NCBI GenBank assembly: GCA_036264635.1
Contig: DATAQN010000250.1
Coordinates: 4,730-68,729, forward strand
Reading direction: 5' to 3'
Length of the DNA stretch: 64,000 nt
Origin: Xanthobacteraceae bacterium
Lineage (GTDB): Bacteria; Pseudomonadota; Alphaproteobacteria; Rhizobiales; Xanthobacteraceae
Each line of letters begins with the position of its first letter. Positions within the stretch are counted from its first letter, which is position 1. Under the pieces are notes generated by a model. It made no database searches and was not told where the DNA came from. It worked only from the letters and a program-made list of their open reading frames with translations. The position numbers and the translations under genes were made by a program. Below are positions 1-64,000 of this stretch, one piece after another.

Positions 1-297
1 AGGAAAGGCGTCGAGCTCACGATAGGCGTCCAGCAGCTTTGGCCGCAGCGCGCGGTCGACCGACGGGAAGCGGGCAAAGGCGTAGTCGAGCGCCCGCTCG
101 GTCAGCGTCCAGAAATCGACGTAGCGGCCGCTCAAGGTTAACGTCCAGCTATATTCGAGCTGTTTGGTGCGCCACACTTCGGAAAAGCGGTCCGCGTCCG
201 GGCCGGCCGCGGCGCGGTGGCGCGCAATGGCCGCATGCACGTCGAACAGCGTGCCATAAGCGTCGAAAACGAAAGCGCGCGGGGTAACCTCGTTCAT
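1..297 (-). CDS. Haloacid dehalogenase type II (HAD superfamily), N-terminal part only; the rest lies beyond the window start
   Basis: Absent from the ORF track because it is truncated. Manual reverse translation from ATG (297-295) gives MNEVTPRAFVFDAYGTLFDVHAAIARH...WRTKQLEYSWTLTL. DAYGTLFD is HAD motif I as in L-2-haloacid dehalogenases. Confidence 0.7.
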   Translation of the reverse strand, partial: MNEVTPRAFVFDAYGTLFDVHAAIARHRAAAGPDADRFSEVWRTKQLEYSWTLTLSGRYVDFWTLTERALDYAFARFPSVDRALRPKLLDAYRELDAFP

Positions 298-409
298 GGC
301 TTGCTCTCCGCTGCGGTGTTTAAGGTGATAAGACCTTGGTCACCAAGGTCATGTCATAACTAATCATAAGCTTATGAGTGCCGGAGAGCGAACCGGGTAG
401 GAGGATGAT

Positions 410-1321
410 GTGACGCGCGGTTCCGTCGCCAAACCCGAGACGACCCGGTCGAAGGCAACCTGGTCGAAGACCTGGACATTTTTCGAGGACGATTGGCACG
501 AGGGCAATGTGCCGATCATGGGGCCGCGCACGCATGGCGCCTGGCTTTGCACGTCGGTGTTCGACGGTGCGCGCGCCTTCGAGGGCGTTACGCCCGATCT
601 CGATCTGCATATCGCCCGCGTCAACCGATCCGCCAAGGCCATGTGCCTGAAGCCGGTGGTAACGGAAGATACGTGGATGGCGCTGGTGCGCGACGGCATC
701 AAGCGCTTCGAACCTTGCGAGGCGCTCTATATCCGGCCGATGTATTGGGCGGAGGAGGGCGCTCCCGGCGGCGTGCGGCCCGATCCGGAATCGACCAATT
801 GGTGCCTCACCATCTATGCGGCGCCATTTCCCAATCCGGCCGGCACCGCGATCACCTTGTCGCCCTATCGGCGGCCGACGCCGGAAACTGCGGTGCTCGA
901 CGCCAAGGCCGGCTGTCTCTATCCCAACAACGCTCGCGCGCTCATTGAGGCCAAAGCGCTGGGCTTCGACAATTGTCTCATGACTGACATGCTCGGCAAT
1001 GTCGCTGAGCTCGGCACCGCCAATGTGTTCATGGCGAGAGATGGCGTTGTCTTTACGCCGGAGACCAACGGCACATTTCTCGCCGGCATCACGCGGAGCC
1101 GGATCATTGGGCTCTTGCGCCATGCCGGCTGCACTGTGAGCGAAACGACGCTGCGCTATTCCGATTTTCAGAATGCCGATGAAATCTTCTCCACCGGCAA
1201 TTACACCAAAGTGTCACCGATCACCCGCATCGACGACCGCATGCTGCAGCCCGGGCCGTTCTACCGCAAGGCGCGCGACCTCTACTGGGAGTTTGCACAC
1301 GCGACGAAAGTGGCCGCCTGA
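410..1321 (+). CDS. ilvE: Branched-chain amino acid aminotransferase (class IV PLP aminotransferase)
   Basis: 303-aa ORF. GTG at 410 lies 5 nt after TAGGAGG. The segments YIRPMYW, GTANVFMARDGVVFTP and GITRSRIIGLL are typical of class IV aminotransferases. Confidence 0.85.
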   Translation: MTRGSVAKPETTRSKATWSKTWTFFEDDWHEGNVPIMGPRTHGAWLCTSVFDGARAFEGVTPDLDLHIARVNRSAKAMCLKPVVTEDTWMALVRDGIKRFEPCEALYIRPMYWAEEGAPGGVRPDPESTNWCLTIYAAPFPNPAGTAITLSPYRRPTPETAVLDAKAGCLYPNNARALIEAKALGFDNCLMTDMLGNVAELGTANVFMARDGVVFTPETNGTFLAGITRSRIIGLLRHAGCTVSETTLRYSDFQNADEIFSTGNYTKVSPITRIDDRMLQPGPFYRKARDLYWEFAHATKVAA

Positions 1322-1545
1322 TCGGCGCCAACTCGGTGGGAAAGTTCGGTCGGAAAGGTCGACCGGAATTTCGTTCGGTGTGACAGTCACGTAACGCGAG
1401 CGGTTCCGCATCTGTGACAGCTCTGTGCAGCCGGCGACCGGGCGGCCCGCGGCAAGATGGACAACAATTTAACTCAGGCCCCCCTCGCCGCAACAAACGC
1501 GCTTGCCTACATGCACGGCGCACACATCCCCCGAGGGAGAGACCC

Positions 1546-2382
1546 ATGACCCCCCAGGAACAGCAATTGGTGGCCGAGCTTTTCGACCGCTTGAGCAACC
1601 TAGAGACTGCGACGCGCGATCCTGACGCAGCGCGCCTGATCGCTGAAGGCGCGCAACGGGCGCCACATGCACTCTATGCGCTGGTGCAGACCGTCTTGGT
1701 CCAAGACGAGGCGCTCAAGCGTGCCAGTGCGCGAATCCAGGATCTGCAGCAGGAGTTGGAAGCACAGGGCGGCGCCGAGCAGCCGCAACAGCAGCAGGGA
1801 AGCTTCCTTGGCAGCATGCGCGACGCTGTCTTCGGCCATGGCGCCGCACGCGGCTCGGTGCCGAGCATGCAGCCGCCGGCAAATGCCGGCGCTGCGGGAT
1901 CAGCGTACCAGTCGCAAGGATATGCCCCACCGCGAGCTGCGCCTACATTTCCGGCGCAGCCAGCTTATCCCACGCAGCCCAGTTATCCCCCAGGAGCCGG
2001 ATTTGCACCGGCAGGCGGCTCGTTCCTGGGCACGGCGGCTTCCGTTGCTGCCGGCGCCATTGGCGGCGGCCTGTTGCTGGATGGCGTCCGCTCGATGTTC
2101 GGCCATCGTGCCGGAGTGGCTGGAAGCGACCCTTTTGCATTCGCCGTTCCCCGCGATGATGTTTTGCCGCGGCGCGGCGATGCTGCCGACAGCGATCTCG
2201 CCCGCCAAGCCGGGATTGATGACATCGGGCCAAAGGATACGGGACCAAGGGATACGGTCGTGAACCAGGCCGACGACTCGAACCTGACGGACGCGTCTGA
2301 TGACCAGTTCGTGGCTGACGATAACGACGATGATTTCGACACGGCCGACAGCGGAAGCGGCGACGACAGCTACGATGTCTAA
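1546..2382 (+). CDS. DUF2076-like protein (coiled N-terminus, Gly/Pro/Gln-rich middle, acidic tail)
   Basis: ATG 1546 is preceded by GAGGGAGAG. The N-terminus MTPQEQQLVAELFDRL...HALYALVQTVLVQDEAL matches my memory of DUF2076 proteins. The longer track ORF (from 1414) has no RBS. Confidence 0.7.
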   Translation: MTPQEQQLVAELFDRLSNLETATRDPDAARLIAEGAQRAPHALYALVQTVLVQDEALKRASARIQDLQQELEAQGGAEQPQQQQGSFLGSMRDAVFGHGAARGSVPSMQPPANAGAAGSAYQSQGYAPPRAAPTFPAQPAYPTQPSYPPGAGFAPAGGSFLGTAASVAAGAIGGGLLLDGVRSMFGHRAGVAGSDPFAFAVPRDDVLPRRGDAADSDLARQAGIDDIGPKDTGPRDTVVNQADDSNLTDASDDQFVADDNDDDFDTADSGSGDDSYDV

Positions 2383-2430
2383 TAGTCGATCCGACGACGA
2401 AAACTTCGCGTTTCCTGGGGGCAGCGCGGC

Positions 2431-2733
2431 ATGGTCTGCCTGATAAATGTTTTCACGGTAGATCCGGCCAACCAGCACCGACTTCTCGAGTTGCTAACGC
2501 GTGCGACCGATGAATTCGTCAGCCAGGCGTCCGGGTTTGTCTCCTCGACCCTTCATCGCAGCCTCGACGGGACGAAAGTGACGATGTATGCGCAGTGGCG
2601 TAGTGCGGAGGACTATGAGTCCATGCGCCGGGATCCAGGACCACGGCCCTTTCTCGAAGAGGCGCTGACGATCGCGAAATTTGAGCCTGGCATGTATGAG
2701 ATTGTGCGCACGTTCGCGCCCAAAGCGGGGTAG
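2431..2733 (+). CDS. Antibiotic biosynthesis monooxygenase (ABM) family small protein
   Basis: 100-aa ORF. The pattern NVFTVDP...FVSSTLHRSLDGTKVTMYAQWRSAEDYESM is the typical ABM/dimeric alpha-beta barrel signature. Confidence 0.8.
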   Translation: MVCLINVFTVDPANQHRLLELLTRATDEFVSQASGFVSSTLHRSLDGTKVTMYAQWRSAEDYESMRRDPGPRPFLEEALTIAKFEPGMYEIVRTFAPKAG

Positions 2734-2825
2734 GGGGTCACCCTCGCGCGAATCTTGGTCTTGGCATACGTGAGGCGGCCGACGCTGCCGCCTTCTTGCG
2801 GCTGCCATTCCGTTTTGCGAACCTT

Positions 2826-4505
2826 CTAGTAATTGGTTTTGTCGATGCCTGGCACCGTCAGCAGCGACGTCACCGTGCGCCCGCGCAGGTCATAGACGCG
2901 GGCATACGTTACGCCGTCGCGGGCGACGTCGAACAGGACCGGCGCATCGAGCTTGGCGCAGTAGAATTCGCCGAGCACCATGGCGAAGTCGGCATCCTTC
3001 GGATCCCAGACAATGTTGTATTGCCCGCCGCCGAGCGCGACTGAAACCGGCGGATGCGGACCGCAGACCGCGACGGTCCATACCTTGTTGCGGTCGGCGG
3101 TACGATCTGAGCGGACATAGGCGGCGAGCTTCTGCGCGGCCTGTTTGAACGACAGGCCCCAATAATCGAGCATGAAGTCCTTGCGCGCCCCAGCGACCCC
3201 GCCAGCGAGATGATTGTAGTCGGTGTATTCGTAAGGATGCACCCGCACCATATCGACGACGGGCGAGGCAAGGCCGGCAATCAGTGCGAGGCCGCCGGCG
3301 ACGATGGCAGCTTTCCCGTAAGCCTGAAGCCGCTCCGCGATCCATGCCGCCGCCACGCCGCCGAGCACGGCAAACGGGGGCAGCACAAAGACGATGTGGC
3401 GGATGCCGTTGTAAACGACCGGCCGCGTCGCCACCGCAATCAGGATCGGCAACGTTGCGGCGAGCACGACTGAGAAAAACGCCGCCCGGCGCCCGGCGCC
3501 CGCGCCGCTGTTGTCATTGTTCCTCGCTACGAAAAGCAGGACGCCGACAAGGCCGCAGAGCCCAAGCAGCAACATCAGTTCGGGCACCTGGGCCGCAAAC
3601 AAAGTCGGCACATAGCTGCGCGGCATGTCGTCGACGGGAATGAGCTGGCCGTCGAACAGTTCGCGCCAGGGCTTTTCGAAGACAGTCGAGAAATATTCGA
3701 CGGCGCGGAACGGATTGAGCGGCGAGACGACACTCCACGGCCACACCAAGCCCATGAGCAGATAGGCGAAGATCGCCGCCGGAATGAACGGCAGCAGAAA
3801 CGCGCCGCATTCGGCAAGCGCGGGCTTCAATCCCGATGCCCGCGCGCGAATGGCGATGATCAGCGGCAGCGGAAACATCGCTTCCATCAACGCGAAGCCG
3901 CCGAGCACGCGCGCACCAATTGAGAGCCCGAAGCCAATGCCGCAGAGCGCAAGCGTTGCGGCCGTGGGGCGCGGATATTCTTCGAAGGCGCGCACCAGGC
4001 CGAGCAGGGCAACTGCCATCACGGCGGCGAATGGCCCGTCCTTGGCATTAATGAACATGTGGCCGTAATAAAGCGGGCAGGTCGCGACGAGCAGAAGCGC
4101 AATCAGCCCGGCAAACGGCCCGCCAAGCCTGCGCCCCAAACGCCAGGTTGCGAACAGGCCGATGATGCCGATAATCGCGCCGATGAGACGTCGCGTCTCG
4201 AACAGGCCGAACGGTAGTACTTTCGCGGCGAGCGTCGCGATCATGTCGAAGCCGCCGCCATACATGTAGAGATTGACGAAGGACAGTGCCCGCTGATCGG
4301 TGAAGCCTGATTTGTACAGATCGATGAGAAGCGCCCCGTATTGCGAATGCGTGTAGTCGTCCCAGCCGAGGCCGTAGTCGCGAAACGTGGCGAAGGCTAT
4401 TCCGGCGGTCACCGCCAGCACGCCCAGCGCAAGCGCGTCCAGCACCCGCGCGGCGGATATCGCCTCGGACGGCAGGGCCAGAGATTTCGCGGCAGCGTGT
4501 TGCAC
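2826..4505 (-). CDS. Glycosyltransferase family 39 (ArnT/PMT-like) polytopic membrane protein
   Basis: 559-aa ORF with a GTG start and many hydrophobic helices. The N-terminal loop DYGLGWDDYTHSQYG and overall size fit dolichyl/undecaprenyl-phosphate-sugar dependent GT-C enzymes. Confidence 0.8.
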   Translation of the reverse strand: MQHAAAKSLALPSEAISAARVLDALALGVLAVTAGIAFATFRDYGLGWDDYTHSQYGALLIDLYKSGFTDQRALSFVNLYMYGGGFDMIATLAAKVLPFGLFETRRLIGAIIGIIGLFATWRLGRRLGGPFAGLIALLLVATCPLYYGHMFINAKDGPFAAVMAVALLGLVRAFEEYPRPTAATLALCGIGFGLSIGARVLGGFALMEAMFPLPLIIAIRARASGLKPALAECGAFLLPFIPAAIFAYLLMGLVWPWSVVSPLNPFRAVEYFSTVFEKPWRELFDGQLIPVDDMPRSYVPTLFAAQVPELMLLLGLCGLVGVLLFVARNNDNSGAGAGRRAAFFSVVLAATLPILIAVATRPVVYNGIRHIVFVLPPFAVLGGVAAAWIAERLQAYGKAAIVAGGLALIAGLASPVVDMVRVHPYEYTDYNHLAGGVAGARKDFMLDYWGLSFKQAAQKLAAYVRSDRTADRNKVWTVAVCGPHPPVSVALGGGQYNIVWDPKDADFAMVLGEFYCAKLDAPVLFDVARDGVTYARVYDLRGRTVTSLLTVPGIDKTNY

Positions 4506-4699
4506 AAAAAACCCGGTCTAGACGCAATCGAAGTGGCGAGCGCCAATCACTTTGTTCGGTTCCAAGAAAGTTACGCGCCACAACGAACTAATGCGGCCCA
4601 AATGCACATCGCACAATGCGTCAAATGAGCAGAGCGCAAAGCGCATGTGATGTGGCGCTTTTTTGCGACGTCGCCGTTCTTAAAGGCGCACCGTTCTAG

Positions 4700-4727
4700 G
4701 AAAAAAGCGGGGCGAATCGCCCCGCTT
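4700..4727 (-). terminator. Rho-independent terminator downstream of sodB
   Basis: Minus strand reads AGCGGGGCG-ATT-CGCCCCGCT followed by TTTTTT, a 9-bp GC stem. It lies 60 nt after the sodB stop. Confidence 0.7.
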
Positions 4728-4785
4728 TCAAGTGACTGATCGTCAATGTTGCAGCGCGGCAAAATGTGCCCGCGCTGCGCCGGCG

Positions 4786-5388
4786 TTACTTGATCGCTGC
4801 TTCGTACATTTCGGCCACGTGATCCCAGTTGACCAGGTGATCGAGGAACGCTTTCAAATAATCCGGCCGCCGGTTCCGATAATCGATGTAGTAGGAATGT
4901 TCCCAGACATCACAGCCGAGAATGGGCTTGGCGCCGTGCACAAGCGGGTTCTCGCCGTTTGGTGTCTTCATGATGGTGAGCTTGCCGTCCTTGACTGCGA
5001 GCCAGGCCCAGCCTGAACCAAACTGAGTGATGCCGGCCTGGGTGAAGTCTTCCTTGAACTTCGCCAGCGGGCCAATGTCAGCGGTGATCTGCTTTTCGAG
5101 CTTGCCGGGAAGCTTGTCGCCGCCGCCGCCCTTTTTCATCCATTGCCAGAAATGGATGTGATTGTAGTGCTGCGCCGCGTTGTTGAAGAGGCCCGGCACT
5201 TTGCCGAAGGTCCCGACCACGACTTCCTCGACCGACTTGTTTTCCCATTCGGTGCCTTTGGCGAGGTTGTTGCCGGCGGTCACATAGGCCTGATGATGTT
5301 TATCGTGATGGAATTCGAGGGTCTCGCGCGACATGTTCGGGGCGAGGGCGTCATAGGGATAGGGAAGCTCGGGCAGAGTGAATGCCAT
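4786..5388 (-). CDS. sodB: Fe/Mn superoxide dismutase
   Basis: MAFTLPELPYPYDAL..., HHDKHH and DVWEHSYYIDY are SOD signatures. ATG 5388 is preceded by GAGGAG. Confidence 0.95.
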   Translation of the reverse strand: MAFTLPELPYPYDALAPNMSRETLEFHHDKHHQAYVTAGNNLAKGTEWENKSVEEVVVGTFGKVPGLFNNAAQHYNHIHFWQWMKKGGGGDKLPGKLEKQITADIGPLAKFKEDFTQAGITQFGSGWAWLAVKDGKLTIMKTPNGENPLVHGAKPILGCDVWEHSYYIDYRNRRPDYLKAFLDHLVNWDHVAEMYEAAIK

Positions 5389-5643
5389 TGGTCTACTCCT
5401 CAATGTGAAACCTTGAGACGGCGGGGATGCCGATGAAACCGCGTGGGAAAGAGAATGGTTCCTCTAGATAGCGCCATTAGATAGGGCCAAGGCAGGGGGT
5501 TCGGCAACGGCGCAGCGTTAACGAGATTGCCAGATTCATGCGCCGAGCGGGTTAAAAACGGATAATAGTCCTTGCGTGGCCTATGAAGCGTCGCCACAAT
5601 TCATTCAAACAGCGATCTCCGCGTTGCGGGTCATCGCCGGTAT

Positions 5644-6774
5644 ATGACTATGTACCTGTTTTTGTTGGCTTTTGGTGCGTTTTTGAGTGTGGCCGGCGTC
5701 GTCCTCGCCGCATCCGGCCTGTCTGTTTACGATCATACATTCGATACCAGTCTGGTGACGCCGGGCATTGTCGGCGTCGTCGGTGGGCTGCTTCTTATTG
5801 GCCTTGGCTTCGCGTTGCGGGTGCTCCAGCGGATCGAGCATGCGCTGGAGACGCGTCCGGTCATGCCGCGCGTGGTGCGCGCGGGCGCAACGCCGGAACC
5901 TGTCGCGGCGGGCACAACGCCGTCGGAATTGCCAAGCGAACAGGGGCGAATTCCTTTCCCCGTAAAGATCACGCGGCCGCCGCAACCCGCAGCGGTCCAG
6001 GTGCCGGCGCCGCTTCCCGAAAAGCGCGCTGAAGAGTTGCCGCAGAAATTTCCAAGTATAGCGCGTGCCGCATCCGCGGCCGCCGCAGCGACGCCTGAGC
6101 TACCGCCCCGGCAGCCGCTACACGCGGCCGACGACTACGCCGAGGACACCGCAGGCGACGAAAACAGCGGGTCGTTCTTTCCTCGCTCCTTCAAAGGCCG
6201 AAACGGCGCTGCGCCAGCGGCCAAGGTCTCGCCACGGCTCGATGCCAGTGCCCGTGCGCCACTGACCTCGCAGCGGCCGGCGGGGCCTGCCTTTGACGCC
6301 TTGTGGCCGAAAGGGCCCCGGCGTGGCGCTGCCCAAGCGAGGCCGGCGCCGGCGCCGGAAATGCCCGCTGTCGCGGCCGAGCCCGTCGCTCAGCAGCCGT
6401 CTGCTCAGGAGCGAGTTATTCAAGAGCGAGTTGCGCCGGAGCGAGTAGCTCAACAGCAGCGGCCCCAAGAACCGGTTGCCCAAGAATCGATTACCCGAGA
6501 ATCGATTACCCAAGAATCGATTGCTCGAGAACCGGTCGTTCAAGAGCCGGATGTCCAACAGCAACCGGTCGCGACATCGCCCGCCGTTGCGCCGGATGTA
6601 ACACCCGAGGACGCGCCGGTGCCGGTCTCTATCCTCAAATCGGGGATCGTCGACGGTATGGCCTATACGCTGTATTCTGACGGCTCCATCGAGGCGCAAC
6701 TGCCGCAAGGCAGGCTCCGCTTCGGTTCGATCAGCGAACTGCGCGCCCATATCGAGCAAGACACGCAAAGCTGA
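5644..6774 (+). CDS. Membrane-anchored Pro/Ala/Gln-rich protein of unknown function
   Basis: 376-aa ORF with two N-terminal hydrophobic helices and a long low-complexity Pro-rich region containing pentapeptide repeats. The C-terminal ~50 aa are compact (SILKSGIVDGMAYTLYSDGSIEAQLPQGRLRFGSISELRAHIEQ). Confidence 0.7.
   Translation: MTMYLFLLAFGAFLSVAGVVLAASGLSVYDHTFDTSLVTPGIVGVVGGLLLIGLGFALRVLQRIEHALETRPVMPRVVRAGATPEPVAAGTTPSELPSEQGRIPFPVKITRPPQPAAVQVPAPLPEKRAEELPQKFPSIARAASAAAAATPELPPRQPLHAADDYAEDTAGDENSGSFFPRSFKGRNGAAPAAKVSPRLDASARAPLTSQRPAGPAFDALWPKGPRRGAAQARPAPAPEMPAVAAEPVAQQPSAQERVIQERVAPERVAQQQRPQEPVAQESITRESITQESIAREPVVQEPDVQQQPVATSPAVAPDVTPEDAPVPVSILKSGIVDGMAYTLYSDGSIEAQLPQGRLRFGSISELRAHIEQDTQS
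6406..6570 (+). repeat. Eleven in-frame imperfect 15-bp tandem repeats (pentapeptide QE[RPS][VI]x)
   Basis: Reads QERVI QERVA PERVA QQQRP QEPVA QESIT RESIT QESIA REPVV QEPDV QQQPV. The core DNA unit is caagaatcgattacc. Confidence 0.9.
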
Positions 6775-7084
6775 TCGCGCCCAATCGTCCCGATTGGAGC
6801 ACCGGCTGCGGTCATCGCCCGATACTCAATAATACAGTGTGATTATTTGCCAAGCGCGCGCTGTGACAGCGTTTTATTGCCTTCATTCGAACAACGTAAT
6901 ATACGTTAAGTGTACGTGGATAATTCCACTTTGAGTCGCCTGAACTGTAGCGTGCCAATGCTTGTTTATTGCATGACGTAAGCCAATTGGAGGTTACGTA
7001 GTTGGACGACATGCGTCGCGTTCCACGGAACGCGATCCCGGGAATGGAAATGCCTGCGCAACGCCATTCGAGAGATCAAACACT

Positions 7085-7507
7085 ATGGCCGAGAATTCAG
7101 GGGACAGCGTTTATATCGAACTCACCGCCGATATCGTGTCCGCTTACGTCAGCAATAATTCGGTGCCGAGTGCCGAAATCGGAAATCTGATTGGCCAGGT
7201 CTTTTCGGCATTGAAGCGCGTCTCTGGCGGCCAGGTAGCCACTCCGGCCGAACCACCGAAGCCTGCGGTGCCGATCAAACGCTCCGTCACTGATGAATAT
7301 ATCATCTGTCTGGAAGACGGGCTGAAGTTCAAATCGCTCAAGCGTCATCTGCGCACGCGCTACAACATGACGCCGGATCAATATCGCGAGAAGTGGGGGC
7401 TGCCGCCCGACTATTCGATGGTGGCGCCAAAATACGCCGAAGCCCGCTCGCAGCTCGCCAAACAGATGGGGCTCGGCCAGCAGCGCCGGCGCCGTCAGCG
7501 CGGCTGA
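7085..7507 (+). CDS. mucR: MucR/Ros family zinc-finger transcriptional regulator
   Basis: 140 aa. [14 protein letters not shown]... and [45 protein letters not shown] form the canonical Ros/MucR core. Confidence 0.9.
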
Positions 7508-7531
7508 AGGTTTGGCGAATTCCCGTCCAGA

Positions 7532-9709
7532 CTAGCGGTGCAGCACGCCGACCGCGCGGTTGGCGAAAGTGAGCCGCTCCGACATTACCGCGACGATATA
7601 GCCGAGAAGCGCCTGGCCGAGTGCCGGCTCGTCCTTCTTGATGCGCGCATAGGCCTCGGCGGTGAGCTCGAACAAGACGCTTTCGGCTTCGGCAATAATG
7701 GTCGCGCTGCGCCGGCGGCCGGTGATCAGACCCATTTCGCCGATGGTGGTATGGCGGCCGAGGCTGCGCACGCGCATGGTGCGGCCGTCGCCGACGTCGA
7801 CGACGATGCCGATGCGGCCTTCGAGAATGAAATGCATCGAGCTCGCAGCGTCGCCCTCGCGCGCGATGACGTCGTCCTCATGCACTTCCAGCCGGCGGCA
7901 ATGCTCGGTGAGGCGATCGGCAAGCTGCGCGTCGCCCAGCGCTTCGGTGAGCCAGGTCCGCAGCGAGCCGGCATCGTCGCCGCCGGATCGATGCGCTTCG
8001 ATGATCTGCTGCTCGCAGGATTCCAGCGCCCGGTCGAGATCGGGAGCGATGATGATATCGTGGGAAATGAAATGCGCGGTGCGGAAGGCGCGCTGCAGTT
8101 CCGACGTCAGATTGACCAGGACGATCTGCGCATTATAGGCGGCCGCCGCCTCTTTGATCTGAGCAAAGCTGTGGGTCGCAGAGGAGTCGATGCCGGTCAC
8201 CAGGCGAAAATCGAAGATCAGAAAGCGGCAACTGGCCTGGTTCATCAACAGCGTCTTGACGTGCTGATAGAGGCGGTTGGCGGAGCCGAAGAACAGGTAG
8301 CTTTGCAGCGCCATGCCCTGGAGCTCGCCGCCATGGTCGGCCAGGAGCGACAACTCATACGGGCCGCGATCGAGCGAGGAGCGGAACTCCAGGCCGTCGA
8401 AGCTGAACTTGATTGCGCTGACCCGGCTGGCACTCAGGGCGAAAGTGGCGCAGCCGATCACGACCCCGATCAGCACGCCGGCGATGAAGCCGAAATAGAT
8501 GATCAGCACGGCGATGGCGAGCAGCGATAGATATTCGAGCGGCAATAGCCGCCGCGAGGACCGTACGAGCCACTGATAGACGAGTTCGGCGCCGAGATAG
8601 AACAGCAAGCCGCCAAGCATGAAGCGAGGTACATAGCCGAGGAATGAAGGATCGGCGATCAGCACCATCGCCGAAATGGCAGCGACCGTGAGCCCGCTGA
8701 CGCGGCTTGTGGAACCGACGGTGCGCACCAGGATCGAACGGCTCAGTGACGTGCTGCTGACATAGCCGCCGAGCACCCCTGCCGCCAAATTGGCGAAACC
8801 GAGAACCTTGAGATCGCGCTCGATATTGGCCTCGGACCGGGTAGCGATCTCGATGCCAGTCGTATTGAGCAAAAGGGTCGCGATGGTGACGAACATGACG
8901 GCTAACACGTCGCCCGCCAGCGATGGGAGCGACGACCACGGAAAGTCCCGCAGTGGCGTCGCTTTCCATGGCAGACTCAATCCCGCAGCCGGCTGAAGGT
9001 GAAACATCCAGCCTTGCGCTTGTGCATCGGCGAGCGTGGTTCCCGTCCACAGCCTTGCCGCATGGGCGGCGACGAGTGCGGCGACAAGCACGCCGGGCAG
9101 CATGAACGGGTTTTTAGAGCGGCGCATCAGCACGGAAAGCATGGCCGCAACAACAACGGCGGGCGCGATCCGCGCAGCGATCGTTGCATCGAAAAAAGCG
9201 CCAAGATTGCCGAGTGCCAGCTGCTGATTGGTGACGATCTGAACGGCGCCGGTGACCATCAGCCAGCCGGTGGCGCCGAGAAATCCGCCGATCACGGGAT
9301 AAGGCACGAAACGGATCGCGCGTCCGGCATGGGTGAAGCCGAGCACGCAAAGTAGAAGCCCTGTAAGCGTAGTCGCGAGCGACATCGCGATCAGAACCGG
9401 ACCCAGCAAGTCTGTCGTGCCGAACGCCGTGAGCCGTTGCACGACGGTCGCGACCAAAGCGGCAATGACCACGGAGATCGAGCTGTCTGGGCCAGCTACG
9501 GCAAACGGCAGCGAACTGCGCATCGCGACGATCGCACCGGCAACCGCCGCTGACAGGAACGTGACTGCCACGCCGTACGACAAATAGTGTTCAAGCGGGC
9601 CTGTGAAGATGAGCGCCGCATAAGAGAGGCAATAAGCAATCGACAAGACGCTGCACACGGCGCCCGCGAATATGTCGATCAGCCCTACGCGAAAATGAGA
9701 AGTGCTCAA
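7532..9709 (-). CDS. SulP family anion transporter fused to STAS and a C-terminal cyclic-nucleotide-binding domain
   Basis: 725 aa with a TTG start and a polytopic N-terminal half. A STAS-like region (RFLIFDFRLVTGIDSSA) is followed by a cNMP-binding module (MHFILEGRIGIVV...LGRHTTIGEMGLITGRRRSATIIA). Confidence 0.9.
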   Translation of the reverse strand: MSTSHFRVGLIDIFAGAVCSVLSIAYCLSYAALIFTGPLEHYLSYGVAVTFLSAAVAGAIVAMRSSLPFAVAGPDSSISVVIAALVATVVQRLTAFGTTDLLGPVLIAMSLATTLTGLLLCVLGFTHAGRAIRFVPYPVIGGFLGATGWLMVTGAVQIVTNQQLALGNLGAFFDATIAARIAPAVVVAAMLSVLMRRSKNPFMLPGVLVAALVAAHAARLWTGTTLADAQAQGWMFHLQPAAGLSLPWKATPLRDFPWSSLPSLAGDVLAVMFVTIATLLLNTTGIEIATRSEANIERDLKVLGFANLAAGVLGGYVSSTSLSRSILVRTVGSTSRVSGLTVAAISAMVLIADPSFLGYVPRFMLGGLLFYLGAELVYQWLVRSSRRLLPLEYLSLLAIAVLIIYFGFIAGVLIGVVIGCATFALSASRVSAIKFSFDGLEFRSSLDRGPYELSLLADHGGELQGMALQSYLFFGSANRLYQHVKTLLMNQASCRFLIFDFRLVTGIDSSATHSFAQIKEAAAAYNAQIVLVNLTSELQRAFRTAHFISHDIIIAPDLDRALESCEQQIIEAHRSGGDDAGSLRTWLTEALGDAQLADRLTEHCRRLEVHEDDVIAREGDAASSMHFILEGRIGIVVDVGDGRTMRVRSLGRHTTIGEMGLITGRRRSATIIAEAESVLFELTAEAYARIKKDEPALGQALLGYIVAVMSERLTFANRAVGVLHR

Positions 9710-9917
9710 CGGAATGCGCCACCACCGAGTGTCCCGATTTCCGAAGCTCGCATATCCTCGCGGCTGGCGCGAATTTCGGAATCAGGCAGACACTAGCAAA
9801 TGCACCGTTCCAGTGCGGTCTTGGAATTTGAAGTTCCTAGGCAAAAATTCCGGTTAAGCCACAGGAATTTCAAGTCCTGTCGCCCAGGCTTGGAACGACC
9901 CTAATAACACAGATCGC

Positions 9918-10349
9918 TTATGCAACAGGCGCCAGCGCCGAGCGGGCATCGGCGCGAATCCGTTCCACCATGGAACGGAAACCGTTCGAGCGCTGCGGCG
10001 TCAGGTGTTCCTTGAGCCCGAGTCCTTCGAACAGTTTGACCGCGTCGGTGGCGAGAATGTGCTTTGCGGTGCGGCCTGAATAGGTCGCGAGCAGGATCGC
10101 AATCAAGCCGCGCACGATATGGGCGTCGCTGTCGCCTTCAAAGGTCAGGATCGGGCCGTCCGCGCCGTTTGGACGCACCGTGGTATCGAGCCAGACCTGG
10201 CTGGCGCAGCCTTGGACCTTGTTGGCGTCATCGTGCGCATCCGCCGACAGCGGCGGCAGTTCCCGCCCCAACTCGATCAAATAGCGGTAGCGGTCGTCCC
10301 AATCATCGAGGAACGAGAAATTGTCGGTGATTTCGTCAATCGTAGCCAT
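9918..10349 (-). CDS. sufE: SufE-like cysteine desulfuration (sulfur acceptor) protein
   Basis: MATIDEITDNFSFLDDWDDRYRYLIELG...KVQGCASQVWL contains the conserved Cys motif. The start could alternatively be 10370. Confidence 0.85.
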   Translation of the reverse strand: MATIDEITDNFSFLDDWDDRYRYLIELGRELPPLSADAHDDANKVQGCASQVWLDTTVRPNGADGPILTFEGDSDAHIVRGLIAILLATYSGRTAKHILATDAVKLFEGLGLKEHLTPQRSNGFRSMVERIRADARSALAPVA

Positions 10350-10410
10350 GCGCTCTATATAGAGCGTCAAGGCGTGCGGGTCGACGTGTTTCGGCCGATC
10401 CCAGGCCGCG

Positions 10411-10863
10411 CTAGATGGCGCGCCGACCGTCCTTGCGCTGTGCAGGCCCCCGCCAGGCCGGGGCGAGATCCGTTGAGGTCAGGGTATTCTGGGAGGCACG
10501 ATCGAAGGCGGCACGGTCCATCGCCGGCTTGTCGGACGTGGGCTTATCGAGGAGCGCCTTGCCGAAACGTGAGCCCGCGATCGATCCGGTGCTTTTCGGC
10601 GCCAGCGAGTCGGTCAAGAACTGGTACAGCATCTTGGCACCGGCTTGAGCCTTGTAGCCAAGCTCGCTGGCGACATGCGTGCCCACAGTGCAGGCGTCGG
10701 GTTGGCGTGAGCAGAATTGCCGCAGATCGCCGACGGTGGCGGATGCCGCCGAGATCGCGTCGCCTGCGGCCACGCCATTCGTCTGCTCCGGCTGCGAAGA
10801 CCCGGTCGGCAACAGCATCAGCACAACGCTGAGCCAGAACGCCATGCGCAACAGGAAAAACAT
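10411..10863 (-). CDS. Small exported/membrane protein (DUF5330-like)
   Basis: ATG 10863 gives MFFLLRMAFWLSVVLMLLPTGSS..., a signal/anchor. The family call is from memory only. Confidence 0.6.
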   Translation of the reverse strand: MFFLLRMAFWLSVVLMLLPTGSSQPEQTNGVAAGDAISAASATVGDLRQFCSRQPDACTVGTHVASELGYKAQAGAKMLYQFLTDSLAPKSTGSIAGSRFGKALLDKPTSDKPAMDRAAFDRASQNTLTSTDLAPAWRGPAQRKDGRRAI

Positions 10864-11291
10864 GACACCCACATCCCCGGCGACAGAGATTGTCGCTTGT
10901 GGAGACACGGTAGCAGGCAGCGTTGAAGGCTGCGTTTGATCGCCCGGTACGTTTTTGCGCATAATCGACGAGAATAAGCCGCAAATTTTCGACCAATTTG
11001 AAATAATTTTATTTACCTAAAATTTGAGCGAATGCCGGTTCCGTTGCCGGCCTTTGCGGACTTTTTGCAAGGGCCGATGAATTTGGCGCGCCGATACTGA
11101 AGAATCTCTGGCGCGCCGACTTCGCGCGCCACGGTTGCGGGTCGGAATTTGGCAACGACCCATTCACCATGACGTGGGAATCCATTGCGGCGCTCGCGCA
11201 AGTACGCCCGGCTGCGACCTGGTGACCGGCCGCGGACACGCGGCCTTAGTGTTCGCTTAAGCGGCCTCTGACACGATCCGCGCACAGAAAA

Positions 11292-13211
11292 ATGGGGACG
11301 CGTCTGCACAGCCGGGCGTGCAGTGGGAAATTGGGCCTGTTTGCGCCGATAGGTCTTTATGTCGACACGCTGGTTCATCCGACGGCGCGGCAGGACGTGC
11401 TGACGGCGGCGCGGCATCGCGCCTTCATCGCGCCGCGTCTTCTCGGCAGCATGATCGCGCTGGCCTGTTTCCCGGCCTATCTGCTGGTGCGCGGCGCACC
11501 GAGCGCGATCGAATTATTGGCTTTTGCCTGGCTCCTCGTGCCGATCCTGATCGCCTATTTTCTCTCCCGCACCGGCCGCTATGAGAGCGCGCATATATTG
11601 TCGTCGCTGGCGCTAACCGGCCTGGTTACGGCGGTGGCGGCCTTGACCGGCGGCATCGCCTCGTTTGCGGCGATCTGGCTTGTCGTCGTGCCGCTCGAGG
11701 CGGCGCTTTCGGCCTCGCGCCGCGTGGTCGCAGTCGCCTCGACATTTGCATTGGCCGCCGCCGGGCTTCTGGTGCTGCTCAGCGAGCAGCATCTTTTGCC
11801 GCCGGTGTCGATGAATGCGCCCGCCGCTTTTGCGGCGCTCGGCGTGGTTTCCGCGGCTCTCTACGCAACGGGGCTTGCGCTCGGCGCTGAGGCCCAGGCG
11901 CGCATCAGCTTCTGGCTGCTCTATGCAGAGGAGGACCGTTACCGTCTTCTGGCGCGCAACATCACCGACGTGATCACGCGGCACGACCGCAACGGCGCTG
12001 TGCGCTTTGTTTCGCCGGCGGCCGAAAATCTGTTCGGCGCCCGCGCCGCCATTCTGCACGGTCATGGCCTGTTCGACCGCGTTCATGTTGCCGACCGTCC
12101 GGCCTACCTGACCGCGCTCGGCGATACCGCGGCGCTCGGCGCCACAAGCTCGGTCGAATTCCGCGTGCGCCGCGACAGCACCGATGCCGATGGTCAACCG
12201 GTGCCCGACTTCATCTGGATCGAAATGCGCTGCCGGCCGTTGGACCCGGTGGCGGCCGACACGGCAGCAGAGGGGCACGAAGTGGTTGCGGTGTTGCGCG
12301 ATGTGACCGAGCGCAAAAGGCTGCAACAAGCACAGCTCGATGCGCATGCCGAGGCCGCGCGCGCCAACGACGCCAAGAGCCGTTTCCTCGCCACCATGAG
12401 TCACGAATTGCGCACGCCGCTCAACGCCGTCATCGGTTTTTCCGACATGCTGATGAAGGAAGACGAGCTGATGCTCGACGGCAAGCGCCGCAGCGAATAT
12501 GCCGGCCTCATCAACAATTCCGGCAAGCATCTGCTGTCGGTGGTCAACGGCATTCTCGACATGTCGAAGATCGAGACCGGCAATTTCACGATCACGCCGG
12601 AGCCGTTTGCGCCGTCGCAAGTTGTCGCAAGCTGTTGCGATATTCTGGCATTGCGCGCGGGCGAGGCGGGCGTTCGCCTGGAACGGCGCGCCGGCGCCGA
12701 TCTCCCGGAACTCGTCGCCGACAAGCGCGCTGTCCAACAGATCCTGTTCAACCTCGTTTCCAATGCGATCCGCTTCACCGATCGCGGCGGCACGGTGACT
12801 GTTTGCGCCCGCGCCGAAGCCGCGACGATGACCTTCATCGTCGAGGACGACGGCGTCGGCATCAACGAAGCGGATTTGGCGCGGATCGGCGAGCCGTATT
12901 TCCAAGCCGCCACGTCATATGATCGCCGTCATGGCGGCACGGGTTTGGGGCTTTCCATCGTCAAAGGACTGGTGCGGCTGCACAGCGGCGACATTTCGAT
13001 CCGAAGCCGCATTGGTCAGGGCACGCGGGTGACGGTGCGATTGCCGCTGGATTGTGAGCATGCGCGGGCGAGAACATCCGCCCAGCAACCGGCCGGCGTG
13101 GTGAGTTACCTGGCCGGCGGCACCGTGTCGCAAACGGCGCCTGCCGACGCAGCCGTTGAGGTCATGCTGCGGCTTGAGCCAGAAGACATCGAGGTGAGGA
13201 AAAGTGCCTAA
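11292..13211 (+). CDS. Membrane PAS-domain sensor histidine kinase (PleC/DivJ-type catalytic core)
   Basis: 639 aa. About 5 N-terminal TM helices, a PAS-like segment, the H-box MSHELRTPLNAVIGFSDML, the N-box NLVSNAIRFT, and the G-boxes DDGVGI and GTGLGLSIV. Confidence 0.9.
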   Translation: MGTRLHSRACSGKLGLFAPIGLYVDTLVHPTARQDVLTAARHRAFIAPRLLGSMIALACFPAYLLVRGAPSAIELLAFAWLLVPILIAYFLSRTGRYESAHILSSLALTGLVTAVAALTGGIASFAAIWLVVVPLEAALSASRRVVAVASTFALAAAGLLVLLSEQHLLPPVSMNAPAAFAALGVVSAALYATGLALGAEAQARISFWLLYAEEDRYRLLARNITDVITRHDRNGAVRFVSPAAENLFGARAAILHGHGLFDRVHVADRPAYLTALGDTAALGATSSVEFRVRRDSTDADGQPVPDFIWIEMRCRPLDPVAADTAAEGHEVVAVLRDVTERKRLQQAQLDAHAEAARANDAKSRFLATMSHELRTPLNAVIGFSDMLMKEDELMLDGKRRSEYAGLINNSGKHLLSVVNGILDMSKIETGNFTITPEPFAPSQVVASCCDILALRAGEAGVRLERRAGADLPELVADKRAVQQILFNLVSNAIRFTDRGGTVTVCARAEAATMTFIVEDDGVGINEADLARIGEPYFQAATSYDRRHGGTGLGLSIVKGLVRLHSGDISIRSRIGQGTRVTVRLPLDCEHARARTSAQQPAGVVSYLAGGTVSQTAPADAAVEVMLRLEPEDIEVRKSA

Positions 13212-13845
13212 GCGCCGCAAGACGTCCGTTCCGCTCCACCTGCGCGCAGTCGGCGCCGGCGGTGCGCTGTTGCTCGGCGTTTGCGATAGAGCGGCGCAGC
13301 GGCCGGTCGACTTTGTGGCGATCTCCGTTGCGGTTGCAATGAGCGGGGTCATCCTTGTCAATGCGCTGTACCTGCAGACCGGCTCGCGCTCGGCGTCCTA
13401 TTTTACGCCGCCTGTGGTCACGGCGACCGCTCAGTCCGGCGCCACGGCGAGCGCTTCACCGGGTGCTGCTCAAGTCACCGCCAACCAAGTCACGGCCAAC
13501 CAAGTCACTGCCAACCAAGTCACCGGCACAACGTCGTCAAAGCCAGCCGAGCAGGTCATCGCAACGCGCCCCGTCGCCAGCGCCGCCACCACTGCGCCAC
13601 CGGCGCGGCGCGACGATCCGATCGCCGATCTCATTGCGCCACAGCCGTCACCCAAGGTCACGGCGGTGCAACGCGCCCTGTCGGAATATGGCTATGGCCA
13701 AATCAGGCCGTCCGGCGTTTTGGACCAACCGACAGTTACCGCGATCGAGAGATTCGAGCGCGAGCATAAATTGCCGGTCACTGGGCGCGTTAGCGAGCGC
13801 TTGGTCAGCCAACTCACTGCGCTGGTCGGCCATTCGCTGAACTAG
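13204..13845 (+). CDS. Peptidoglycan-binding (PG_binding_1) domain protein with N-terminal anchor
   Basis: GTG 13204 follows GAGGTGAGGA and overlaps the kinase stop by 8 nt. The C-terminus AVQRALSEYGYGQIRPSGVLDQPTVTAIERFEREHKLPVTGRV is a PG-binding repeat. Confidence 0.8.
   Translation: MPKRRKTSVPLHLRAVGAGGALLLGVCDRAAQRPVDFVAISVAVAMSGVILVNALYLQTGSRSASYFTPPVVTATAQSGATASASPGAAQVTANQVTANQVTANQVTGTTSSKPAEQVIATRPVASAATTAPPARRDDPIADLIAPQPSPKVTAVQRALSEYGYGQIRPSGVLDQPTVTAIERFEREHKLPVTGRVSERLVSQLTALVGHSLN
13474..13524 (+). repeat. In-frame 15-bp tandem repeat, about 3.4 copies (VTANQ)
   Basis: gtcaccgccaaccaa / gtcacggccaaccaa / gtcactgccaaccaa / gtcacc... The copies differ only at a synonymous third position. 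Confidence 0.9.
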
Positions 13846-13919
13846 AGCATGATCCGGAAAAGCATGCCCTTGGACTTGATCCGAGGGTGGACGCCGGTTT
13901 TCCGAAAAGATCACGCTCC
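13844..13919. repeat. REP-like palindromic element, family 1, long form
   Basis: agagcatgatccggaaaag...gccggttttccgaaaagatcacgctcc. The same termini occur at 17017, 28192 and 35775. This copy has a ~30-nt internal segment. Confidence 0.7.
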
Positions 13920-14003
13920 GCTAAAAATTCTTTCCGCCCTTCGCAAAGCGCGATTTCCGTGGTTATGGATTGCGGTGGTCTCTGTTCGCGCCCGGATGTC
14001 GTC

Positions 14004-14348
14004 ATGCGCCTGAAATCCGCATTGTGGGTTGCCGCTTATCTGCGCCGGTGCCAGGTCGAGGGCACGTTCGGCGTGGTGCGACGGCGCGGCGCTGAGGAAG
14101 CCGGCGCGATCTATATCCGCATCGATCGGCTCAACGGCACTTCGGATCTGTTCGCGCCGGCGCCGCAAAGCGAGGTCGATAGCGCCCGCGGCGACCGTTC
14201 CTTTGTTCCATGCCTTGTCGAACGGCCGGCGCCCGACGCGGCCGTCGAAGCCTATCTGGCGCGCGAGATTAAATTCGATCCCGACGTCTGGATCGTCGAG
14301 GTCGAAGACGCCGCGGGGCGGAATTTTTTGGATGTTGTCTCGGGTTGA
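14004..14348 (+). CDS. DUF1491 family protein
   Basis: ATG 14004 gives MRLKSALWVAAYLRRCQVEGTFGVVRRRGAEEAGAIYIRIDRLNG..., which matches my memory of DUF1491. The upstream part of the track ORF is REP element sequence. Confidence 0.7.
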   Translation: MRLKSALWVAAYLRRCQVEGTFGVVRRRGAEEAGAIYIRIDRLNGTSDLFAPAPQSEVDSARGDRSFVPCLVERPAPDAAVEAYLAREIKFDPDVWIVEVEDAAGRNFLDVVSG

Positions 14349-14402
14349 CGCGTTCCGTTCATTTCCGCGCACGCAGGCAGCTTGGGGGCCTCCGCGGGGC
14401 CA

Positions 14403-15488
14403 TCAGGATATTTCGCGGCGATCGCCGGGCGGGCGCGGGGCTGGTGCGCGGCGCACAGTTGCAGTTGCGTTGCGGGCGCGGGAACGCGCTTCCTCGTCCC
14501 GATCTAACAGGCGCTGGGGCAATTGGCTGCGTTCGTTGCTGTGCAGCGCCTGCCAGATCGCGACCACGTTCTCGGCGGCCGGCAGCGTCATCTCATCGAA
14601 CAGAGCTGCGAGCGCGTGCACGCGCGCGACCGAATGACCGATGGTCGGATTGACGAAGAGCAGGATCCGGTAGAGCACGTCGCGCGACATCGCCAGCGCC
14701 TTCGCCGCCGTCACCACCGGCTCGCCAAGATCGTCGCCGGCGATGCGGCGCGCCTGTATGCGCGAGATGCGCAGCGCCGGCGCAAGATGGGCGGCGAAGT
14801 CTTCGCGGTTGCGCGACAGCGCCGCGCTTTCGAGCCGTTGCAGCACGACGGCGTCGCGGCTCAGTGCGACGCGGCCGGCCGGCATCGGCGCGGCGATATG
14901 AAGATTGAGCAGGATCAGGCGGCGTTCTTCGGCGCTGGCGGCAAAGAACTGCTCATTGAGTTCGCTTGCGACTTCAGGGGTGATCATGTCCGGCGCCGTC
15001 GCGGCCGCGGCTGGACGTTCCGGCAACGCGCGCTTCGGCGGCAGCGGGGGTGCGACCGGTGCGGGCACTTCGGGCGGCTTGATCGGATCGGGTCCGCGCG
15101 CTGCGGGTAGGGCAGCAGGCGAGGCGCGCACAGCGGTTGGGGCTGGCGGCGCGGCCGGGCCTTGGCTCTGCTTCGGCTGCAAGACTGGATGCAAGCGCAC
15201 AACAGCTGCAACATCGGGAACATCGCCGGCGAATTTCACCATCACCCGCATCGGTGGAGACAGATGCCGCGCCAACCGCGATGCCACGGCGAGCCGCGTT
15301 GCCACATCGACCGAATCGAGAAGCCGCAGTGCGAGCTCGGTATAGTGGCGCTTTTCCTCGTAGCTGTGGCTCAGTTTCTGGACGTAGAGATCAGTGAGCA
15401 CACGAATAAGCGTCGGCCGCATATCGACCCCATCACGGAACCCGAGCAGCGTCAGATTATCGAAACCCCAAAGGCTACCGCTTTCCAT
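14403..15488 (-). CDS. DUF2336 domain protein
   Basis: 361 aa. The N-terminus RPTLIRVLTDLYVQKLSHSYEEKRHYTELALRLLDSVDVATRLAVASRLA is typical of DUF2336. It has a Pro/Ala-rich linker. Confidence 0.7.
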   Translation of the reverse strand: MESGSLWGFDNLTLLGFRDGVDMRPTLIRVLTDLYVQKLSHSYEEKRHYTELALRLLDSVDVATRLAVASRLARHLSPPMRVMVKFAGDVPDVAAVVRLHPVLQPKQSQGPAAPPAPTAVRASPAALPAARGPDPIKPPEVPAPVAPPLPPKRALPERPAAAATAPDMITPEVASELNEQFFAASAEERRLILLNLHIAAPMPAGRVALSRDAVVLQRLESAALSRNREDFAAHLAPALRISRIQARRIAGDDLGEPVVTAAKALAMSRDVLYRILLFVNPTIGHSVARVHALAALFDEMTLPAAENVVAIWQALHSNERSQLPQRLLDRDEEARSRARNATATVRRAPAPRPPGDRREIS

Positions 15489-15644
15489 ACGCGCCGCTCG
15501 ATCACAACGAAACAGATGATGTGGTCAGCACACTAAATCCTGCACGTTAGCGAGCCGTTAACCTTGGTGCCGCTTAATCTCGGCGATGCCGACGCCCGCT
15601 GATGGGGCGGAACGCACTTTGCAAGCGGCAGAGGAAAACGGCTG

Positions 15645-15839
15645 GTGGGTAACGTCATCAAATTCCCGACCGAGGGGCGCGTGGTGCGTTTCGGGCGTGA
15701 TGCTGCGGAGGAATCCGCAACGATCATCATCTTGCCGGTGATTCGGATCGAGCGTTACATGGATCCGAGGGCCGAGGCCGAACCACAAACACATCCTCCG
15801 GCACAGAACGGTCGCCGTCGACGCATCAGGCGGCGCTGA
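15645..15839 (+). CDS. Small hypothetical protein with poly-Arg tail
   Basis: 64 aa. GTG 15645 follows GAGGAAAA. The ORF ends 12 nt before the next gene. No known domain. Confidence 0.45.
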   Translation: MGNVIKFPTEGRVVRFGRDAAEESATIIILPVIRIERYMDPRAEAEPQTHPPAQNGRRRRIRRR

Positions 15840-15851
15840 ACGGCGCGCCCG

Positions 15852-16646
15852 ATGTCGACGCGCAACCGGTGCCGACGTGATGTGAGACCGGCGGCTTGGG
15901 CCGTTCTCGCATTGCTGGGGCTGTCGGGCTGCTCGAGCATCGGCGATCTCGGCGCGCTGGATCCGCATCCCGTCAACGACGGCATTCATGACTGGGTCGG
16001 CCAGGAGGCTGCGCAGCGCGGCGGCGCGCCGATCTCGGCCTATAATCTGACCGACGACGAACACGCGCTGCGCGATCTCGCTTTTCCGTTAATCGAGCCG
16101 CCCTACGACCGGCAGCGCTGGGATGCCGTCGTCTACGAATGGGGCGACAAGCGCAAATTTCAGCGCGAATTGGCGATCTTCGACCCGACCGCCTATTACG
16201 GCCATCTGCAGGCGCAGCTGTATCGCTCGAGCGCCGCGCGTTACAATCAGATCATCGACGACATCCGCGACGACATCGTGCGGATCGACCCGTTCTTTAT
16301 GACCGCGCGCAAGGTTGCCGATCTCGACCGGCGCCGCCAGACAGCCATGACGCAGGTCCCAAGCCTCAGCGGGATGGAGCGCTTCAACGCCGATGCTCGC
16401 ATCGCCGAGAACAGCCTGACCATCGCCTGGGTTCACGCTTCGCTCAATCAGCGTTGCGCCGGCTACCGCTTCGCCATCGAGCGCATGGCGGTCGCGGAGC
16501 CCGAACTTGCCGCGGGCGAAGCAGACCGGCTGTTGACCGAGCTCACGCAACAGATCGCGGCCAACGAAGTTCAGGTCGTCGAAGCGCCGCGCTTCGCCTA
16601 TGCGTCGGCGCCTGCCGCCGTCATCACGCAGCCGCGGATGCGTTAG
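15852..16646 (+). CDS. Lipoprotein of unknown function
   Basis: 264 aa. Signal peptide with lipobox LLGLSGC. No recognisable domain. Confidence 0.75.
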   Translation: MSTRNRCRRDVRPAAWAVLALLGLSGCSSIGDLGALDPHPVNDGIHDWVGQEAAQRGGAPISAYNLTDDEHALRDLAFPLIEPPYDRQRWDAVVYEWGDKRKFQRELAIFDPTAYYGHLQAQLYRSSAARYNQIIDDIRDDIVRIDPFFMTARKVADLDRRRQTAMTQVPSLSGMERFNADARIAENSLTIAWVHASLNQRCAGYRFAIERMAVAEPELAAGEADRLLTELTQQIAANEVQVVEAPRFAYASAPAAVITQPRMR

Positions 16647-16706
16647 ACCGTCCGCCGCTTGCCGTGCCGGTTTTCCGATTCAGTTGTCAAACAGCGACGC
16701 ATTTTC

Positions 16707-16795
16707 GTAGCCTGGATGGAGCGGAGCGCAATCCGGGAACGACGGTGACGTTGTATAGGCCGCTCCCGGATTACGCTCCGCTCCATCCGGGCTAC
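16707..16795. repeat. Palindromic element, family 2 (32-nt arms, 25-nt spacer)
   Basis: Arm 16707-16738 gtagcctggatggagcggagcgcaatccggga versus arm 16764-16795 tcccggattacgctccgctccatccgggctac. 30 of 32 positions are complementary. Confidence 0.85.
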
Positions 16796-16827
16796 GAAGA
16801 AACAAACCAAAGAAAAAAGAAGGAAGC

Positions 16828-16940
16828 GGAACGCCGACAGACGCAGTGTCTCATGTCCGCACCAGCGGGTGCGGGACGCGCCACAAAGTGCCGGCTTGCG
16901 CCGACCCTCCGCTGCGGGCGCGCTCGCCTGTCGGCGTTCC
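16828..16940. repeat. 113-bp segment bounded by a perfect 13-bp inverted repeat
   Basis: ggaacgccgacag (16828-16840) and ctgtcggcgttcc (16928-16940). The interior is GC-rich with short hairpins. Confidence 0.7.
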
Positions 16941-17016
16941 ACCTACGGTGTCTTCCTGGGGATGTCGGAACATCCTCGTCCAGCTTCAGGCCAGGCATCC
17001 TGGGACGCGGCCGCTT

Positions 17017-17065
17017 GCGCATGATCCGGAAAAGTGGAAGCCGGTTTTCCGATCAGATCATGCGC
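17017..17065. repeat. REP-like palindromic element, family 1, short form
   Basis: gcgcatgatccggaaaagtggaagccggttttccgatcagatcatgcgc, a near-perfect hairpin. Confidence 0.8.
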
Positions 17066-17513
17066 CACCAAGATCCGGCGTTCGCTAGATGGGCGTTACC
17101 CACCCCTACCTGTCCCAGTCCAGAGGCACCCTCGGCCGGCCACGGATTACCGGCGGCATGATGCCCAAAGCCGCCCGGGTGCGGATCGTAACTCCGCCCG
17201 CGGGCACCGCCCTCGCTCCGACCTCCAGGTCTACCTCCCGAAGGCGTCCTTCATGAGCGAGATTGATTCGCACCGGAAGTGTAATCTAAACGGTGACTAT
17301 TGTCAATAAAAAGGGGACAACAGAATTGGAGAGGTGTCTTCGGCGAGTCAATTAAATGCGCTGTCATCGAAATTCGGGTCGCGGAAAATTACGAGTGTCA
17401 GGAATTATGCTACGCGCGCCGGTGTCACTGGGATCGGCACTCCGACCGAATCTTGTCTTGGAAACCTATCAAGATATTGTCGGATAGAAGATAGGAACGA
17501 AGGGCCAAGCGAC

Positions 17514-18626
17514 ATGTCCGACGGATGGATCGCAGAACAACTAAAGCCGCTTTCTATGTTTGAATTGGCAAAATGGTGGGCCGATGGTCTGAAAATCGCT
17601 GGCGCAGGCAACGGCGCTGGTGTTCTGGCGTGCATAGTGGGACTTCAAAGCTATCACGGCATTCTTTTAAAGGTGAGCGGCGTCTCGTTCTCTATTGGCA
17701 TATTCGCATTCGTGTTGGCGTTTGCTATGATCCACAAAGCCGTGTTTGCGCAAGACGAGGTAGCACACGCGGCACGCCGAAAGGATGTGGCAGCGATTGA
17801 AGCGAATTCCGCCCTCTCCGGCAGTTCGATGATGATAGCTAATTATTGTGCTATCATTTCAGTCGTGGCGTTTCTCGTCGGATGCTTCGTAGGGCTGGTG
17901 GGCGTTTTGGGGTCTGACACCAGAATTCAACCGTCTCAAAGCGTTCCAGCACAAGCACCAGTCCAAACTGCATTGAGAGAGATCCCAATGCAAGAAAATG
18001 CATGGCAATTTGGTTCGACCCAGCTTTTGACTGTCATTGGGTTCGTTATCACCATTGGCATAGCAATCGGCGGATTCAGAACGTTCGGACGATGGAAGCG
18101 TGAAAAGATTGAAGAACGACGAATTGAAATCGCCTTCGAGGCTCTATCTATCGCACAAGAATCAAAATTGGTGTTTGGTAGAATACGCAATCCTGCTGGC
18201 TACGAAGCCGAATGGAAGGCGATGCCAGTTAAAGAAGGGGAGACCGAAAGCGATCGCAGTATGCGCGGCGGATCATACGCGATCTTGGCCCGGTTGAGTG
18301 CTCATGCAGATTACTTTGACAGAGTGTCCAGACTTCAGCCAAAGGCTGTTGCAGTCTTCGGCGACAAAGCCGAACGTGCCTTCCATCATTTAAACGCAGC
18401 GCAAGACTTAGTTCGCGAGGCGGCAATGCAACTTACTTGGTTTTTGCCTGTGCACCCTGAAAAGCCGACAAAAGAAGATTTCGACATGCGAATGAAATTG
18501 CGAGGTGATCTATGGGCAGGATTTCAAAAGCCGGATCGCGTGGAAAACGCGGTTATTGCATTCCGGTCAGAAGCGGAGGCCGCGTTCAAGCCCGTCATTC
18601 AACGCAGGTTTCAATCAAGCGGCTAA
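17514..18626 (+). CDS. Orphan membrane protein (about 4 TM helices plus a C-terminal soluble helical domain), island gene A
   Basis: ATG 17514 (MSDGWIAEQLKPL...). Hydrophobic stretches GAGVLACIVGL, VSFSIGIFAFVLAFAMI, MMIANYCAIISVVAFLVGCFVGLVGVLG and LLTVIGFVITIGIAIGGF. About 47% G+C. No known motif. The track ORF start at 17334 seems too far upstream. Confidence 0.7.
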   Translation: MSDGWIAEQLKPLSMFELAKWWADGLKIAGAGNGAGVLACIVGLQSYHGILLKVSGVSFSIGIFAFVLAFAMIHKAVFAQDEVAHAARRKDVAAIEANSALSGSSMMIANYCAIISVVAFLVGCFVGLVGVLGSDTRIQPSQSVPAQAPVQTALREIPMQENAWQFGSTQLLTVIGFVITIGIAIGGFRTFGRWKREKIEERRIEIAFEALSIAQESKLVFGRIRNPAGYEAEWKAMPVKEGETESDRSMRGGSYAILARLSAHADYFDRVSRLQPKAVAVFGDKAERAFHHLNAAQDLVREAAMQLTWFLPVHPEKPTKEDFDMRMKLRGDLWAGFQKPDRVENAVIAFRSEAEAAFKPVIQRRFQSSG

Positions 18627-19091
18627 ATTGGGATCGTTAGCGAAACGTCTATTTCGGAGTTGCTGAGCATTCGGGGTCGAAATGCAGGCTAGTTCATTTT
18701 TCTGAATCGCTTCAACCAATACCTCAAACCAAGCCGCGGCATCACCGTCCAAAATGGATGGGTTCATGGTTGGCTCCCGGTCCGCAAGCAAGCATGCAGC
18801 CTGGATGACAGCAAACTGAGACTTGTGCCGCCAAATTTCGTAATTTGGTTTCGGTCTGACGCCTGCGTGCGCCAATCTGAGAAAGGCTGGAAAGACGAGC
18901 GCGTATGCCACGTGCACCAAAGTCGCCAAGGCCAGCACGGCAATCACCGGAGCCGGTAAATCTTTCGCATAGGACCAAAACGTTAGTGCCGCAGTGACGA
19001 AGAAGGCAACGACTGCTTTGCGCCACTCAAAATAATCGAGGACCGGCTCGACCCATGGAAGGGTCGCAATGATTTTTTCTTTAATACTCAT
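18615..19091 (-). CDS. Orphan 2-TM membrane protein, island gene B
   Basis: 158 aa with an ATG start. TM stretches AVVAFFVTAALTFW and PVIAVLALATLVHVAYALVFPAF are followed by a ~75-aa soluble tail. The start lies 18 nt downstream of gene C. Confidence 0.65.
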   Translation of the reverse strand: MSIKEKIIATLPWVEPVLDYFEWRKAVVAFFVTAALTFWSYAKDLPAPVIAVLALATLVHVAYALVFPAFLRLAHAGVRPKPNYEIWRHKSQFAVIQAACLLADREPTMNPSILDGDAAAWFEVLVEAIQKNELACISTPNAQQLRNRRFANDPNLAA

Positions 19092-19109
19092 AATCTGAAC
19101 TTCGTGTGT

Positions 19110-19631
19110 TCAATCGTCCGCCCGCTGATCCCATTCTTCACTTAGCTTCTGAAGGTCCCAAAAGCTCTTTGGACCAGCGTCAATGTTTGGCGTTCTACGG
19201 ACGCGGTCGATAAACAGCCGAGTTCGATTGTAGGAATCGGGAATGACGTAACCCCAATATTGATGGGCGACCGGATCGGAAAATGCCTTCGACCTAACAC
19301 CCATTGCCAGCATCTCACAGATATTAAGCCATTTTATCAATGCGATGTAATCGGCATCGGTATGCTTCAAAACGGGCCGGGACACGATCGCGGCGATATT
19401 CGGAAGTTCTGCTCTGAAGTCGTTGTATATTTTGAATGTGTTTTCATCCATTTCTGTCTTGAAAAAGAAATCTATCGTCGCGCGACGGCGGGCAGTTTGC
19501 GACTGAAACCGTAGATTCAGCAGAGCGACGATCACTCCGACGACAGTTGTGATCAAGGCAAGAAGGGCAACGGCTGCTGTTCCGATCGGTGCAAGCTTCG
19601 CAAGCTCCTCCCAAAAGTGAATGTCCCCCAT
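19110..19631 (-). CDS. Single-pass membrane protein, DUF4760-like, island gene C
   Basis: ATG 19631 is preceded by GGGGAGAGAG. TM stretch GTAAVALLALITTVVGVIVALL, then RRRATIDFFFKTE...IKWLNICEMLAMGV. Architecture and length (174 aa) resemble DUF4760 from memory. Needs an HMM check. Confidence 0.6.
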   Translation of the reverse strand: MGDIHFWEELAKLAPIGTAAVALLALITTVVGVIVALLNLRFQSQTARRRATIDFFFKTEMDENTFKIYNDFRAELPNIAAIVSRPVLKHTDADYIALIKWLNICEMLAMGVRSKAFSDPVAHQYWGYVIPDSYNRTRLFIDRVRRTPNIDAGPKSFWDLQKLSEEWDQRADD

Positions 19632-19819
19632 CTCTCTCCCCGCGGTGAGCATGAACGCTTCGGTTGCATTGTGCGACTGAGGCACGCTACATTTCAATTG
19701 TTTTCTAATGTCCGTCCTTGTCACTTCGGTCAGGAAACGGGAAAGGGGAGGAAGCCAATAGAGTTGCCGCCCCACGATGGATGCTGAAGCGTCGCGCCCT
19801 CGCTGGGGTTGATTGAAAA

Positions 19820-20869
19820 ATGCGAAAGCTATTCTCGACACTTTTGGCGCTCATCGGCGTGGCGGCTCTGATGCCTGAAGTCGGTCCCCATGACGCCGCG
19901 GCGAACGTATGTAGTTGGGTGTCATTTTGGGGTGCGTGCCTCCAGTCGCTGCCACTTTCCTTTGATAAATGGGCCTGGTTGTTCCCGGCCGTTCTATTTG
20001 CGACAGCATTTTCTGTTCTCATTTGGACGCCAGCTTTCCACCTCTTTAAAAAATGGAGCGATCGTCACGGTTTGATCGAACTACGAGAAGCTGCCGGTTT
20101 GCTATATGGCGAATTGCGGGGGACTGATCTCGGCCGCTTTACCGAAGGGCTTACGGAAAGTGAAAGCGAAATATTAGACAACGTCGGAATGCAAATTCTC
20201 CACAACGCGCCAGTGTATGTACGGCGTTCTCCGTCGCCGAAATGGGAACCCTTTCCGCGATCCGAACTAAGCAAAATGGGCGTCTGCAACGGCGCGACTG
20301 GTATTCGATATTGGGGCAGAGATCAGGTCTTTTATACCGATCCGAAAGTGTCGAGGCGCGAGCTCCGGCGCGTTTCTAAACACCTTAGACAAAATGCGAA
20401 TTTCGCTGGTGAATGGTCGAAGGCGCGCCGCGCGCTCGAGCAAGCATCGCCGCTAGAAATCATCTTTGATCCGTCGAATCCAAACAGAAGATTCTGGTCC
20501 GTCGAAACAGCGAAAGATGAAAAAGGTAAGCCGCTAGGGGCGTATTGGGAATACCGAGCGCTCATCAGAAACAACTCTCATAAGACGCTGAGAAACGTGA
20601 AGGTCATTATCGAAGCTATTGGTCCAATGCCTAGTAGGCCGGAGCCATCTTATTTCGATATGAACAAGCAGCAATTAATAGACTTACATCCGCAAGACGA
20701 GGCATTAGCTGTAATACGACGTTGGTTCAATCCGCCTATAGTCGTGGGAATGGCGAGCGGCGCGGATATTTATGGCCCAATCAAAATGACAGTGAGCGCT
20801 ACTGACATCACGCCAGCTGAAAAACTGTTTCATTTCGACCCGGAGCGAACGCCGATGATCTATGAGTAG
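19820..20869 (+). CDS. Orphan membrane-anchored protein (2 N-terminal TM helices plus a ~270-aa soluble region), island gene D
   Basis: 349 aa with an ATG start. Hydrophobic LFSTLLALIGVAALM and WAWLFPAVLFATAFSVLIW. The C-terminal half looks beta-rich (NVKVIIEAIG..., IKMTVSATDI). No known motif. Confidence 0.7.
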   Translation: MRKLFSTLLALIGVAALMPEVGPHDAAANVCSWVSFWGACLQSLPLSFDKWAWLFPAVLFATAFSVLIWTPAFHLFKKWSDRHGLIELREAAGLLYGELRGTDLGRFTEGLTESESEILDNVGMQILHNAPVYVRRSPSPKWEPFPRSELSKMGVCNGATGIRYWGRDQVFYTDPKVSRRELRRVSKHLRQNANFAGEWSKARRALEQASPLEIIFDPSNPNRRFWSVETAKDEKGKPLGAYWEYRALIRNNSHKTLRNVKVIIEAIGPMPSRPEPSYFDMNKQQLIDLHPQDEALAVIRRWFNPPIVVGMASGADIYGPIKMTVSATDITPAEKLFHFDPERTPMIYE

Positions 20870-21028
20870 GAAAACGCGAGTAGGTCAAAACCAAGATGGC
20901 CCATGTCAAATCAGCGGTAAGCTACGGACAGTTCAGCGCGGAAGTGAGATTGAATTATGGTGACAGTGCGCACTCGATTGCCTCCTTCGCCAGAAGGCTT
21001 GGGTCAGCGCCTAGCCGGCCACTAGACC

Positions 21029-21583
21029 TTACTGATCAACCGGTTGCAGCTCGCACTTCGCGGCGGCCAGCGCTTGGCGCGCCATTGGCATGAGGCCGGG
21101 CTCTGGCGCCAGTGCGCGCAACACGATGAGGCCGACGGTGCTTGGTGACTCGATGATCAGCCGGTCGGCGGCGGTGACGTCTTCTTCTTCGGGCATGTCG
21201 GCGTGCTGTACCGGCGTCATCAGATCGAGCTCGATGGTGCGGCGGCCGGCGGCGCGGTCGTTGATGGCGTAGTAGGCGACGCTCTTTCGCGTGTAGAACG
21301 TCACCGACGTATAGGCTTGGCTCACCGGCGCTGTCAGCTTGATCGAGCCGTTGCTCAGATCGTAGCGGCATACCGCGGCGGCGAAGGCCGGATCCATGAA
21401 CGGCATGATCGCCTGGCCGGCGGTGGGCGCCGGCAGCGGCACCATCGTATTGACCGGCGTGACCGGCGATAGCCGCGAATAGGCGTCCTGCTTCGCCGCT
21501 TGCGGCATGGCGAGCACCGTCGACAGATGCACGATGCCGCCAAGCAAAAGACCGCTCAGGATCCAGAGCAGTGCACGGATCAT
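21029..21583 (-). CDS. Membrane-anchored DUF1254-like protein
   Basis: 184 aa. N-terminal anchor MIRALLWILSGLLLGGIVHL. 4-nt ATGA overlap with the upstream DUF1214 gene. The family call is from memory of the common DUF1214/DUF1254 pairing. Confidence 0.65.
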   Translation of the reverse strand: MIRALLWILSGLLLGGIVHLSTVLAMPQAAKQDAYSRLSPVTPVNTMVPLPAPTAGQAIMPFMDPAFAAAVCRYDLSNGSIKLTAPVSQAYTSVTFYTRKSVAYYAINDRAAGRRTIELDLMTPVQHADMPEEEDVTAADRLIIESPSTVGLIVLRALAPEPGLMPMARQALAAAKCELQPVDQ

Positions 21584-22158
21584 GAGCAGCCCTTTCGGGT
21601 AATCGTCGGCATAGGTCCTTCTTTGGTGGTCCCGGTGGAAACGCCGATCGGCGTGTCATAGAGGCGCAAGATCAGGACGAATTTGTCGGCGCCGCCGGTC
21701 GGCAGCCAATTGCCAGGCCGCGCCAGCGGCGCCACCGTGATGGCAAAATTGCCGTTGCCGCCGCGGACGATCTCGTCGCTGGTAAAACTGTGCCGGTCGA
21801 TGGCGTTGGCGACGAGCCTGCCTTCCGGATCGTAGAGCGTGATCGTCCAATATCGCGCCGCCGGCGTCATACCGCTGACGACGAAGGTGCAGCGGCCGTC
21901 GAAGGTATTCTTGGCATCGTCGCTGCGGGCATAGAAGGCGACGCCGTCACCCATGCCGGTCGGCAGTTCGCCGGTGCGCGCGATATTGGCGCGCGCATAG
22001 GGGTCGATATCGACCGAGCCGCTCTTCGGCCATGCCGTCCAGGCGCCGACGTTCAGCGAGCCGAAAGCAACGCCACGCGTCAGCGTCAGCCATGTGGCGC
22101 CGAGCCCGACCGCGGCCGCGATAAGGAAAGTTACCAGTGAGCCTAACAGCAGCCGCAT
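21580..22158 (-). CDS. DUF1214 domain protein with N-terminal anchor
   Basis: 192 aa. ...ARYWTITLYDPEGRLVAN...GNWLPTGGADKFVLILRLYDT is typical of DUF1214. Confidence 0.75.
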   Translation of the reverse strand: MRLLLGSLVTFLIAAAVGLGATWLTLTRGVAFGSLNVGAWTAWPKSGSVDIDPYARANIARTGELPTGMGDGVAFYARSDDAKNTFDGRCTFVVSGMTPAARYWTITLYDPEGRLVANAIDRHSFTSDEIVRGGNGNFAITVAPLARPGNWLPTGGADKFVLILRLYDTPIGVSTGTTKEGPMPTITRKGCS

Positions 22159-22179
22159 GAGCGAACCGGATTGATGGGG

Positions 22180-24441
22180 CTAGTCGCCGCGCGGGCTTGA
22201 GGCCGTGACGCGATCGGCGGCCGTGGCGACAGTATCGGGTGAGGTGAGCGCGCTCTGCTTGCCGTTGTCGAGCGTATTCGCGGCTCCGGTCGCCGCATCC
22301 TGCGCGCTGAGCGCGTGGCTCGCATCATCGAACATATGCTCGACGGTGATGAGCGCTTCGGTCCCCTTGCGCGTGAGCAGCGCCGGATGCGGATCGACAT
22401 TCGCTACAGAAGCGTTGTCGGGCATGGGCGGGGCATGTTCGGGCGCCGGGAAGCCGGGCAGGGGCCGCAATTCGATGCCCTGATGAGCGTAAGACATGAT
22501 GTTGTGCCAGGTCTGGGCCGGCAGCGTGCCGCCGGTCATGCGCTTGGTCGGCGAATAATCATCGTTGCCCATCCAGACCGCGCCGACGAAATTGCCCGTG
22601 TAGCCGACGAACCAGGCGTCGCGCCAGCTATTGGTCGTGCCGGTCTTGCCGGCGACTTTGATGCCGTCGAGCTGCGCACGCTTGCCGGTGCCGTTTTCGA
22701 CCACCGAATTCATCATCTTGATCATGTCGAGCGCGACTTGCGGCGAGATGACTTGCTTCGGCTTCGACCCGTCGCGGTCGAAACGCCAGACCAATTGGCC
22801 GGTACCCGTACGCACTTCCAGCGCCGCATGCGGCACCACCGCGCGGCCGAGATTGGGGAACGTCGCATAGGCCACGGCGTGCTCGTAGACATAGACTTCG
22901 TCGGCGCCGATCGGCAGCGAAGGCGTGTCGGGCAGCGGCGCGTGAATGCCGAAATTGCGCGCGGTCTGCACGATCATGGCGCGCCCAAGCTTCGGGTTGC
23001 CATTGCCCAGCGCGATCGACAGTTTGACCGGTATGACATTGATCGAGTGCGTAATCGCCTCGATCAGCGTGACCCGTCCGGAATAGCCGCCGGCGTAATT
23101 GTGCGGGCACCAATTGCCGATGCAGACCGGCGAATCGTCGACCACTGACTGCGGCGTGAAGCCGTTGGCCAAAGCGGTGGCGTAGACATAAGGCTTGAAC
23201 GAGGAGCCCGGCTGGCGCAGCGCATCCGTCGCACGATTGAACTGGCTCGCGCCGTAGTCGCGGCCGCCGATCATGGCGCGGATGCCGCCGTCGAGATCGG
23301 CGAAGACGGCTGCTGACTGGCTGGCGCCGTAGTCGTGGCCGTATTGGCGCAGCTCGGTTTCGATCTCGTGTTCGGCATAGCGCTGCAGATTGGAATCGAG
23401 TGCGGTGCGGACCACGAAATAGCGGTCGGCGACCGATCTCGGGAACGTGTCGACGAGCTTGCGCATCTCGTCGAAGGCGAAGTCGAGGTAATAGTTCGGC
23501 GAGTCCTCGACGGTGCGGTCGATCGGCGTCGCAGGATTACGCCGCGCGCCATAGACCTGACCCTCGGTCATGAAGCCGTTGGCCACCAGGTTGTCGAGCA
23601 CGACATTGGCGCGGGCGCGCGCCGCCGGCAGGTTGACCAGCGGCGAGAACTTGGTCGGCGCCTTGAACATGCCGGCGAGCATCGCGGCTTCGGACAGCGT
23701 CACGTCGCGCACCGATTTGCCGAAATAATATTCTGCGGCCGCGTCGACGCCGAAGGCGCCACCGCCGAGATAGGCACGGTCGAGATAAAGCTTGAGGATT
23801 TCGTTCTTGGTCAGATGCGTCTCGAGCCACAGCGCCAGGAACGCTTCGTTGATCTTGCGCTCGATGGTGCGCTCATTCGACAGGAACAGGTTTTTGGCCA
23901 GCTGCTGTGTCAGCGTCGAGCCGCCTTGCACCACGCCGCCGGCCTGGGCGTTGGTCATCAATGCACGGAACGTGCCCTGAAAATCGATGCCGAAATGCTC
24001 ATAGAAGCGCCGGTCTTCGGTCGACAGCACCGCCTTGATCAGATGATCCGGGAACTGATCGAGCGGCACCGATTCGTTGTGCTTGATGCCGCGGCTGCCG
24101 AGTTCGTTGCCGTAGCGGTCCAGGAAGGTGACGGCGAGATCGGATTTTTTGAGCCAGTCATCGTCGGAGGTCTGGCGGAAAGCGGGAATGGCAAGCGCCA
24201 GCATGAGGAACAGGCCGCCAGTGCCCAGCGTCGCCATTTCCGACAGCGGTTCGACGAGAATCCAGCGGCGCCAGCCGGCGACATGCCAGCCGTCCATGGC
24301 GGCGGTGAAGCGCTCGTAGAGTTCCCGCGCCCATTTTCCGGCCAGGAAAATCGCGAAATCGATACGGGCGTCGACATCGAGCAGGATCCGCCGGAGCTTC
24401 GGCAGCCACTTGTTGCCAGGATCGGGGAGCATATCCGTCAC
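22180..24441 (-). CDS. Class A penicillin-binding protein (bifunctional glycosyltransferase/transpeptidase)
   Basis: 753 aa. GT51 motifs STEDRRFYEHFGID and GGSTLTQQLAKN. Transpeptidase motifs SSFKP and KTGTT. Confidence 0.92.
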   Translation of the reverse strand: MTDMLPDPGNKWLPKLRRILLDVDARIDFAIFLAGKWARELYERFTAAMDGWHVAGWRRWILVEPLSEMATLGTGGLFLMLALAIPAFRQTSDDDWLKKSDLAVTFLDRYGNELGSRGIKHNESVPLDQFPDHLIKAVLSTEDRRFYEHFGIDFQGTFRALMTNAQAGGVVQGGSTLTQQLAKNLFLSNERTIERKINEAFLALWLETHLTKNEILKLYLDRAYLGGGAFGVDAAAEYYFGKSVRDVTLSEAAMLAGMFKAPTKFSPLVNLPAARARANVVLDNLVANGFMTEGQVYGARRNPATPIDRTVEDSPNYYLDFAFDEMRKLVDTFPRSVADRYFVVRTALDSNLQRYAEHEIETELRQYGHDYGASQSAAVFADLDGGIRAMIGGRDYGASQFNRATDALRQPGSSFKPYVYATALANGFTPQSVVDDSPVCIGNWCPHNYAGGYSGRVTLIEAITHSINVIPVKLSIALGNGNPKLGRAMIVQTARNFGIHAPLPDTPSLPIGADEVYVYEHAVAYATFPNLGRAVVPHAALEVRTGTGQLVWRFDRDGSKPKQVISPQVALDMIKMMNSVVENGTGKRAQLDGIKVAGKTGTTNSWRDAWFVGYTGNFVGAVWMGNDDYSPTKRMTGGTLPAQTWHNIMSYAHQGIELRPLPGFPAPEHAPPMPDNASVANVDPHPALLTRKGTEALITVEHMFDDASHALSAQDAATGAANTLDNGKQSALTSPDTVATAADRVTASSPRGD

Positions 24442-24626
24442 TAACGCGCGCTCCGGAAATCGGCTGGAACCACGAGTCCCGCTCTCTCAGCCGACGAAGG
24501 TTATACGGCCATAATTTAGTTAAAGCACGCTGACCTGTGCGCCGGCTGTGGCCAACGCCGTCATTATCACACGGCGGGTGGAATCGGGGGTAATTTGGGC
24601 ATAGTTAGGTTCGCCTGGAGAACAGC

Positions 24627-25127
24627 ATGGCAACGGCGGACGACAGTCTCGACGATATTCCGTTCTGGCGGCGCAAGTCGCTGGAGGAGATGACCGATTC
24701 AGAGTGGGAAAGCCTCTGCGACGGCTGCGGCCGATGCTGCCTCAACAAGCTCGAGGAGGAGGGCAATGACGCCGACACCTACTACACCGACGTCGGCTGC
24801 CGGCTGCTCAATAGCGAAACGTGCCGCTGCCGCGACTACGCCAACCGGCTCGAACTGGTTGATGATTGCGTGCAGCTGACGCCCCAAAGCCTCAAAACCA
24901 TCAATTGGTTACCGCCGTCCTGCGGTTATGTGCTCGTCGCCCAGGGCAAGGACCTCTATTGGTGGCATCCGCTGGTCTCCGGCGACCCGGAAACGGTCCA
25001 CGCCGCCGGCGTCTCGGTCAGAGGCCGCGTCAGCGCGACCGAAGAGACCGTGCCGGACGAGGATCTTGAGGATCACATCGTCAGTTGGCCACAGAAGCTG
25101 CCGAAAGCGGCGCGGCGACGGAGGTAA
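24627..25127 (+). CDS. ycgN: YcgN (UPF0260) cysteine-cluster protein
   Basis: 166 aa. [28 protein letters not shown]...CRLLN..TCRCRDY. Confidence 0.85.
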
Positions 25128-25262
25128 AAATCCTCCTCGTTTTCACGGCGGGACACATGCACCCCTGGTCTGCGATTTGTGCTGTTGCAACAATGCGCTG
25201 CGGCAGCCAATTGGTGCGCGGCGGCGCCTTCGGCCCACCAGTGGGCTAAACCAATCAGTGCG

Positions 25263-26825
25263 ATGACCAGCGAAATCGTTCCGGAAGATAAGCCTCGTAT
25301 TGCTGCCGACGCCCCGGGCAAGGCGAGGGCTGCCGCCTATTCAGACGCAGGAACGTCGTCCGACACCGAGCCATCCGCAGCGCAGCCGCTCGATCACAGC
25401 GCCGCGCGCGCCATCATTTTCGGTATCATGCTGGCGATGTTCCTCTCCGCGCTGGAACAGACCATCGTCGCGCCGGCACTGCCGGCGATCGGCAAGAGTC
25501 TCGGCGGCATCGATGATCTGCCTTGGGTCGTGACTGCTTATCTGCTGGCGGCCACTGCGGCGACGCCGCTATTCGGCAAGCTCTCGGATATCTACGGCCG
25601 CCGCGCCATCATGCTTACGGCGATCCTGGTGTTTGTCATCGGCTCGGTCGCCTGCGCGCTGGCGCCATCGATCTGGATCCTGATTGCCGCACGTGCGCTG
25701 CAAGGCATCGGCGGTGGCGGATTGCTGCCGATCGCGCAGACGGTCATCGGCGACTTGCTGAGCCCGCGCGAACGTCCCGCCGTCATGGGCCACATGTCGA
25801 TCATGTTCGTAGCCGCGAGCGCGCTTGGGCCTGTGCTTGGCGGCCTGCTGACCGATCATCTGCACTGGTCGCTGATTTTCTGGATCAACTTGCCGCTCGG
25901 CCTGATCGCGCTCGCCACCACCGACCGGGCGCTGCGCAAATTGCCGAGGCACGATCGCCGCCATGAGCTCGATGTCTTGGGTGCGGCGGCGATGGTCGCG
26001 GCGGCGCTGTCGCTGATGTTCGCGCTCGCTTGGGGCGGCACCTATTATCCGTGGGGCTCGTGGCCTGTCGTGTCGCTGTTCGCCGCGTCCGCCATCTTGT
26101 GGTGCCTGTTCGCGCTGCGTCTTCTGAGCGCGCGCGAGCCGTTCATTCCGCTCGCCATTCTCGGCGGCCGCGTCACCGGCACGATCATCTGCGCGGCTTT
26201 CTTTTCCGTCGGCACCATCATTGGCGTGACGATCTACACGCCGCTCTATTGCCAGACTGTGCTCGGCATTTCGGCGAGCCAGTCGGGTCTGATCCTGATC
26301 GCATTCATGATCGGCACCGTTATCGCCTCGCAGGCTACGATGCGGCTGATGGTGCGGATGACGCACTACATGCGGATTCCGATGGTGAGTCTGACGATGG
26401 CCATCATCGCGCTTGGCTTTCTCGCGGCCAGTCCGGCGGGATATTCGTGGCCTGAATTTGCGTTCCTTCTGTTCGTGCTCGGATTGGGCCTCGGCCCGAT
26501 GTACCCGATGAGCACTTTGGTGACGCAAAATTCGGTGAAGCCGCCGCAGATGGGGACGGCGACCGGGGCGCTCAATTTCTTCCGCACGCTTGGCGGCGCG
26601 ATCATTGTCGCGGTGTTCGGCGCGCTCGTGCTTGGTGGGGCGTCCGACGGCTCGGAGGTCATGACCCTGGAAAAGGTCGCGGCGGCGCATCGCAACCTGG
26701 CGCCGGCATTTCAAAATGTTTTCATCGCCGCGATCATCTTTATTGCGATTGCGTTGTGCTGCCTTCTGATTGTCGAAGAGCGGCCGATGCAGGGCCCGCG
26801 GCTGGTCGACGCGGGTATCGAGTAA
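25263..26825 (+). CDS. MFS transporter, DHA2 (EmrB/QacA-like, 14-TM) family
   Basis: ATG 25263. GKLSDIYGRR motif, about 14 hydrophobic helices, and LQGIGGGGLLP. Confidence 0.88.
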   Translation: MTSEIVPEDKPRIAADAPGKARAAAYSDAGTSSDTEPSAAQPLDHSAARAIIFGIMLAMFLSALEQTIVAPALPAIGKSLGGIDDLPWVVTAYLLAATAATPLFGKLSDIYGRRAIMLTAILVFVIGSVACALAPSIWILIAARALQGIGGGGLLPIAQTVIGDLLSPRERPAVMGHMSIMFVAASALGPVLGGLLTDHLHWSLIFWINLPLGLIALATTDRALRKLPRHDRRHELDVLGAAAMVAAALSLMFALAWGGTYYPWGSWPVVSLFAASAILWCLFALRLLSAREPFIPLAILGGRVTGTIICAAFFSVGTIIGVTIYTPLYCQTVLGISASQSGLILIAFMIGTVIASQATMRLMVRMTHYMRIPMVSLTMAIIALGFLAASPAGYSWPEFAFLLFVLGLGLGPMYPMSTLVTQNSVKPPQMGTATGALNFFRTLGGAIIVAVFGALVLGGASDGSEVMTLEKVAAAHRNLAPAFQNVFIAAIIFIAIALCCLLIVEERPMQGPRLVDAGIE

Positions 26826-26838
26826 CGGTGTCGAATGA

Positions 26839-27687
26839 TCACGGCGGCAGCGGCGAGCCGAGCGCCTTCGCGGTGTCGGCGATCCATGGGCGATAGTGCG
26901 CGAGCGGCGTGAGCCCGGTCAGGCCGCCGCAGCCGCCTGTAAGGTTCGGGCCGGTCGACCAGCTGACAATGCCGATCACCACAGGACCGCCGTTATCGCC
27001 GCGAAATGCCGGTGCGCCGGAATCGCCGGTGCAGGCGCCAAGGCCCGCGCTTAGCCCCTTGGTTGCCGGATCGAACAGGCGGACTTCGAGTGAGCTCGGA
27101 TGACCGGTGACGGTGAGCGTGGCCACGTGCGCGAGACCGTCGAGCCGGTCAGCGCCGCGGACCGTCACGCCGATGCCGGCGACGGTCACCGTGTCGCCGA
27201 TTGCGACCTGTTCGTCGGCATTGGCGAGCCGTGCCGGTGCGATGCGCGCCGGCGCAGGCTCGCCAAGCTTGAGCAGCGCGACGTCCGCGGTAGCGAGATG
27301 CGAGAACAGGCGCTTGATATCGAATTGCGGGTGACGTGCAGTGCGCACCACGTCTTTGAGCGCCGGCACTTGGCCCGGTACCGTGTCCGCGAGCTTGTAG
27401 CGGCCGTCGGGCTCCACGCAATGTCCGGCCGTCAGCAACAGATCGCGCGCAATCGCGGTCGCGGTGCAAAAGGTACCGTAGGAGCTGAGGATCGTCACGA
27501 CCGAATTACGGATACCGCCGCTCGCGGCCGGCGCGCCACCGACCATGGCGGAACTCGGCACGACGGCGGCGCTGCCGAGGGCCAAGAGCGCGATTGCCGG
27601 AATCAGGAATGGCAGGGATCGCACCACGCTGGTGTGGACGCTGAGCCGGGTCCTGGACCGTGGCATTGTCGATTTTTCTCGTGTCAT
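26839..27687 (-). CDS. Secreted trypsin-like (S1 family) serine protease
   Basis: Signal peptide, His motif LLTAGHCV, and Ser motif CTGDSGAPAF. The start may be 27666 instead. Confidence 0.85.
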   Translation of the reverse strand: MTREKSTMPRSRTRLSVHTSVVRSLPFLIPAIALLALGSAAVVPSSAMVGGAPAASGGIRNSVVTILSSYGTFCTATAIARDLLLTAGHCVEPDGRYKLADTVPGQVPALKDVVRTARHPQFDIKRLFSHLATADVALLKLGEPAPARIAPARLANADEQVAIGDTVTVAGIGVTVRGADRLDGLAHVATLTVTGHPSSLEVRLFDPATKGLSAGLGACTGDSGAPAFRGDNGGPVVIGIVSWSTGPNLTGGCGGLTGLTPLAHYRPWIADTAKALGSPLPP

Positions 27688-27782
27688 TGCAGATGGATAG
27701 CGGTGTCTTCAAGTTTTCGTGTTGAGCGCGCCTTGGATCGGCTGTTCACGCGGGGTTCACAGCCTGCGCGTTAGGAGAAACC

Positions 27783-28193
27783 ATGAGTGCCCCCCTGCGA
27801 TTCGCCATTGGTATCCTGTTTGTGCTCGGCGTTCTGCCGGTTTTTGGATCGGCGCGCGGCGAGGACAATGGTCGTGCAGTCCGTGTGGATCCGGCCCGCG
27901 CGGAGGAGACCACTCAGACCACCACCACCCGCCCGTCGGCTCCCGCCGCTAATGAAAGCGGCCACGCCTGCCTCGACCAGCGCGAGCGTCGCGCCGAAGT
28001 CGGCAAGCTCATTCCCCTCGCCGCCGCGATGCGCACAGTCAGAGCCCGGATGCCTGGCAGCACCGTGGTGCGGGCGCGGTTATGCCGCGGTTCCGATGGC
28101 CTCGTCTATGTGCTGACAGTTCTCGCCCGCGATGGCAAAGTGGCCCGCCTTACCGTCGACGCCGTGAAAGGCACGCTTGTCGGCGGTCTCTAG
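27783..28193 (+). CDS. PepSY domain-containing exported protein
   Basis: 136 aa with a signal peptide. The C-terminal ...VVRARLCRGSDGLVYVLTVLARDGKVARLTVDAVKGTLVG has a PepSY-like topology. RBS is AGGAGA. Confidence 0.7.
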   Translation: MSAPLRFAIGILFVLGVLPVFGSARGEDNGRAVRVDPARAEETTQTTTTRPSAPAANESGHACLDQRERRAEVGKLIPLAAAMRTVRARMPGSTVVRARLCRGSDGLVYVLTVLARDGKVARLTVDAVKGTLVGGL

Positions 28194-28240
28194 CATGGTC
28201 CGGAACAGCGGTTAACGGCTTTCCGATAAGGATCATGCGC
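28192..28240. repeat. Degenerate REP-like element, family 1
   Basis: agcatggtccggaacagcgg...acggctttccgataaggatcatgcgc aligns with the copies at 17017 and 35775. Confidence 0.5.
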
Positions 28241-28263
28241 CAGTGATCTGAGCGGAGCTTTCC

Positions 28264-28932
28264 TTGCGGCTTCTTGTCGTCGAAGACGATCCTGACCTTA
28301 ACCGGCAGCTCGCCACCGCCCTGACCGATGCCGGCTATGTCGTCGACCGTGCCTTCGATGGCGAGGAGGGGCATTATCTCGGCGAGAGCGAGCCCTACGA
28401 CGCGGTGATCCTCGACATCGGTCTGCCGAAGATGGATGGCATCTCGGTCCTGGAAGCGTGGCGGCGTTCCGGCCGCGCCATGCCGGTCCTGATCCTCACC
28501 GCGCGCGACCGCTGGAGCGATAAGGTGCAGGGCTTCGACGCCGGCGCCGACGACTATGTCGCCAAGCCATTTCATCTCGAAGAAGTGCTGGCGCGGGTGC
28601 GGGCGCTGCTGCGCCGCTCGGCGGGCCATGCCAAGAGCGAATTCACCTGCGGGCCGGTCCGGCTCGACACCCGCACCGGCCGCGTTGCCGTGGACGGCAA
28701 TCCGGTGAAGCTCACCTCGCACGAATACCGGCTGCTGTCGTATCTGATGCACCATACCGGCCGCGTCGTGTCGCGCACCGAATTGGTCGAGCATCTTTAC
28801 GATCAGGATTTTGACCGCGACTCCAACACAATCGAAGTCTTCGTCGGGCGTATCCGCAAGAAGCTCGGCGTCGATGTTATCCAAACCGTGCGCGGTCTCG
28901 GCTATCTCCTGACCCCGCCCGATGCGCGCTAA
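28264..28932 (+). CDS. OmpR-family response regulator
   Basis: TTG start. LRLLVVEDDPDL, DAVILDIGLPKMDG and DDYVAKPF, plus a winged-helix C-terminus (IEVFVGRIRKKL...TVRGLGY). Confidence 0.92.
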   Translation: MRLLVVEDDPDLNRQLATALTDAGYVVDRAFDGEEGHYLGESEPYDAVILDIGLPKMDGISVLEAWRRSGRAMPVLILTARDRWSDKVQGFDAGADDYVAKPFHLEEVLARVRALLRRSAGHAKSEFTCGPVRLDTRTGRVAVDGNPVKLTSHEYRLLSYLMHHTGRVVSRTELVEHLYDQDFDRDSNTIEVFVGRIRKKLGVDVIQTVRGLGYLLTPPDAR

Positions 28933-30295
28933 TTCGCTCGCGGTTCGGCTGTTTCTCTGGGCTACGGTCTGGACGGTGGTCATTCTCATTGTTACCGGCG
29001 TCGCGCTGTCGACGCTCTATCGCCATGCCGTCGAACGCGCGTTCGACCGCCGCCTCGACGTTTATCTGCGGACGCTTGTCGCCGACGTCGCCTCGCCGGA
29101 AGAGGGCGGCGAGAAGTTTCCGCAGTCGATCGGCGAACCTCTGTTCGAATTGCCGCTGTCGGGCTGGTACTGGCAGGTTACGCGACTCGACACCAAGACG
29201 CCGGAAGTGCACTCCTCGCGCTCGCTGTGGGATAGCAATCTGCCGAAGCTCGCCGACGATCATTCGGCAGCTGCGGCCGAATATCGCCAGGGCTATGCGC
29301 AGGGACCCGAGGAGCAGAAATTGCGCATCGTCGAGCGCAATATCGATCTCGGCAGCGATGGCCGTTATCTGATATCGGTCGCAGGCGATGCATCCGAGAT
29401 CGATGACGAGACCGGGAGCTTCGACCGCGCCATCGGCATGACATTCGCGGCGCTGACCGTGGCGCTGCTGCTGACAACGGTATTACAAGTGCGCTTCGGG
29501 CTTGCGCCGCTCAAGCGCATCACCGGAAGCCTTGCCGAAATCCGCTCCGGCCGCGCCGAGCGGCTGCAGGGTGATTTTCCGGTCGAGATCGCGCCTCTGG
29601 CGCGCGAGACCAATGCGCTGATTGATGCCAATCGCGAGATTGTCGAGCGCGCCCGTACTCACGCGGGCAATCTTGCGCATGCGCTCAAAACTCCGCTCTC
29701 GGTCATCGTCAACGAGGCGGTCGCCCGCGGTGGCGATCCCCTCGCGCAGAAAGTGCTGGAGCAGACCGACATCATGCGCGATCAGGTGACGCGCCAGTTG
29801 GAGCGGGCGCGGCTTGCCGCGCGACCGAGCGTCATCGGCACGCTGGTCGACATTCCGCCCGTCGTCACCGCGCTTGCCCGCACCATGGAGAAGCTTTATC
29901 GCGCCCGCGACATTGCCATCGACCTCGACGTGGCAAAGATCGCGCAGTTCCGCGGCGAGCAGCAGGATCTCGAGGAGATGATCGGCAATCTCGTGGACAA
30001 CAGCTGCAAATGGGCGCTGTCGCGGGTGGCGATCGAAGTCGTCGCCGATCAGCTGCCGGCGAGCGACGGGAAGTCGCGCGTGCGCATCATAGTCGACGAC
30101 GACGGGCCCGGCCTTTCGCCCGCGGAGCGCGAACAAGTGGCGCAGCGCGGCCGCAGGCTCGATGAGACCAAGCCCGGCTCCGGCCTTGGCCTCTCGATCG
30201 TGGTCGAGCTGGCAAGCCTCTATGGCGGCGTATTGACGCTAGGTACGGCGCCCATCGGCGGTCTGCGCGCAGAGCTCGCGCTGCCGGGCGGCTGA
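28922..30295 (+). CDS. Sensor histidine kinase (2 TM, HAMP, HisKA, HATPase_c)
   Basis: ATG overlaps the regulator stop by 11 nt. H-box HAGNLAHALKTPLS, N-box IGNLVDNSCKWA, and DDDGPGL / GSGLGLSIV. Confidence 0.9.
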   Translation: MRANSLAVRLFLWATVWTVVILIVTGVALSTLYRHAVERAFDRRLDVYLRTLVADVASPEEGGEKFPQSIGEPLFELPLSGWYWQVTRLDTKTPEVHSSRSLWDSNLPKLADDHSAAAAEYRQGYAQGPEEQKLRIVERNIDLGSDGRYLISVAGDASEIDDETGSFDRAIGMTFAALTVALLLTTVLQVRFGLAPLKRITGSLAEIRSGRAERLQGDFPVEIAPLARETNALIDANREIVERARTHAGNLAHALKTPLSVIVNEAVARGGDPLAQKVLEQTDIMRDQVTRQLERARLAARPSVIGTLVDIPPVVTALARTMEKLYRARDIAIDLDVAKIAQFRGEQQDLEEMIGNLVDNSCKWALSRVAIEVVADQLPASDGKSRVRIIVDDDGPGLSPAEREQVAQRGRRLDETKPGSGLGLSIVVELASLYGGVLTLGTAPIGGLRAELALPGG

Positions 30296-30406
30296 TCGCC
30301 ACGCGACCTGTCGCCGGCAGGCGAGGATGACGAGGGCGCGCTCGATCATGTAGTCTAACTATGAGGGACAGCCATCCGATAGAGCGGTCTCACAGGGAGG
30401 GTTTTC

Positions 30407-31426
30407 ATGCGATTGTCTCGCCGTCGGCTGCTGGCAAGCGGCACCTCGATCGTTTTCGCCGGTGCGGTCGCCGCGCCATTCGTGGCCCGCGCCCAGCAGG
30501 CGCAATGGAGCTACAAATACGCCAACAACCTTCCCGACACGCATCCGATGAATGTGCGCGCGCGCGAAATGGCGGCTGCGATCAAGGATCAGACCGGCGG
30601 CCGTTTCGAGCTGCAGATTTTCCCGTCGAGCCAGCTCGGCTCCGATACCGATCCGCTGAGCCAGATCCGCTCGGGCGGTGTCGAGTTCTTCACTTTGTCC
30701 GGGCTGATCCTGTCGACGCTCGTTCCTGCGGCCTCAATCAATGGCCTCGGCTTCGCGTTTCCGAGCTACGACGCGGTGTGGCGGGCGATGGACGGCCATC
30801 TCGGCGGCTATGTGCGAGCGCAGATCGCCAAATCCGGTCTCATCGCCATGGAGAAGATCTGGGACAACGGCTTTCGCCAAACCACGACCTCGACCAAGCC
30901 GATCGTCGCGCCCGAAGACTTCAAGGGCATGAAGCTGCGCGTGCCGCCATCGCCGTTGTGGACCTCGATGTTCAAGGCGCTCGACGCCGCGCCGGCCTCG
31001 ATCAATTTCAACGAAGTCTATTCGGCTCTGCAGACCAAGATCGTCGACGGCCAGGAAAATCCGCTGGCGATCATCTCGACTGCCAAGCTCTATGAGGTGC
31101 AGAAATATTGCTCGCTCACCAATCACATGTGGGACGGCTTCTGGTTTCTGGCCAATCAGCGCGCTTGGGAGGCGTTGCCTGAGGATGTGCGCGGCATCGT
31201 CGCCAAGAACATCAACATGGCCGGCTTGAAGGAACGCGAGGACGTGGCCGAGCTCAACGCAACTCTGCAAAAGAGCCTCGCAGCCAAGGGCCTGGCGTTC
31301 AATCAGCCGGATCCGGCGCCGTTCCGCGACAAGCTCCGCGCCGCCGGCTTCTACAGCGAGTGGCGGGGCAAATACGGCGACGAAGCCTGGGGTTTGCTTG
31401 AAAAATCCACCGGCAAGCTCGCGTGA
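30407..31426 (+). CDS. dctP: TRAP transporter substrate-binding protein (DctP family)
   Basis: 339 aa. The Tat/Sec-like signal MRLSRRRLLASG is followed by a DctP-type fold sequence (...FPSSQLGSD..., MEKIWDNGFRQ). RBS is AGGGAGG. Confidence 0.9.
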   Translation: MRLSRRRLLASGTSIVFAGAVAAPFVARAQQAQWSYKYANNLPDTHPMNVRAREMAAAIKDQTGGRFELQIFPSSQLGSDTDPLSQIRSGGVEFFTLSGLILSTLVPAASINGLGFAFPSYDAVWRAMDGHLGGYVRAQIAKSGLIAMEKIWDNGFRQTTTSTKPIVAPEDFKGMKLRVPPSPLWTSMFKALDAAPASINFNEVYSALQTKIVDGQENPLAIISTAKLYEVQKYCSLTNHMWDGFWFLANQRAWEALPEDVRGIVAKNINMAGLKEREDVAELNATLQKSLAAKGLAFNQPDPAPFRDKLRAAGFYSEWRGKYGDEAWGLLEKSTGKLA

Positions 31427-31433
31427 TCCGGCG

Positions 31434-33311
31434 GTGAGCACGCTGCAAACCGCTTCCTTTGCCAAGGGGAGCGCAGGCGGCTCGCACTCTTTCTTGGCGA
31501 CGGTGGAAGCGTCGCTCGGCGCCTTTGTCGAGCTTGTGGCGGCGGCGCTGGTCAGCGCCGAGATTCTGATCCTGTTCGGCGGTGTGGTGTCCCGTTATGT
31601 GTTCAACCGGCCACTGGTGTGGTCGGACGAACTCGCGTCGACTTTGTTCCTGTGGCTCGCAATGTTCGGTGCGGTCATCGCATTTCGCCGCGACGAGCAT
31701 ATGCGTATGACCGCTTGTGTCGGCGCGCTGCCGCGGCGTTGGCGGGCGGCGCTCGACACTTTTGCGACGGGGGCAGCGCTTGCCTTTCTCGTGCTGATCG
31801 CCTGGCCGACTTATCAATATGCCGTCTATCAGCTGCCGATCACCACTTCGGCGCTCGAGATCACCGACAGCTGGCGTGCCGCAGCCATGCCTGCGGGCAT
31901 CGCCTTGATGATTGTTTTTGCGCTGCTGCGACTGGCACGCACCGGCACTCTGGTCACGTCGCTGGTCTCGCTCGGCGTTATCGCTGCGATCGTCGCGCTG
32001 TTCTTCGCTGGCGGGCCGATGTTCCTCAAGCTCGGCAATCTCAATCTCCTGATTTTCTTTGTCGGCGTGGTTGCGGCCGCGGTTTTTGCCGGCGTGCCGA
32101 TCGCCTTTGCTTTCGGATTGGCCATCTTCGGCTATCTGGCGCTTGCCACGCACACGCCGTTGATGGTTCTGGTCGGTCGCATGGACGAGGGGATGAGCCA
32201 TCTTATCCTTCTCGCCGTGCCGCTCTTTGTCTTCCTCGGCCTGCTCATCGAGATGACCGGCATGGCCGCCGCCATGGTGGCATTCCTGGCGAGCCTGTTG
32301 GGTCACGTGCGCGGCGGCCTGCATTATGTGCTGGTCGCGGCGATGTATCTCGTCTCCGGCATTTCCGGCGCGAAGGCAGCCGACATGGCTGCCGTGGCGC
32401 CAGTGCTGTTTCCGGAAATGAAGGCGCGCGGCGCCAAGCCCGGCGATCTCGTTGCGCTCTTGTCGGCGACCGGGGCCCAGACCGAAACCATTCCGCCAAG
32501 CCTTGTTCTCATCACGATCGGATCGGTGACCGGCGTCTCGATCGCGGCCTTGTTCACCGGCGGATTGCTTCCCAGCGTCGTGCTTGCGGCTCTATTGTGC
32601 GGTGTCGTGCGCTGGCGATACCGGCGGGAAAGTGCGAAGCAGGCGCAGCGCGCCAGCAAGGGCGAAATCGCGCGCGCTTTTTTGATTGCGCTGCCGGCGT
32701 TGGTCTTGCCGTTCCTGATCCGCGCCGCCGTAGTCGAAGGCATCGCCACCGCGACCGAAGTCTCCACCATCGGTATCGCCTATTCGGCTGTCGCCGGCGT
32801 TGTGATCTATCGTCGTTTCGACTGGGCGGCGTTGCGGCCGATGCTGGTGTCGACCGCCGCTTTGTCCGGTGCAATTCTTCTGATTATCGGCACTGCGACC
32901 GGCATGGCCTGGGGACTGACGCAGTCCGGATTCTCGCGCACGTTGGCGGCGGCGATGCAAGGACTGCCGGGAGGTGCCGCGACTTTCTTGGCGGCATCGA
33001 TCGCCGCCTTTGTCGTGCTCGGCTCGGTGCTCGAAGGCATTCCCGCCATCGTGCTGTTCGGGCCGTTGTTGTTCCCGATCGCCAGGGCTGTCGGTATCCA
33101 CGAAGTGCATTATGCGATGGTCGTGATCCTGGCGATGGGCATCGGGCTGTTCGCGCCGCCATTCGGCGTCGGTTACTACGCGGCCTGTGCCATCGGCCGC
33201 GTCGAGCCGGCGGATGGTATGCGGCCGATCCTTGCCTATATGCTGGCGCTGATCATCGGTACGATCATCGTTGCGGCGGTGCCCTGGATATCGACCGGAT
33301 TCTTGAGCTAG
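31434..33311 (+). CDS. TRAP transporter fused small/large permease (DctQ-DctM fusion)
   Basis: The N-terminal ~170 aa are DctQ-like (SRYVFNRPLVWSDELASTLFLWLAMFGA). The rest is DctM-like (GVPIAFAFGL..., LYLVSGISGAKAADMAA). I chose the GTG at 31434, 8 nt after the dctP stop. The track starts at TTG 31398. Confidence 0.88.
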   Translation: MSTLQTASFAKGSAGGSHSFLATVEASLGAFVELVAAALVSAEILILFGGVVSRYVFNRPLVWSDELASTLFLWLAMFGAVIAFRRDEHMRMTACVGALPRRWRAALDTFATGAALAFLVLIAWPTYQYAVYQLPITTSALEITDSWRAAAMPAGIALMIVFALLRLARTGTLVTSLVSLGVIAAIVALFFAGGPMFLKLGNLNLLIFFVGVVAAAVFAGVPIAFAFGLAIFGYLALATHTPLMVLVGRMDEGMSHLILLAVPLFVFLGLLIEMTGMAAAMVAFLASLLGHVRGGLHYVLVAAMYLVSGISGAKAADMAAVAPVLFPEMKARGAKPGDLVALLSATGAQTETIPPSLVLITIGSVTGVSIAALFTGGLLPSVVLAALLCGVVRWRYRRESAKQAQRASKGEIARAFLIALPALVLPFLIRAAVVEGIATATEVSTIGIAYSAVAGVVIYRRFDWAALRPMLVSTAALSGAILLIIGTATGMAWGLTQSGFSRTLAAAMQGLPGGAATFLAASIAAFVVLGSVLEGIPAIVLFGPLLFPIARAVGIHEVHYAMVVILAMGIGLFAPPFGVGYYAACAIGRVEPADGMRPILAYMLALIIGTIIVAAVPWISTGFLS

Positions 33312-33375
33312 CGCGAGCGTGCAGATGGACGCCGGAATTGCCAAGGGCGGTGTCGCTCCTTCGTCAAAGCGCGTG

Positions 33376-34959
33376 ATGAATCTCGCGCATTTTCTCCGTC
33401 AGACCGCAAAGCGCGATGGCAGCGAGGTCGGTCTGGTTTGGGGCGAGCGGAAGTGGGGCTGGGCCGATCTCGACCGTCGTGCGGATGCTATGGCGCTGGC
33501 GCTCGCCGCGCGCGGCATCGGCAGGGGCGACCGCGTTCTGGTTCAGTCCAAGAATTGCAATCAGATGTTCGAGTCGATGTTCGCCTGCTTCCGGCTCGGC
33601 GCGGTGTGGGTGCCGACCAATTTTCGTCTGACCGCGGACGAAGTCGCCTATCTGGCCGAGGCCAGCGGCGCCTCGGCGATGATCTGCGGCGCCGAATTTC
33701 CCGATCATGCGCAGGCGGCAAAACAAGCCGCGCCCAGTATCGGCACGATGATCTCGATCGGGCAGGGCGGTTTCGGCGAAGACTATGATGCGCTGGTTGC
33801 CTCTCACGAAGGACAAAGCGCGCCGGAAGCCGGCGTCGAGCGCGACGATCCGTGCTGGTTCTTTTTCACCTCCGGCACGACCGGCCGGCCCAAGGCGGCC
33901 GTGCTGACGCATGGCCAGATGGGTTTCGTCATCACCAATCATCTGTGCGATCTGATGCCGGGTACCACGGCGCGCGACGCCTCGCTTGTGGTCGCGCCGC
34001 TGTCGCATGGCGCGGGCATTCATCAACTGGCGCAAGTCGCTCGCGGCGCCAAGACGGTATTGCTGGGCAGCGACAAATTCAATCCCGCCGAAGCCTGGCG
34101 GCTGGTCGCGCAATGGCGCGTCAGCAACATGTTCACGGTGCCGACGATCCTGAAGCTGCTCGCCGAGCATCCAGCCGCGGATCAATACGACCACTCCTCG
34201 CTGCGCTACGTCATCTATGCCGGCGCGCCGATGTATCGCGAGGATCAAAAGCGAGCGCTCCACAAACTCGGCAAGGTGCTGGTGCAATATTTTGGTCTTG
34301 GCGAAGTAACCGGAAACATCACGGTGCTGCCGCCGGATCTGCATGAGCCGGATGACGGGCCGGACGTGAAGATCGGTACCTGCGGCTATGCACGGACTGG
34401 CATGCAGATCTCTATTCAGGACGACAGTGGCACCGAATTGCCGGCTGGGCAGACCGGCGAGATTTGCGTCTGCGGACCCGCGGTCTTTGCCGGCTATTAC
34501 GACAACCCCGACGCCAATACGAAGGCGTTTCGCGACGGCTGGTTCCGCACCGGCGATCTCGGTCACATGGACGAGCAGGGCTTTCTCTACATCACCGGCC
34601 GCGCCTCCGACATGTACATTTCCGGTGGCTCGAATGTCTATCCGCGCGAAATCGAAGAGAAGGTGCTGACGCATCCGGCGGTGGCCGAAGCTGCCATCGT
34701 CGGTGTGCCGGATCCGATGTGGGGCGAGGTCGGCATTGCCGTCTGCGTGCTGCGGCGCGATGCGACGCTCGACGAGCAGGAATTGCTGACATGGCTCGCG
34801 CCCAAAGTGGCCCGCTACAAGCTGCCCAAGCGGGTCTTTTTCTGGAACGAATTGCCGCGGTCCGGCTACGGCAAGATCACCAAAAAGCTGATCCGCGCCG
34901 AGCTCGATGCGCGCGGTTGCCTGGCGTCGAATCAAGCCTCGTCAGTCTCAGTGGCGTGA
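33376..34959 (+). CDS. AMP-dependent acyl-CoA synthetase/ligase
   Basis: AMP-binding motif FFTSGTTGRPKAAV, plus GEICVCGP..GYY and FRTGDLG..DEQGFLYITGR. Confidence 0.9.
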   Translation: MNLAHFLRQTAKRDGSEVGLVWGERKWGWADLDRRADAMALALAARGIGRGDRVLVQSKNCNQMFESMFACFRLGAVWVPTNFRLTADEVAYLAEASGASAMICGAEFPDHAQAAKQAAPSIGTMISIGQGGFGEDYDALVASHEGQSAPEAGVERDDPCWFFFTSGTTGRPKAAVLTHGQMGFVITNHLCDLMPGTTARDASLVVAPLSHGAGIHQLAQVARGAKTVLLGSDKFNPAEAWRLVAQWRVSNMFTVPTILKLLAEHPAADQYDHSSLRYVIYAGAPMYREDQKRALHKLGKVLVQYFGLGEVTGNITVLPPDLHEPDDGPDVKIGTCGYARTGMQISIQDDSGTELPAGQTGEICVCGPAVFAGYYDNPDANTKAFRDGWFRTGDLGHMDEQGFLYITGRASDMYISGGSNVYPREIEEKVLTHPAVAEAAIVGVPDPMWGEVGIAVCVLRRDATLDEQELLTWLAPKVARYKLPKRVFFWNELPRSGYGKITKKLIRAELDARGCLASNQASSVSVA

Positions 34960-35726
34960 TGGAGACGGCCGTGCAGCCGACGATCCTGGTCACCGGCGGC
35001 GCCTCGGGAATAGGCTTCGCGATCGTCGAGGCCGTGCTTGATGCGGGCTGGCGCGCAATGATCGCCGATATCGAGCCGCGCAATCTCGCATCGGCCCGGC
35101 AGGCGCTTGGCGAGCGCGGCGATCTCCGTTTCGCGCAGATCGATGTCGCCGACGAGAATGCCGTCGTCAAATTGGTCGCCGATTGCGCGCGCGATTTTGG
35201 CCCACTCACCGGTGTCGTGAACTCGGCCGGCATCGGCCGCAACATCCCGGCGCTCGACACCAGCGCTGCGATTTTCCGCCACGTTCTCGACGTCAATCTC
35301 GTCGGCAGTTTTGTCGTTGCGCGTGAAGCCGCGAAAGCCATGCGCGGCCATGGCGGCAGCATCATCAATCTCGCGTCCATATCCGGCGTGACCGGCAACG
35401 AGGGCCGTGCCGCTTACGGCGCGTCGAAGGGCGGAGTGGTGGTCCTGACCAAAGTGCTAGCCGTCGAATTCGCGCCGCTCGGCGTGCGGGTCAACGCCAT
35501 CGCGCCGGGACCGATCGAGACGCCGATGGTGGCGGCGATGGTGTCCGATGCAGACCGCGCGGTGTGGCTCGCGCGCTTGCCGCAACGCCGCTATGGCGCA
35601 CCGTCTGAGGTCGCGAGTGCCGCGCTGTTTCTGCTCGATGCTGCGAAATCCGGCTACATCACCGGCCAGACGATCTGCATCGACGGCGGCTTCAGCGCCA
35701 CCGGCACGATGAGCGCTCGCGCCTAG
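34959..35726 (+). CDS. Short-chain dehydrogenase/reductase (SDR)
   Basis: ATG overlaps the ligase TGA (gtgATGa). TGGASGIG cofactor motif and catalytic YGASKGG. The track shows it fused to an out-of-context upstream frame. Confidence 0.9.
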   Translation: METAVQPTILVTGGASGIGFAIVEAVLDAGWRAMIADIEPRNLASARQALGERGDLRFAQIDVADENAVVKLVADCARDFGPLTGVVNSAGIGRNIPALDTSAAIFRHVLDVNLVGSFVVAREAAKAMRGHGGSIINLASISGVTGNEGRAAYGASKGGVVVLTKVLAVEFAPLGVRVNAIAPGPIETPMVAAMVSDADRAVWLARLPQRRYGAPSEVASAALFLLDAAKSGYITGQTICIDGGFSATGTMSARA

Positions 35727-35764
35727 AGCGAAATCGTTTTATATCGAATCGATTGTCGCTCTAG
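35723..35764. repeat. Short palindromic element (ctagagcga...tcgctctag)
   Basis: ctagagcgaaatcgttttatatcgaatcgattgtcgctctag. The arms ctagagcga/tcgctctag and aatcg/cgatt pair. It begins inside the SDR stop codon. Confidence 0.75.
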
Positions 35765-35774
35765 CATTTTGATG

Positions 35775-35823
35775 GAGCATGATCTTTTCGGAAAACCGGT
35801 GTCCACTTTTCCGGATCATGCTC
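35775..35823. repeat. REP-like palindromic element, family 1, short form
   Basis: gagcatgatcttttcggaaaaccggtgtccacttttccggatcatgctc. Its reverse complement aligns with the copies at 13844 and 17017. Confidence 0.8.
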
Positions 35824-35832
35824 TAACGCTGG

Positions 35833-36504
35833 TCAGGCGAGATTCAAGCGCGCGGTAGGCAGGTCGATCAAGCCGCGGATCATGATGTTGAAGGCGACTA
35901 CGATCCGCTCTTCGGTCTCGTCGGCAGATCCCTGCTCAACGGAATGGGGAATATGGCTTGGCCAGATCACCATGCGGCCCTTCTCGGCGGGCACGATGAA
36001 GACGTCCGAATTCAACTCATTCTTGCGCCAAAAGGTGGGCTCGAGGTTCTTCGATAGGAGCCGCGGCGAGGCGAATGCCGTCGATCCGCAATTCTTCGGT
36101 GTCTTGATATAGACGAGGCCACTCAACAGGCAGTTTGGATGCATATGCATGAAGTGACGGCGATTGGGATTGGCGATATTCGCACACATGTTGGTGATGT
36201 AGTGGGAATCCCGCTTTATCGCCATCGTGTCGAATATGATTCCGGATTCCTCCATGATGACGTCGACCAGATCCTTCATCTCAGGGAGCGTCTGGATGTT
36301 GTCCGGCGTCATGTAAGCGAGGATCGCCCCTTCCGGAGAAAACACGCCTTTGCCGGCGGCGCGCAACTCCTGGAGCTTTTTCTCGATACGGTCGCAGAGG
36401 CTGATGTCCGGCAGCTTTCCCGTAAACATCGGAGTCGGGAAAAGCATGTACATCTGCTTCGCCGTAAGCTCCTTCGCGTCCGACTTCTTCGGGATGTCGA
36501 GCAT
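35833..36504 (-). CDS. 2OG-Fe(II) oxygenase-like protein (TIGR02466 / 2OG-FeII_Oxy_5 type)
   Basis: LFPTPMFTGKL..., HMHPNCLLSGLVYIKTP and VIWPSHIPHSV fit the H-x-H...H facial triad of this family. The start is uncertain (36504, 36453 or 36624). A counted 60-nt line is 48% G+C. Confidence 0.7.
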   Translation of the reverse strand: MLDIPKKSDAKELTAKQMYMLFPTPMFTGKLPDISLCDRIEKKLQELRAAGKGVFSPEGAILAYMTPDNIQTLPEMKDLVDVIMEESGIIFDTMAIKRDSHYITNMCANIANPNRRHFMHMHPNCLLSGLVYIKTPKNCGSTAFASPRLLSKNLEPTFWRKNELNSDVFIVPAEKGRMVIWPSHIPHSVEQGSADETEERIVVAFNIMIRGLIDLPTARLNLA

Positions 36505-36853
36505 TGCAGGTCGTGCCTTGGCAGTATTTTGCGCGACTGTTCTTCGGGCAACTGAAGGCTGCCGACAAGGCTTGGCCGTGCATAGCAGCCCATTGGCGAG
36601 AATGTGCGCAGGGAGAAATTCCAAAATATATGTCTGTGGCCGTAAATCGACGGCGCTAACGCGTAAATTTAAGATAAACTATATAGAGAATGTGACGATC
36701 GCGAACGTGTACGGATTGGCCAGTGTGGCAAAGTCACGTTGATTGGAATCTTGCCTGACTCCCATGCTCGATCGGTATCGCGATGATGCATTGCGAACTT
36801 TTCAAGCAGCGCTGGCGCAAGTTTGATCAGGAAATAATTGCGCACTGGGCAGT

Positions 36854-37948
36854 TCAGTGGATCGCTTGGGCCGCAGCGGCGATGTGACGTTGTTCGAGCC
36901 GGACGACGCTATGAAATGCCCGCACCAGGTCCTGGTCGAGCTTAGGGCCCATGTCGAGGAGGATCTTATAAGCCTCCGATCCCGGCAGCGGCGGCTTGTA
37001 CGATCTGTGCTCGATCAGCGCGCCGAAGATGTCGGCGATGGTCATTACTCGCACCAGATCGGTAATTTCGCGGGCGTGCAGGCCATGCGGGTAGCCGGAG
37101 CCGTCGAGATATTCGTGATGATGCACCACGATGTCGAGCATTTCCTTGTGCAGCCCCGCCACGGTCTCCAATGCCTTGAAGCCAAATTCCGGGTGCCGCC
37201 TCATGATGTCCATTTCGCGCTCGTCGAGACGACCCGGCTTTTCGAGAATGGCGACTGGAATCCGCGCTTTGCCGATGTCGTGAAGCATGCCGGCACAGGA
37301 CAGACGCTGTCGGTCGGTCCGCGAAGCCCCGATCTCTTGGCCGAAGGCTACCGCCACTCCAGTGACGAGCAGGCAATGCTGATAAGTCGCGCTGTGGTGC
37401 GTGCGTACCGTCTCGATCCAGGTATTGAGCCCCTGTGTCTCGACGTGACTGACAATAGCGCGGTTGGTTGAATCGAGCGCTTCCGTATTGAGCGCCTCGC
37501 CAAGGCATGCCGAGGCGAACACGTTGTGCAACGTATCGATCGCCGTTGCGACCGCCGGCGAACTCCCAATTGTTGCATTGTCGGGATCGGCGGACAGCGC
37601 CGCGACATCGCCCCATAGGATCGTCAGCAGATCGTGCGCGGTGAATGGACGTGCGAGAATGTCGGTCGCGCCGAGAGCGAAGGCTCTGGCTTGCTCGAGA
37701 TGTGAAGCTTTGTCGATCGCGAATATGGCTTTTGTTTTGGCGGGCTTGCGCATCAGCCACGCTTTGACCTCTTGCAAGTGCGACGCACTCGCCAGGTCGA
37801 TATCGATCAGAACCGAAGCGGCGGGCGGCGAACTCAGCGCCAGATCAAGCGGCTCCAGCTCGAGATCAATAACACCATTGAGCTGGCCGCGCAGGGCCTT
37901 ATAGCCGAAAACCGACTCGGCGATGAGGGTCAGGTGGTGTGTGGACAA
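36854..37948 (-). CDS. HD-GYP domain protein with degenerate N-terminal receiver-like domain
   Basis: TTG start. The HD-GYP core has MLHDIGKARIP and HHHEYLDGSGYPHGL. The N-terminal ~115 aa have a REC-like layout (VLIDIDL...DILARPF) but lack the conserved Lys and the acidic pair. Confidence 0.88.
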   Translation of the reverse strand: MSTHHLTLIAESVFGYKALRGQLNGVIDLELEPLDLALSSPPAASVLIDIDLASASHLQEVKAWLMRKPAKTKAIFAIDKASHLEQARAFALGATDILARPFTAHDLLTILWGDVAALSADPDNATIGSSPAVATAIDTLHNVFASACLGEALNTEALDSTNRAIVSHVETQGLNTWIETVRTHHSATYQHCLLVTGVAVAFGQEIGASRTDRQRLSCAGMLHDIGKARIPVAILEKPGRLDEREMDIMRRHPEFGFKALETVAGLHKEMLDIVVHHHEYLDGSGYPHGLHAREITDLVRVMTIADIFGALIEHRSYKPPLPGSEAYKILLDMGPKLDQDLVRAFHSVVRLEQRHIAAAAQAIH

Positions 37949-38414
37949 GCTGGCTCTTCGAGCAAATATTCGGTTTAGTCTCTAGACCGCAATTTGCGTT
38001 ACTCAGGCCAGCCGCCAAATGCTAGCCCCCAGCAAGCAAGCTAATTTGAACAGATTTAAAAATCCTATAAGCGATACTATGAACAACAAACAAATATCGG
38101 CTCAACGAAAAGCGCGCGCAATCGTGTGAGGTGAGGCGGGAAGGATAATTGCCAGGCAATGCAATAAAGCGATTGCCGTTGCGGGCCTACTGCCATCAAC
38201 GAGCCCTGAGCCTATAACAGGGGCAAGCTCTACCTATAACAGGGATTGTCCTCGGTTGTGATGGCTCCGTGCGGCAAACGGTCGTACGGCGCAGTAACGA
38301 GAGGGAGGGGCAGGGGGAAAATGCGTAGCCGGCACCCCAGTTTTGCATCGGCGGCCGCTGTGATTATGATGAAGCCGAGGCAAGGAACGAAACCGGGCAA
38401 AATCGGGGAGCGTC

Positions 38415-38642
38415 ATGCGAAAGTCTATCATTGCGCTGGTCATGGGCGGTGCGGCTTTGGCGATGGCCGTCCCGGCTCCGGTACAGGCGCATTGGCGCCA
38501 TACGCACTGGCGCTGGCACCACGTCTGGCATCGCGGACCGTCGTACTATCCACCCTACGCGTACTATGACGCCAATCCCTATGGGCCGGCCTGCGCTTGG
38601 AATCGCTCGTGGGACGGCTATTGGCATCGCGACTGCTTCTGA
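38415..38642 (+). CDS. Small secreted His/Trp/Tyr-rich protein
   Basis: 75 aa. RBS GGGGAG. Signal peptide MRKSIIALVMGGAALAMAVPAPVQA. The mature 50 aa contain 7 His, 7 Trp, 8 Tyr and 2 Cys. Confidence 0.6.
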   Translation: MRKSIIALVMGGAALAMAVPAPVQAHWRHTHWRWHHVWHRGPSYYPPYAYYDANPYGPACAWNRSWDGYWHRDCF

Positions 38643-38684
38643 GCGCGCCGGGCATTCATTCATCTCAGCGATCGGGGCGGCACG

Positions 38685-38855
38685 CTAGAATCCGGCGACG
38701 GCTTCAAGCGTCTTGCCGGCCGCCGCCTGCGCGCGATGGCGTGCTTCGATCTGCGCGGCGGTATCGCGCAGCGGCGCAATCTCCTTGGCGAATTCTGGCC
38801 GCGCCGCGAGCCGCTCTTTCCAAGCCCAAACGTGAGGGTGAAGCCGCTCAGCCTT
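38685..38855 (-). pseudogene. Possible remnant of a glutathione S-transferase C-terminal region
   Basis: Translation ...AERLHPHVWAWKERLAARPEFAKEI... resembles the end of a GST C-terminal domain. No N-terminal domain precedes it, and the ORF runs into the AT-rich TetR promoter. Confidence 0.3.
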
Positions 38856-38943
38856 GATTTTATATCGAGTGTTATATAATTTCCGCGATCGAATTGGAAG
38901 ATCTGCCGCACACCAATCTTTGTGGAGGAGGCAGCGCACCGCC

Positions 38944-39552
38944 ATGCCGCGACCGAGAGAGTTCGACGAGAATGCCGCGCTCGAAGCCGCGATGGAGTGC
39001 TTCTGGCGACGCGGTTATGAGGCGACGTCACTGCGCGATCTGACGGCGTCGATGGGCTTGACCGCCCCGAGCCTCTACAATGCCTTCGGCGACAAGGAAA
39101 AATTGTTCGCGCGCGCGTTGGACCGCTATCTCGACCGCACCACGCGCGAGCGGCTGCGCCGGCTCGAAGAGACGCTGGCGCCCAAGGAGGCGATCCATCG
39201 TTTCTTTGCCGAGATCGTCGAACACTCGGTCAAAGACCGGCAGCGCAAGGGCTGCTTTCTGGTGAACTCGGCGCTTGAAGTGGCCCCGCACCATGCCGAT
39301 TGTCGGGCCGTGATCGCCGCGCAATTCGATGACCTCGAAGCTTTTTTCAAGCGATGCATTCGCGCGGCGCAAGCCGACAAAACGATTCCGCCGAGCGTTG
39401 ATGCCGACGACACCGCGCGCCTGTTGCTCGGCGTGCTGCTCGGCATTCGCGTCCTGGCACGAAACAAGCCCGATCGCGATGTGCTCGAGGGCGTGGTGCG
39501 GCCGGCACTGGCGCTGCTCGATCCGCCGCGCCGCAAGAAACGCCAAGAGTGA
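38944..39552 (+). CDS. TetR/AcrR family transcriptional regulator
   Basis: ATG 38944 follows GGAGGAGG. HTH segment GYEATSLRDLTASMGLTAPSLYNAFGDKEKLF. Confidence 0.88.
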   Translation: MPRPREFDENAALEAAMECFWRRGYEATSLRDLTASMGLTAPSLYNAFGDKEKLFARALDRYLDRTTRERLRRLEETLAPKEAIHRFFAEIVEHSVKDRQRKGCFLVNSALEVAPHHADCRAVIAAQFDDLEAFFKRCIRAAQADKTIPPSVDADDTARLLLGVLLGIRVLARNKPDRDVLEGVVRPALALLDPPRRKKRQE

Positions 39553-39563
39553 AGAGGAAAACG

Positions 39564-40262
39564 ATGATCGACCTTTATTATTGGACGACGCCGAACGGTC
39601 ACAAGATCACGATCTTTCTCGAGGAAGCGGCGCTGCCGTACCGGATCGTGCCGGTCAATATCAGCAACGGTGAGCAATTCAGGCCTGAATTCCTCGCCAT
39701 CTCACCGAACAATCGCATGCCGGCGATCGTCGATCACAAGCCGAAAGATGGCCGCGAGCCGATCTCGGTCTTTGAGTCTGGCGCCATCCTTGTCTATCTC
39801 GCGGAGAAGATCGGCAAATATCTGCCCAACGGCTTTCGCGATCGCGTCGCGGTGACGCAATGGCTTTTCTGGCAGATGGCGGGGCTCGGACCGATGGCCG
39901 GCCAGAACCATCACTTCGCGCATTATGCGCCCGAGAAGATCCCCTACGCGATCGAGCGCTATGTGAAAGAGACCAACCGTCTCTATGGCGTGCTCAACAG
40001 GCAGTTGGCGGATCATGAATTCGTGGCCGGCCGCTATTCGATCGCCGACATGGCGACCTATCCGTGGATCGTTCCCTACGAACTGCAGGGCCAGCGGCTT
40101 GAGGACTTTCGGCATCTCAAGCGCTGGTTCGAAACCATGCGCGAACGTCCGGCGGTGAAGCGCGCTTATGCACGCGCCAAGGAAATCAATATCGCGCCGA
40201 CGGTGAGCGAGGAATCAAAGAAAGTCCTGTTCGGCCAGACAGCAGCGGTGGTTGCGCAATGA
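39564..40262 (+). CDS. Glutathione S-transferase (Nu-class, YfcG/YghU-like)
   Basis: MIDLYYWTTPNGHKITIFLEE...ISPNNRMPAIVD...FESGAILVYLAEK. Confidence 0.9.
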   Translation: MIDLYYWTTPNGHKITIFLEEAALPYRIVPVNISNGEQFRPEFLAISPNNRMPAIVDHKPKDGREPISVFESGAILVYLAEKIGKYLPNGFRDRVAVTQWLFWQMAGLGPMAGQNHHFAHYAPEKIPYAIERYVKETNRLYGVLNRQLADHEFVAGRYSIADMATYPWIVPYELQGQRLEDFRHLKRWFETMRERPAVKRAYARAKEINIAPTVSEESKKVLFGQTAAVVAQ

Positions 40263-40951
40263 CGCTTCGTCTTTACGACCTTGCCGGCGCCGAGCCGGAC
40301 CGCCGGTTCAGCCCTTATTGCTGGCGCATCCGGCTTGCTCTGGCGCACAAGAACCTCGGCGTCGAGACGATACCTTGGCGCTTCACCGAGAAGGCGGAGA
40401 TCGCGCCATCCGGCCAAGGCCTGGTGCCTGTGCTGATCGACGGCGACAAATGGATCGCCGATTCCTGGGCCATCGCGAATTATCTCGAGGACGCGTATCC
40501 GGATGCGCCGTCATTGTTCGGCGGACCTGCCGCGCGCAGCTTGACCCGGCATTATTCGAGCTTTGCCGACAGCCTTGTCGCTGCGATCTTTCCCTTTGTC
40601 GCGCTCGACATCCTGGGACACGTCGCCGACCAGGATCGGGACTATTTTCGCTCGACCCGTGAGAAGCGCGTCAGCAACACACTCGAGGCTTTTGTTGCTG
40701 ATCGCGACAGCAAGCTGGCTGCGTTTCGGGGAAGCCTTGCGCCGCTGCGCGCGACCCTGAAAACGCAACCGTATTTTGGCGGCGAAGGGCCGCTCTACGC
40801 CGATTACGCGATCTTCGGTCCGTTCCAGTGGGCACGTTGCATCAGCCCCTTCGTGCTCTTGGAAAAGGACGATCCGGTTCGCTTGTGGCGCGACCGGTTG
40901 CTTGATCGGTTCGACGGCTTGGCGCGCAGAGCACCGGCCTATGACGTCTGA
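40259..40951 (+). CDS. Glutathione S-transferase family protein (Cys-type N-terminal domain)
   Basis: 4-nt overlap with the previous GST. LYDLAG...FSPYCWRIRLALAHKNL...GLVPVLIDGDKWIADSWAIANYLE. Confidence 0.8.
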   Translation: MTLRLYDLAGAEPDRRFSPYCWRIRLALAHKNLGVETIPWRFTEKAEIAPSGQGLVPVLIDGDKWIADSWAIANYLEDAYPDAPSLFGGPAARSLTRHYSSFADSLVAAIFPFVALDILGHVADQDRDYFRSTREKRVSNTLEAFVADRDSKLAAFRGSLAPLRATLKTQPYFGGEGPLYADYAIFGPFQWARCISPFVLLEKDDPVRLWRDRLLDRFDGLARRAPAYDV

Positions 40952-40992
40952 TCCGTAGTTTTTCAACAACAGCAGGTGTCAGTGAGGTTGTC

Positions 40993-41646
40993 ATGTCCCT
41001 GAAGCAGCAACTCGCCGAATATCGCGCCGGCTGGTTCAAGCGCGTGCCCGCGGAACGGCAGGCGATCATGGAGCGGCATATCGAAGGGCTACGTAACGGC
41101 ATCGCCAAGACGGTGCTGAAGATTGGAGATCGCGCTCCGGCCATTGTGCTCGGCAACGCCAAGGGCGAAACAATCGATGTCGGATCGTTTTTGCAGAAGG
41201 GAGCTGTCATTGTCACGTTCTATCGCGGCGGTTGGTGCCCTTACTGCAATTTCGAGCTGCGGGCGTTTCAGCAGATTCTTCCCGAGATCAAGGCGACCGG
41301 CGCATCATTGGTGGCAATCAGTCCTGAAAAACCCGACGACACACTGTCGACGGCGGAAAAGAACGCGCTCAGCTTCGAAGTGCTTAGCGATATCGGACAG
41401 AAGGTCGGCCGTGCTTTCGGCCTGGTCTATGACTTCAGTGACGAGTTGAAGTCCGCCTATAAAGAGTTCGGGATAGACATTCCGGGCAAGAATGGCGCCG
41501 AGGAATGGGCGCTGCCGATCTCGGCCACTTACGTGATCGATCGCGATGGCACGATCATCTACGCCTATACCGATGCCGATTATCGCGACCGTGCTGATCC
41601 AGCCGATGTGCTCACGGTGTTGAAAGCAACGGCCGCCGCAGCATAG
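40993..41646 (+). CDS. Peroxiredoxin-like (AhpC/TSA, redoxin fold) protein
   Basis: GDRAP...VIVTFYRGGWCPYCNFELRAFQ is the thioredoxin-fold active-site context. Confidence 0.85.
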   Translation: MSLKQQLAEYRAGWFKRVPAERQAIMERHIEGLRNGIAKTVLKIGDRAPAIVLGNAKGETIDVGSFLQKGAVIVTFYRGGWCPYCNFELRAFQQILPEIKATGASLVAISPEKPDDTLSTAEKNALSFEVLSDIGQKVGRAFGLVYDFSDELKSAYKEFGIDIPGKNGAEEWALPISATYVIDRDGTIIYAYTDADYRDRADPADVLTVLKATAAAA

Positions 41647-41658
41647 CTTTCAGCGCCG

Positions 41659-42672
41659 TCAATCCAGCGTAACATGCGCGGTGGTGATCACGTTCTTCCA
41701 CAGTTCGGTCTCTTGACGGAAGTAGGCCGCGGTCGCCTGCGGTGTGCCGCCGACCGGCTCCGCTTGGAGATTAGCGAGACTTTTCAGGATGGCCGGATCG
41801 TGCAGCGCCTCGTTCACCCCGGCGTTGACCTTGTCCGCGACGGCCTGCGGCGTTCCTTGCGGCGCGACGATCGCGTACCAGGCAGCGGCGGCGAAACCCG
41901 GCAGGGTCTCGGCAATAGTCGGCACGTCGGGCAGGCTTGCCATGCGCTGCGGCGAAGCGACCGCGATCAGCTTGAGCTTGCCTGATTTAACCAGCTGCAT
42001 CGAGACGCCGAGATTGTCGAACATGCAATCGACGCTGCCGGCGATCAGATCGTTCAGCGCCGGCGCAGAGCCACGATAGGGCACGTTCTGCAATTTTACT
42101 TTTGCCATCATCTGAAACAGTTCGGACGTCAGGTGCGAGGTGGTGCCGTTGCCTTGCGTGGCGTCCGTGACCTTGCCGGGATTGGCCTGCGCATAGGCGA
42201 TGAAGTCCTTCACGGTATTTGCCGAGATCTTGTCCGGATTGACCACGAGCGCATTCGGCACGCGCCCGATCACGACAATAGGCACGAATTGCGTGGGATC
42301 GAAGCCAAGCTGCGGATAGAGATTTTGATTGATGACCAAAGGCGGCGGCGGCGCCGACAACAGCGTGTAGCCGTCGGGGTCGGATTTGGCGACGAACTCG
42401 GCGCCGATATTGCCGCCTGCGCCGGTGCGGTTCTCGAGCACAAACGGCTGCCCCCACTTCTTTGACAGCCATTCGGCGATGATGCGCGGCACGACATCGG
42501 CCGTGCCGCCAGCAGGGAAGGGCACCACGATCTTGACCGGGCGGGAGGGGTAATCGTCGGCGCGGGCGGACGCCGTAATCAGGCCCGTCAGCGGCAGCGC
42601 CAAGGCGAAAACCACGACCAAAAAATTTGCTGCGCCGCGAGAAAAGCCGGCCCTAACATATGTCGCCATCAT
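41659..42672 (-). CDS. Bug family (TctC-like) tripartite tricarboxylate transporter substrate-binding protein
   Basis: 337 aa with a signal peptide. YPSRPVKIVVPFPAGGTADVVPRIIAEWLSKKWGQPFVLENRTGAGGNIG is the canonical Bug N-terminus. Confidence 0.9.
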   Translation of the reverse strand: MMATYVRAGFSRGAANFLVVVFALALPLTGLITASARADDYPSRPVKIVVPFPAGGTADVVPRIIAEWLSKKWGQPFVLENRTGAGGNIGAEFVAKSDPDGYTLLSAPPPPLVINQNLYPQLGFDPTQFVPIVVIGRVPNALVVNPDKISANTVKDFIAYAQANPGKVTDATQGNGTTSHLTSELFQMMAKVKLQNVPYRGSAPALNDLIAGSVDCMFDNLGVSMQLVKSGKLKLIAVASPQRMASLPDVPTIAETLPGFAAAAWYAIVAPQGTPQAVADKVNAGVNEALHDPAILKSLANLQAEPVGGTPQATAAYFRQETELWKNVITTAHVTLD

Positions 42673-42849
42673 ATTTTTCTTTGTTCCGTGAGCGTTTCCA
42701 GGCCGCGGAACTTAGCCAAACCGGTCCCTTGCCGCCAGCGCGTGATGGTCGCGGTGGGCTTTTTGGACCAGTCACCGGAGATTTGCTCTAAAGAAACACT
42801 TTGCTGTCACGATTGGGGCTTAACGCGCTACGGGGTGTGGTGGGGTCTC

Positions 42850-43326
42850 ATGTCGGGAAAAGTTGTTGCCGTTGTTGCGTTTGCGAGTTTGGCGGTTGGC
42901 CTAGCGGCTTGCGCCAATACCGGACCGAAGGAAGCCGGCGGCACTGCCGCAGGCGCCGTTGCCGGCGGCGTCATCGGCAATCTGGTCGGCGGCAGCGCGG
43001 GCAACCGGCTGGCTGGCACGGTGATCGGCGCCACAGTCGGCGGCCTGATCGGCAATCGTGTCGGCGCTTCGCTTGACGACGAGGACAGGCGGCGCGCTTA
43101 CGCGGCGCAGATGCAGGCGCTCGACACCGGCCCCTCGGGCGCACCTGTAGCGTGGCGCAATCCGGACGACGGACGCTACGGGAATGTCGTGCCGGGTCCC
43201 GCCTATCAGGCCAACGGCGCCACATGCCGGCAATACACCGAGACGATTTACATCGACGGCCGACCCCAGACTGCGCGCGGTACAGCCTGCCGTAATCCCG
43301 ACGGCACCTGGACGGCGGTCGAGTAA
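42850..43326 (+). CDS. Outer-membrane surface-antigen-type lipoprotein (glycine-zipper N-terminus)
   Basis: ATG 42850. Lipobox VGLAAC. Gly-zipper GAVAGGVIGNLVGGSAGN...GATVGGLIGN. The C-terminal CRQY...ARGTACRNPDGTW is typical of 17-kDa surface antigen homologs. Confidence 0.75.
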   Translation: MSGKVVAVVAFASLAVGLAACANTGPKEAGGTAAGAVAGGVIGNLVGGSAGNRLAGTVIGATVGGLIGNRVGASLDDEDRRRAYAAQMQALDTGPSGAPVAWRNPDDGRYGNVVPGPAYQANGATCRQYTETIYIDGRPQTARGTACRNPDGTWTAVE

Positions 43327-43458
43327 GACGGGCGCGCGCCGCGAGCGGTGTTACGGCGTCGGACGGCGCTCTTGCAGTATAGCGTTCGGTTTGATCTTCT
43401 TTTGCAATTGTTGCCGGCCGCGTGAGTTCCTCTTCAAAATAATTTGGGAGACTTGAGA

Positions 43459-43872
43459 ATGCGTGCAGCGCATTTGGCATTCACAGCAATATTGCTCACA
43501 GCCATGGCCTGCGGCTTGGCCGCTTGCGGCAAAGGACCGCAAGGTGATGCCGGCCCCGCCGGTCCGCAGGGCGCCAAGGGCGAAACTGGCGCGGCGGGAC
43601 CCATCGGCCCAGCAGGTCCCGCGGGTCCCCAAGGCCCGGCCGGTCCGCAAGGTCCGGCGGGAGCACCGAGCCCAAGCATCAGGGTGGTCAAATCGGACTG
43701 CACGTCCGGCTGCGCCGTGCAGTGCCAGGAAAATGAAGTCCTGGTAACGGCCTATTGCGGGCCGACCCGCAACGCCGCGCAAATCCTCGGCGAGCGCGGC
43801 GCGTCGTGCGGACCCGATGCCGGCCCGGCGAATGCGCCTCTGGTCGCAGTCTGCGTCGCCGCGCCACAATAA
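43459..43872 (+). CDS. Collagen-like (GXY repeat) lipoprotein with Cys-rich C-terminal domain
   Basis: ATG 43459. Lipobox GLAAC. 15 uninterrupted GXY triplets (43534-43668: [45 protein letters not shown]). A 68-aa tail carries 6 Cys. Confidence 0.75.
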
Positions 43873-43909
43873 GTCGCCGCGCCACAATCGGTTGAACTGG
43901 GTTACGTAA

Positions 43910-43944
43910 GCGGCGGCAAGTCGAACCGCCGCTTTCACTTTCTC
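43910..43944 (+). terminator. Candidate rho-independent terminator after the collagen-like gene
   Basis: gcggcgg-caagtcgaa-ccgccgc followed by tttcactttctc. The 7-bp stem and interrupted T tract make it only moderate. Confidence 0.5.
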
Positions 43945-44094
43945 TAAACCCGTTTCCAGCAACGCCGCCGCACGACGCGCAAAAGGCCGCGAAACAGGCC
44001 ATTTCCGCCCTCATTGCGGCGCTTACACGTAACTGCTTCTTAAGCCACCGCCGCTTAGAACCTTGGCCGTCAGTTCAGCACGGTTCATTTGCCT

Positions 44095-45537
44095 ATGACG
44101 AGCGATGGACAATCCATCGAACGGCTGCGGGAGTATCTCCGGACGCTCACGCCGGAGGCGCGGTCGATGCTCGTCCAGGAGCTTGAGCGCAATTTGCTGC
44201 GCGGCGAGGAAGGCGCGAGCACCGATCTGATCCTGCAGGAATTGCGCAGCGCGATCCGCGCCGACGCCCAGCAGGTGCCCCGCATCGGCGACGCTGCGCG
44301 ACTGTTCTTCGCCCCGCTTGAACCTTTTCTCATCGACGGCCGCGCCGATCACAAGCGCATCGGCCGCATCGCCCGGGTCTCGCTCGAGCCGATATGGGGC
44401 TGGATCCGCCGCGACCTGATGCCCGCCGAGGTCAAGGCGCTGGGCGATGACATCAATCGGGCTTTGCTTGCCGACGACCGCAACCGCGCCGACCAATTGG
44501 TGCGCACGCTGCATGATCGCGCCATCCGGCGCATCAGAGACGCGGTCGCCGAAGTCGGCGGCGATGAAAAATCGCGCCGTCGGCTTGCCGTTCAAGTCGG
44601 CACGCCGCGCGCTATCGAAGATCTCGGTACGCTGGTATCGATCTTCTCGCTACGCGAAATGCTGGCCGATCTTGCCAAGCGGCTGCCTGGTCAGATCAAG
44701 ACTTTTGAGCGCGAGCAAATCGAACCGCTGTGGGCGCTGCTCGATGCCGCGACCGCACAAGCGGCCTTGGATCGGGCCGGCGCCCGCAAATCGGATGCCA
44801 TTGTCTATTGCCTCATTCTGGTGATGAACCGGCTCGCAGCGCCATGGCAGCTCGTGCGCATTGCCACGCGCGCGGCCGAAAGCGACGACACTCAACGTAT
44901 CGCCGAAACGCCTTATGCCGCCGCGATCGGGATCGTGCTTGGCGAGGCCGAGAACATGGTCGCCGAATTGCGCGCCGAGATCAAAGCGGGGCAGCCGATC
45001 GTGTCGGCGCTGAAAAACATTCACGACACGGCGCGTGAATTGCGCTCGGAAATCAACATGTCGTTCGATTCGCCCTGGAGCCGCCATTTGGCGGCGATCC
45101 GCAACGACGTCTCTGCGCTCCTGAAGTTGGAAATCGAGACAACACCAGGAAGCGTCCGGCGGCTGTTGCGGCCGCGCCTCAATAAAGACATCGCGCCGGG
45201 GGCGCTGCTTGATCCGCTCGATGTCGAGCAGGCCGAGATGCGGGTCGAGTTCGTCGGCGCCTGCCGTCATTACGCCGCCGAGCTCGCCGTCAGCGAAGCG
45301 ACCATGCGCGCGCATTCGGAACTGACCCATATTCTCGAAACCGGCACCAAGATCCTGCTCGATTCGCTGCGCCAGGCAGGTGACGACGACCGGCCGTTCC
45401 GCCAGTCGCAGGTCGAAGCCGCGATCCGATTTTGCCGGCCTGTATTCGGCGCCGAATATGCGGGGCTTCTGGCCAAGGCGGCCGAGGTGGCGGTCCAGGC
45501 AGCGATCCCCGTCGAGCGCAAGCCGGCGCGCGCCTAA
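44095..45537 (+). CDS. Hypothetical soluble helical protein, no recognised domain
   Basis: 481 aa from ATG 44095. Native GC and Leu/Ala/Arg/Glu-rich composition. No TM segment, signal peptide or motif seen. Confidence 0.7.
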   Translation: MTSDGQSIERLREYLRTLTPEARSMLVQELERNLLRGEEGASTDLILQELRSAIRADAQQVPRIGDAARLFFAPLEPFLIDGRADHKRIGRIARVSLEPIWGWIRRDLMPAEVKALGDDINRALLADDRNRADQLVRTLHDRAIRRIRDAVAEVGGDEKSRRRLAVQVGTPRAIEDLGTLVSIFSLREMLADLAKRLPGQIKTFEREQIEPLWALLDAATAQAALDRAGARKSDAIVYCLILVMNRLAAPWQLVRIATRAAESDDTQRIAETPYAAAIGIVLGEAENMVAELRAEIKAGQPIVSALKNIHDTARELRSEINMSFDSPWSRHLAAIRNDVSALLKLEIETTPGSVRRLLRPRLNKDIAPGALLDPLDVEQAEMRVEFVGACRHYAAELAVSEATMRAHSELTHILETGTKILLDSLRQAGDDDRPFRQSQVEAAIRFCRPVFGAEYAGLLAKAAEVAVQAAIPVERKPARA

Positions 45538-45743
45538 GCAGCCACGACCAAGATTCTGCGCAATCTCAGAGGTTTCGCGCGAAGTTCCCGCAAGAGTGCC
45601 CAATTGCCGCGCCTCCGACCTCCCATTGCGGGCGCATTCGCGCCGTGATGTATAGGCGGCCCGCGTCGAGGTTTTGTCCATGATTGCCCATAGGGCTGTA
45701 CCGTCTGCCCTGATAACGACGTGTTGATGCGACGCCCGAAACG

Positions 45744-46856
45744 ATGATGCTTTGGCTCATTTTCGCTGTTATGACCGCCGCGGCCGTTGGCGCCGTCTGG
45801 TGTCCGCTTGCGCGCAAGGGCAAGGGCCGCACCGGCGGCAGCGATCGGCTCGTCTACCAGGATCAGCTCCTTGAGATCGAGCGCGACCGGGCGGCCGGCT
45901 TGATCGGCGGAGCGGAGGCGGAATCAGCGCGGGTCGAGATTTCGCGCCGCCTCTTGGCCGCGGCGGACGCGGAGCATTCGGCCGCGGCGCCGCCGCCTGC
46001 CGAGCGATTTGCGTTCATGCACCGTGCCGCGGCTATCGCCTGCGCCGTCATCTTACCAGCGGTTGGGCTCGGCTTTTATCTCTGGCTCGGCGCTCCCGAG
46101 ATACCAAGCCAATCGGCCTTTGCGCGTGTCGATACGCCGCTCGGAGAGCGGTCGATCGCGAGCTTGGTCGTCCAGGTCGAGGCGCATCTTGCCAGTAATC
46201 CCAATGATGGGGCCGGCTGGGAAGTGATCGCGCCGGTCTATATGCGGCTCGGCCGTTTCAGCGACGCCGCCGCAGCTTGGCGCAAGACGATCGCGTTGAA
46301 CGGTGACAATGCGACACGCGAGTCGGCGCTTGGCGAAGCGCTCGTTGCTTCAGCAAACGGTATCGTCACCGATGAAGCGCTGAGCACATTTCAGCATGCC
46401 GTCGCGGCGGATCCCCACGAGCCCAAAGCGAGCTATTTCCTCGGTCTCGCCGATGAGCAGGCCGGCAAGCGTGATGCCGCTATAGCAAAGTGGCGTGCTT
46501 TGCTGGACAGCACACCGCAAGACGCGCCCTGGAAAGAATTCGTGCGCAACGCCTTGGCGCGCGTCAACGCAGCGCCCGCTTCGGCCACTGCAGATGCCGG
46601 CGATGCCGCAGCGGGGGCGGGTGACGGGCAACGCGCCGAAATGATTCAAGGGATGGTGCAACGGCTGGCTGATCGGCTGCACACCAGCGGCGGCAATGTC
46701 GACGAATGGCTTCGCCTGGTGCAGGCTTATATTGTGCTTGGCGACCGCGATAAGGCGAAAGGCGCGGTGACCGATGCGAAACGCGCACTGTCGGATCATC
46801 CCGACGAAATCAGGCGGATCGACGATCTCGTCAAAGGACTTGGGCTGAACGGCTAA
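45744..46856 (+). CDS. ccmI: Cytochrome c-type biogenesis protein CcmI (CycH)
   Basis: 370 aa. The N-terminus MMLWLIFAVMTAAAVGAVWCPL... has two TM helices, with a TPR-like C-terminus. It lies directly upstream of ccmE-F-H. Confidence 0.85.
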   Translation: MMLWLIFAVMTAAAVGAVWCPLARKGKGRTGGSDRLVYQDQLLEIERDRAAGLIGGAEAESARVEISRRLLAAADAEHSAAAPPPAERFAFMHRAAAIACAVILPAVGLGFYLWLGAPEIPSQSAFARVDTPLGERSIASLVVQVEAHLASNPNDGAGWEVIAPVYMRLGRFSDAAAAWRKTIALNGDNATRESALGEALVASANGIVTDEALSTFQHAVAADPHEPKASYFLGLADEQAGKRDAAIAKWRALLDSTPQDAPWKEFVRNALARVNAAPASATADAGDAAAGAGDGQRAEMIQGMVQRLADRLHTSGGNVDEWLRLVQAYIVLGDRDKAKGAVTDAKRALSDHPDEIRRIDDLVKGLGLNG

Positions 46857-46879
46857 GATTTGGGCTGAACGGCTAATAT
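46840..46879 (+). repeat. 20-bp tandem duplication spanning the ccmI stop codon
   Basis: ttgggctgaacggctaagat / ttgggctgaacggctaatat, 19 of 20 identical. Confidence 0.9.
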
Positions 46880-46913
46880 ATGGAATGCCGAATATGAAAT
46901 CGGGACAACACGA

Positions 46914-47384
46914 ATGACACGCAAGCAGCGGCGCCTGGTTCTGATCGGCTCTGGCCTTGGGGTGCTCGCGATCGCGGTCGCGCTGATGCTCAATGCGTTC
47001 CGCGATTCCATCGTCTTCTTCAATTCGCCGAGCGATGTGGCCGAGCGGCATGTCGGGCCAGGCACCCGCATTCGCCTTGGCGGCCTGGTCAAGGACGGCA
47101 GTCTGGTTCGCGGCAGTAATCTCGCGGTGCGCTTCGAAGTCACCGACGGCAAGACGGAGATCCCGGTCGACTATCAGGGCGTGTTGCCGGACCTGTTTCG
47201 GGAAGGGCAGGGCGTGGTGGCCGAAGGCGCGCTCAACAATGCCGGCGTATTCGCCGCCGACACCATTCTCGCCAAGCACGACGAGACCTACATGCCCAAG
47301 GAAGTTGCTGATGCCCTGAAGAAGTCGGGACATTGGAAGGACGATTACGCCAAGCAGGCCAACGGCAGCGCGAGCAGCAAATGA
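46914..47384 (+). CDS. ccmE: Cytochrome c maturation heme chaperone CcmE (CycJ)
   Basis: MTRKQRRL anchor, OB-fold sequence, and heme-binding His context [13 protein letters not shown]. Confidence 0.92.
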
Positions 47385-47397
47385 GAGGGCGCGGTTC

Positions 47398-49389
47398 ATG
47401 ATCCCCGAGCTCGGCCACTATGCACTGATACTGGCGCTGGGGCTTGCGCTCATTCAGGGCACGATGCCGATCGTCGGCACCCGCAGCAACGATCTTGCGC
47501 TGATGAACATGGCGGCGCCGACGGCGCTGGCGCAATTCTTTTTTGTCGCGCTCGCCTTCGGGGCGCTCGCCTACAGCTATGTGACTTCGGACTTCTCGGT
47601 GATGAATGTTTACGAGAATTCGAATTCGCATATGCCGCTGATCTATCGCTTCGCCAGTGTCTGGGGCAATCACGAAGGCTCCATGATGCTGTGGGTGTCG
47701 ATCCTGACCTTCTTCGGCGCGCTGGTTGCCTTGTTCGGCACCAATCTGCCGCTGGTGCTCAAGGCCAATGCGCTTGCGGTGCAGGCCTGGATCGCGGCCG
47801 CCTTTCACCTCTTCATCCTCATCACCTCGAACCCGTTTCTGCGTATCGCCGACGCGCCGCTTGAGGGCCAGGATCTCAATCCGATCCTGCAAGATCCCGG
47901 TCTCGCCTTCCATCCACCGATGCTCTATCTCGGCTATGTCGGCTTCTCGATCGCATTCTCCTTTGCCATCGCCGCGTTGATTGAAGGCCGCATCGATGCG
48001 GCCTGGGCGCGCTTCGTGCGGCCCTGGGTGCTCGGCGCCTGGATGTGCCTGACGCTCGGTATCGCCGGCGGTTCTTATTGGGCCTATTACGAACTCGGCT
48101 GGGGCGGTTTCTGGTTCTGGGATCCGGTCGAGAACGCGTCGCTGATGCCATGGCTCGCCGGCACGGCGTTGCTGCACTCCGCCGTGGTCATGGAAAAGCG
48201 CGGTGCGCTGAAAGTGTGGACGATCCTGCTCGCCATTCTCGCTTTCTCGCTATCGCTAATCGGAACCTTCTTGGTGCGCTCGGGCGTGCTCACCTCCGTA
48301 CATGCCTTTGCGACTGATCCGGCGCGCGGCGTTTTCATCCTCGCCATTCTGATCGTCTTCATCGGCGGCGCTCTGGCGCTTTATGCTTGGCGCGCGCCAT
48401 TGCTGAAGCAGGGCGGTTTGTTCGCGCCGATCTCACGCGAAGGCGCGCTGATCTTCAATAATCTCTTTCTCACCACGGCCTGCGCCACGGTATTGGTCGG
48501 TACGCTTTATCCGCTGGCGCTGCAGGCGCTGACCGGCGACAAGATTTCCGTCGGCCCGCCGTTCTTTGACGCGACGTTCGGGCCGCTATTCATTCCATTG
48601 ATGCTGGCGATGCCGTTCGGCCCGCTCTTGGGCTGGAAGCGCGGCGATATTTTCGGTGCTGCGCAGCGGCTCCTTGTGGCCGCGCTTCTCGCCGCGCTCG
48701 GCATTGCCGCGGCTTTTGCGCTTGAACATGGCGGACCGGTGCTGGCGCCATTCGGCGTCGGCGTCGCCGTCTTCGTCATGATCGGTGCCGTCATCGATAT
48801 TGCTGAACGCACCATGATCCTGCGCGTGCCGTTTCGCGCCGCGCTGCAACGCGCCTTGGGCTTGCCGCGTTCGGCCTGGGGCACTGCCTTTGCGCATTTC
48901 GGGATCGGCATGACGCTGCTCGGCATCGTCAGCGTCACTGCCTGGGGAATAGAGCGCATCGTCGAGGTCAAGCCGGGCGATACGCTCGAGATCTCGCATT
49001 ACCGTGCGACCTTCATCGGTCTGCTGGATCGGCCCGGTCCGAACTACCGTGATGTCGTCGGCCGCTTCACCATTCACCGCGCCTCCGGTGAATATCTCGG
49101 CAATATGGAGCCGAGCCGCCGTACCTTTACCGCGCGCAACGAGGCGACGACCGAGGCGGCGCTGATGACGCGTGGCTTCAGCCAGCTTTATGTGTCGCTC
49201 GGCGATCCCGGCAAAGACGGCTCCGCCGCAGTGCGGCTCTACTACAAGCCGCTTGTCCTGATGATCTGGCTCGGTGCTGCATTTATGTTTCTGGGGGGAG
49301 GATTGTCGCTCTCTGACAGAAGGCTGCGCGTCGGCGCGCCGCGCCCGGCGAAAAGCCGGCTCGCCGCCGCGGTGCAGCCGGCGGAGTAA
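47398..49389 (+). CDS. ccmF: Cytochrome c heme lyase subunit CcmF (CycK)
   Basis: 663 aa and polytopic. Trp-rich WWD motif WGGFWFWDPVENASLMPW. Confidence 0.95.
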   Translation: MIPELGHYALILALGLALIQGTMPIVGTRSNDLALMNMAAPTALAQFFFVALAFGALAYSYVTSDFSVMNVYENSNSHMPLIYRFASVWGNHEGSMMLWVSILTFFGALVALFGTNLPLVLKANALAVQAWIAAAFHLFILITSNPFLRIADAPLEGQDLNPILQDPGLAFHPPMLYLGYVGFSIAFSFAIAALIEGRIDAAWARFVRPWVLGAWMCLTLGIAGGSYWAYYELGWGGFWFWDPVENASLMPWLAGTALLHSAVVMEKRGALKVWTILLAILAFSLSLIGTFLVRSGVLTSVHAFATDPARGVFILAILIVFIGGALALYAWRAPLLKQGGLFAPISREGALIFNNLFLTTACATVLVGTLYPLALQALTGDKISVGPPFFDATFGPLFIPLMLAMPFGPLLGWKRGDIFGAAQRLLVAALLAALGIAAAFALEHGGPVLAPFGVGVAVFVMIGAVIDIAERTMILRVPFRAALQRALGLPRSAWGTAFAHFGIGMTLLGIVSVTAWGIERIVEVKPGDTLEISHYRATFIGLLDRPGPNYRDVVGRFTIHRASGEYLGNMEPSRRTFTARNEATTEAALMTRGFSQLYVSLGDPGKDGSAAVRLYYKPLVLMIWLGAAFMFLGGGLSLSDRRLRVGAPRPAKSRLAAAVQPAE

Positions 49390-49394
49390 GCGCC

Positions 49395-49889
49395 ATGACG
49401 CAGGTCCTGAGAAAATATCTGCAGGCGGCGATACTCATTGCGGCTTTATCGCCTCTGGCTGTGCCGGCCGTGGTCTTCGCCGTCGAACCAAATGAGATGT
49501 TGTCGGACCCAGCGCTCGAAGCGCGTGCCCGCGCGCTGTCGCAGGGCTTGCGCTGCCTCGTCTGCCAGAACGAGTCGATCGACGATTCCGGCGCGTCGCT
49601 TGCGCATGACATTCGCGTTCTGGTGCGCGAGCGCATCAAGGCCGGCGATACCGACCAACAGGTGATCGATTTTCTGGTCGCGCGTTACGGCGAATTCGTC
49701 CTGCTCAAGCGGCCTTTGTCCTGGCACACCGTGGCATTGTGGGGATTGCCGCCCGGCCTTCTGCTGATCGGCATCATCGTTATGATCGTGATGGCGCGGC
49801 GCCGGGCCGAGGTTTTGGCTGCGCCTGCGCTCACTTCGGCTGAAGAGGCCCGCGTCGAGGAACTGCTGCGCCGCGAAGGCTTGTCTTAG
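49395..49889 (+). CDS. ccmH: Cytochrome c maturation thiol-oxidoreductase CcmH (CycL)
   Basis: LRCLVCQNESIDDS motif with a C-terminal TM helix. Confidence 0.9.
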   Translation: MTQVLRKYLQAAILIAALSPLAVPAVVFAVEPNEMLSDPALEARARALSQGLRCLVCQNESIDDSGASLAHDIRVLVRERIKAGDTDQQVIDFLVARYGEFVLLKRPLSWHTVALWGLPPGLLLIGIIVMIVMARRRAEVLAAPALTSAEEARVEELLRREGLS

Positions 49890-50144
49890 CTCGCCCCATA
49901 TTTGGCGCGCTCAACACCGCGCAAGCGTGCTTCCGGCAGGCATCTGCGACTAATCACACTTGTTTGCAACTTGTTGTTTTGGATAATAAAATTCAGGTTT
50001 TGCTAAACATTACGAAGTTTTAATGCAGCCGACAGAGCGCGGTAAGGCGCGGGGCCTCATGTTTTGCTCAGCAGCGGGGTCAAAACGGCTGTAACGTCAG
50101 GTAGTTTTTGGTTGCAGGCCGAGCGACGGGTTTTGGAGACGGAT

Positions 50145-51656
50145 ATGACGCAAATATCGATGCAGTCGCGCCGATCTGTTCGGCGCGTCGCTCTTCTGAC
50201 AACGGCGTTTGCCGGACTTGGCGCGTCGGCCTTGGTGCTCGCGCCAAATGTGCCGGCTTATGTCGGATCCGCGGTCGCACAGAATCTGACCGAGAAGGTC
50301 CAGCAACTACCGCAGCGTCCGATGGGCTTCGCCGACATCGTCGAGAAAGTGAAGCCTGCGGTGATCTCGGTGCGCGTGAAGATCGACCGGCCGGCCAATA
50401 CCGGCCTCAGCGATGACGATCTGCCGTTTCCGCCGGGCTCGCCATTCGAGCGCTTCTTCAAGCGCTTCGGCGCGCCCAATGGCGGACAGCCGGGCGGTCA
50501 TCAGGTGATCACCGGCCAAGGCTCGGGGTTCTTTATCACCGCTGACGGCTATGCCGTGACCAATAACCACGTCGTGCAGAACGCCGAAAAAGTTCAGGTC
50601 ACGACCGACGACGGCAAGTCCTTGAGCGCCAAGGTGATCGGCACCGACCCGAAGACTGATCTCGCTTTGATCAAGGTCGACGGCAACGATTTCCCGTTCG
50701 TGAAACTGGCCGACACGCCGCCGCGCATCGGCGATTGGGTGCTCGCAGTCGGCAATCCGTTCGGTCTTGGCGGCACCGTGACCGCCGGCATCGTGTCGGC
50801 GCGCGGCCGCGATATCGGCGCCGGTCCTTATGACGACTTCATCCAGATCGATGCGCCGGTGAACAAAGGCAATTCCGGCGGTCCGACATTCGATGTCGAC
50901 GGCAATGTTATTGGCGTCAACACGGCGATCTTCTCGCCGTCGGGCGGGTCTGTCGGCATCGCTTTCGACATCCCGGCCGAAACCGTAAAGAGCGTTGTCG
51001 CGCAATTGCGCGACAAGGGCAGCGTCACCCGTGGCTGGATTGGTGTGCAGATCCAGACCGTGACGCCTGACATTGCCGACAGCATGGGCCTGAAAGAGGC
51101 GACCGGTGCACTTGTCTCCGAGCCGCAGAAGAACAGCCCGGCGGCCGCCGCCGGCATCCAAAGCGGTGATGTCATCGTCTCCGTCGACGATGTCCCAGTG
51201 CACGACGCGCGCGATCTTGCGCGCAAGATCGGCACGATGGCGCCTGGCGCGTCGGTAAAGCTCGGCACCATCCATGGCGGTCAGAACAAGACTTTGACAT
51301 TGACCCTTGGCACGCTACCGACCGACACCAAAGTGGCGTCGAACGACCAGGATAGCCCACACGACACGGCCGACGCCGAAGTCCCCAAGCTCGGCTTGAC
51401 GCTCGCGCCCGCCGACAAGAATTCCGGCGGCTCGGGCGTTGTCGTTACCGCGGTGGCCGACGGCGGTGTTGCGGCCGAGCACGGCTTCCAGGTCGGTGAC
51501 GTGATTCTCGATGTCGGCGGCAAATCGGTTTCGACGCCGGCGGATATCCGCAAAGGGCTCAGCGACGCCAAGAACGACGGCAAGCACACGGTTTTGTTCC
51601 GCGTCAAATCGCGTGACGGCACACGATTTGTTGCCCTTCCGCTCGGCAATGCGTGA
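50145..51656 (+). CDS. DegP/HtrA (Do family) periplasmic serine endoprotease with two PDZ domains
   Basis: ATG 50145 follows GGAGACGG. Catalytic residues in TNNHV, D in KTDLALIK and GNSGGP. Two PDZ-like segments. Confidence 0.92.
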   Translation: MTQISMQSRRSVRRVALLTTAFAGLGASALVLAPNVPAYVGSAVAQNLTEKVQQLPQRPMGFADIVEKVKPAVISVRVKIDRPANTGLSDDDLPFPPGSPFERFFKRFGAPNGGQPGGHQVITGQGSGFFITADGYAVTNNHVVQNAEKVQVTTDDGKSLSAKVIGTDPKTDLALIKVDGNDFPFVKLADTPPRIGDWVLAVGNPFGLGGTVTAGIVSARGRDIGAGPYDDFIQIDAPVNKGNSGGPTFDVDGNVIGVNTAIFSPSGGSVGIAFDIPAETVKSVVAQLRDKGSVTRGWIGVQIQTVTPDIADSMGLKEATGALVSEPQKNSPAAAAGIQSGDVIVSVDDVPVHDARDLARKIGTMAPGASVKLGTIHGGQNKTLTLTLGTLPTDTKVASNDQDSPHDTADAEVPKLGLTLAPADKNSGGSGVVVTAVADGGVAAEHGFQVGDVILDVGGKSVSTPADIRKGLSDAKNDGKHTVLFRVKSRDGTRFVALPLGNA

Positions 51657-51741
51657 GCACTGAGGGGGAATCGAGCGCAGGCAAACGTATCATGGAGCCG
51701 GCCAGGATTGACGCGGCTCTGACGAGAAAGGGGCATCCGCT

Positions 51742-51845
51742 GGCATCCGTCGCCCCCGCTGGCGGGCGTTCCTGGGGGCGGGTCGTAAGGCCCGTCCCCG
51801 CTGAATACCAACTCTGCCTCCGGCATCCGTCGCCCCCGCTGGCGG
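51742..51845 (+). repeat. Two perfect 24-bp direct repeats 80 bp apart
   Basis: ggcatccgtcgcccccgctggcgg at 51742-51765 and 51822-51845. Confidence 0.9.
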
Positions 51846-51858
51846 TGGAGTGGTAGGG

Positions 51859-51895
51859 GGGGTGGCGGGCAACCGCCACCCCTTCACTATTTTGC
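51859..51895 (+). terminator. Candidate rho-independent terminator downstream of degP
   Basis: ggggtggcgg-gcaa-ccgccacccc (10-bp stem) followed by ttcactattttg. Confidence 0.6.
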
Positions 51896-51964
51896 AAGCG
51901 ATGTAGTGTGTATCATTTGCATCGATTTGGCTCGCCAGCCGGTTTTTGATTGCGGCGATAAATT

Positions 51965-52645
51965 ATGCGCATTCTCGTTATCGAAGACGACCGCGACGCA
52001 GCCGATTATCTCGTCAAGGCATTCCGCGAGGTTGGCCATATGGCTGATCAAGCCGGCGATGGCGAGGAGGGGCTGCAACTTGCGCAAGACGGCGAATATG
52101 ACGTCCTGATCATCGATCGCATGCTGCCCAAGCGGGATGGCCTGTCGATCATCTCGGCCTTGCGCGGGACATCGGTCGAGACACCGGTCTTGATCCTCTC
52201 GGCGCTCGGGCAAGTCGACGACCGCGTTAAAGGCTTGCGCGCCGGCGGCGACGATTATCTGGCCAAGCCCTATGCATTCTCGGAGCTTCTGGCCCGCGTT
52301 GAGGTCCTGGCACGACGGCGCGGCAGCCGCGGCGAGGAGACCGTCTATCGCGTCGCCGACCTCGAGCTGAACCGGCTGTCGCACGAGGTCAGCCGCGCCG
52401 GGCAAGAGGTGCAGCTGCAGCCGCGCGAATTTCGCCTGCTCGAGTACCTGATGCGGCACGCCGGCCAGGTCGTGACCCGCACCATGCTTTTGGAAAATGT
52501 CTGGGACTATCATTTCGATCCGCAGACCAATGTGATCGACGTGCACATTTCGCGATTGCGATCTAAAATCGACAAAGGCTTTGCGCAACCGCTGCTGCAT
52601 ACCGTGCGCGGCGCGGGCTATATGATCCGCGACAGCGCGCGGTAA
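51965..52645 (+). CDS. OmpR-family response regulator
   Basis: MRILVIEDDRD, DVLIIDRMLPKRDG and DDYLAKPY, plus a winged-helix C-terminus (IDVHISRLRSKI...TVRGAGY). Confidence 0.92.
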   Translation: MRILVIEDDRDAADYLVKAFREVGHMADQAGDGEEGLQLAQDGEYDVLIIDRMLPKRDGLSIISALRGTSVETPVLILSALGQVDDRVKGLRAGGDDYLAKPYAFSELLARVEVLARRRGSRGEETVYRVADLELNRLSHEVSRAGQEVQLQPREFRLLEYLMRHAGQVVTRTMLLENVWDYHFDPQTNVIDVHISRLRSKIDKGFAQPLLHTVRGAGYMIRDSAR

Positions 52646-52652
52646 CAGGCGG

Positions 52653-52679
52653 CCAAGGACCGCTCCAAGGACCGCTCCA
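52653..52679 (+). repeat. 12-bp tandem repeat, about 2.3 copies
   Basis: ccaaggaccgct ccaaggaccgct cca, immediately after the regulator stop. Confidence 0.85.
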
Positions 52680-52782
52680 GGTCGCCGCGGAATTGGCTGG
52701 AAGGCCCGGCCGTCCGGAACGGATCGCGGCGGGCCGGGGCAGGCGCAATCAAGGGAAAATGGAAGATCGCCGGGAGATCGCC

Positions 52783-54552
52783 ATGAGTAACGCGGGCACG
52801 AGTAACGCGGGCACCAGTAACGCGGGCACCAGCAAATACGGTTCAGGCTATGCAGCGCCCTTTATTGCCGCGCGCGAGCTGCTGTTCAAGCATCGCGAGG
52901 ATTACGCGCGCGCCTATCAGGACTTCCAATGGCCGAAGCTCGATCGCTTCAACTGGGCGCTCGACTATTTCGACGTCATGGCGCGTGACAATGTGCATCC
53001 GGCGCTGTGGCTGGTCGATGAGGACGCGGGTGAGACCAAGCTCTCCTTCGCCGAGATCAGCGAGCGCTCGAACCGGATCGCCAATGCGTTGCGCGGCCAC
53101 GGCGTCCGCCGCGGCGATCGCATCCTGGTCATGCTCGGCAATGTCGTGCCGCTGTGGGAATGCATGCTGGCGGCGATGAAGCTCGGTGCAGTGATCGTGC
53201 CGGCGACCACATTGCTCACGCGCAACGATCTGGCTGACCGCTTTGCCCGCGGCCGCGTTCGCCATGTCATTGCCAGCGCCGACGCTGCGGCGAAATTCGC
53301 CGATCTGCCGGGCGACTATACGCGTATCGTCGTCGGCAAGGGGTTGCCAGGCTGGATTCCGTTCGAGGCCGGCTACGCATCGCCCGCAACCTTTACGCCA
53401 GACGGCGAGACGCGGGCCGACGATCCGATGTTGCTCTATTTCACCTCCGGCACGACGGCGACGCCGAAGCTCGTCCTGCACAGCCACCAGAGCTATCCGG
53501 TCGGCCACTTGTCGACCATGTATTGGATCGGGCTGCAGCCGGGTGATCTGCATCTCAATATTTCCTCGCCAGGCTGGGCCAAGCATGCCTGGAGTTGCTT
53601 CTTCGCGCCGTGGAATGCCGAGGCCGCGGTATTCATCGTCAACCAGAAGCGCTTCAATGCGCGTGGTCTTCTCGACACCGTCGCGCGCTGTGGGGTGACC
53701 ACGTTTTGCGCGCCGCCGACCGTCTGGCGCATGCTGATCCAGGAAGATCTCGCGGCCTGGAAAATGAGCATGAAGGAACTGATCGGGGCCGGCGAGCCGC
53801 TCAATCCGGAAGTGATCGAGCGCGTCAAAGCCGCCTGGGGCATCACCATTCGCGATGGCTATGGGCAAACCGAAACCACGGCGATGGTCGGCAATACGCC
53901 TGGGCAGAAGGTCAAGTCCGGCTCTATGGGCCGGCCGCTGCCGGGCTATCGCGTCGCGCTGCTCGATGCCAATGGCGCCGCTGCGACCGAGGGCGAGATC
54001 TGTCTGAAGCTCGATCCGCGGCCGACCGGCCTGATGCAGGGCTATCAGGCCGACGATGGCGGCGTGCGAGCGCTCGACGGCGCGGTCTATCGCACCGGCG
54101 ACGTTGCCGCGGTCGACGACGATGGTTATCTCACCTATGTCGGTCGCGCCGATGACGTATTCAAAGCGTCCGACTATCGGATCAGCCCGTTCGAGCTTGA
54201 AAGCGCGCTGATCGAACATCCGGCGATCGCCGAGGCGGCCGTTGTGCCGTCGCCTGATCCGATGCGGCTTGCCATTCCGAAGGCCTATCTGGCACTGGCG
54301 CCAGGCCATGCGGCGGACCGCGCCACGGCTTTGTCGATCTTCCGGCATTGCCGCACGGCGCTCGCACCGTTCAAGCGGGTGCGGCGCATCGAATTCGCCG
54401 AATTGCCCAAAACCATTTCCGGCAAGATCCGGCGCGTCGAATTGCGGCGGGCCGAAGCCGCCAACCGCCGCGATAACACGCGCGCCGAGCTCGAATTCCG
54501 GGAAGAGGATTTTTCCGAGACTGAACTCGGCGCGCCATCCGAAAGAACCTGA
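52783..54552 (+). CDS. AMP-dependent (medium-chain type) acyl-CoA synthetase
   Basis: ATG 52783 follows GGGAG. YFTSGTTATPKLV, DGYGQTET and YRTGD..DDDGYLTYVGR motifs. The N-terminus carries a SNAGT x3 repeat. Confidence 0.88.
   Translation: MSNAGTSNAGTSNAGTSKYGSGYAAPFIAARELLFKHREDYARAYQDFQWPKLDRFNWALDYFDVMARDNVHPALWLVDEDAGETKLSFAEISERSNRIANALRGHGVRRGDRILVMLGNVVPLWECMLAAMKLGAVIVPATTLLTRNDLADRFARGRVRHVIASADAAAKFADLPGDYTRIVVGKGLPGWIPFEAGYASPATFTPDGETRADDPMLLYFTSGTTATPKLVLHSHQSYPVGHLSTMYWIGLQPGDLHLNISSPGWAKHAWSCFFAPWNAEAAVFIVNQKRFNARGLLDTVARCGVTTFCAPPTVWRMLIQEDLAAWKMSMKELIGAGEPLNPEVIERVKAAWGITIRDGYGQTETTAMVGNTPGQKVKSGSMGRPLPGYRVALLDANGAAATEGEICLKLDPRPTGLMQGYQADDGGVRALDGAVYRTGDVAAVDDDGYLTYVGRADDVFKASDYRISPFELESALIEHPAIAEAAVVPSPDPMRLAIPKAYLALAPGHAADRATALSIFRHCRTALAPFKRVRRIEFAELPKTISGKIRRVELRRAEAANRRDNTRAELEFREEDFSETELGAPSERT
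52786..52830 (+). repeat. Three in-frame 15-bp tandem repeats (SNAGT)
   Basis: agtaacgcgggcacg / agtaacgcgggcacc / agtaacgcgggcacc, starting at codon 2 of the synthetase. Confidence 0.95.
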
Positions 54553-54566
54553 AGAAGAACTGATAC

Positions 54567-56012
54567 GTGTCTGCGCTCGGCAAACTCCTCCGGACTACGG
54601 CGTTCCAGCTAACGCTCGTCTATCTCCTTATCTTCATTCTGTTTGCCGCGTCGTTGCTCGGCTATTTTGCGCTGAACACGCGCCGCCTGATCACCGAACA
54701 GATTACGACGACGGTGAATACCGAAATCAGCGGCCTGTCCGAGCAATATGCCCAAGGCGGCATCAGGCGGCTTGTCATCGCCGTCGACCTGCGCTCGCGG
54801 CGGCCGGGATCGAGTCTTTATCTTGTGACAACGCCGACCGGCGAGGGGCTTGCCGGCAATGTCGGCTCGCTGGAGCCGGGCGTGCTCGACCATCCTGGCT
54901 GGCTGGAGACGAATTACCGCAGGCTCGACGCGCCGGAGGGCAGCGACCATCGCGCGCTTGTGCAGGTGGTGCAGCTTCCCGGCGGTTTTCATCTCCTGGT
55001 CGGCCGCGATCTCGAGGAGCGTGAGCGGCTGTTCGGCATCATCGCCAATGCCGGCCAGTGGTCGATCGCGCTGGTGATCGTGCTCGGCCTGATCGGTGGA
55101 TTCTTCGTCAGCGGCCGCGTTCTCAAGCGCATCGATGCCATGAGCGGTACGGCGCAGACCATCATGCGGGGCGATTTGACCGGCCGCCTGCCGGTCGCCG
55201 GCACCGGTGATGAGCTCGATCGGCTCGCGGACAACGTCAATGCCATGCTCGAGCGCATCGAAGCGCTGATGAAAGGGCTCAAGGAAGTCTCCGATAACAT
55301 CGCGCACGATCTGAAAACGCCGCTGACGCGGCTGCGCAATCGCTGTGAGCAGGCGCTGCGCAATCCCACGGGCGAAGCCGGTTACCGCGCCGCGCTCGAA
55401 GCAACGATCGCAGAATCCGACGATCTCATTCGCACCTTCGATGCGTTGCTGATGATCGCGCGTGCCGAATCCGGTCAGGCGCGCGACAATATGACGGAGT
55501 TCGACGCGGCTCAGATCGCGCGCGACGTGGGCGAGCTATACGAGCCGCTGGCGGAAGAGAAGGGCCTCGAACTGAAGGTCGAGGCGCCGGCTGAGGCGCC
55601 AGTGCGTGGTAACCGCGAACTGGTCAGTCAGGCGCTGGCGAATCTGATCGACAACGCGATCAAATATGCCGCGCCGAACGGCAACGCGGGCAAGGTGGCC
55701 GATGGTGGTGCGAACAACGTGGTCAACGGCGCGCCCGCCGAGATCGTCGTCGCCGCGGGCAAGGAAGGTGAGCGTATCGCCCTGAGTGTCTCCGATCACG
55801 GCCCGGGGATTCCCGAGGCCGATCGCGGCCGTGTCGTCGAGCGCTTTGTCCGGCTTGAGCAGAGCCGGTCCGCGCCCGGCTCCGGCCTGGGGCTCAGTCT
55901 TGCCTCAGCCGTGGCGCGGCTGCATGGCGGCGAACTGAAACTCGAGGATAATCATCCGGGCCTGCGCAGCATCATCGCCTTGCCGCGGGCGGGACCCGTG
56001 GTGACAGGATGA
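54567..56012 (+). CDS. Sensor histidine kinase (2 TM, HAMP, HisKA, HATPase_c)
   Basis: GTG start 15 nt after the synthetase stop. H-box VSDNIAHDLKTPLTRL, N-box LANLIDNAIKYA, and DHGPGI / GSGLGLSL. Confidence 0.9.
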   Translation: MSALGKLLRTTAFQLTLVYLLIFILFAASLLGYFALNTRRLITEQITTTVNTEISGLSEQYAQGGIRRLVIAVDLRSRRPGSSLYLVTTPTGEGLAGNVGSLEPGVLDHPGWLETNYRRLDAPEGSDHRALVQVVQLPGGFHLLVGRDLEERERLFGIIANAGQWSIALVIVLGLIGGFFVSGRVLKRIDAMSGTAQTIMRGDLTGRLPVAGTGDELDRLADNVNAMLERIEALMKGLKEVSDNIAHDLKTPLTRLRNRCEQALRNPTGEAGYRAALEATIAESDDLIRTFDALLMIARAESGQARDNMTEFDAAQIARDVGELYEPLAEEKGLELKVEAPAEAPVRGNRELVSQALANLIDNAIKYAAPNGNAGKVADGGANNVVNGAPAEIVVAAGKEGERIALSVSDHGPGIPEADRGRVVERFVRLEQSRSAPGSGLGLSLASAVARLHGGELKLEDNHPGLRSIIALPRAGPVVTG

Positions 56013-59000
56013 CAGATCCTGCCGCCGGCGCGCTGACGCGAGCACGCACAGAGGCGGCGCTGGTGCGGCGCTTGCGCGGCCCTCTACCGTCGCCGTCGCC
56101 TTCATCCGCCGCACTCGTTACATCATGGCTCGAAAGTGTTGAACCAGCCGCCGCCGGCACATTGACGGCGCTGCTGCGCGAATACCCGCCGCTTGTGCAA
56201 ATGCTCGACGGCGTGGCGGAAGCGGCGCCCTTTCTTTTCGACCTCGTTCAGGCCGACGCCGCGCGCTTTGTGCGGCTCATGGAAAGCGCGCCCGAAGAGG
56301 CGCTCGCGGCCCTGATCGAAAGGGCGCGCGACGCAGCGTCGGCGGCACCGACGCAAGCCGAGCTGATGCGAATTCTCCGCCGCATGAAGGCAGAAGCTGC
56401 GCTTTTGATCGCGCTTACAGATATCGGCAATGTCTGGCCGGTCGCGCGCGTGACAGCGGCGCTCACTGAGGTCGCTGAGACGGCGCTTCGTGCCGCTGCG
56501 CAATTTCTTCTGCGCGAAGCCGCAATACGCGAGAAGATCGTGCTCGCCGATCCCGACAATCCCGAACACGGATCGGGCTATATCGCGCTCGCCATGGGCA
56601 AGATGGGCGGCCATGAGCTCAATTACTCGAGCGATATCGATCTCATGGTCTTCTTCGATCGCGGTGCCGCCAAGTTTGCGCCCGGCGTCGAGCCTGGCCA
56701 GTTCTACGTGCGGCTGACGCGCGATCTCGTCAAAATCCTCCAGGAGCGGACGGTGGACGGTTATGTCTTCCGTGTCGACTTGAGGTTGCGGCCTGATCCG
56801 TCCTCGACGCAGATTGCGATCTCGACCGAAGCCGCCCTCGATTATTACGAGCACCGTGGCCAGAACTGGGAACGCGCAGCGCTGATCAAGGCGCGGCCAT
56901 GCGCCGGTGACCTCTCTGCCGGCGACAGGTTTTTGCGTGAGCTGTCGCCCTTCGTCTGGCGGAGATATCTCGACTTCGCCACTATCGCCCATGTTCACCA
57001 GATGAAGCGGCAGATCCACGCCTATCGCGGGCATGGCGAGATCGCGGTCGAGGGCCACAATATCAAGCTTGGCCGCGGCGGCATCCGCGAAATCGAGTTT
57101 TTCGTGCAAACCCAGCAACTCATCGCCGGCGGCCGCCACGCCCAATTGCGCGGCGGCGGTACGATCGAAACGCTCGACGCGCTGGCCAAGGAAAAATGGA
57201 TCAATGAGGAGGCACGTCATGAATTGACGGCGGCGTATGACTTCCTGCGCCGTGTCGAGCATCGCCTGCAGATGATGGGCGACGAGCAAACTCACACGCT
57301 GCCGTCGAAGCCGCAAGCGCTGGACCTCTTTGCGCGCTTTCTCGGCTTCACGAGCCGTGACGATTTTGCCGCGGCGCTGCTTCGTCATATGCGCAGGGTC
57401 GAGCGGCATTACGTCAGACTGTTCGAGCATGCGCCGGAATTGCTGGCGGAGCATCTCAACCTCTCCTTTGCGACAGGCGAGGCGGATGGCGGCGGAAAAG
57501 ATCTGGCCGGGAGCGAGGTCAGGACGGTGGACGACACGCTCGAGCACCTGTCACTTATGGGTTTTCGCCAGCCGCACGAGATTGCCGAAACAGTGCAGCG
57601 CTGGCGCTCGGGCTCGTATCGGGCACTGCGCGGCGAACAGGCGCGCGCCAATCTCGACGATCTCGTGCCGGTTATCATCGATCAGTGCGCGCGCGCGGAA
57701 AATCCGGATGCAGCTTTTGCCGCATTCGACCGTTTCCTTGCAAATTTGCGTGCCGGCGGACGTTTCTTGTCGCTGCTGCGGCAAAACCCGCAATTGATCC
57801 GCTTCGTTTCCCTCATGCTTGGCGTCGCGCCGCGGCTCACGGACATTCTCGCGCAAAATCCGCATTTCATCGATCCGCTGGTCGACCCGACCTTCTTCGG
57901 CTCCGTGCCGGACGGGCAGCGTCTCGAGATGGTGCTGTCGAGCGCGCTGAACGAAGCGCGCGGCTACGAGACCATGCTTGACGCGATCCGTCTGCTCGGT
58001 CAGGAGCATATGTTTCTGATCGGCGCGCGCATCCTGTCGGGCTCGATCACCGCCGAACAAGCGGGCGAAGTGTTCGCCCGGCTGGCTGATGTGCTGTTGC
58101 GCACCGTTCACGTCCGCGCTGAGGCCGATTTCGCCGAGACTTACGGTCGCATCCGCGGCGGCGAGAGCGCAATCTTGGCGCTGGGACGGCTTGGCGCGCG
58201 CGAGATGACGGCAAGTTCGGATCTCGATCTGATTGTGATCTACGATTTCGACCACAACCATCCTGAGTCGGATGGCGAGCGCTCGCTCTATGGTGCGCAA
58301 TATTATGCTCGCTTTACCCAGCGGCTGATCAACGCGTTGACCGCGCAGACCAATTACGGGGTGCTCTATCAGGTCGATATGCGGCTGCGGCCGTCGGGCC
58401 GCTCGGGTCCGGTGGCAACGCAGATCGACGGTTTCATCAGCTATCAAGAGCGCGAAGCCTGGACCTGGGAACACATGACGCTGACGCGGGCCCGCGTTGT
58501 CTCCGGCCCGCCGGTTCTTGTTGCACGCATCGAAAAGGCGATCCGGGATGTGTTGTGCCGCGAGCGCGACACGCAGATGATCGCCGACGATGTCGTCACG
58601 ATGCGCGCCGCGATCGCGAAGGAGAAGGGCGATTCGGACTTGTGGGATTTCAAATATGTCGCCGGCGGCCTTATAGATATCGAGTTCATCGTGCAATTTC
58701 TGCAGCTGACGCATGCTGCGGCGGTGCCGGATATTCTCGATACGTCGACGGTGCGCGTTCTGGAAAAAGCAGCACGGCTCGGCGTGCTCAAGCCCGAAGA
58801 CGCCGAAGTGCTGCGGCCGGCCGTGCGGCTGTTCCACGACCTCACGCAAATCCTGCGGCTGTGTCTATCCGGACGGTTCGATCCGAAGACAGCGCATGTC
58901 GGCATTCTCGTGCTTTTGGCGCGCGCCGCGGACCTGCCGGATTTCGCCGCACTGCAAGCCCATGTCGAAGACACCCAGCGCCATGTGCGCGAATGTTTCG

Positions 59001-59026
59001 TGCGGATTTTGGGCAAGGCGCCGTAG
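56009..59026 (+). CDS. glnE: Bifunctional glutamine synthetase adenylyltransferase/adenylyl-removing enzyme
   Basis: 1005 aa with two nucleotidyltransferase modules (GKMGGHELNYSSDIDLMVFF and LGRLGAREMTASSDLDLIVIY). ATGA overlap with the kinase stop. Confidence 0.95.
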   Translation: MTDPAAGALTRARTEAALVRRLRGPLPSPSPSSAALVTSWLESVEPAAAGTLTALLREYPPLVQMLDGVAEAAPFLFDLVQADAARFVRLMESAPEEALAALIERARDAASAAPTQAELMRILRRMKAEAALLIALTDIGNVWPVARVTAALTEVAETALRAAAQFLLREAAIREKIVLADPDNPEHGSGYIALAMGKMGGHELNYSSDIDLMVFFDRGAAKFAPGVEPGQFYVRLTRDLVKILQERTVDGYVFRVDLRLRPDPSSTQIAISTEAALDYYEHRGQNWERAALIKARPCAGDLSAGDRFLRELSPFVWRRYLDFATIAHVHQMKRQIHAYRGHGEIAVEGHNIKLGRGGIREIEFFVQTQQLIAGGRHAQLRGGGTIETLDALAKEKWINEEARHELTAAYDFLRRVEHRLQMMGDEQTHTLPSKPQALDLFARFLGFTSRDDFAAALLRHMRRVERHYVRLFEHAPELLAEHLNLSFATGEADGGGKDLAGSEVRTVDDTLEHLSLMGFRQPHEIAETVQRWRSGSYRALRGEQARANLDDLVPVIIDQCARAENPDAAFAAFDRFLANLRAGGRFLSLLRQNPQLIRFVSLMLGVAPRLTDILAQNPHFIDPLVDPTFFGSVPDGQRLEMVLSSALNEARGYETMLDAIRLLGQEHMFLIGARILSGSITAEQAGEVFARLADVLLRTVHVRAEADFAETYGRIRGGESAILALGRLGAREMTASSDLDLIVIYDFDHNHPESDGERSLYGAQYYARFTQRLINALTAQTNYGVLYQVDMRLRPSGRSGPVATQIDGFISYQEREAWTWEHMTLTRARVVSGPPVLVARIEKAIRDVLCRERDTQMIADDVVTMRAAIAKEKGDSDLWDFKYVAGGLIDIEFIVQFLQLTHAAAVPDILDTSTVRVLEKAARLGVLKPEDAEVLRPAVRLFHDLTQILRLCLSGRFDPKTAHVGILVLLARAADLPDFAALQAHVEDTQRHVRECFVRILGKAP

Positions 59027-59060
59027 AACAATGCAGGCGCGGCGCTCAGTCGAATGAAGA

Positions 59061-61400
<2,340 letters not shown>

Positions 61401-61643
61401 GCCTGCCTCCGCTGAGATTATCTCGTCCGCCCGCTCCGGGGAGAGCGGGTACGCCGTCTCGCCGAATCACCCTTATTTGAATCGACGCGAATCGGTTTGT
61501 CGAGAGTCCGGAGTCAATAATTTAAAAGAAAGTTTCCCCAAAACTTTGATGCAGCGCGAAAGAATCCGGAACGCATGCGCGGTCGGCAGAAAGGTTTGCT
61601 TGTTCGATGAATCACTTGCGTCGTTTGCGAGTAGCAGTCGCGA

Positions 61644-62111
61644 TTACTGCTTCTTCAAAACGTAAACGTAATTATTGAGACCGATTTCGGCGGTCGAGTG
61701 ATCGACAAAGTGCCAGTCGAACTCGCAGCCCGTCTCCAGTGTCTTGATCGGCGTGGCGTTGAAACCAAGCGATGCGGCGAGCTGCTGTGGATCTTTCGCC
61801 TTGTTGGACTCATGCATTTCGCCGAACTCACCTTGGAATAGTAGGTCGGCGGTGTAGTCCGTCAATTTGTAGTGTGGCCCTTTGCAGGCGAAGACCTTTG
61901 GTCCGGAGATTTCGCGCGGTGCGATGGTGATCGTCTTGCCGAGCAGGGCATTCTTCTCGGCCACATCCGGTTTGTCATTCGGACCGGCCCACGGCGCCAC
62001 GATCGCGGAATCAAATTTCCAGGCGCCCAGGTAGAAGGTGTCAGCGGCATTGGAGGGGATAGAAATTGCAAGACCGATTGCGGCGGTGGCAAGCGTGGCA
62101 AGCTTGAGCAA
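61644..62111 (-). CDS. Secreted protein of unknown function
   Basis: 155 aa. Signal peptide MLKLATLATAAIGLAISIPSNA. Two Cys. No known motif. Confidence 0.65.
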   Translation of the reverse strand: MLKLATLATAAIGLAISIPSNAADTFYLGAWKFDSAIVAPWAGPNDKPDVAEKNALLGKTITIAPREISGPKVFACKGPHYKLTDYTADLLFQGEFGEMHESNKAKDPQQLAASLGFNATPIKTLETGCEFDWHFVDHSTAEIGLNNYVYVLKKQ

Positions 62112-62173
62112 GGATTACTCCAGCGGCGGGATGGCTCTTTTGTCGCCCGCCGCTGGATCGTGGTTCGATCGCA

Positions 62174-64000
62174 TCAGCTATCGGCTAGCGTCCGTCCCAC
62201 GATATCTTGCACGTCGCGCGACAGCGAAGGCGCCGCTGCGATGCGGCGCAACGTGGCTTCGGCCCGGCCGCGTCGCTTCACTTCAAGCGCGCGCCAGGAG
62301 CGGAATGCGCCCATCAACCGCGCGGCGACTTGGGGATTCTTCGGATCAAGGGCCAGGACGAAGTCGGCGACGAAATCGAAGCCTGCCCCATCGGCGCGAT
62401 TGAACTGAGTGTGGTTGACCTGCGCAAACGAGCCGATCAGTGCGCGCACGCGGTTGGGATTGGCAACCGAAAAGGCCGGATGTCTAGTCAGCGCCCGCAC
62501 GCGATCGAGCGTAGACGGCTCCGGAATCGCCGCTTGCAGCGCCAGCCATTTATCGATGATCAGTGGATCGTCGGCATAGCGCTTGTAGAAATCCTCGAAT
62601 GCCTCAATGCGCTCCGGCCGGTCGTGCTGCGCCAGCGTGTCCAGCGCCGCCATGCGGTCGGTCATGTTGTCGCCATTGCGGTATTGCGCGAAGGCGCGTG
62701 CGATGCCCTCGTCACGCCCGGCCACGGCAAGAAGATCGAGACAGACATTCCGCAGCGAGCGCCGGCCGGCGCTCTGCGGGTCGGGACGGTAGGGGCCGCT
62801 CGATGTCATCTCTAGATGGGTTTGTGCGAGCGCCGTGGTGTGCCGCTCGCCGATTGCTGCACGCAGCTTGCGGCGCGCGGCAAAAACCGCGTCAGGATCG
62901 ACATCGGAGCCGATCTCGCGCGCAATATCGGCGTCAGTCGGCGGCACCAGCATCAAGGCAATAAAGGCCGGCTCCAGCGCCTTGTCCTGCAGCACCGCGC
63001 CGAGCGCGGCCATCAGGCCGTCGTCATCGCGAGCGGCGCCGCCGCCGCGGAGCGCCGCGACGTTGGCCTTGAGCAAGGTCATCGCCAGCGACTGCACCGC
63101 CTGCCAGCGATTGAATTGATCGGAGTCATGGGCGGCGAGAAAGCGTAGGTCGTCGGGCTCGATCGGCAGCCCGAGCTTGATCGGCGCGGAAAAGCCGCGG
63201 TTGAGCGAGGGGATCGGCCGCTCGGCGACGCCGGTGAAGACGAAGCTCTGGCTCGGCTTGGTCAACTCGATCACGCCGTGCGTTAACGGCTTGCCTTCGA
63301 GCGTGAGAGGAAGATCGGCGCCGGATTTGCCGACAAGCCCGAAGGCGAGCGGAATCACCATCGGCTCTTTGTCCGGCTGCCCGGGCGTCGGCGGAATTGT
63401 CTGGGTGACATCGAGGCGATAGGTTTGCGCACGCGGGTCGTAGTGCGGCGCCACCTTGATGTCCGGCGTGCCGGCCTGCGAATACCAGCGCATGAACTGC
63501 GTCATATCGCGGCCGCTGACGTCGGCGAAACATTGCACGAACTGCTCGACCGTGGCGGCCTGGCCGTCATGGCGTTCGAAATAGAGATCCATGCCTTTGC
63601 GAAAGGTTTCGCGGCCGAGCAGCGTCCGGATCATGCGGACAACTTCGGAGCCCTTCTCGTAGACCGTCGACGTGTAGAAATTGTTGATCTCGTGATAGAC
63701 CTCGGGTCGCACCGGATGGGCTAGGGGACCGGCATCCTCGACGAATTGATGTGAGCGCAAGCCGCGCACATCGCTGATGCGCTCGACAGCGCGCGAACGC
63801 TGATCGGCGGTGAATTCCTGATCGCGGAAGACCGTAAGGCCTTCCTTCAGGCACAGCTGAAACCAGTCGCGGCAGGTGATGCGGTCTCCGGTCCAGTTAT
63901 GGAAATATTCGTGCGCTATGACGGCCTCGATGCCGGCATAGTCGCCGTCGGTCGCCGTGGTCGGCGAGGCGAGCACGTATTTGTCGTTGAAGATGTTGAG
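62174..64000 (-). CDS. pepN: Aminopeptidase N (M1 family), C-terminal ~609 aa; the N-terminus lies beyond the window end
   Basis: Zinc motif HEYFHNWTGDR plus LKEGLTVFRDQEF. The reading frame stays open to position 64000. The Met at the track ORF start is internal. Confidence 0.93.
   Translation of the reverse strand, partial: LNIFNDKYVLASPTTATDGDYAGIEAVIAHEYFHNWTGDRITCRDWFQLCLKEGLTVFRDQEFTADQRSRAVERISDVRGLRSHQFVEDAGPLAHPVRPEVYHEINNFYTSTVYEKGSEVVRMIRTLLGRETFRKGMDLYFERHDGQAATVEQFVQCFADVSGRDMTQFMRWYSQAGTPDIKVAPHYDPRAQTYRLDVTQTIPPTPGQPDKEPMVIPLAFGLVGKSGADLPLTLEGKPLTHGVIELTKPSQSFVFTGVAERPIPSLNRGFSAPIKLGLPIEPDDLRFLAAHDSDQFNRWQAVQSLAMTLLKANVAALRGGGAARDDDGLMAALGAVLQDKALEPAFIALMLVPPTDADIAREIGSDVDPDAVFAARRKLRAAIGERHTTALAQTHLEMTSSGPYRPDPQSAGRRSLRNVCLDLLAVAGRDEGIARAFAQYRNGDNMTDRMAALDTLAQHDRPERIEAFEDFYKRYADDPLIIDKWLALQAAIPEPSTLDRVRALTRHPAFSVANPNRVRALIGSFAQVNHTQFNRADGAGFDFVADFVLALDPKNPQVAARLMGAFRSWRALEVKRRGRAEATLRRIAAAPSLSRDVQDIVGRTLADS

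Follow-up and report, generated by a model that had tools for sequence, protein, structure and literature searches.

Genome analysis of the 64-kb window, by which the whole analysed stretch of Xanthobacteraceae DNA is meant, showed the presence of a 4.37-kb insertion (positions 16650-21022) between two convergent core genes of a soil Xanthobacteraceae genome, at a recurrently used hotspot. The four open reading frames of the insertion, A (17514-18626), B (18615-19091), C (19110-19631) and D (19820-20869), all proposed earlier from the sequence and all present, are very probably mosaic hotspot cargo and not a four-gene system. The explanation taken as a whole, that is, hotspot insertion, a patchwork of three cassettes and inner-membrane proteins acting singly, is likely. 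The locus is a well-documented case of something ordinary, namely, a hotspot occupied by a small foreign islet whose genes are hypothetical, rather than a new system.

Insertion Site and Composition

The core flanks and the parts of the insertion are the following:
15852-16646, forward strand: left core flank, lipoprotein gene (signal peptide and Cys lipobox), kept in relatives
16644-16649: left copy of the 6-bp direct repeat TAGACC (the lipoprotein stop codon plus ACC), by comparison with the empty site of L003
16650-17249: GC-rich (64%) non-coding part of the insert with host-type repeats, by repeat and composition analysis
17250-21022: islet proper, low-GC (51%), by composition
21023-21028: right copy of TAGACC, directly before the DUF1254 stop codon (TTA on the forward strand, 21029-21031), by comparison with L003
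21029-21583, reverse strand: right core flank, DUF1254 gene, first of DUF1254-DUF1214-PBP1A, by the ORF list and Pfam

The lipoprotein, 78-87% identical in amino acids to that of the nearest species, is encoded convergently with the DUF1254 gene. The right flank had been taken for a PBP operon; the operon is present, but the gene ending at 21029 encodes the DUF1254 protein, and the PBP gene lies two genes further. The gap between the lipoprotein and DUF1254 genes measures only ~10-60 bp in 16 of the 19 related species, and these empty sites identify the entire stretch 16650-21022 as an insertion. The islet is missing from all 19 species, in which the flanking genes keep the same order, and no homologues of A-D were found in any of the 20 loci compared. 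Horizontal acquisition and variable presence, both proposed by the sequence-only reading, are borne out by these absences and by the 16 empty sites. The remaining three species carry other inserts in the gap, namely, a 1.9-kb insert of 50% G+C with a gene for a 538-aa HNH protein (L008), a 1.4-kb insert encoding a 219-aa multi-TM orphan (L006) and 1.2 kb of repeat DNA (L007); since the cargo differs between species, the gap is a hotspot. In L003, the closest relative, the empty site (TAG-ACC-TTA) reads TAGACCTTA, and in the window TAGACC is present twice, flanking the insert. These flanks could be a target duplication; the 6-bp duplication could also stem from microhomology rather than transposition.

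The low-GC stretch 17250-21022 contains 51% G+C versus 62% for the window. The sharp drop in G+C noted earlier was confirmed by 500-nt windows, with values of 0.48-0.55 between 17250 and 21000 and of 0.62-0.67 in both flanks, and by G+C at third codon positions (GC3), which is 0.48-0.56 in ORFs A-D and 0.79-0.83 in the lipoprotein, DUF1254, DUF1214 and PBP genes, a deficit of 0.25-0.3. Among the equal-size windows of the 64 kb (mean 0.619, sd 0.026), this 3.77-kb stretch has the lowest G+C (0.51, -4.2 sd). The palindromic left border that had been described was also found, with 38-nt arms at 16704-16798 and 16-nt arms at 16828/16925, all within 16650-17249. A dispersed 55-nt host repeat is located at 17019-17075 and occurs again at 35766-35821, at 13869-13919 and in 9 related loci.

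Similar to hotspot islets, the locus combines an empty site in most relatives, unrelated cargo (including an HNH nuclease gene) in other species, strong deviation of composition and codon usage, and cargo families whose members at other loci adjoin integrases, IS elements and predicted defence genes. It differs from them in its very small size and in a cargo without a recognised defence gene. Neither an integrase nor a transposase was found at the islet, nor a tRNA in the window, in agreement with the sequence-only reading, nor a long att repeat; the sole repeat is the 6-bp TAGACC.

The adjacency of the PBP operon and the membrane anchoring of the products, and nothing else, point to housekeeping envelope accessories tied to the DUF1254-DUF1214-PBP1A operon or to the lipoprotein. 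This is scarcely credible, since the genes are missing in 19 of 19 related species, their GC3 is well below that of the flanks, no envelope family was matched in Pfam or NCBIfam, and homologues elsewhere lie in unrelated neighbourhoods. In view of the empty sites in relatives, a housekeeping envelope role was rejected for practical purposes.

Domain Searches of the Islet Proteins

Hydrophobic N-terminal helices, which had been reported for every product, were predicted in all four by hydropathy and AlphaFold2. Proteins A, B and D had no match in Pfam, PADLOC, PHROGs or NCBIfam. PADLOC-DB v2.0 gave no match for any of A-D, even at E <= 1, consistent with the earlier statement that no described defence system is matched. 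HMM and structure searches revealed no recognisable enzyme or HTH motif, as had also been stated, and among the high-confidence models of the islet proteins there was neither an enzyme fold nor a match to a solved structure.

ORF A and the A' Family

ORF A is divided as follows:
17514-18626, forward strand: ORF A, 370 aa, MAG tag VHU22_24980, from the ORF list
17514-17987, forward strand: N-terminal extension of A, 158 aa, multi-TM, locus-specific, by homologue search
17988-18626, forward strand: A' module, 212 aa, one TM helix running into a helical bundle, by family alignment and predicted model

Protein A had been described as one protein; the ORF is confirmed, but homologues match only residues 159-370 (17988-18626). 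No homologues of the N-terminal 158 aa were found, and this part is unique to the locus. At other loci, the homologues of A' are encoded by stand-alone genes of ~215 aa, and in many of them the first residue aligns with M159 of A. The reading frame upstream of A' is open from 17334, and 218 stop-free codons would arise by chance with a probability of ~3e-5; the N-terminal extension is therefore probably translated.

The A' family comprises at least 113 clusters, nearly all of 205-240 aa, and is unnamed. The structure model of A' (pLDDT 95), whose helical bundle is predicted to face the cytoplasm, has no match in the PDB (best E 0.19). Members of the family occupy the ends of prophages as well as defence or mobile islands: one relative lies between a terminase-like module and an integrase with AbiEi/AbiEii, and others adjoin a TIR/NB-ARC/TPR protein, a split PDC-S06 gene, DEDDh/PDC-S48, an integrase, a serine recombinase and IS elements. 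The A' relative in L039 is frameshifted.

The C-B Cassette

The cassette and the adjoining intergenic region are located as follows:
18615-19091, reverse strand: ORF B, 158 aa, 2-TM hairpin and small soluble domain, by homologue alignment
18664-19647, reverse strand: C-B cassette by nucleotide homology to L046 (77.6% over 985 nt)
19110-19631, reverse strand: ORF C, 173 aa, DUF4760, N-terminal TM helix and ~140-aa domain, by Pfam and PHROGs
19632-19819: intergenic region between the divergent C and D, by promoter scan

Protein C, whose resemblance to DUF4760 had been noticed earlier, matched PF15956 with E 2e-17 and 64.1 bits (gathering threshold 25) over model positions 2-141 of 141, and phrog_2284 with E 5.5e-11; it thus shares with DUF4760 the full-model match and the N-terminal TM helix. 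In the literature searched, one paper mentions DUF4760, among a list of genomic-island genes.

Genes C and B share a strand, C preceding B by 18 nt both here and in L046/L047, and the start codon position of C matches that of the L046 orthologue. Judged by nucleotide identity (77.6%), the L046/L047 contig carries a closely related version of the C-B cassette. The homology to L046 ends at 18664, within B, which is a 3'-truncated copy of a ~180-aa family and is devoid of the conserved C-terminal ~25-35 residues with the tail ELKKFCxARGRxPEFL. In the intergenic region 19632-19819 only weak promoter matches were detected, their number not exceeding that in shuffled sequence.

On IMG/VR contigs, relatives of C are flanked by capsid-like and portal genes or closely precede a gpA terminase gene and a portal gene. 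DUF4760 members are also found on Bradyrhizobium plasmids, and relatives of B within an integrase/AlpA/VapE element. Phage contigs with relatives of C, the single TM helix of C and its faint resemblance to Phage_holin_2_1 (E 0.18) and phrog_4237 (E 0.28) would suit a phage lysis or holin-like membrane cassette from a prophage, formed by C alone or with B, instead of an exclusion gene. This is very unlikely: both matches are far below threshold and cover the TM helix only, the ~140-aa soluble domain is not holin-like, no lysin gene is present in the islet, the relatives in L040 and L041 lie amid structural genes of the opposite strand without an adjoining endolysin, and the family extends to plasmids.

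ORF D and Its Shuffled Modules

ORF D consists of two modules, both delimited by homologues and predicted structure:
19820-20434, forward strand: N-terminal module, aa ~1-205
20435-20869, forward strand: C-terminal module, aa ~206-349, beta-sandwich

The N-terminal module contains TM helices at residues 2-17 and 54-83, a Cys-containing loop and then an alpha/beta domain (85-206). Both halves of D were found together in 8 homologues, the C-terminal half only in 47 and the N-terminal half only in 22; the N-terminal module is joined to at least 22 other C-terminal partners. The C-terminal module shows 57-82% identity in most of the 47 proteins with unrelated N-termini and 47-52% in three; in 34 of the 47 these N-termini have predicted TM helices, and one has HNH_3. 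Structural neighbours of the beta-sandwich are generic only. Relatives of D occur in islets adjoining IS elements and TumE pairs.

This arrangement resembles that of SNIPE, a membrane-bound nuclease consisting of DUF4041 and GIY-YIG, in which a conserved C-terminal functional domain is combined with very diverse N-termini, mostly with one or two TM helices (PMC13190303). The C-terminal domain of D is likewise placed on diverse N-termini, often with predicted TM helices, but it is a beta-sandwich and not a nuclease; DUF4041 and GIY-YIG domains were not detected in A-D by Pfam, and HNH is present in one homologue only. A tentative and rather doubtful suggestion is that the D family is an undescribed single-gene inner-membrane immune family of soil Alphaproteobacteria with the beta-sandwich as recognition or effector part, the C-B cassette and A' being further phage-borne exclusion genes and the gap a lineage-wide defence hotspot.

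Relationships between the Islet Genes

Profile comparison showed that A', B and C are mutually unrelated, while D represents a separate, domain-shuffled family. Members of all four families have 47-57% G+C (one 38%), usually about 50%, in surroundings of 55-65%, at every locus with enough flanking DNA. Homologues were found at ~5 independent loci for A', 4 for D, ~17 for B and 6 for C, and profile-HMM scans of all context loci detected two families together only in L046/L047, in a small sample (for each family, 3-6 independent loci whose flanks were useful) that includes many short contigs.

The sequence-only reading had proposed one compact four-gene module, an undescribed membrane-acting defence or exclusion system. 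In such a multi-component system D and C-B would diverge from a shared control region, with A cooperating. The membrane anchoring of every product, the similar G+C, the 18-nt C/B spacing here and in L046/L047, the gene resembling the N-terminal module of D upstream in L046 and the identical islets in three further metagenome assemblies are in its favour. The one-module proposal is nevertheless unlikely and was not upheld: a mosaic joint cuts B short, the A', B and C profiles show no relationship, A' is absent from L046, the identical copies are one population and not independent conservation, and the single locus with two families is close kin of the cassette itself. Lack of co-occurrence elsewhere, named by that reading as evidence against it, is largely what the profile searches returned. 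The DUF4760-B-type pairing was seen only in the window and in L046/L047. In L046 the gene resembling the N-terminal module of D (A1 HMM E 6.7e-6) is followed in a row by C and by B in its full length, and a functional D-C-B link may thus exist.

It is rather unlikely that the islet is a decaying remnant, either degraded cargo of a prophage or integrative element or the result of successive illegitimate insertions, unselected and without function. The lost conserved C-terminus of B, the extension of A found nowhere else, the missing mobility genes, the frameshifted A' relative and promoter-like sites no more numerous than in shuffled sequence are consistent with decay. Against it, A', C and D are full-length compared with their own families and have intact reading frames, the open frame upstream of A' is improbable by chance, and the families are kept across many lineages with conserved cores (in A2, 5 invariant and 27 near-invariant columns).

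Proposed Mechanism and Significance

In the mosaic explanation, three independently circulating cassettes, A, C-B and D, were patched into one hotspot. In the first, the 1-TM helical-bundle protein A' gained its unique multi-TM N-terminus here; in the second, consisting of the DUF4760 gene and its 2-TM partner B, the 3' end of B was lost at the joint with the first; in the third, each half of D recombines freely with other partners from one gene pool. By the positive-inside rule all soluble domains are predicted to be cytoplasmic, and since none of the proteins has an enzyme domain, each would most likely act on its own as a stoichiometric inner-membrane binder interfering with an incoming phage or mobile element. 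Such a binder could act at the membrane by blocking genome entry or assembly, or could gate the membrane upon sensing infection, comparable to the exclusion proteins encoded by prophage 'morons'. SieA of P22 is an inner-membrane superinfection-exclusion protein of a prophage (PMC10883804). The islet products resemble SieA-like accessory proteins of phages and prophages (PMC10883804) in being small, non-enzymatic and encoded by single genes, and they are predicted to lie in the inner membrane; on phage or prophage contigs, C and A' have relatives at moron-like positions. The islet genes differ in that no Sie family was matched by sequence or in PHROGs and in lying outside a prophage.

The genomic neighbourhoods make a role in conflict with phages or mobile elements at the inner membrane plausible, and it is possible, if somewhat short of an even chance, that at least one islet gene has a working function against phages or other mobile genetic elements. 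The shuffling of D is the most useful lead, because it points to which half is the constant functional unit. The defence repertoires of uncultured soil Xanthobacteraceae are poorly charted; if the functional inference is true, three unnamed families (A', B and the two D modules) would be inner-membrane conflict proteins of this group, and DUF4760 would receive its first context.

Insertion site and composition of the islet

A sharp compositional break was found at positions 17250–21022 of the window. The G+C content of 500-nt windows from 17250 to 21000 is 0.48–0.55, while on either side it is 0.62–0.67, and no other stretch of this length (3.77 kb) within the 64 kb deviates as much (0.51 versus a mean of 0.619, −4.2 sd). 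The GC3 of the islet ORFs is 0.48–0.56, versus 0.79–0.83 in the flanking lipoprotein, DUF1254, DUF1214 and PBP1A genes. The low-GC patch described by the sequence-only reading is thereby confirmed, and all four of its ORFs were found; in the protein searches they carry the locus tags VHU22_24980 to VHU22_24995 of the Xanthobacteraceae MAG:

17514–18626 (+), ORF A; A' is its C-terminal 212 aa (residues 159–370)
18615–19091 (−), ORF B
19110–19631 (−), ORF C
19820–20869 (+), ORF D, with two halves, D-N and D-C

No tRNA genes are present in the 64-kb window, in line with the same reading, which had found none in the patch. Rfam searches of 16000–21600 gave chance-level matches only, and the promoter and terminator scan gave a count not above that of shuffled sequence.

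The genome scan with the lipoprotein as the query yielded 20 loci, from uncultured Xanthobacteraceae and one Chthonobacter. The gene order (upstream gene, lipoprotein, DUF1254, DUF1214, PBP) is kept in all 20, and homologues of A–D are absent from every one of them. The convergent stop codons of the lipoprotein and DUF1254 genes lie ~10–60 bp apart in 16 of the 19 close relatives; in the closest, the empty-site locus L003, the gap sequence is TAG-ACC-TTA. In the window TAGACC occurs twice, at 16644–16649 and at 21023–21028, the second copy directly before the DUF1254 stop. Accordingly, the whole segment 16650–21022 (4,373 bp) lies within a 6-bp direct target duplication; a synthetic empty junction, lipoprotein/DUF1254 with the insert removed, would read …GCGTTAGACCTTACTGATCAA…. 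Such a duplication is compatible with transposition-like or microhomology-mediated insertion. Neither inspection by eye nor the repeat search revealed convincing terminal inverted repeats bounding the insert.

Three other species contain differing inserts at the same lipoprotein/DUF1254 position:

L008: 1.9 kb, 50% G+C, 538-aa HNH protein
L006: 1.4 kb, 219-aa multi-TM orphan
L007: 1.2 kb, GC-rich repeat DNA

Judged by comparison of these loci, the lipoprotein/DUF1254 gap is an insertion hotspot. The empty sites, the other cargo in three species and the composition bear out the horizontal origin and variable presence proposed earlier. An envelope housekeeping function of the islet is effectively refuted, because relatives have empty sites.

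The L008 protein (10929–12545, −) has an N-terminal HNH nuclease domain and an 'FDGQHK' motif, and only its HNH domain matches PADLOC models, e.g. Cas9 HNH and PtuB. The L008 junctions (10799 and 12710) show a possible AGCGC duplication beside the lipoprotein stop, too short to be significant alone. The L006 orphan (10894–11553, −) has no family match, and similarity between it and the N-terminal extension of A is absent.

The left 0.6 kb of the insert is host-type repeat DNA with 64% G+C. It contains a palindrome with 38-nt arms, in agreement with the palindromic repeats noted earlier at this border, and a 55-nt element, catgatccggaaaagtggaagccggttttccgatcagatcatgc, with two further copies in the window and copies in nine related loci (L001, L004–L008, L045, L049 and L050):

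17019–17075, copy of the dispersed ~55-nt repeat at the left border
35766–35821 (−), second copy
13869–13919, third copy

This repeat has the look of a REP/MITE-like element spread across the lineage. One of its copies adjoins a further G+C dip (0.54–0.60) at 36000–38500, milder than that of the islet.

Protein families of the islet

C is the sole protein among A–D with a named-family match, DUF4760 (E 2e-17), as had been suggested, and it also matches phrog_2284; a single passing mention of DUF4760 was found in the literature. Scans of Pfam, PADLOC, PHROGs and NCBIfam gave zero matches for A, B and D. No PDB sequence was matched below E 0.09 by the profiles of A', B and C or by the D sequence. 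Foldseek gave no specific relative for A' or D. A reading of A' and B as divergent members of DUF4760 was rejected, as profile–profile comparisons showed A', B and C to be unrelated.

Every alignment of the 113 homologues of A is confined to residues ~159–370. Nearly all A' homologues are 205–240 aa long and many begin exactly at the M159 position, while the multi-TM N-terminal 158 aa of A are without a homologue. The frame upstream of M159 is free of stops for 218 codons (chance ~3e-5), and therefore the N-terminus probably arose by local fusion and not by a mistake in annotation. The AlphaFold2 model of A' (pLDDT 95) has a single long TM helix running into a helical bundle, with an almost invariant juxtamembrane motif, GGFRTFGRWKREKIEERRIE; Foldseek against the PDB returned generic helical bundles alone (best E 0.19). 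Relatives of A' were found in the following contexts:

between a terminase-like module and an integrase with AbiEi/AbiEii
adjoining a TIR/NB-ARC/TPR protein and a DEDDh/PDC-S48 gene
adjoining a split PDC-S06 gene
with an integrase fragment on one side and, on the other, a serine recombinase with IS elements

In locus L039 (5989–6599) a frameshift splits the A' homologue into two ORFs; on one side it has a tape-measure/Sf6-type small-terminase module and on the other an integrase with AbiEi/AbiEii. On the IMG/VR contig L038 (4010–5632 and 95–1237) an A' homologue is next to Ro60/TROVE-vWA and HNH endonuclease genes.

Homologues of B, ~180 aa long, have a conserved C-terminal tail, ELKKFCxARGRxPEFL, that is missing from B. 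The contig L046/L047 encodes an orthologue of C (84% aa identity) and, 18 nt on, a full-length orthologue of B (79%). At the nucleotide level the window is homologous to L046 between 19647 and 18664 (77.6% over 985 nt); the homology ends inside B, 38 nt short of the point where the convergent A has its stop codon. C-B is accordingly read from the alignment as a single cassette, severed at the joint with the A cassette. That the islet is decaying remnant DNA is a rival reading. Upstream of C in L046 a 172-aa protein is encoded with a membrane hairpin like the D N-terminus (HMM E 6.7e-6; BLASTP 25% over 136 aa), so a looser D-like/C/B association may exist within this sub-lineage alone.

IMG/VR phage contigs encode relatives of C: two are flanked by capsid-like and portal genes of the opposite strand, and one stands just upstream of the genes for a gpA terminase and a lambda-type portal. 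By tblastn, C matches five Bradyrhizobium plasmids, among small hypothetical genes, and has no match in phage GenBank records. Relatives of B occur in an integrase/AlpA/VapE-primase element. The metagenome scan for B used a tight B alignment as the query; viral contigs scanned with B and D gave no matches. No plasmids were found by tblastn with A', a B relative and D. A holin-like lysis function is another rival explanation.

Homologues of D comprise 8 with both halves, 22 with the N-terminal ~205 aa alone and 47 with the C-terminal ~140 aa alone; among the last, 44 share 57–82% identity over the domain and 3 share 47–52%. The partner regions of D-C are otherwise unrelated, with predicted TM helices in 34 of the 47 and an HNH_3 domain in one. 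From these alignments, D is judged to be a two-module protein of a domain-shuffled family. In its AlphaFold2 model (pLDDT 91) a pair of TM helices is followed by an alpha/beta domain (85–206) and a beta-sandwich (212–339). Foldseek against the PDB and BFVD returned only generic beta-sandwiches (query TM-score, TMq, ~0.2), among them the TMEM106B luminal domain, Wzt-C, arrestin-N and DUF4352-like viral proteins.

Relatives of D form single-gene islets between housekeeping genes, by IS elements and TumE/HVO_A0114 pairs. Of the four D contexts, two have such a pair near the homologue: L026 (7881–8670, 300 nt downstream of the homologue) and L028 (9101–9851). In L027 the gene directly downstream of the D homologue (7083–7853) has a weak D-C match (HMM E 2.6e-4) and may be a tandem paralogue.

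Co-occurrence and possible function

Every retrieved context locus was scanned for the four families by tblastn and profile HMMs. Counted as independent loci, A' was represented by ~5, D by 4, B by ~17 and C by 6. The sole place where two of the families were found together is L046/L047. Members of all four families have as a rule ~50% G+C (47–57%, one 38%) in surroundings of 55–65%, a contrast seen at every locus with sufficient flanking DNA for comparison. Co-occurrence at that contig alone, the unrelatedness of A', B and C and the mosaic joints do not bear out the earlier claim of one compact four-gene membrane-acting exclusion/defence-like module; a true four-gene system is a rival to the reading of the islet, from its sequence, as a mosaic and not a module. 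The best-supported interpretation is that of hotspot cargo, with three cassettes, each mobile independently of the others, that accreted or recombined within a single inter-gene gap.

Neither model shows an evident fold of an enzyme or of a nucleotide- or DNA-binding protein, and by the positive-inside rule all soluble domains are predicted to face the cytoplasm. In the D family a constant domain is joined to variable anchors, a pattern described for the membrane-bound defence nuclease SNIPE (PMC13190303). The proteins are predicted to be non-enzymatic and membrane-anchored, and they are phage- or MGE-associated; together with the anchor pattern of D, this suggests that the likeliest activity would be stoichiometric interference at the inner membrane against incoming phage or mobile DNA. 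Interference of this kind was shown for SieA, an inner-membrane protein of P22 (PMC10883804), to which we liken the islet proteins by inference. A defence function of the islet is plausible.

A small foreign islet in a hotspot is a known phenomenon; this one contains three unnamed protein families. The locus offers its most promising lead in the D family, with its shuffled domains.
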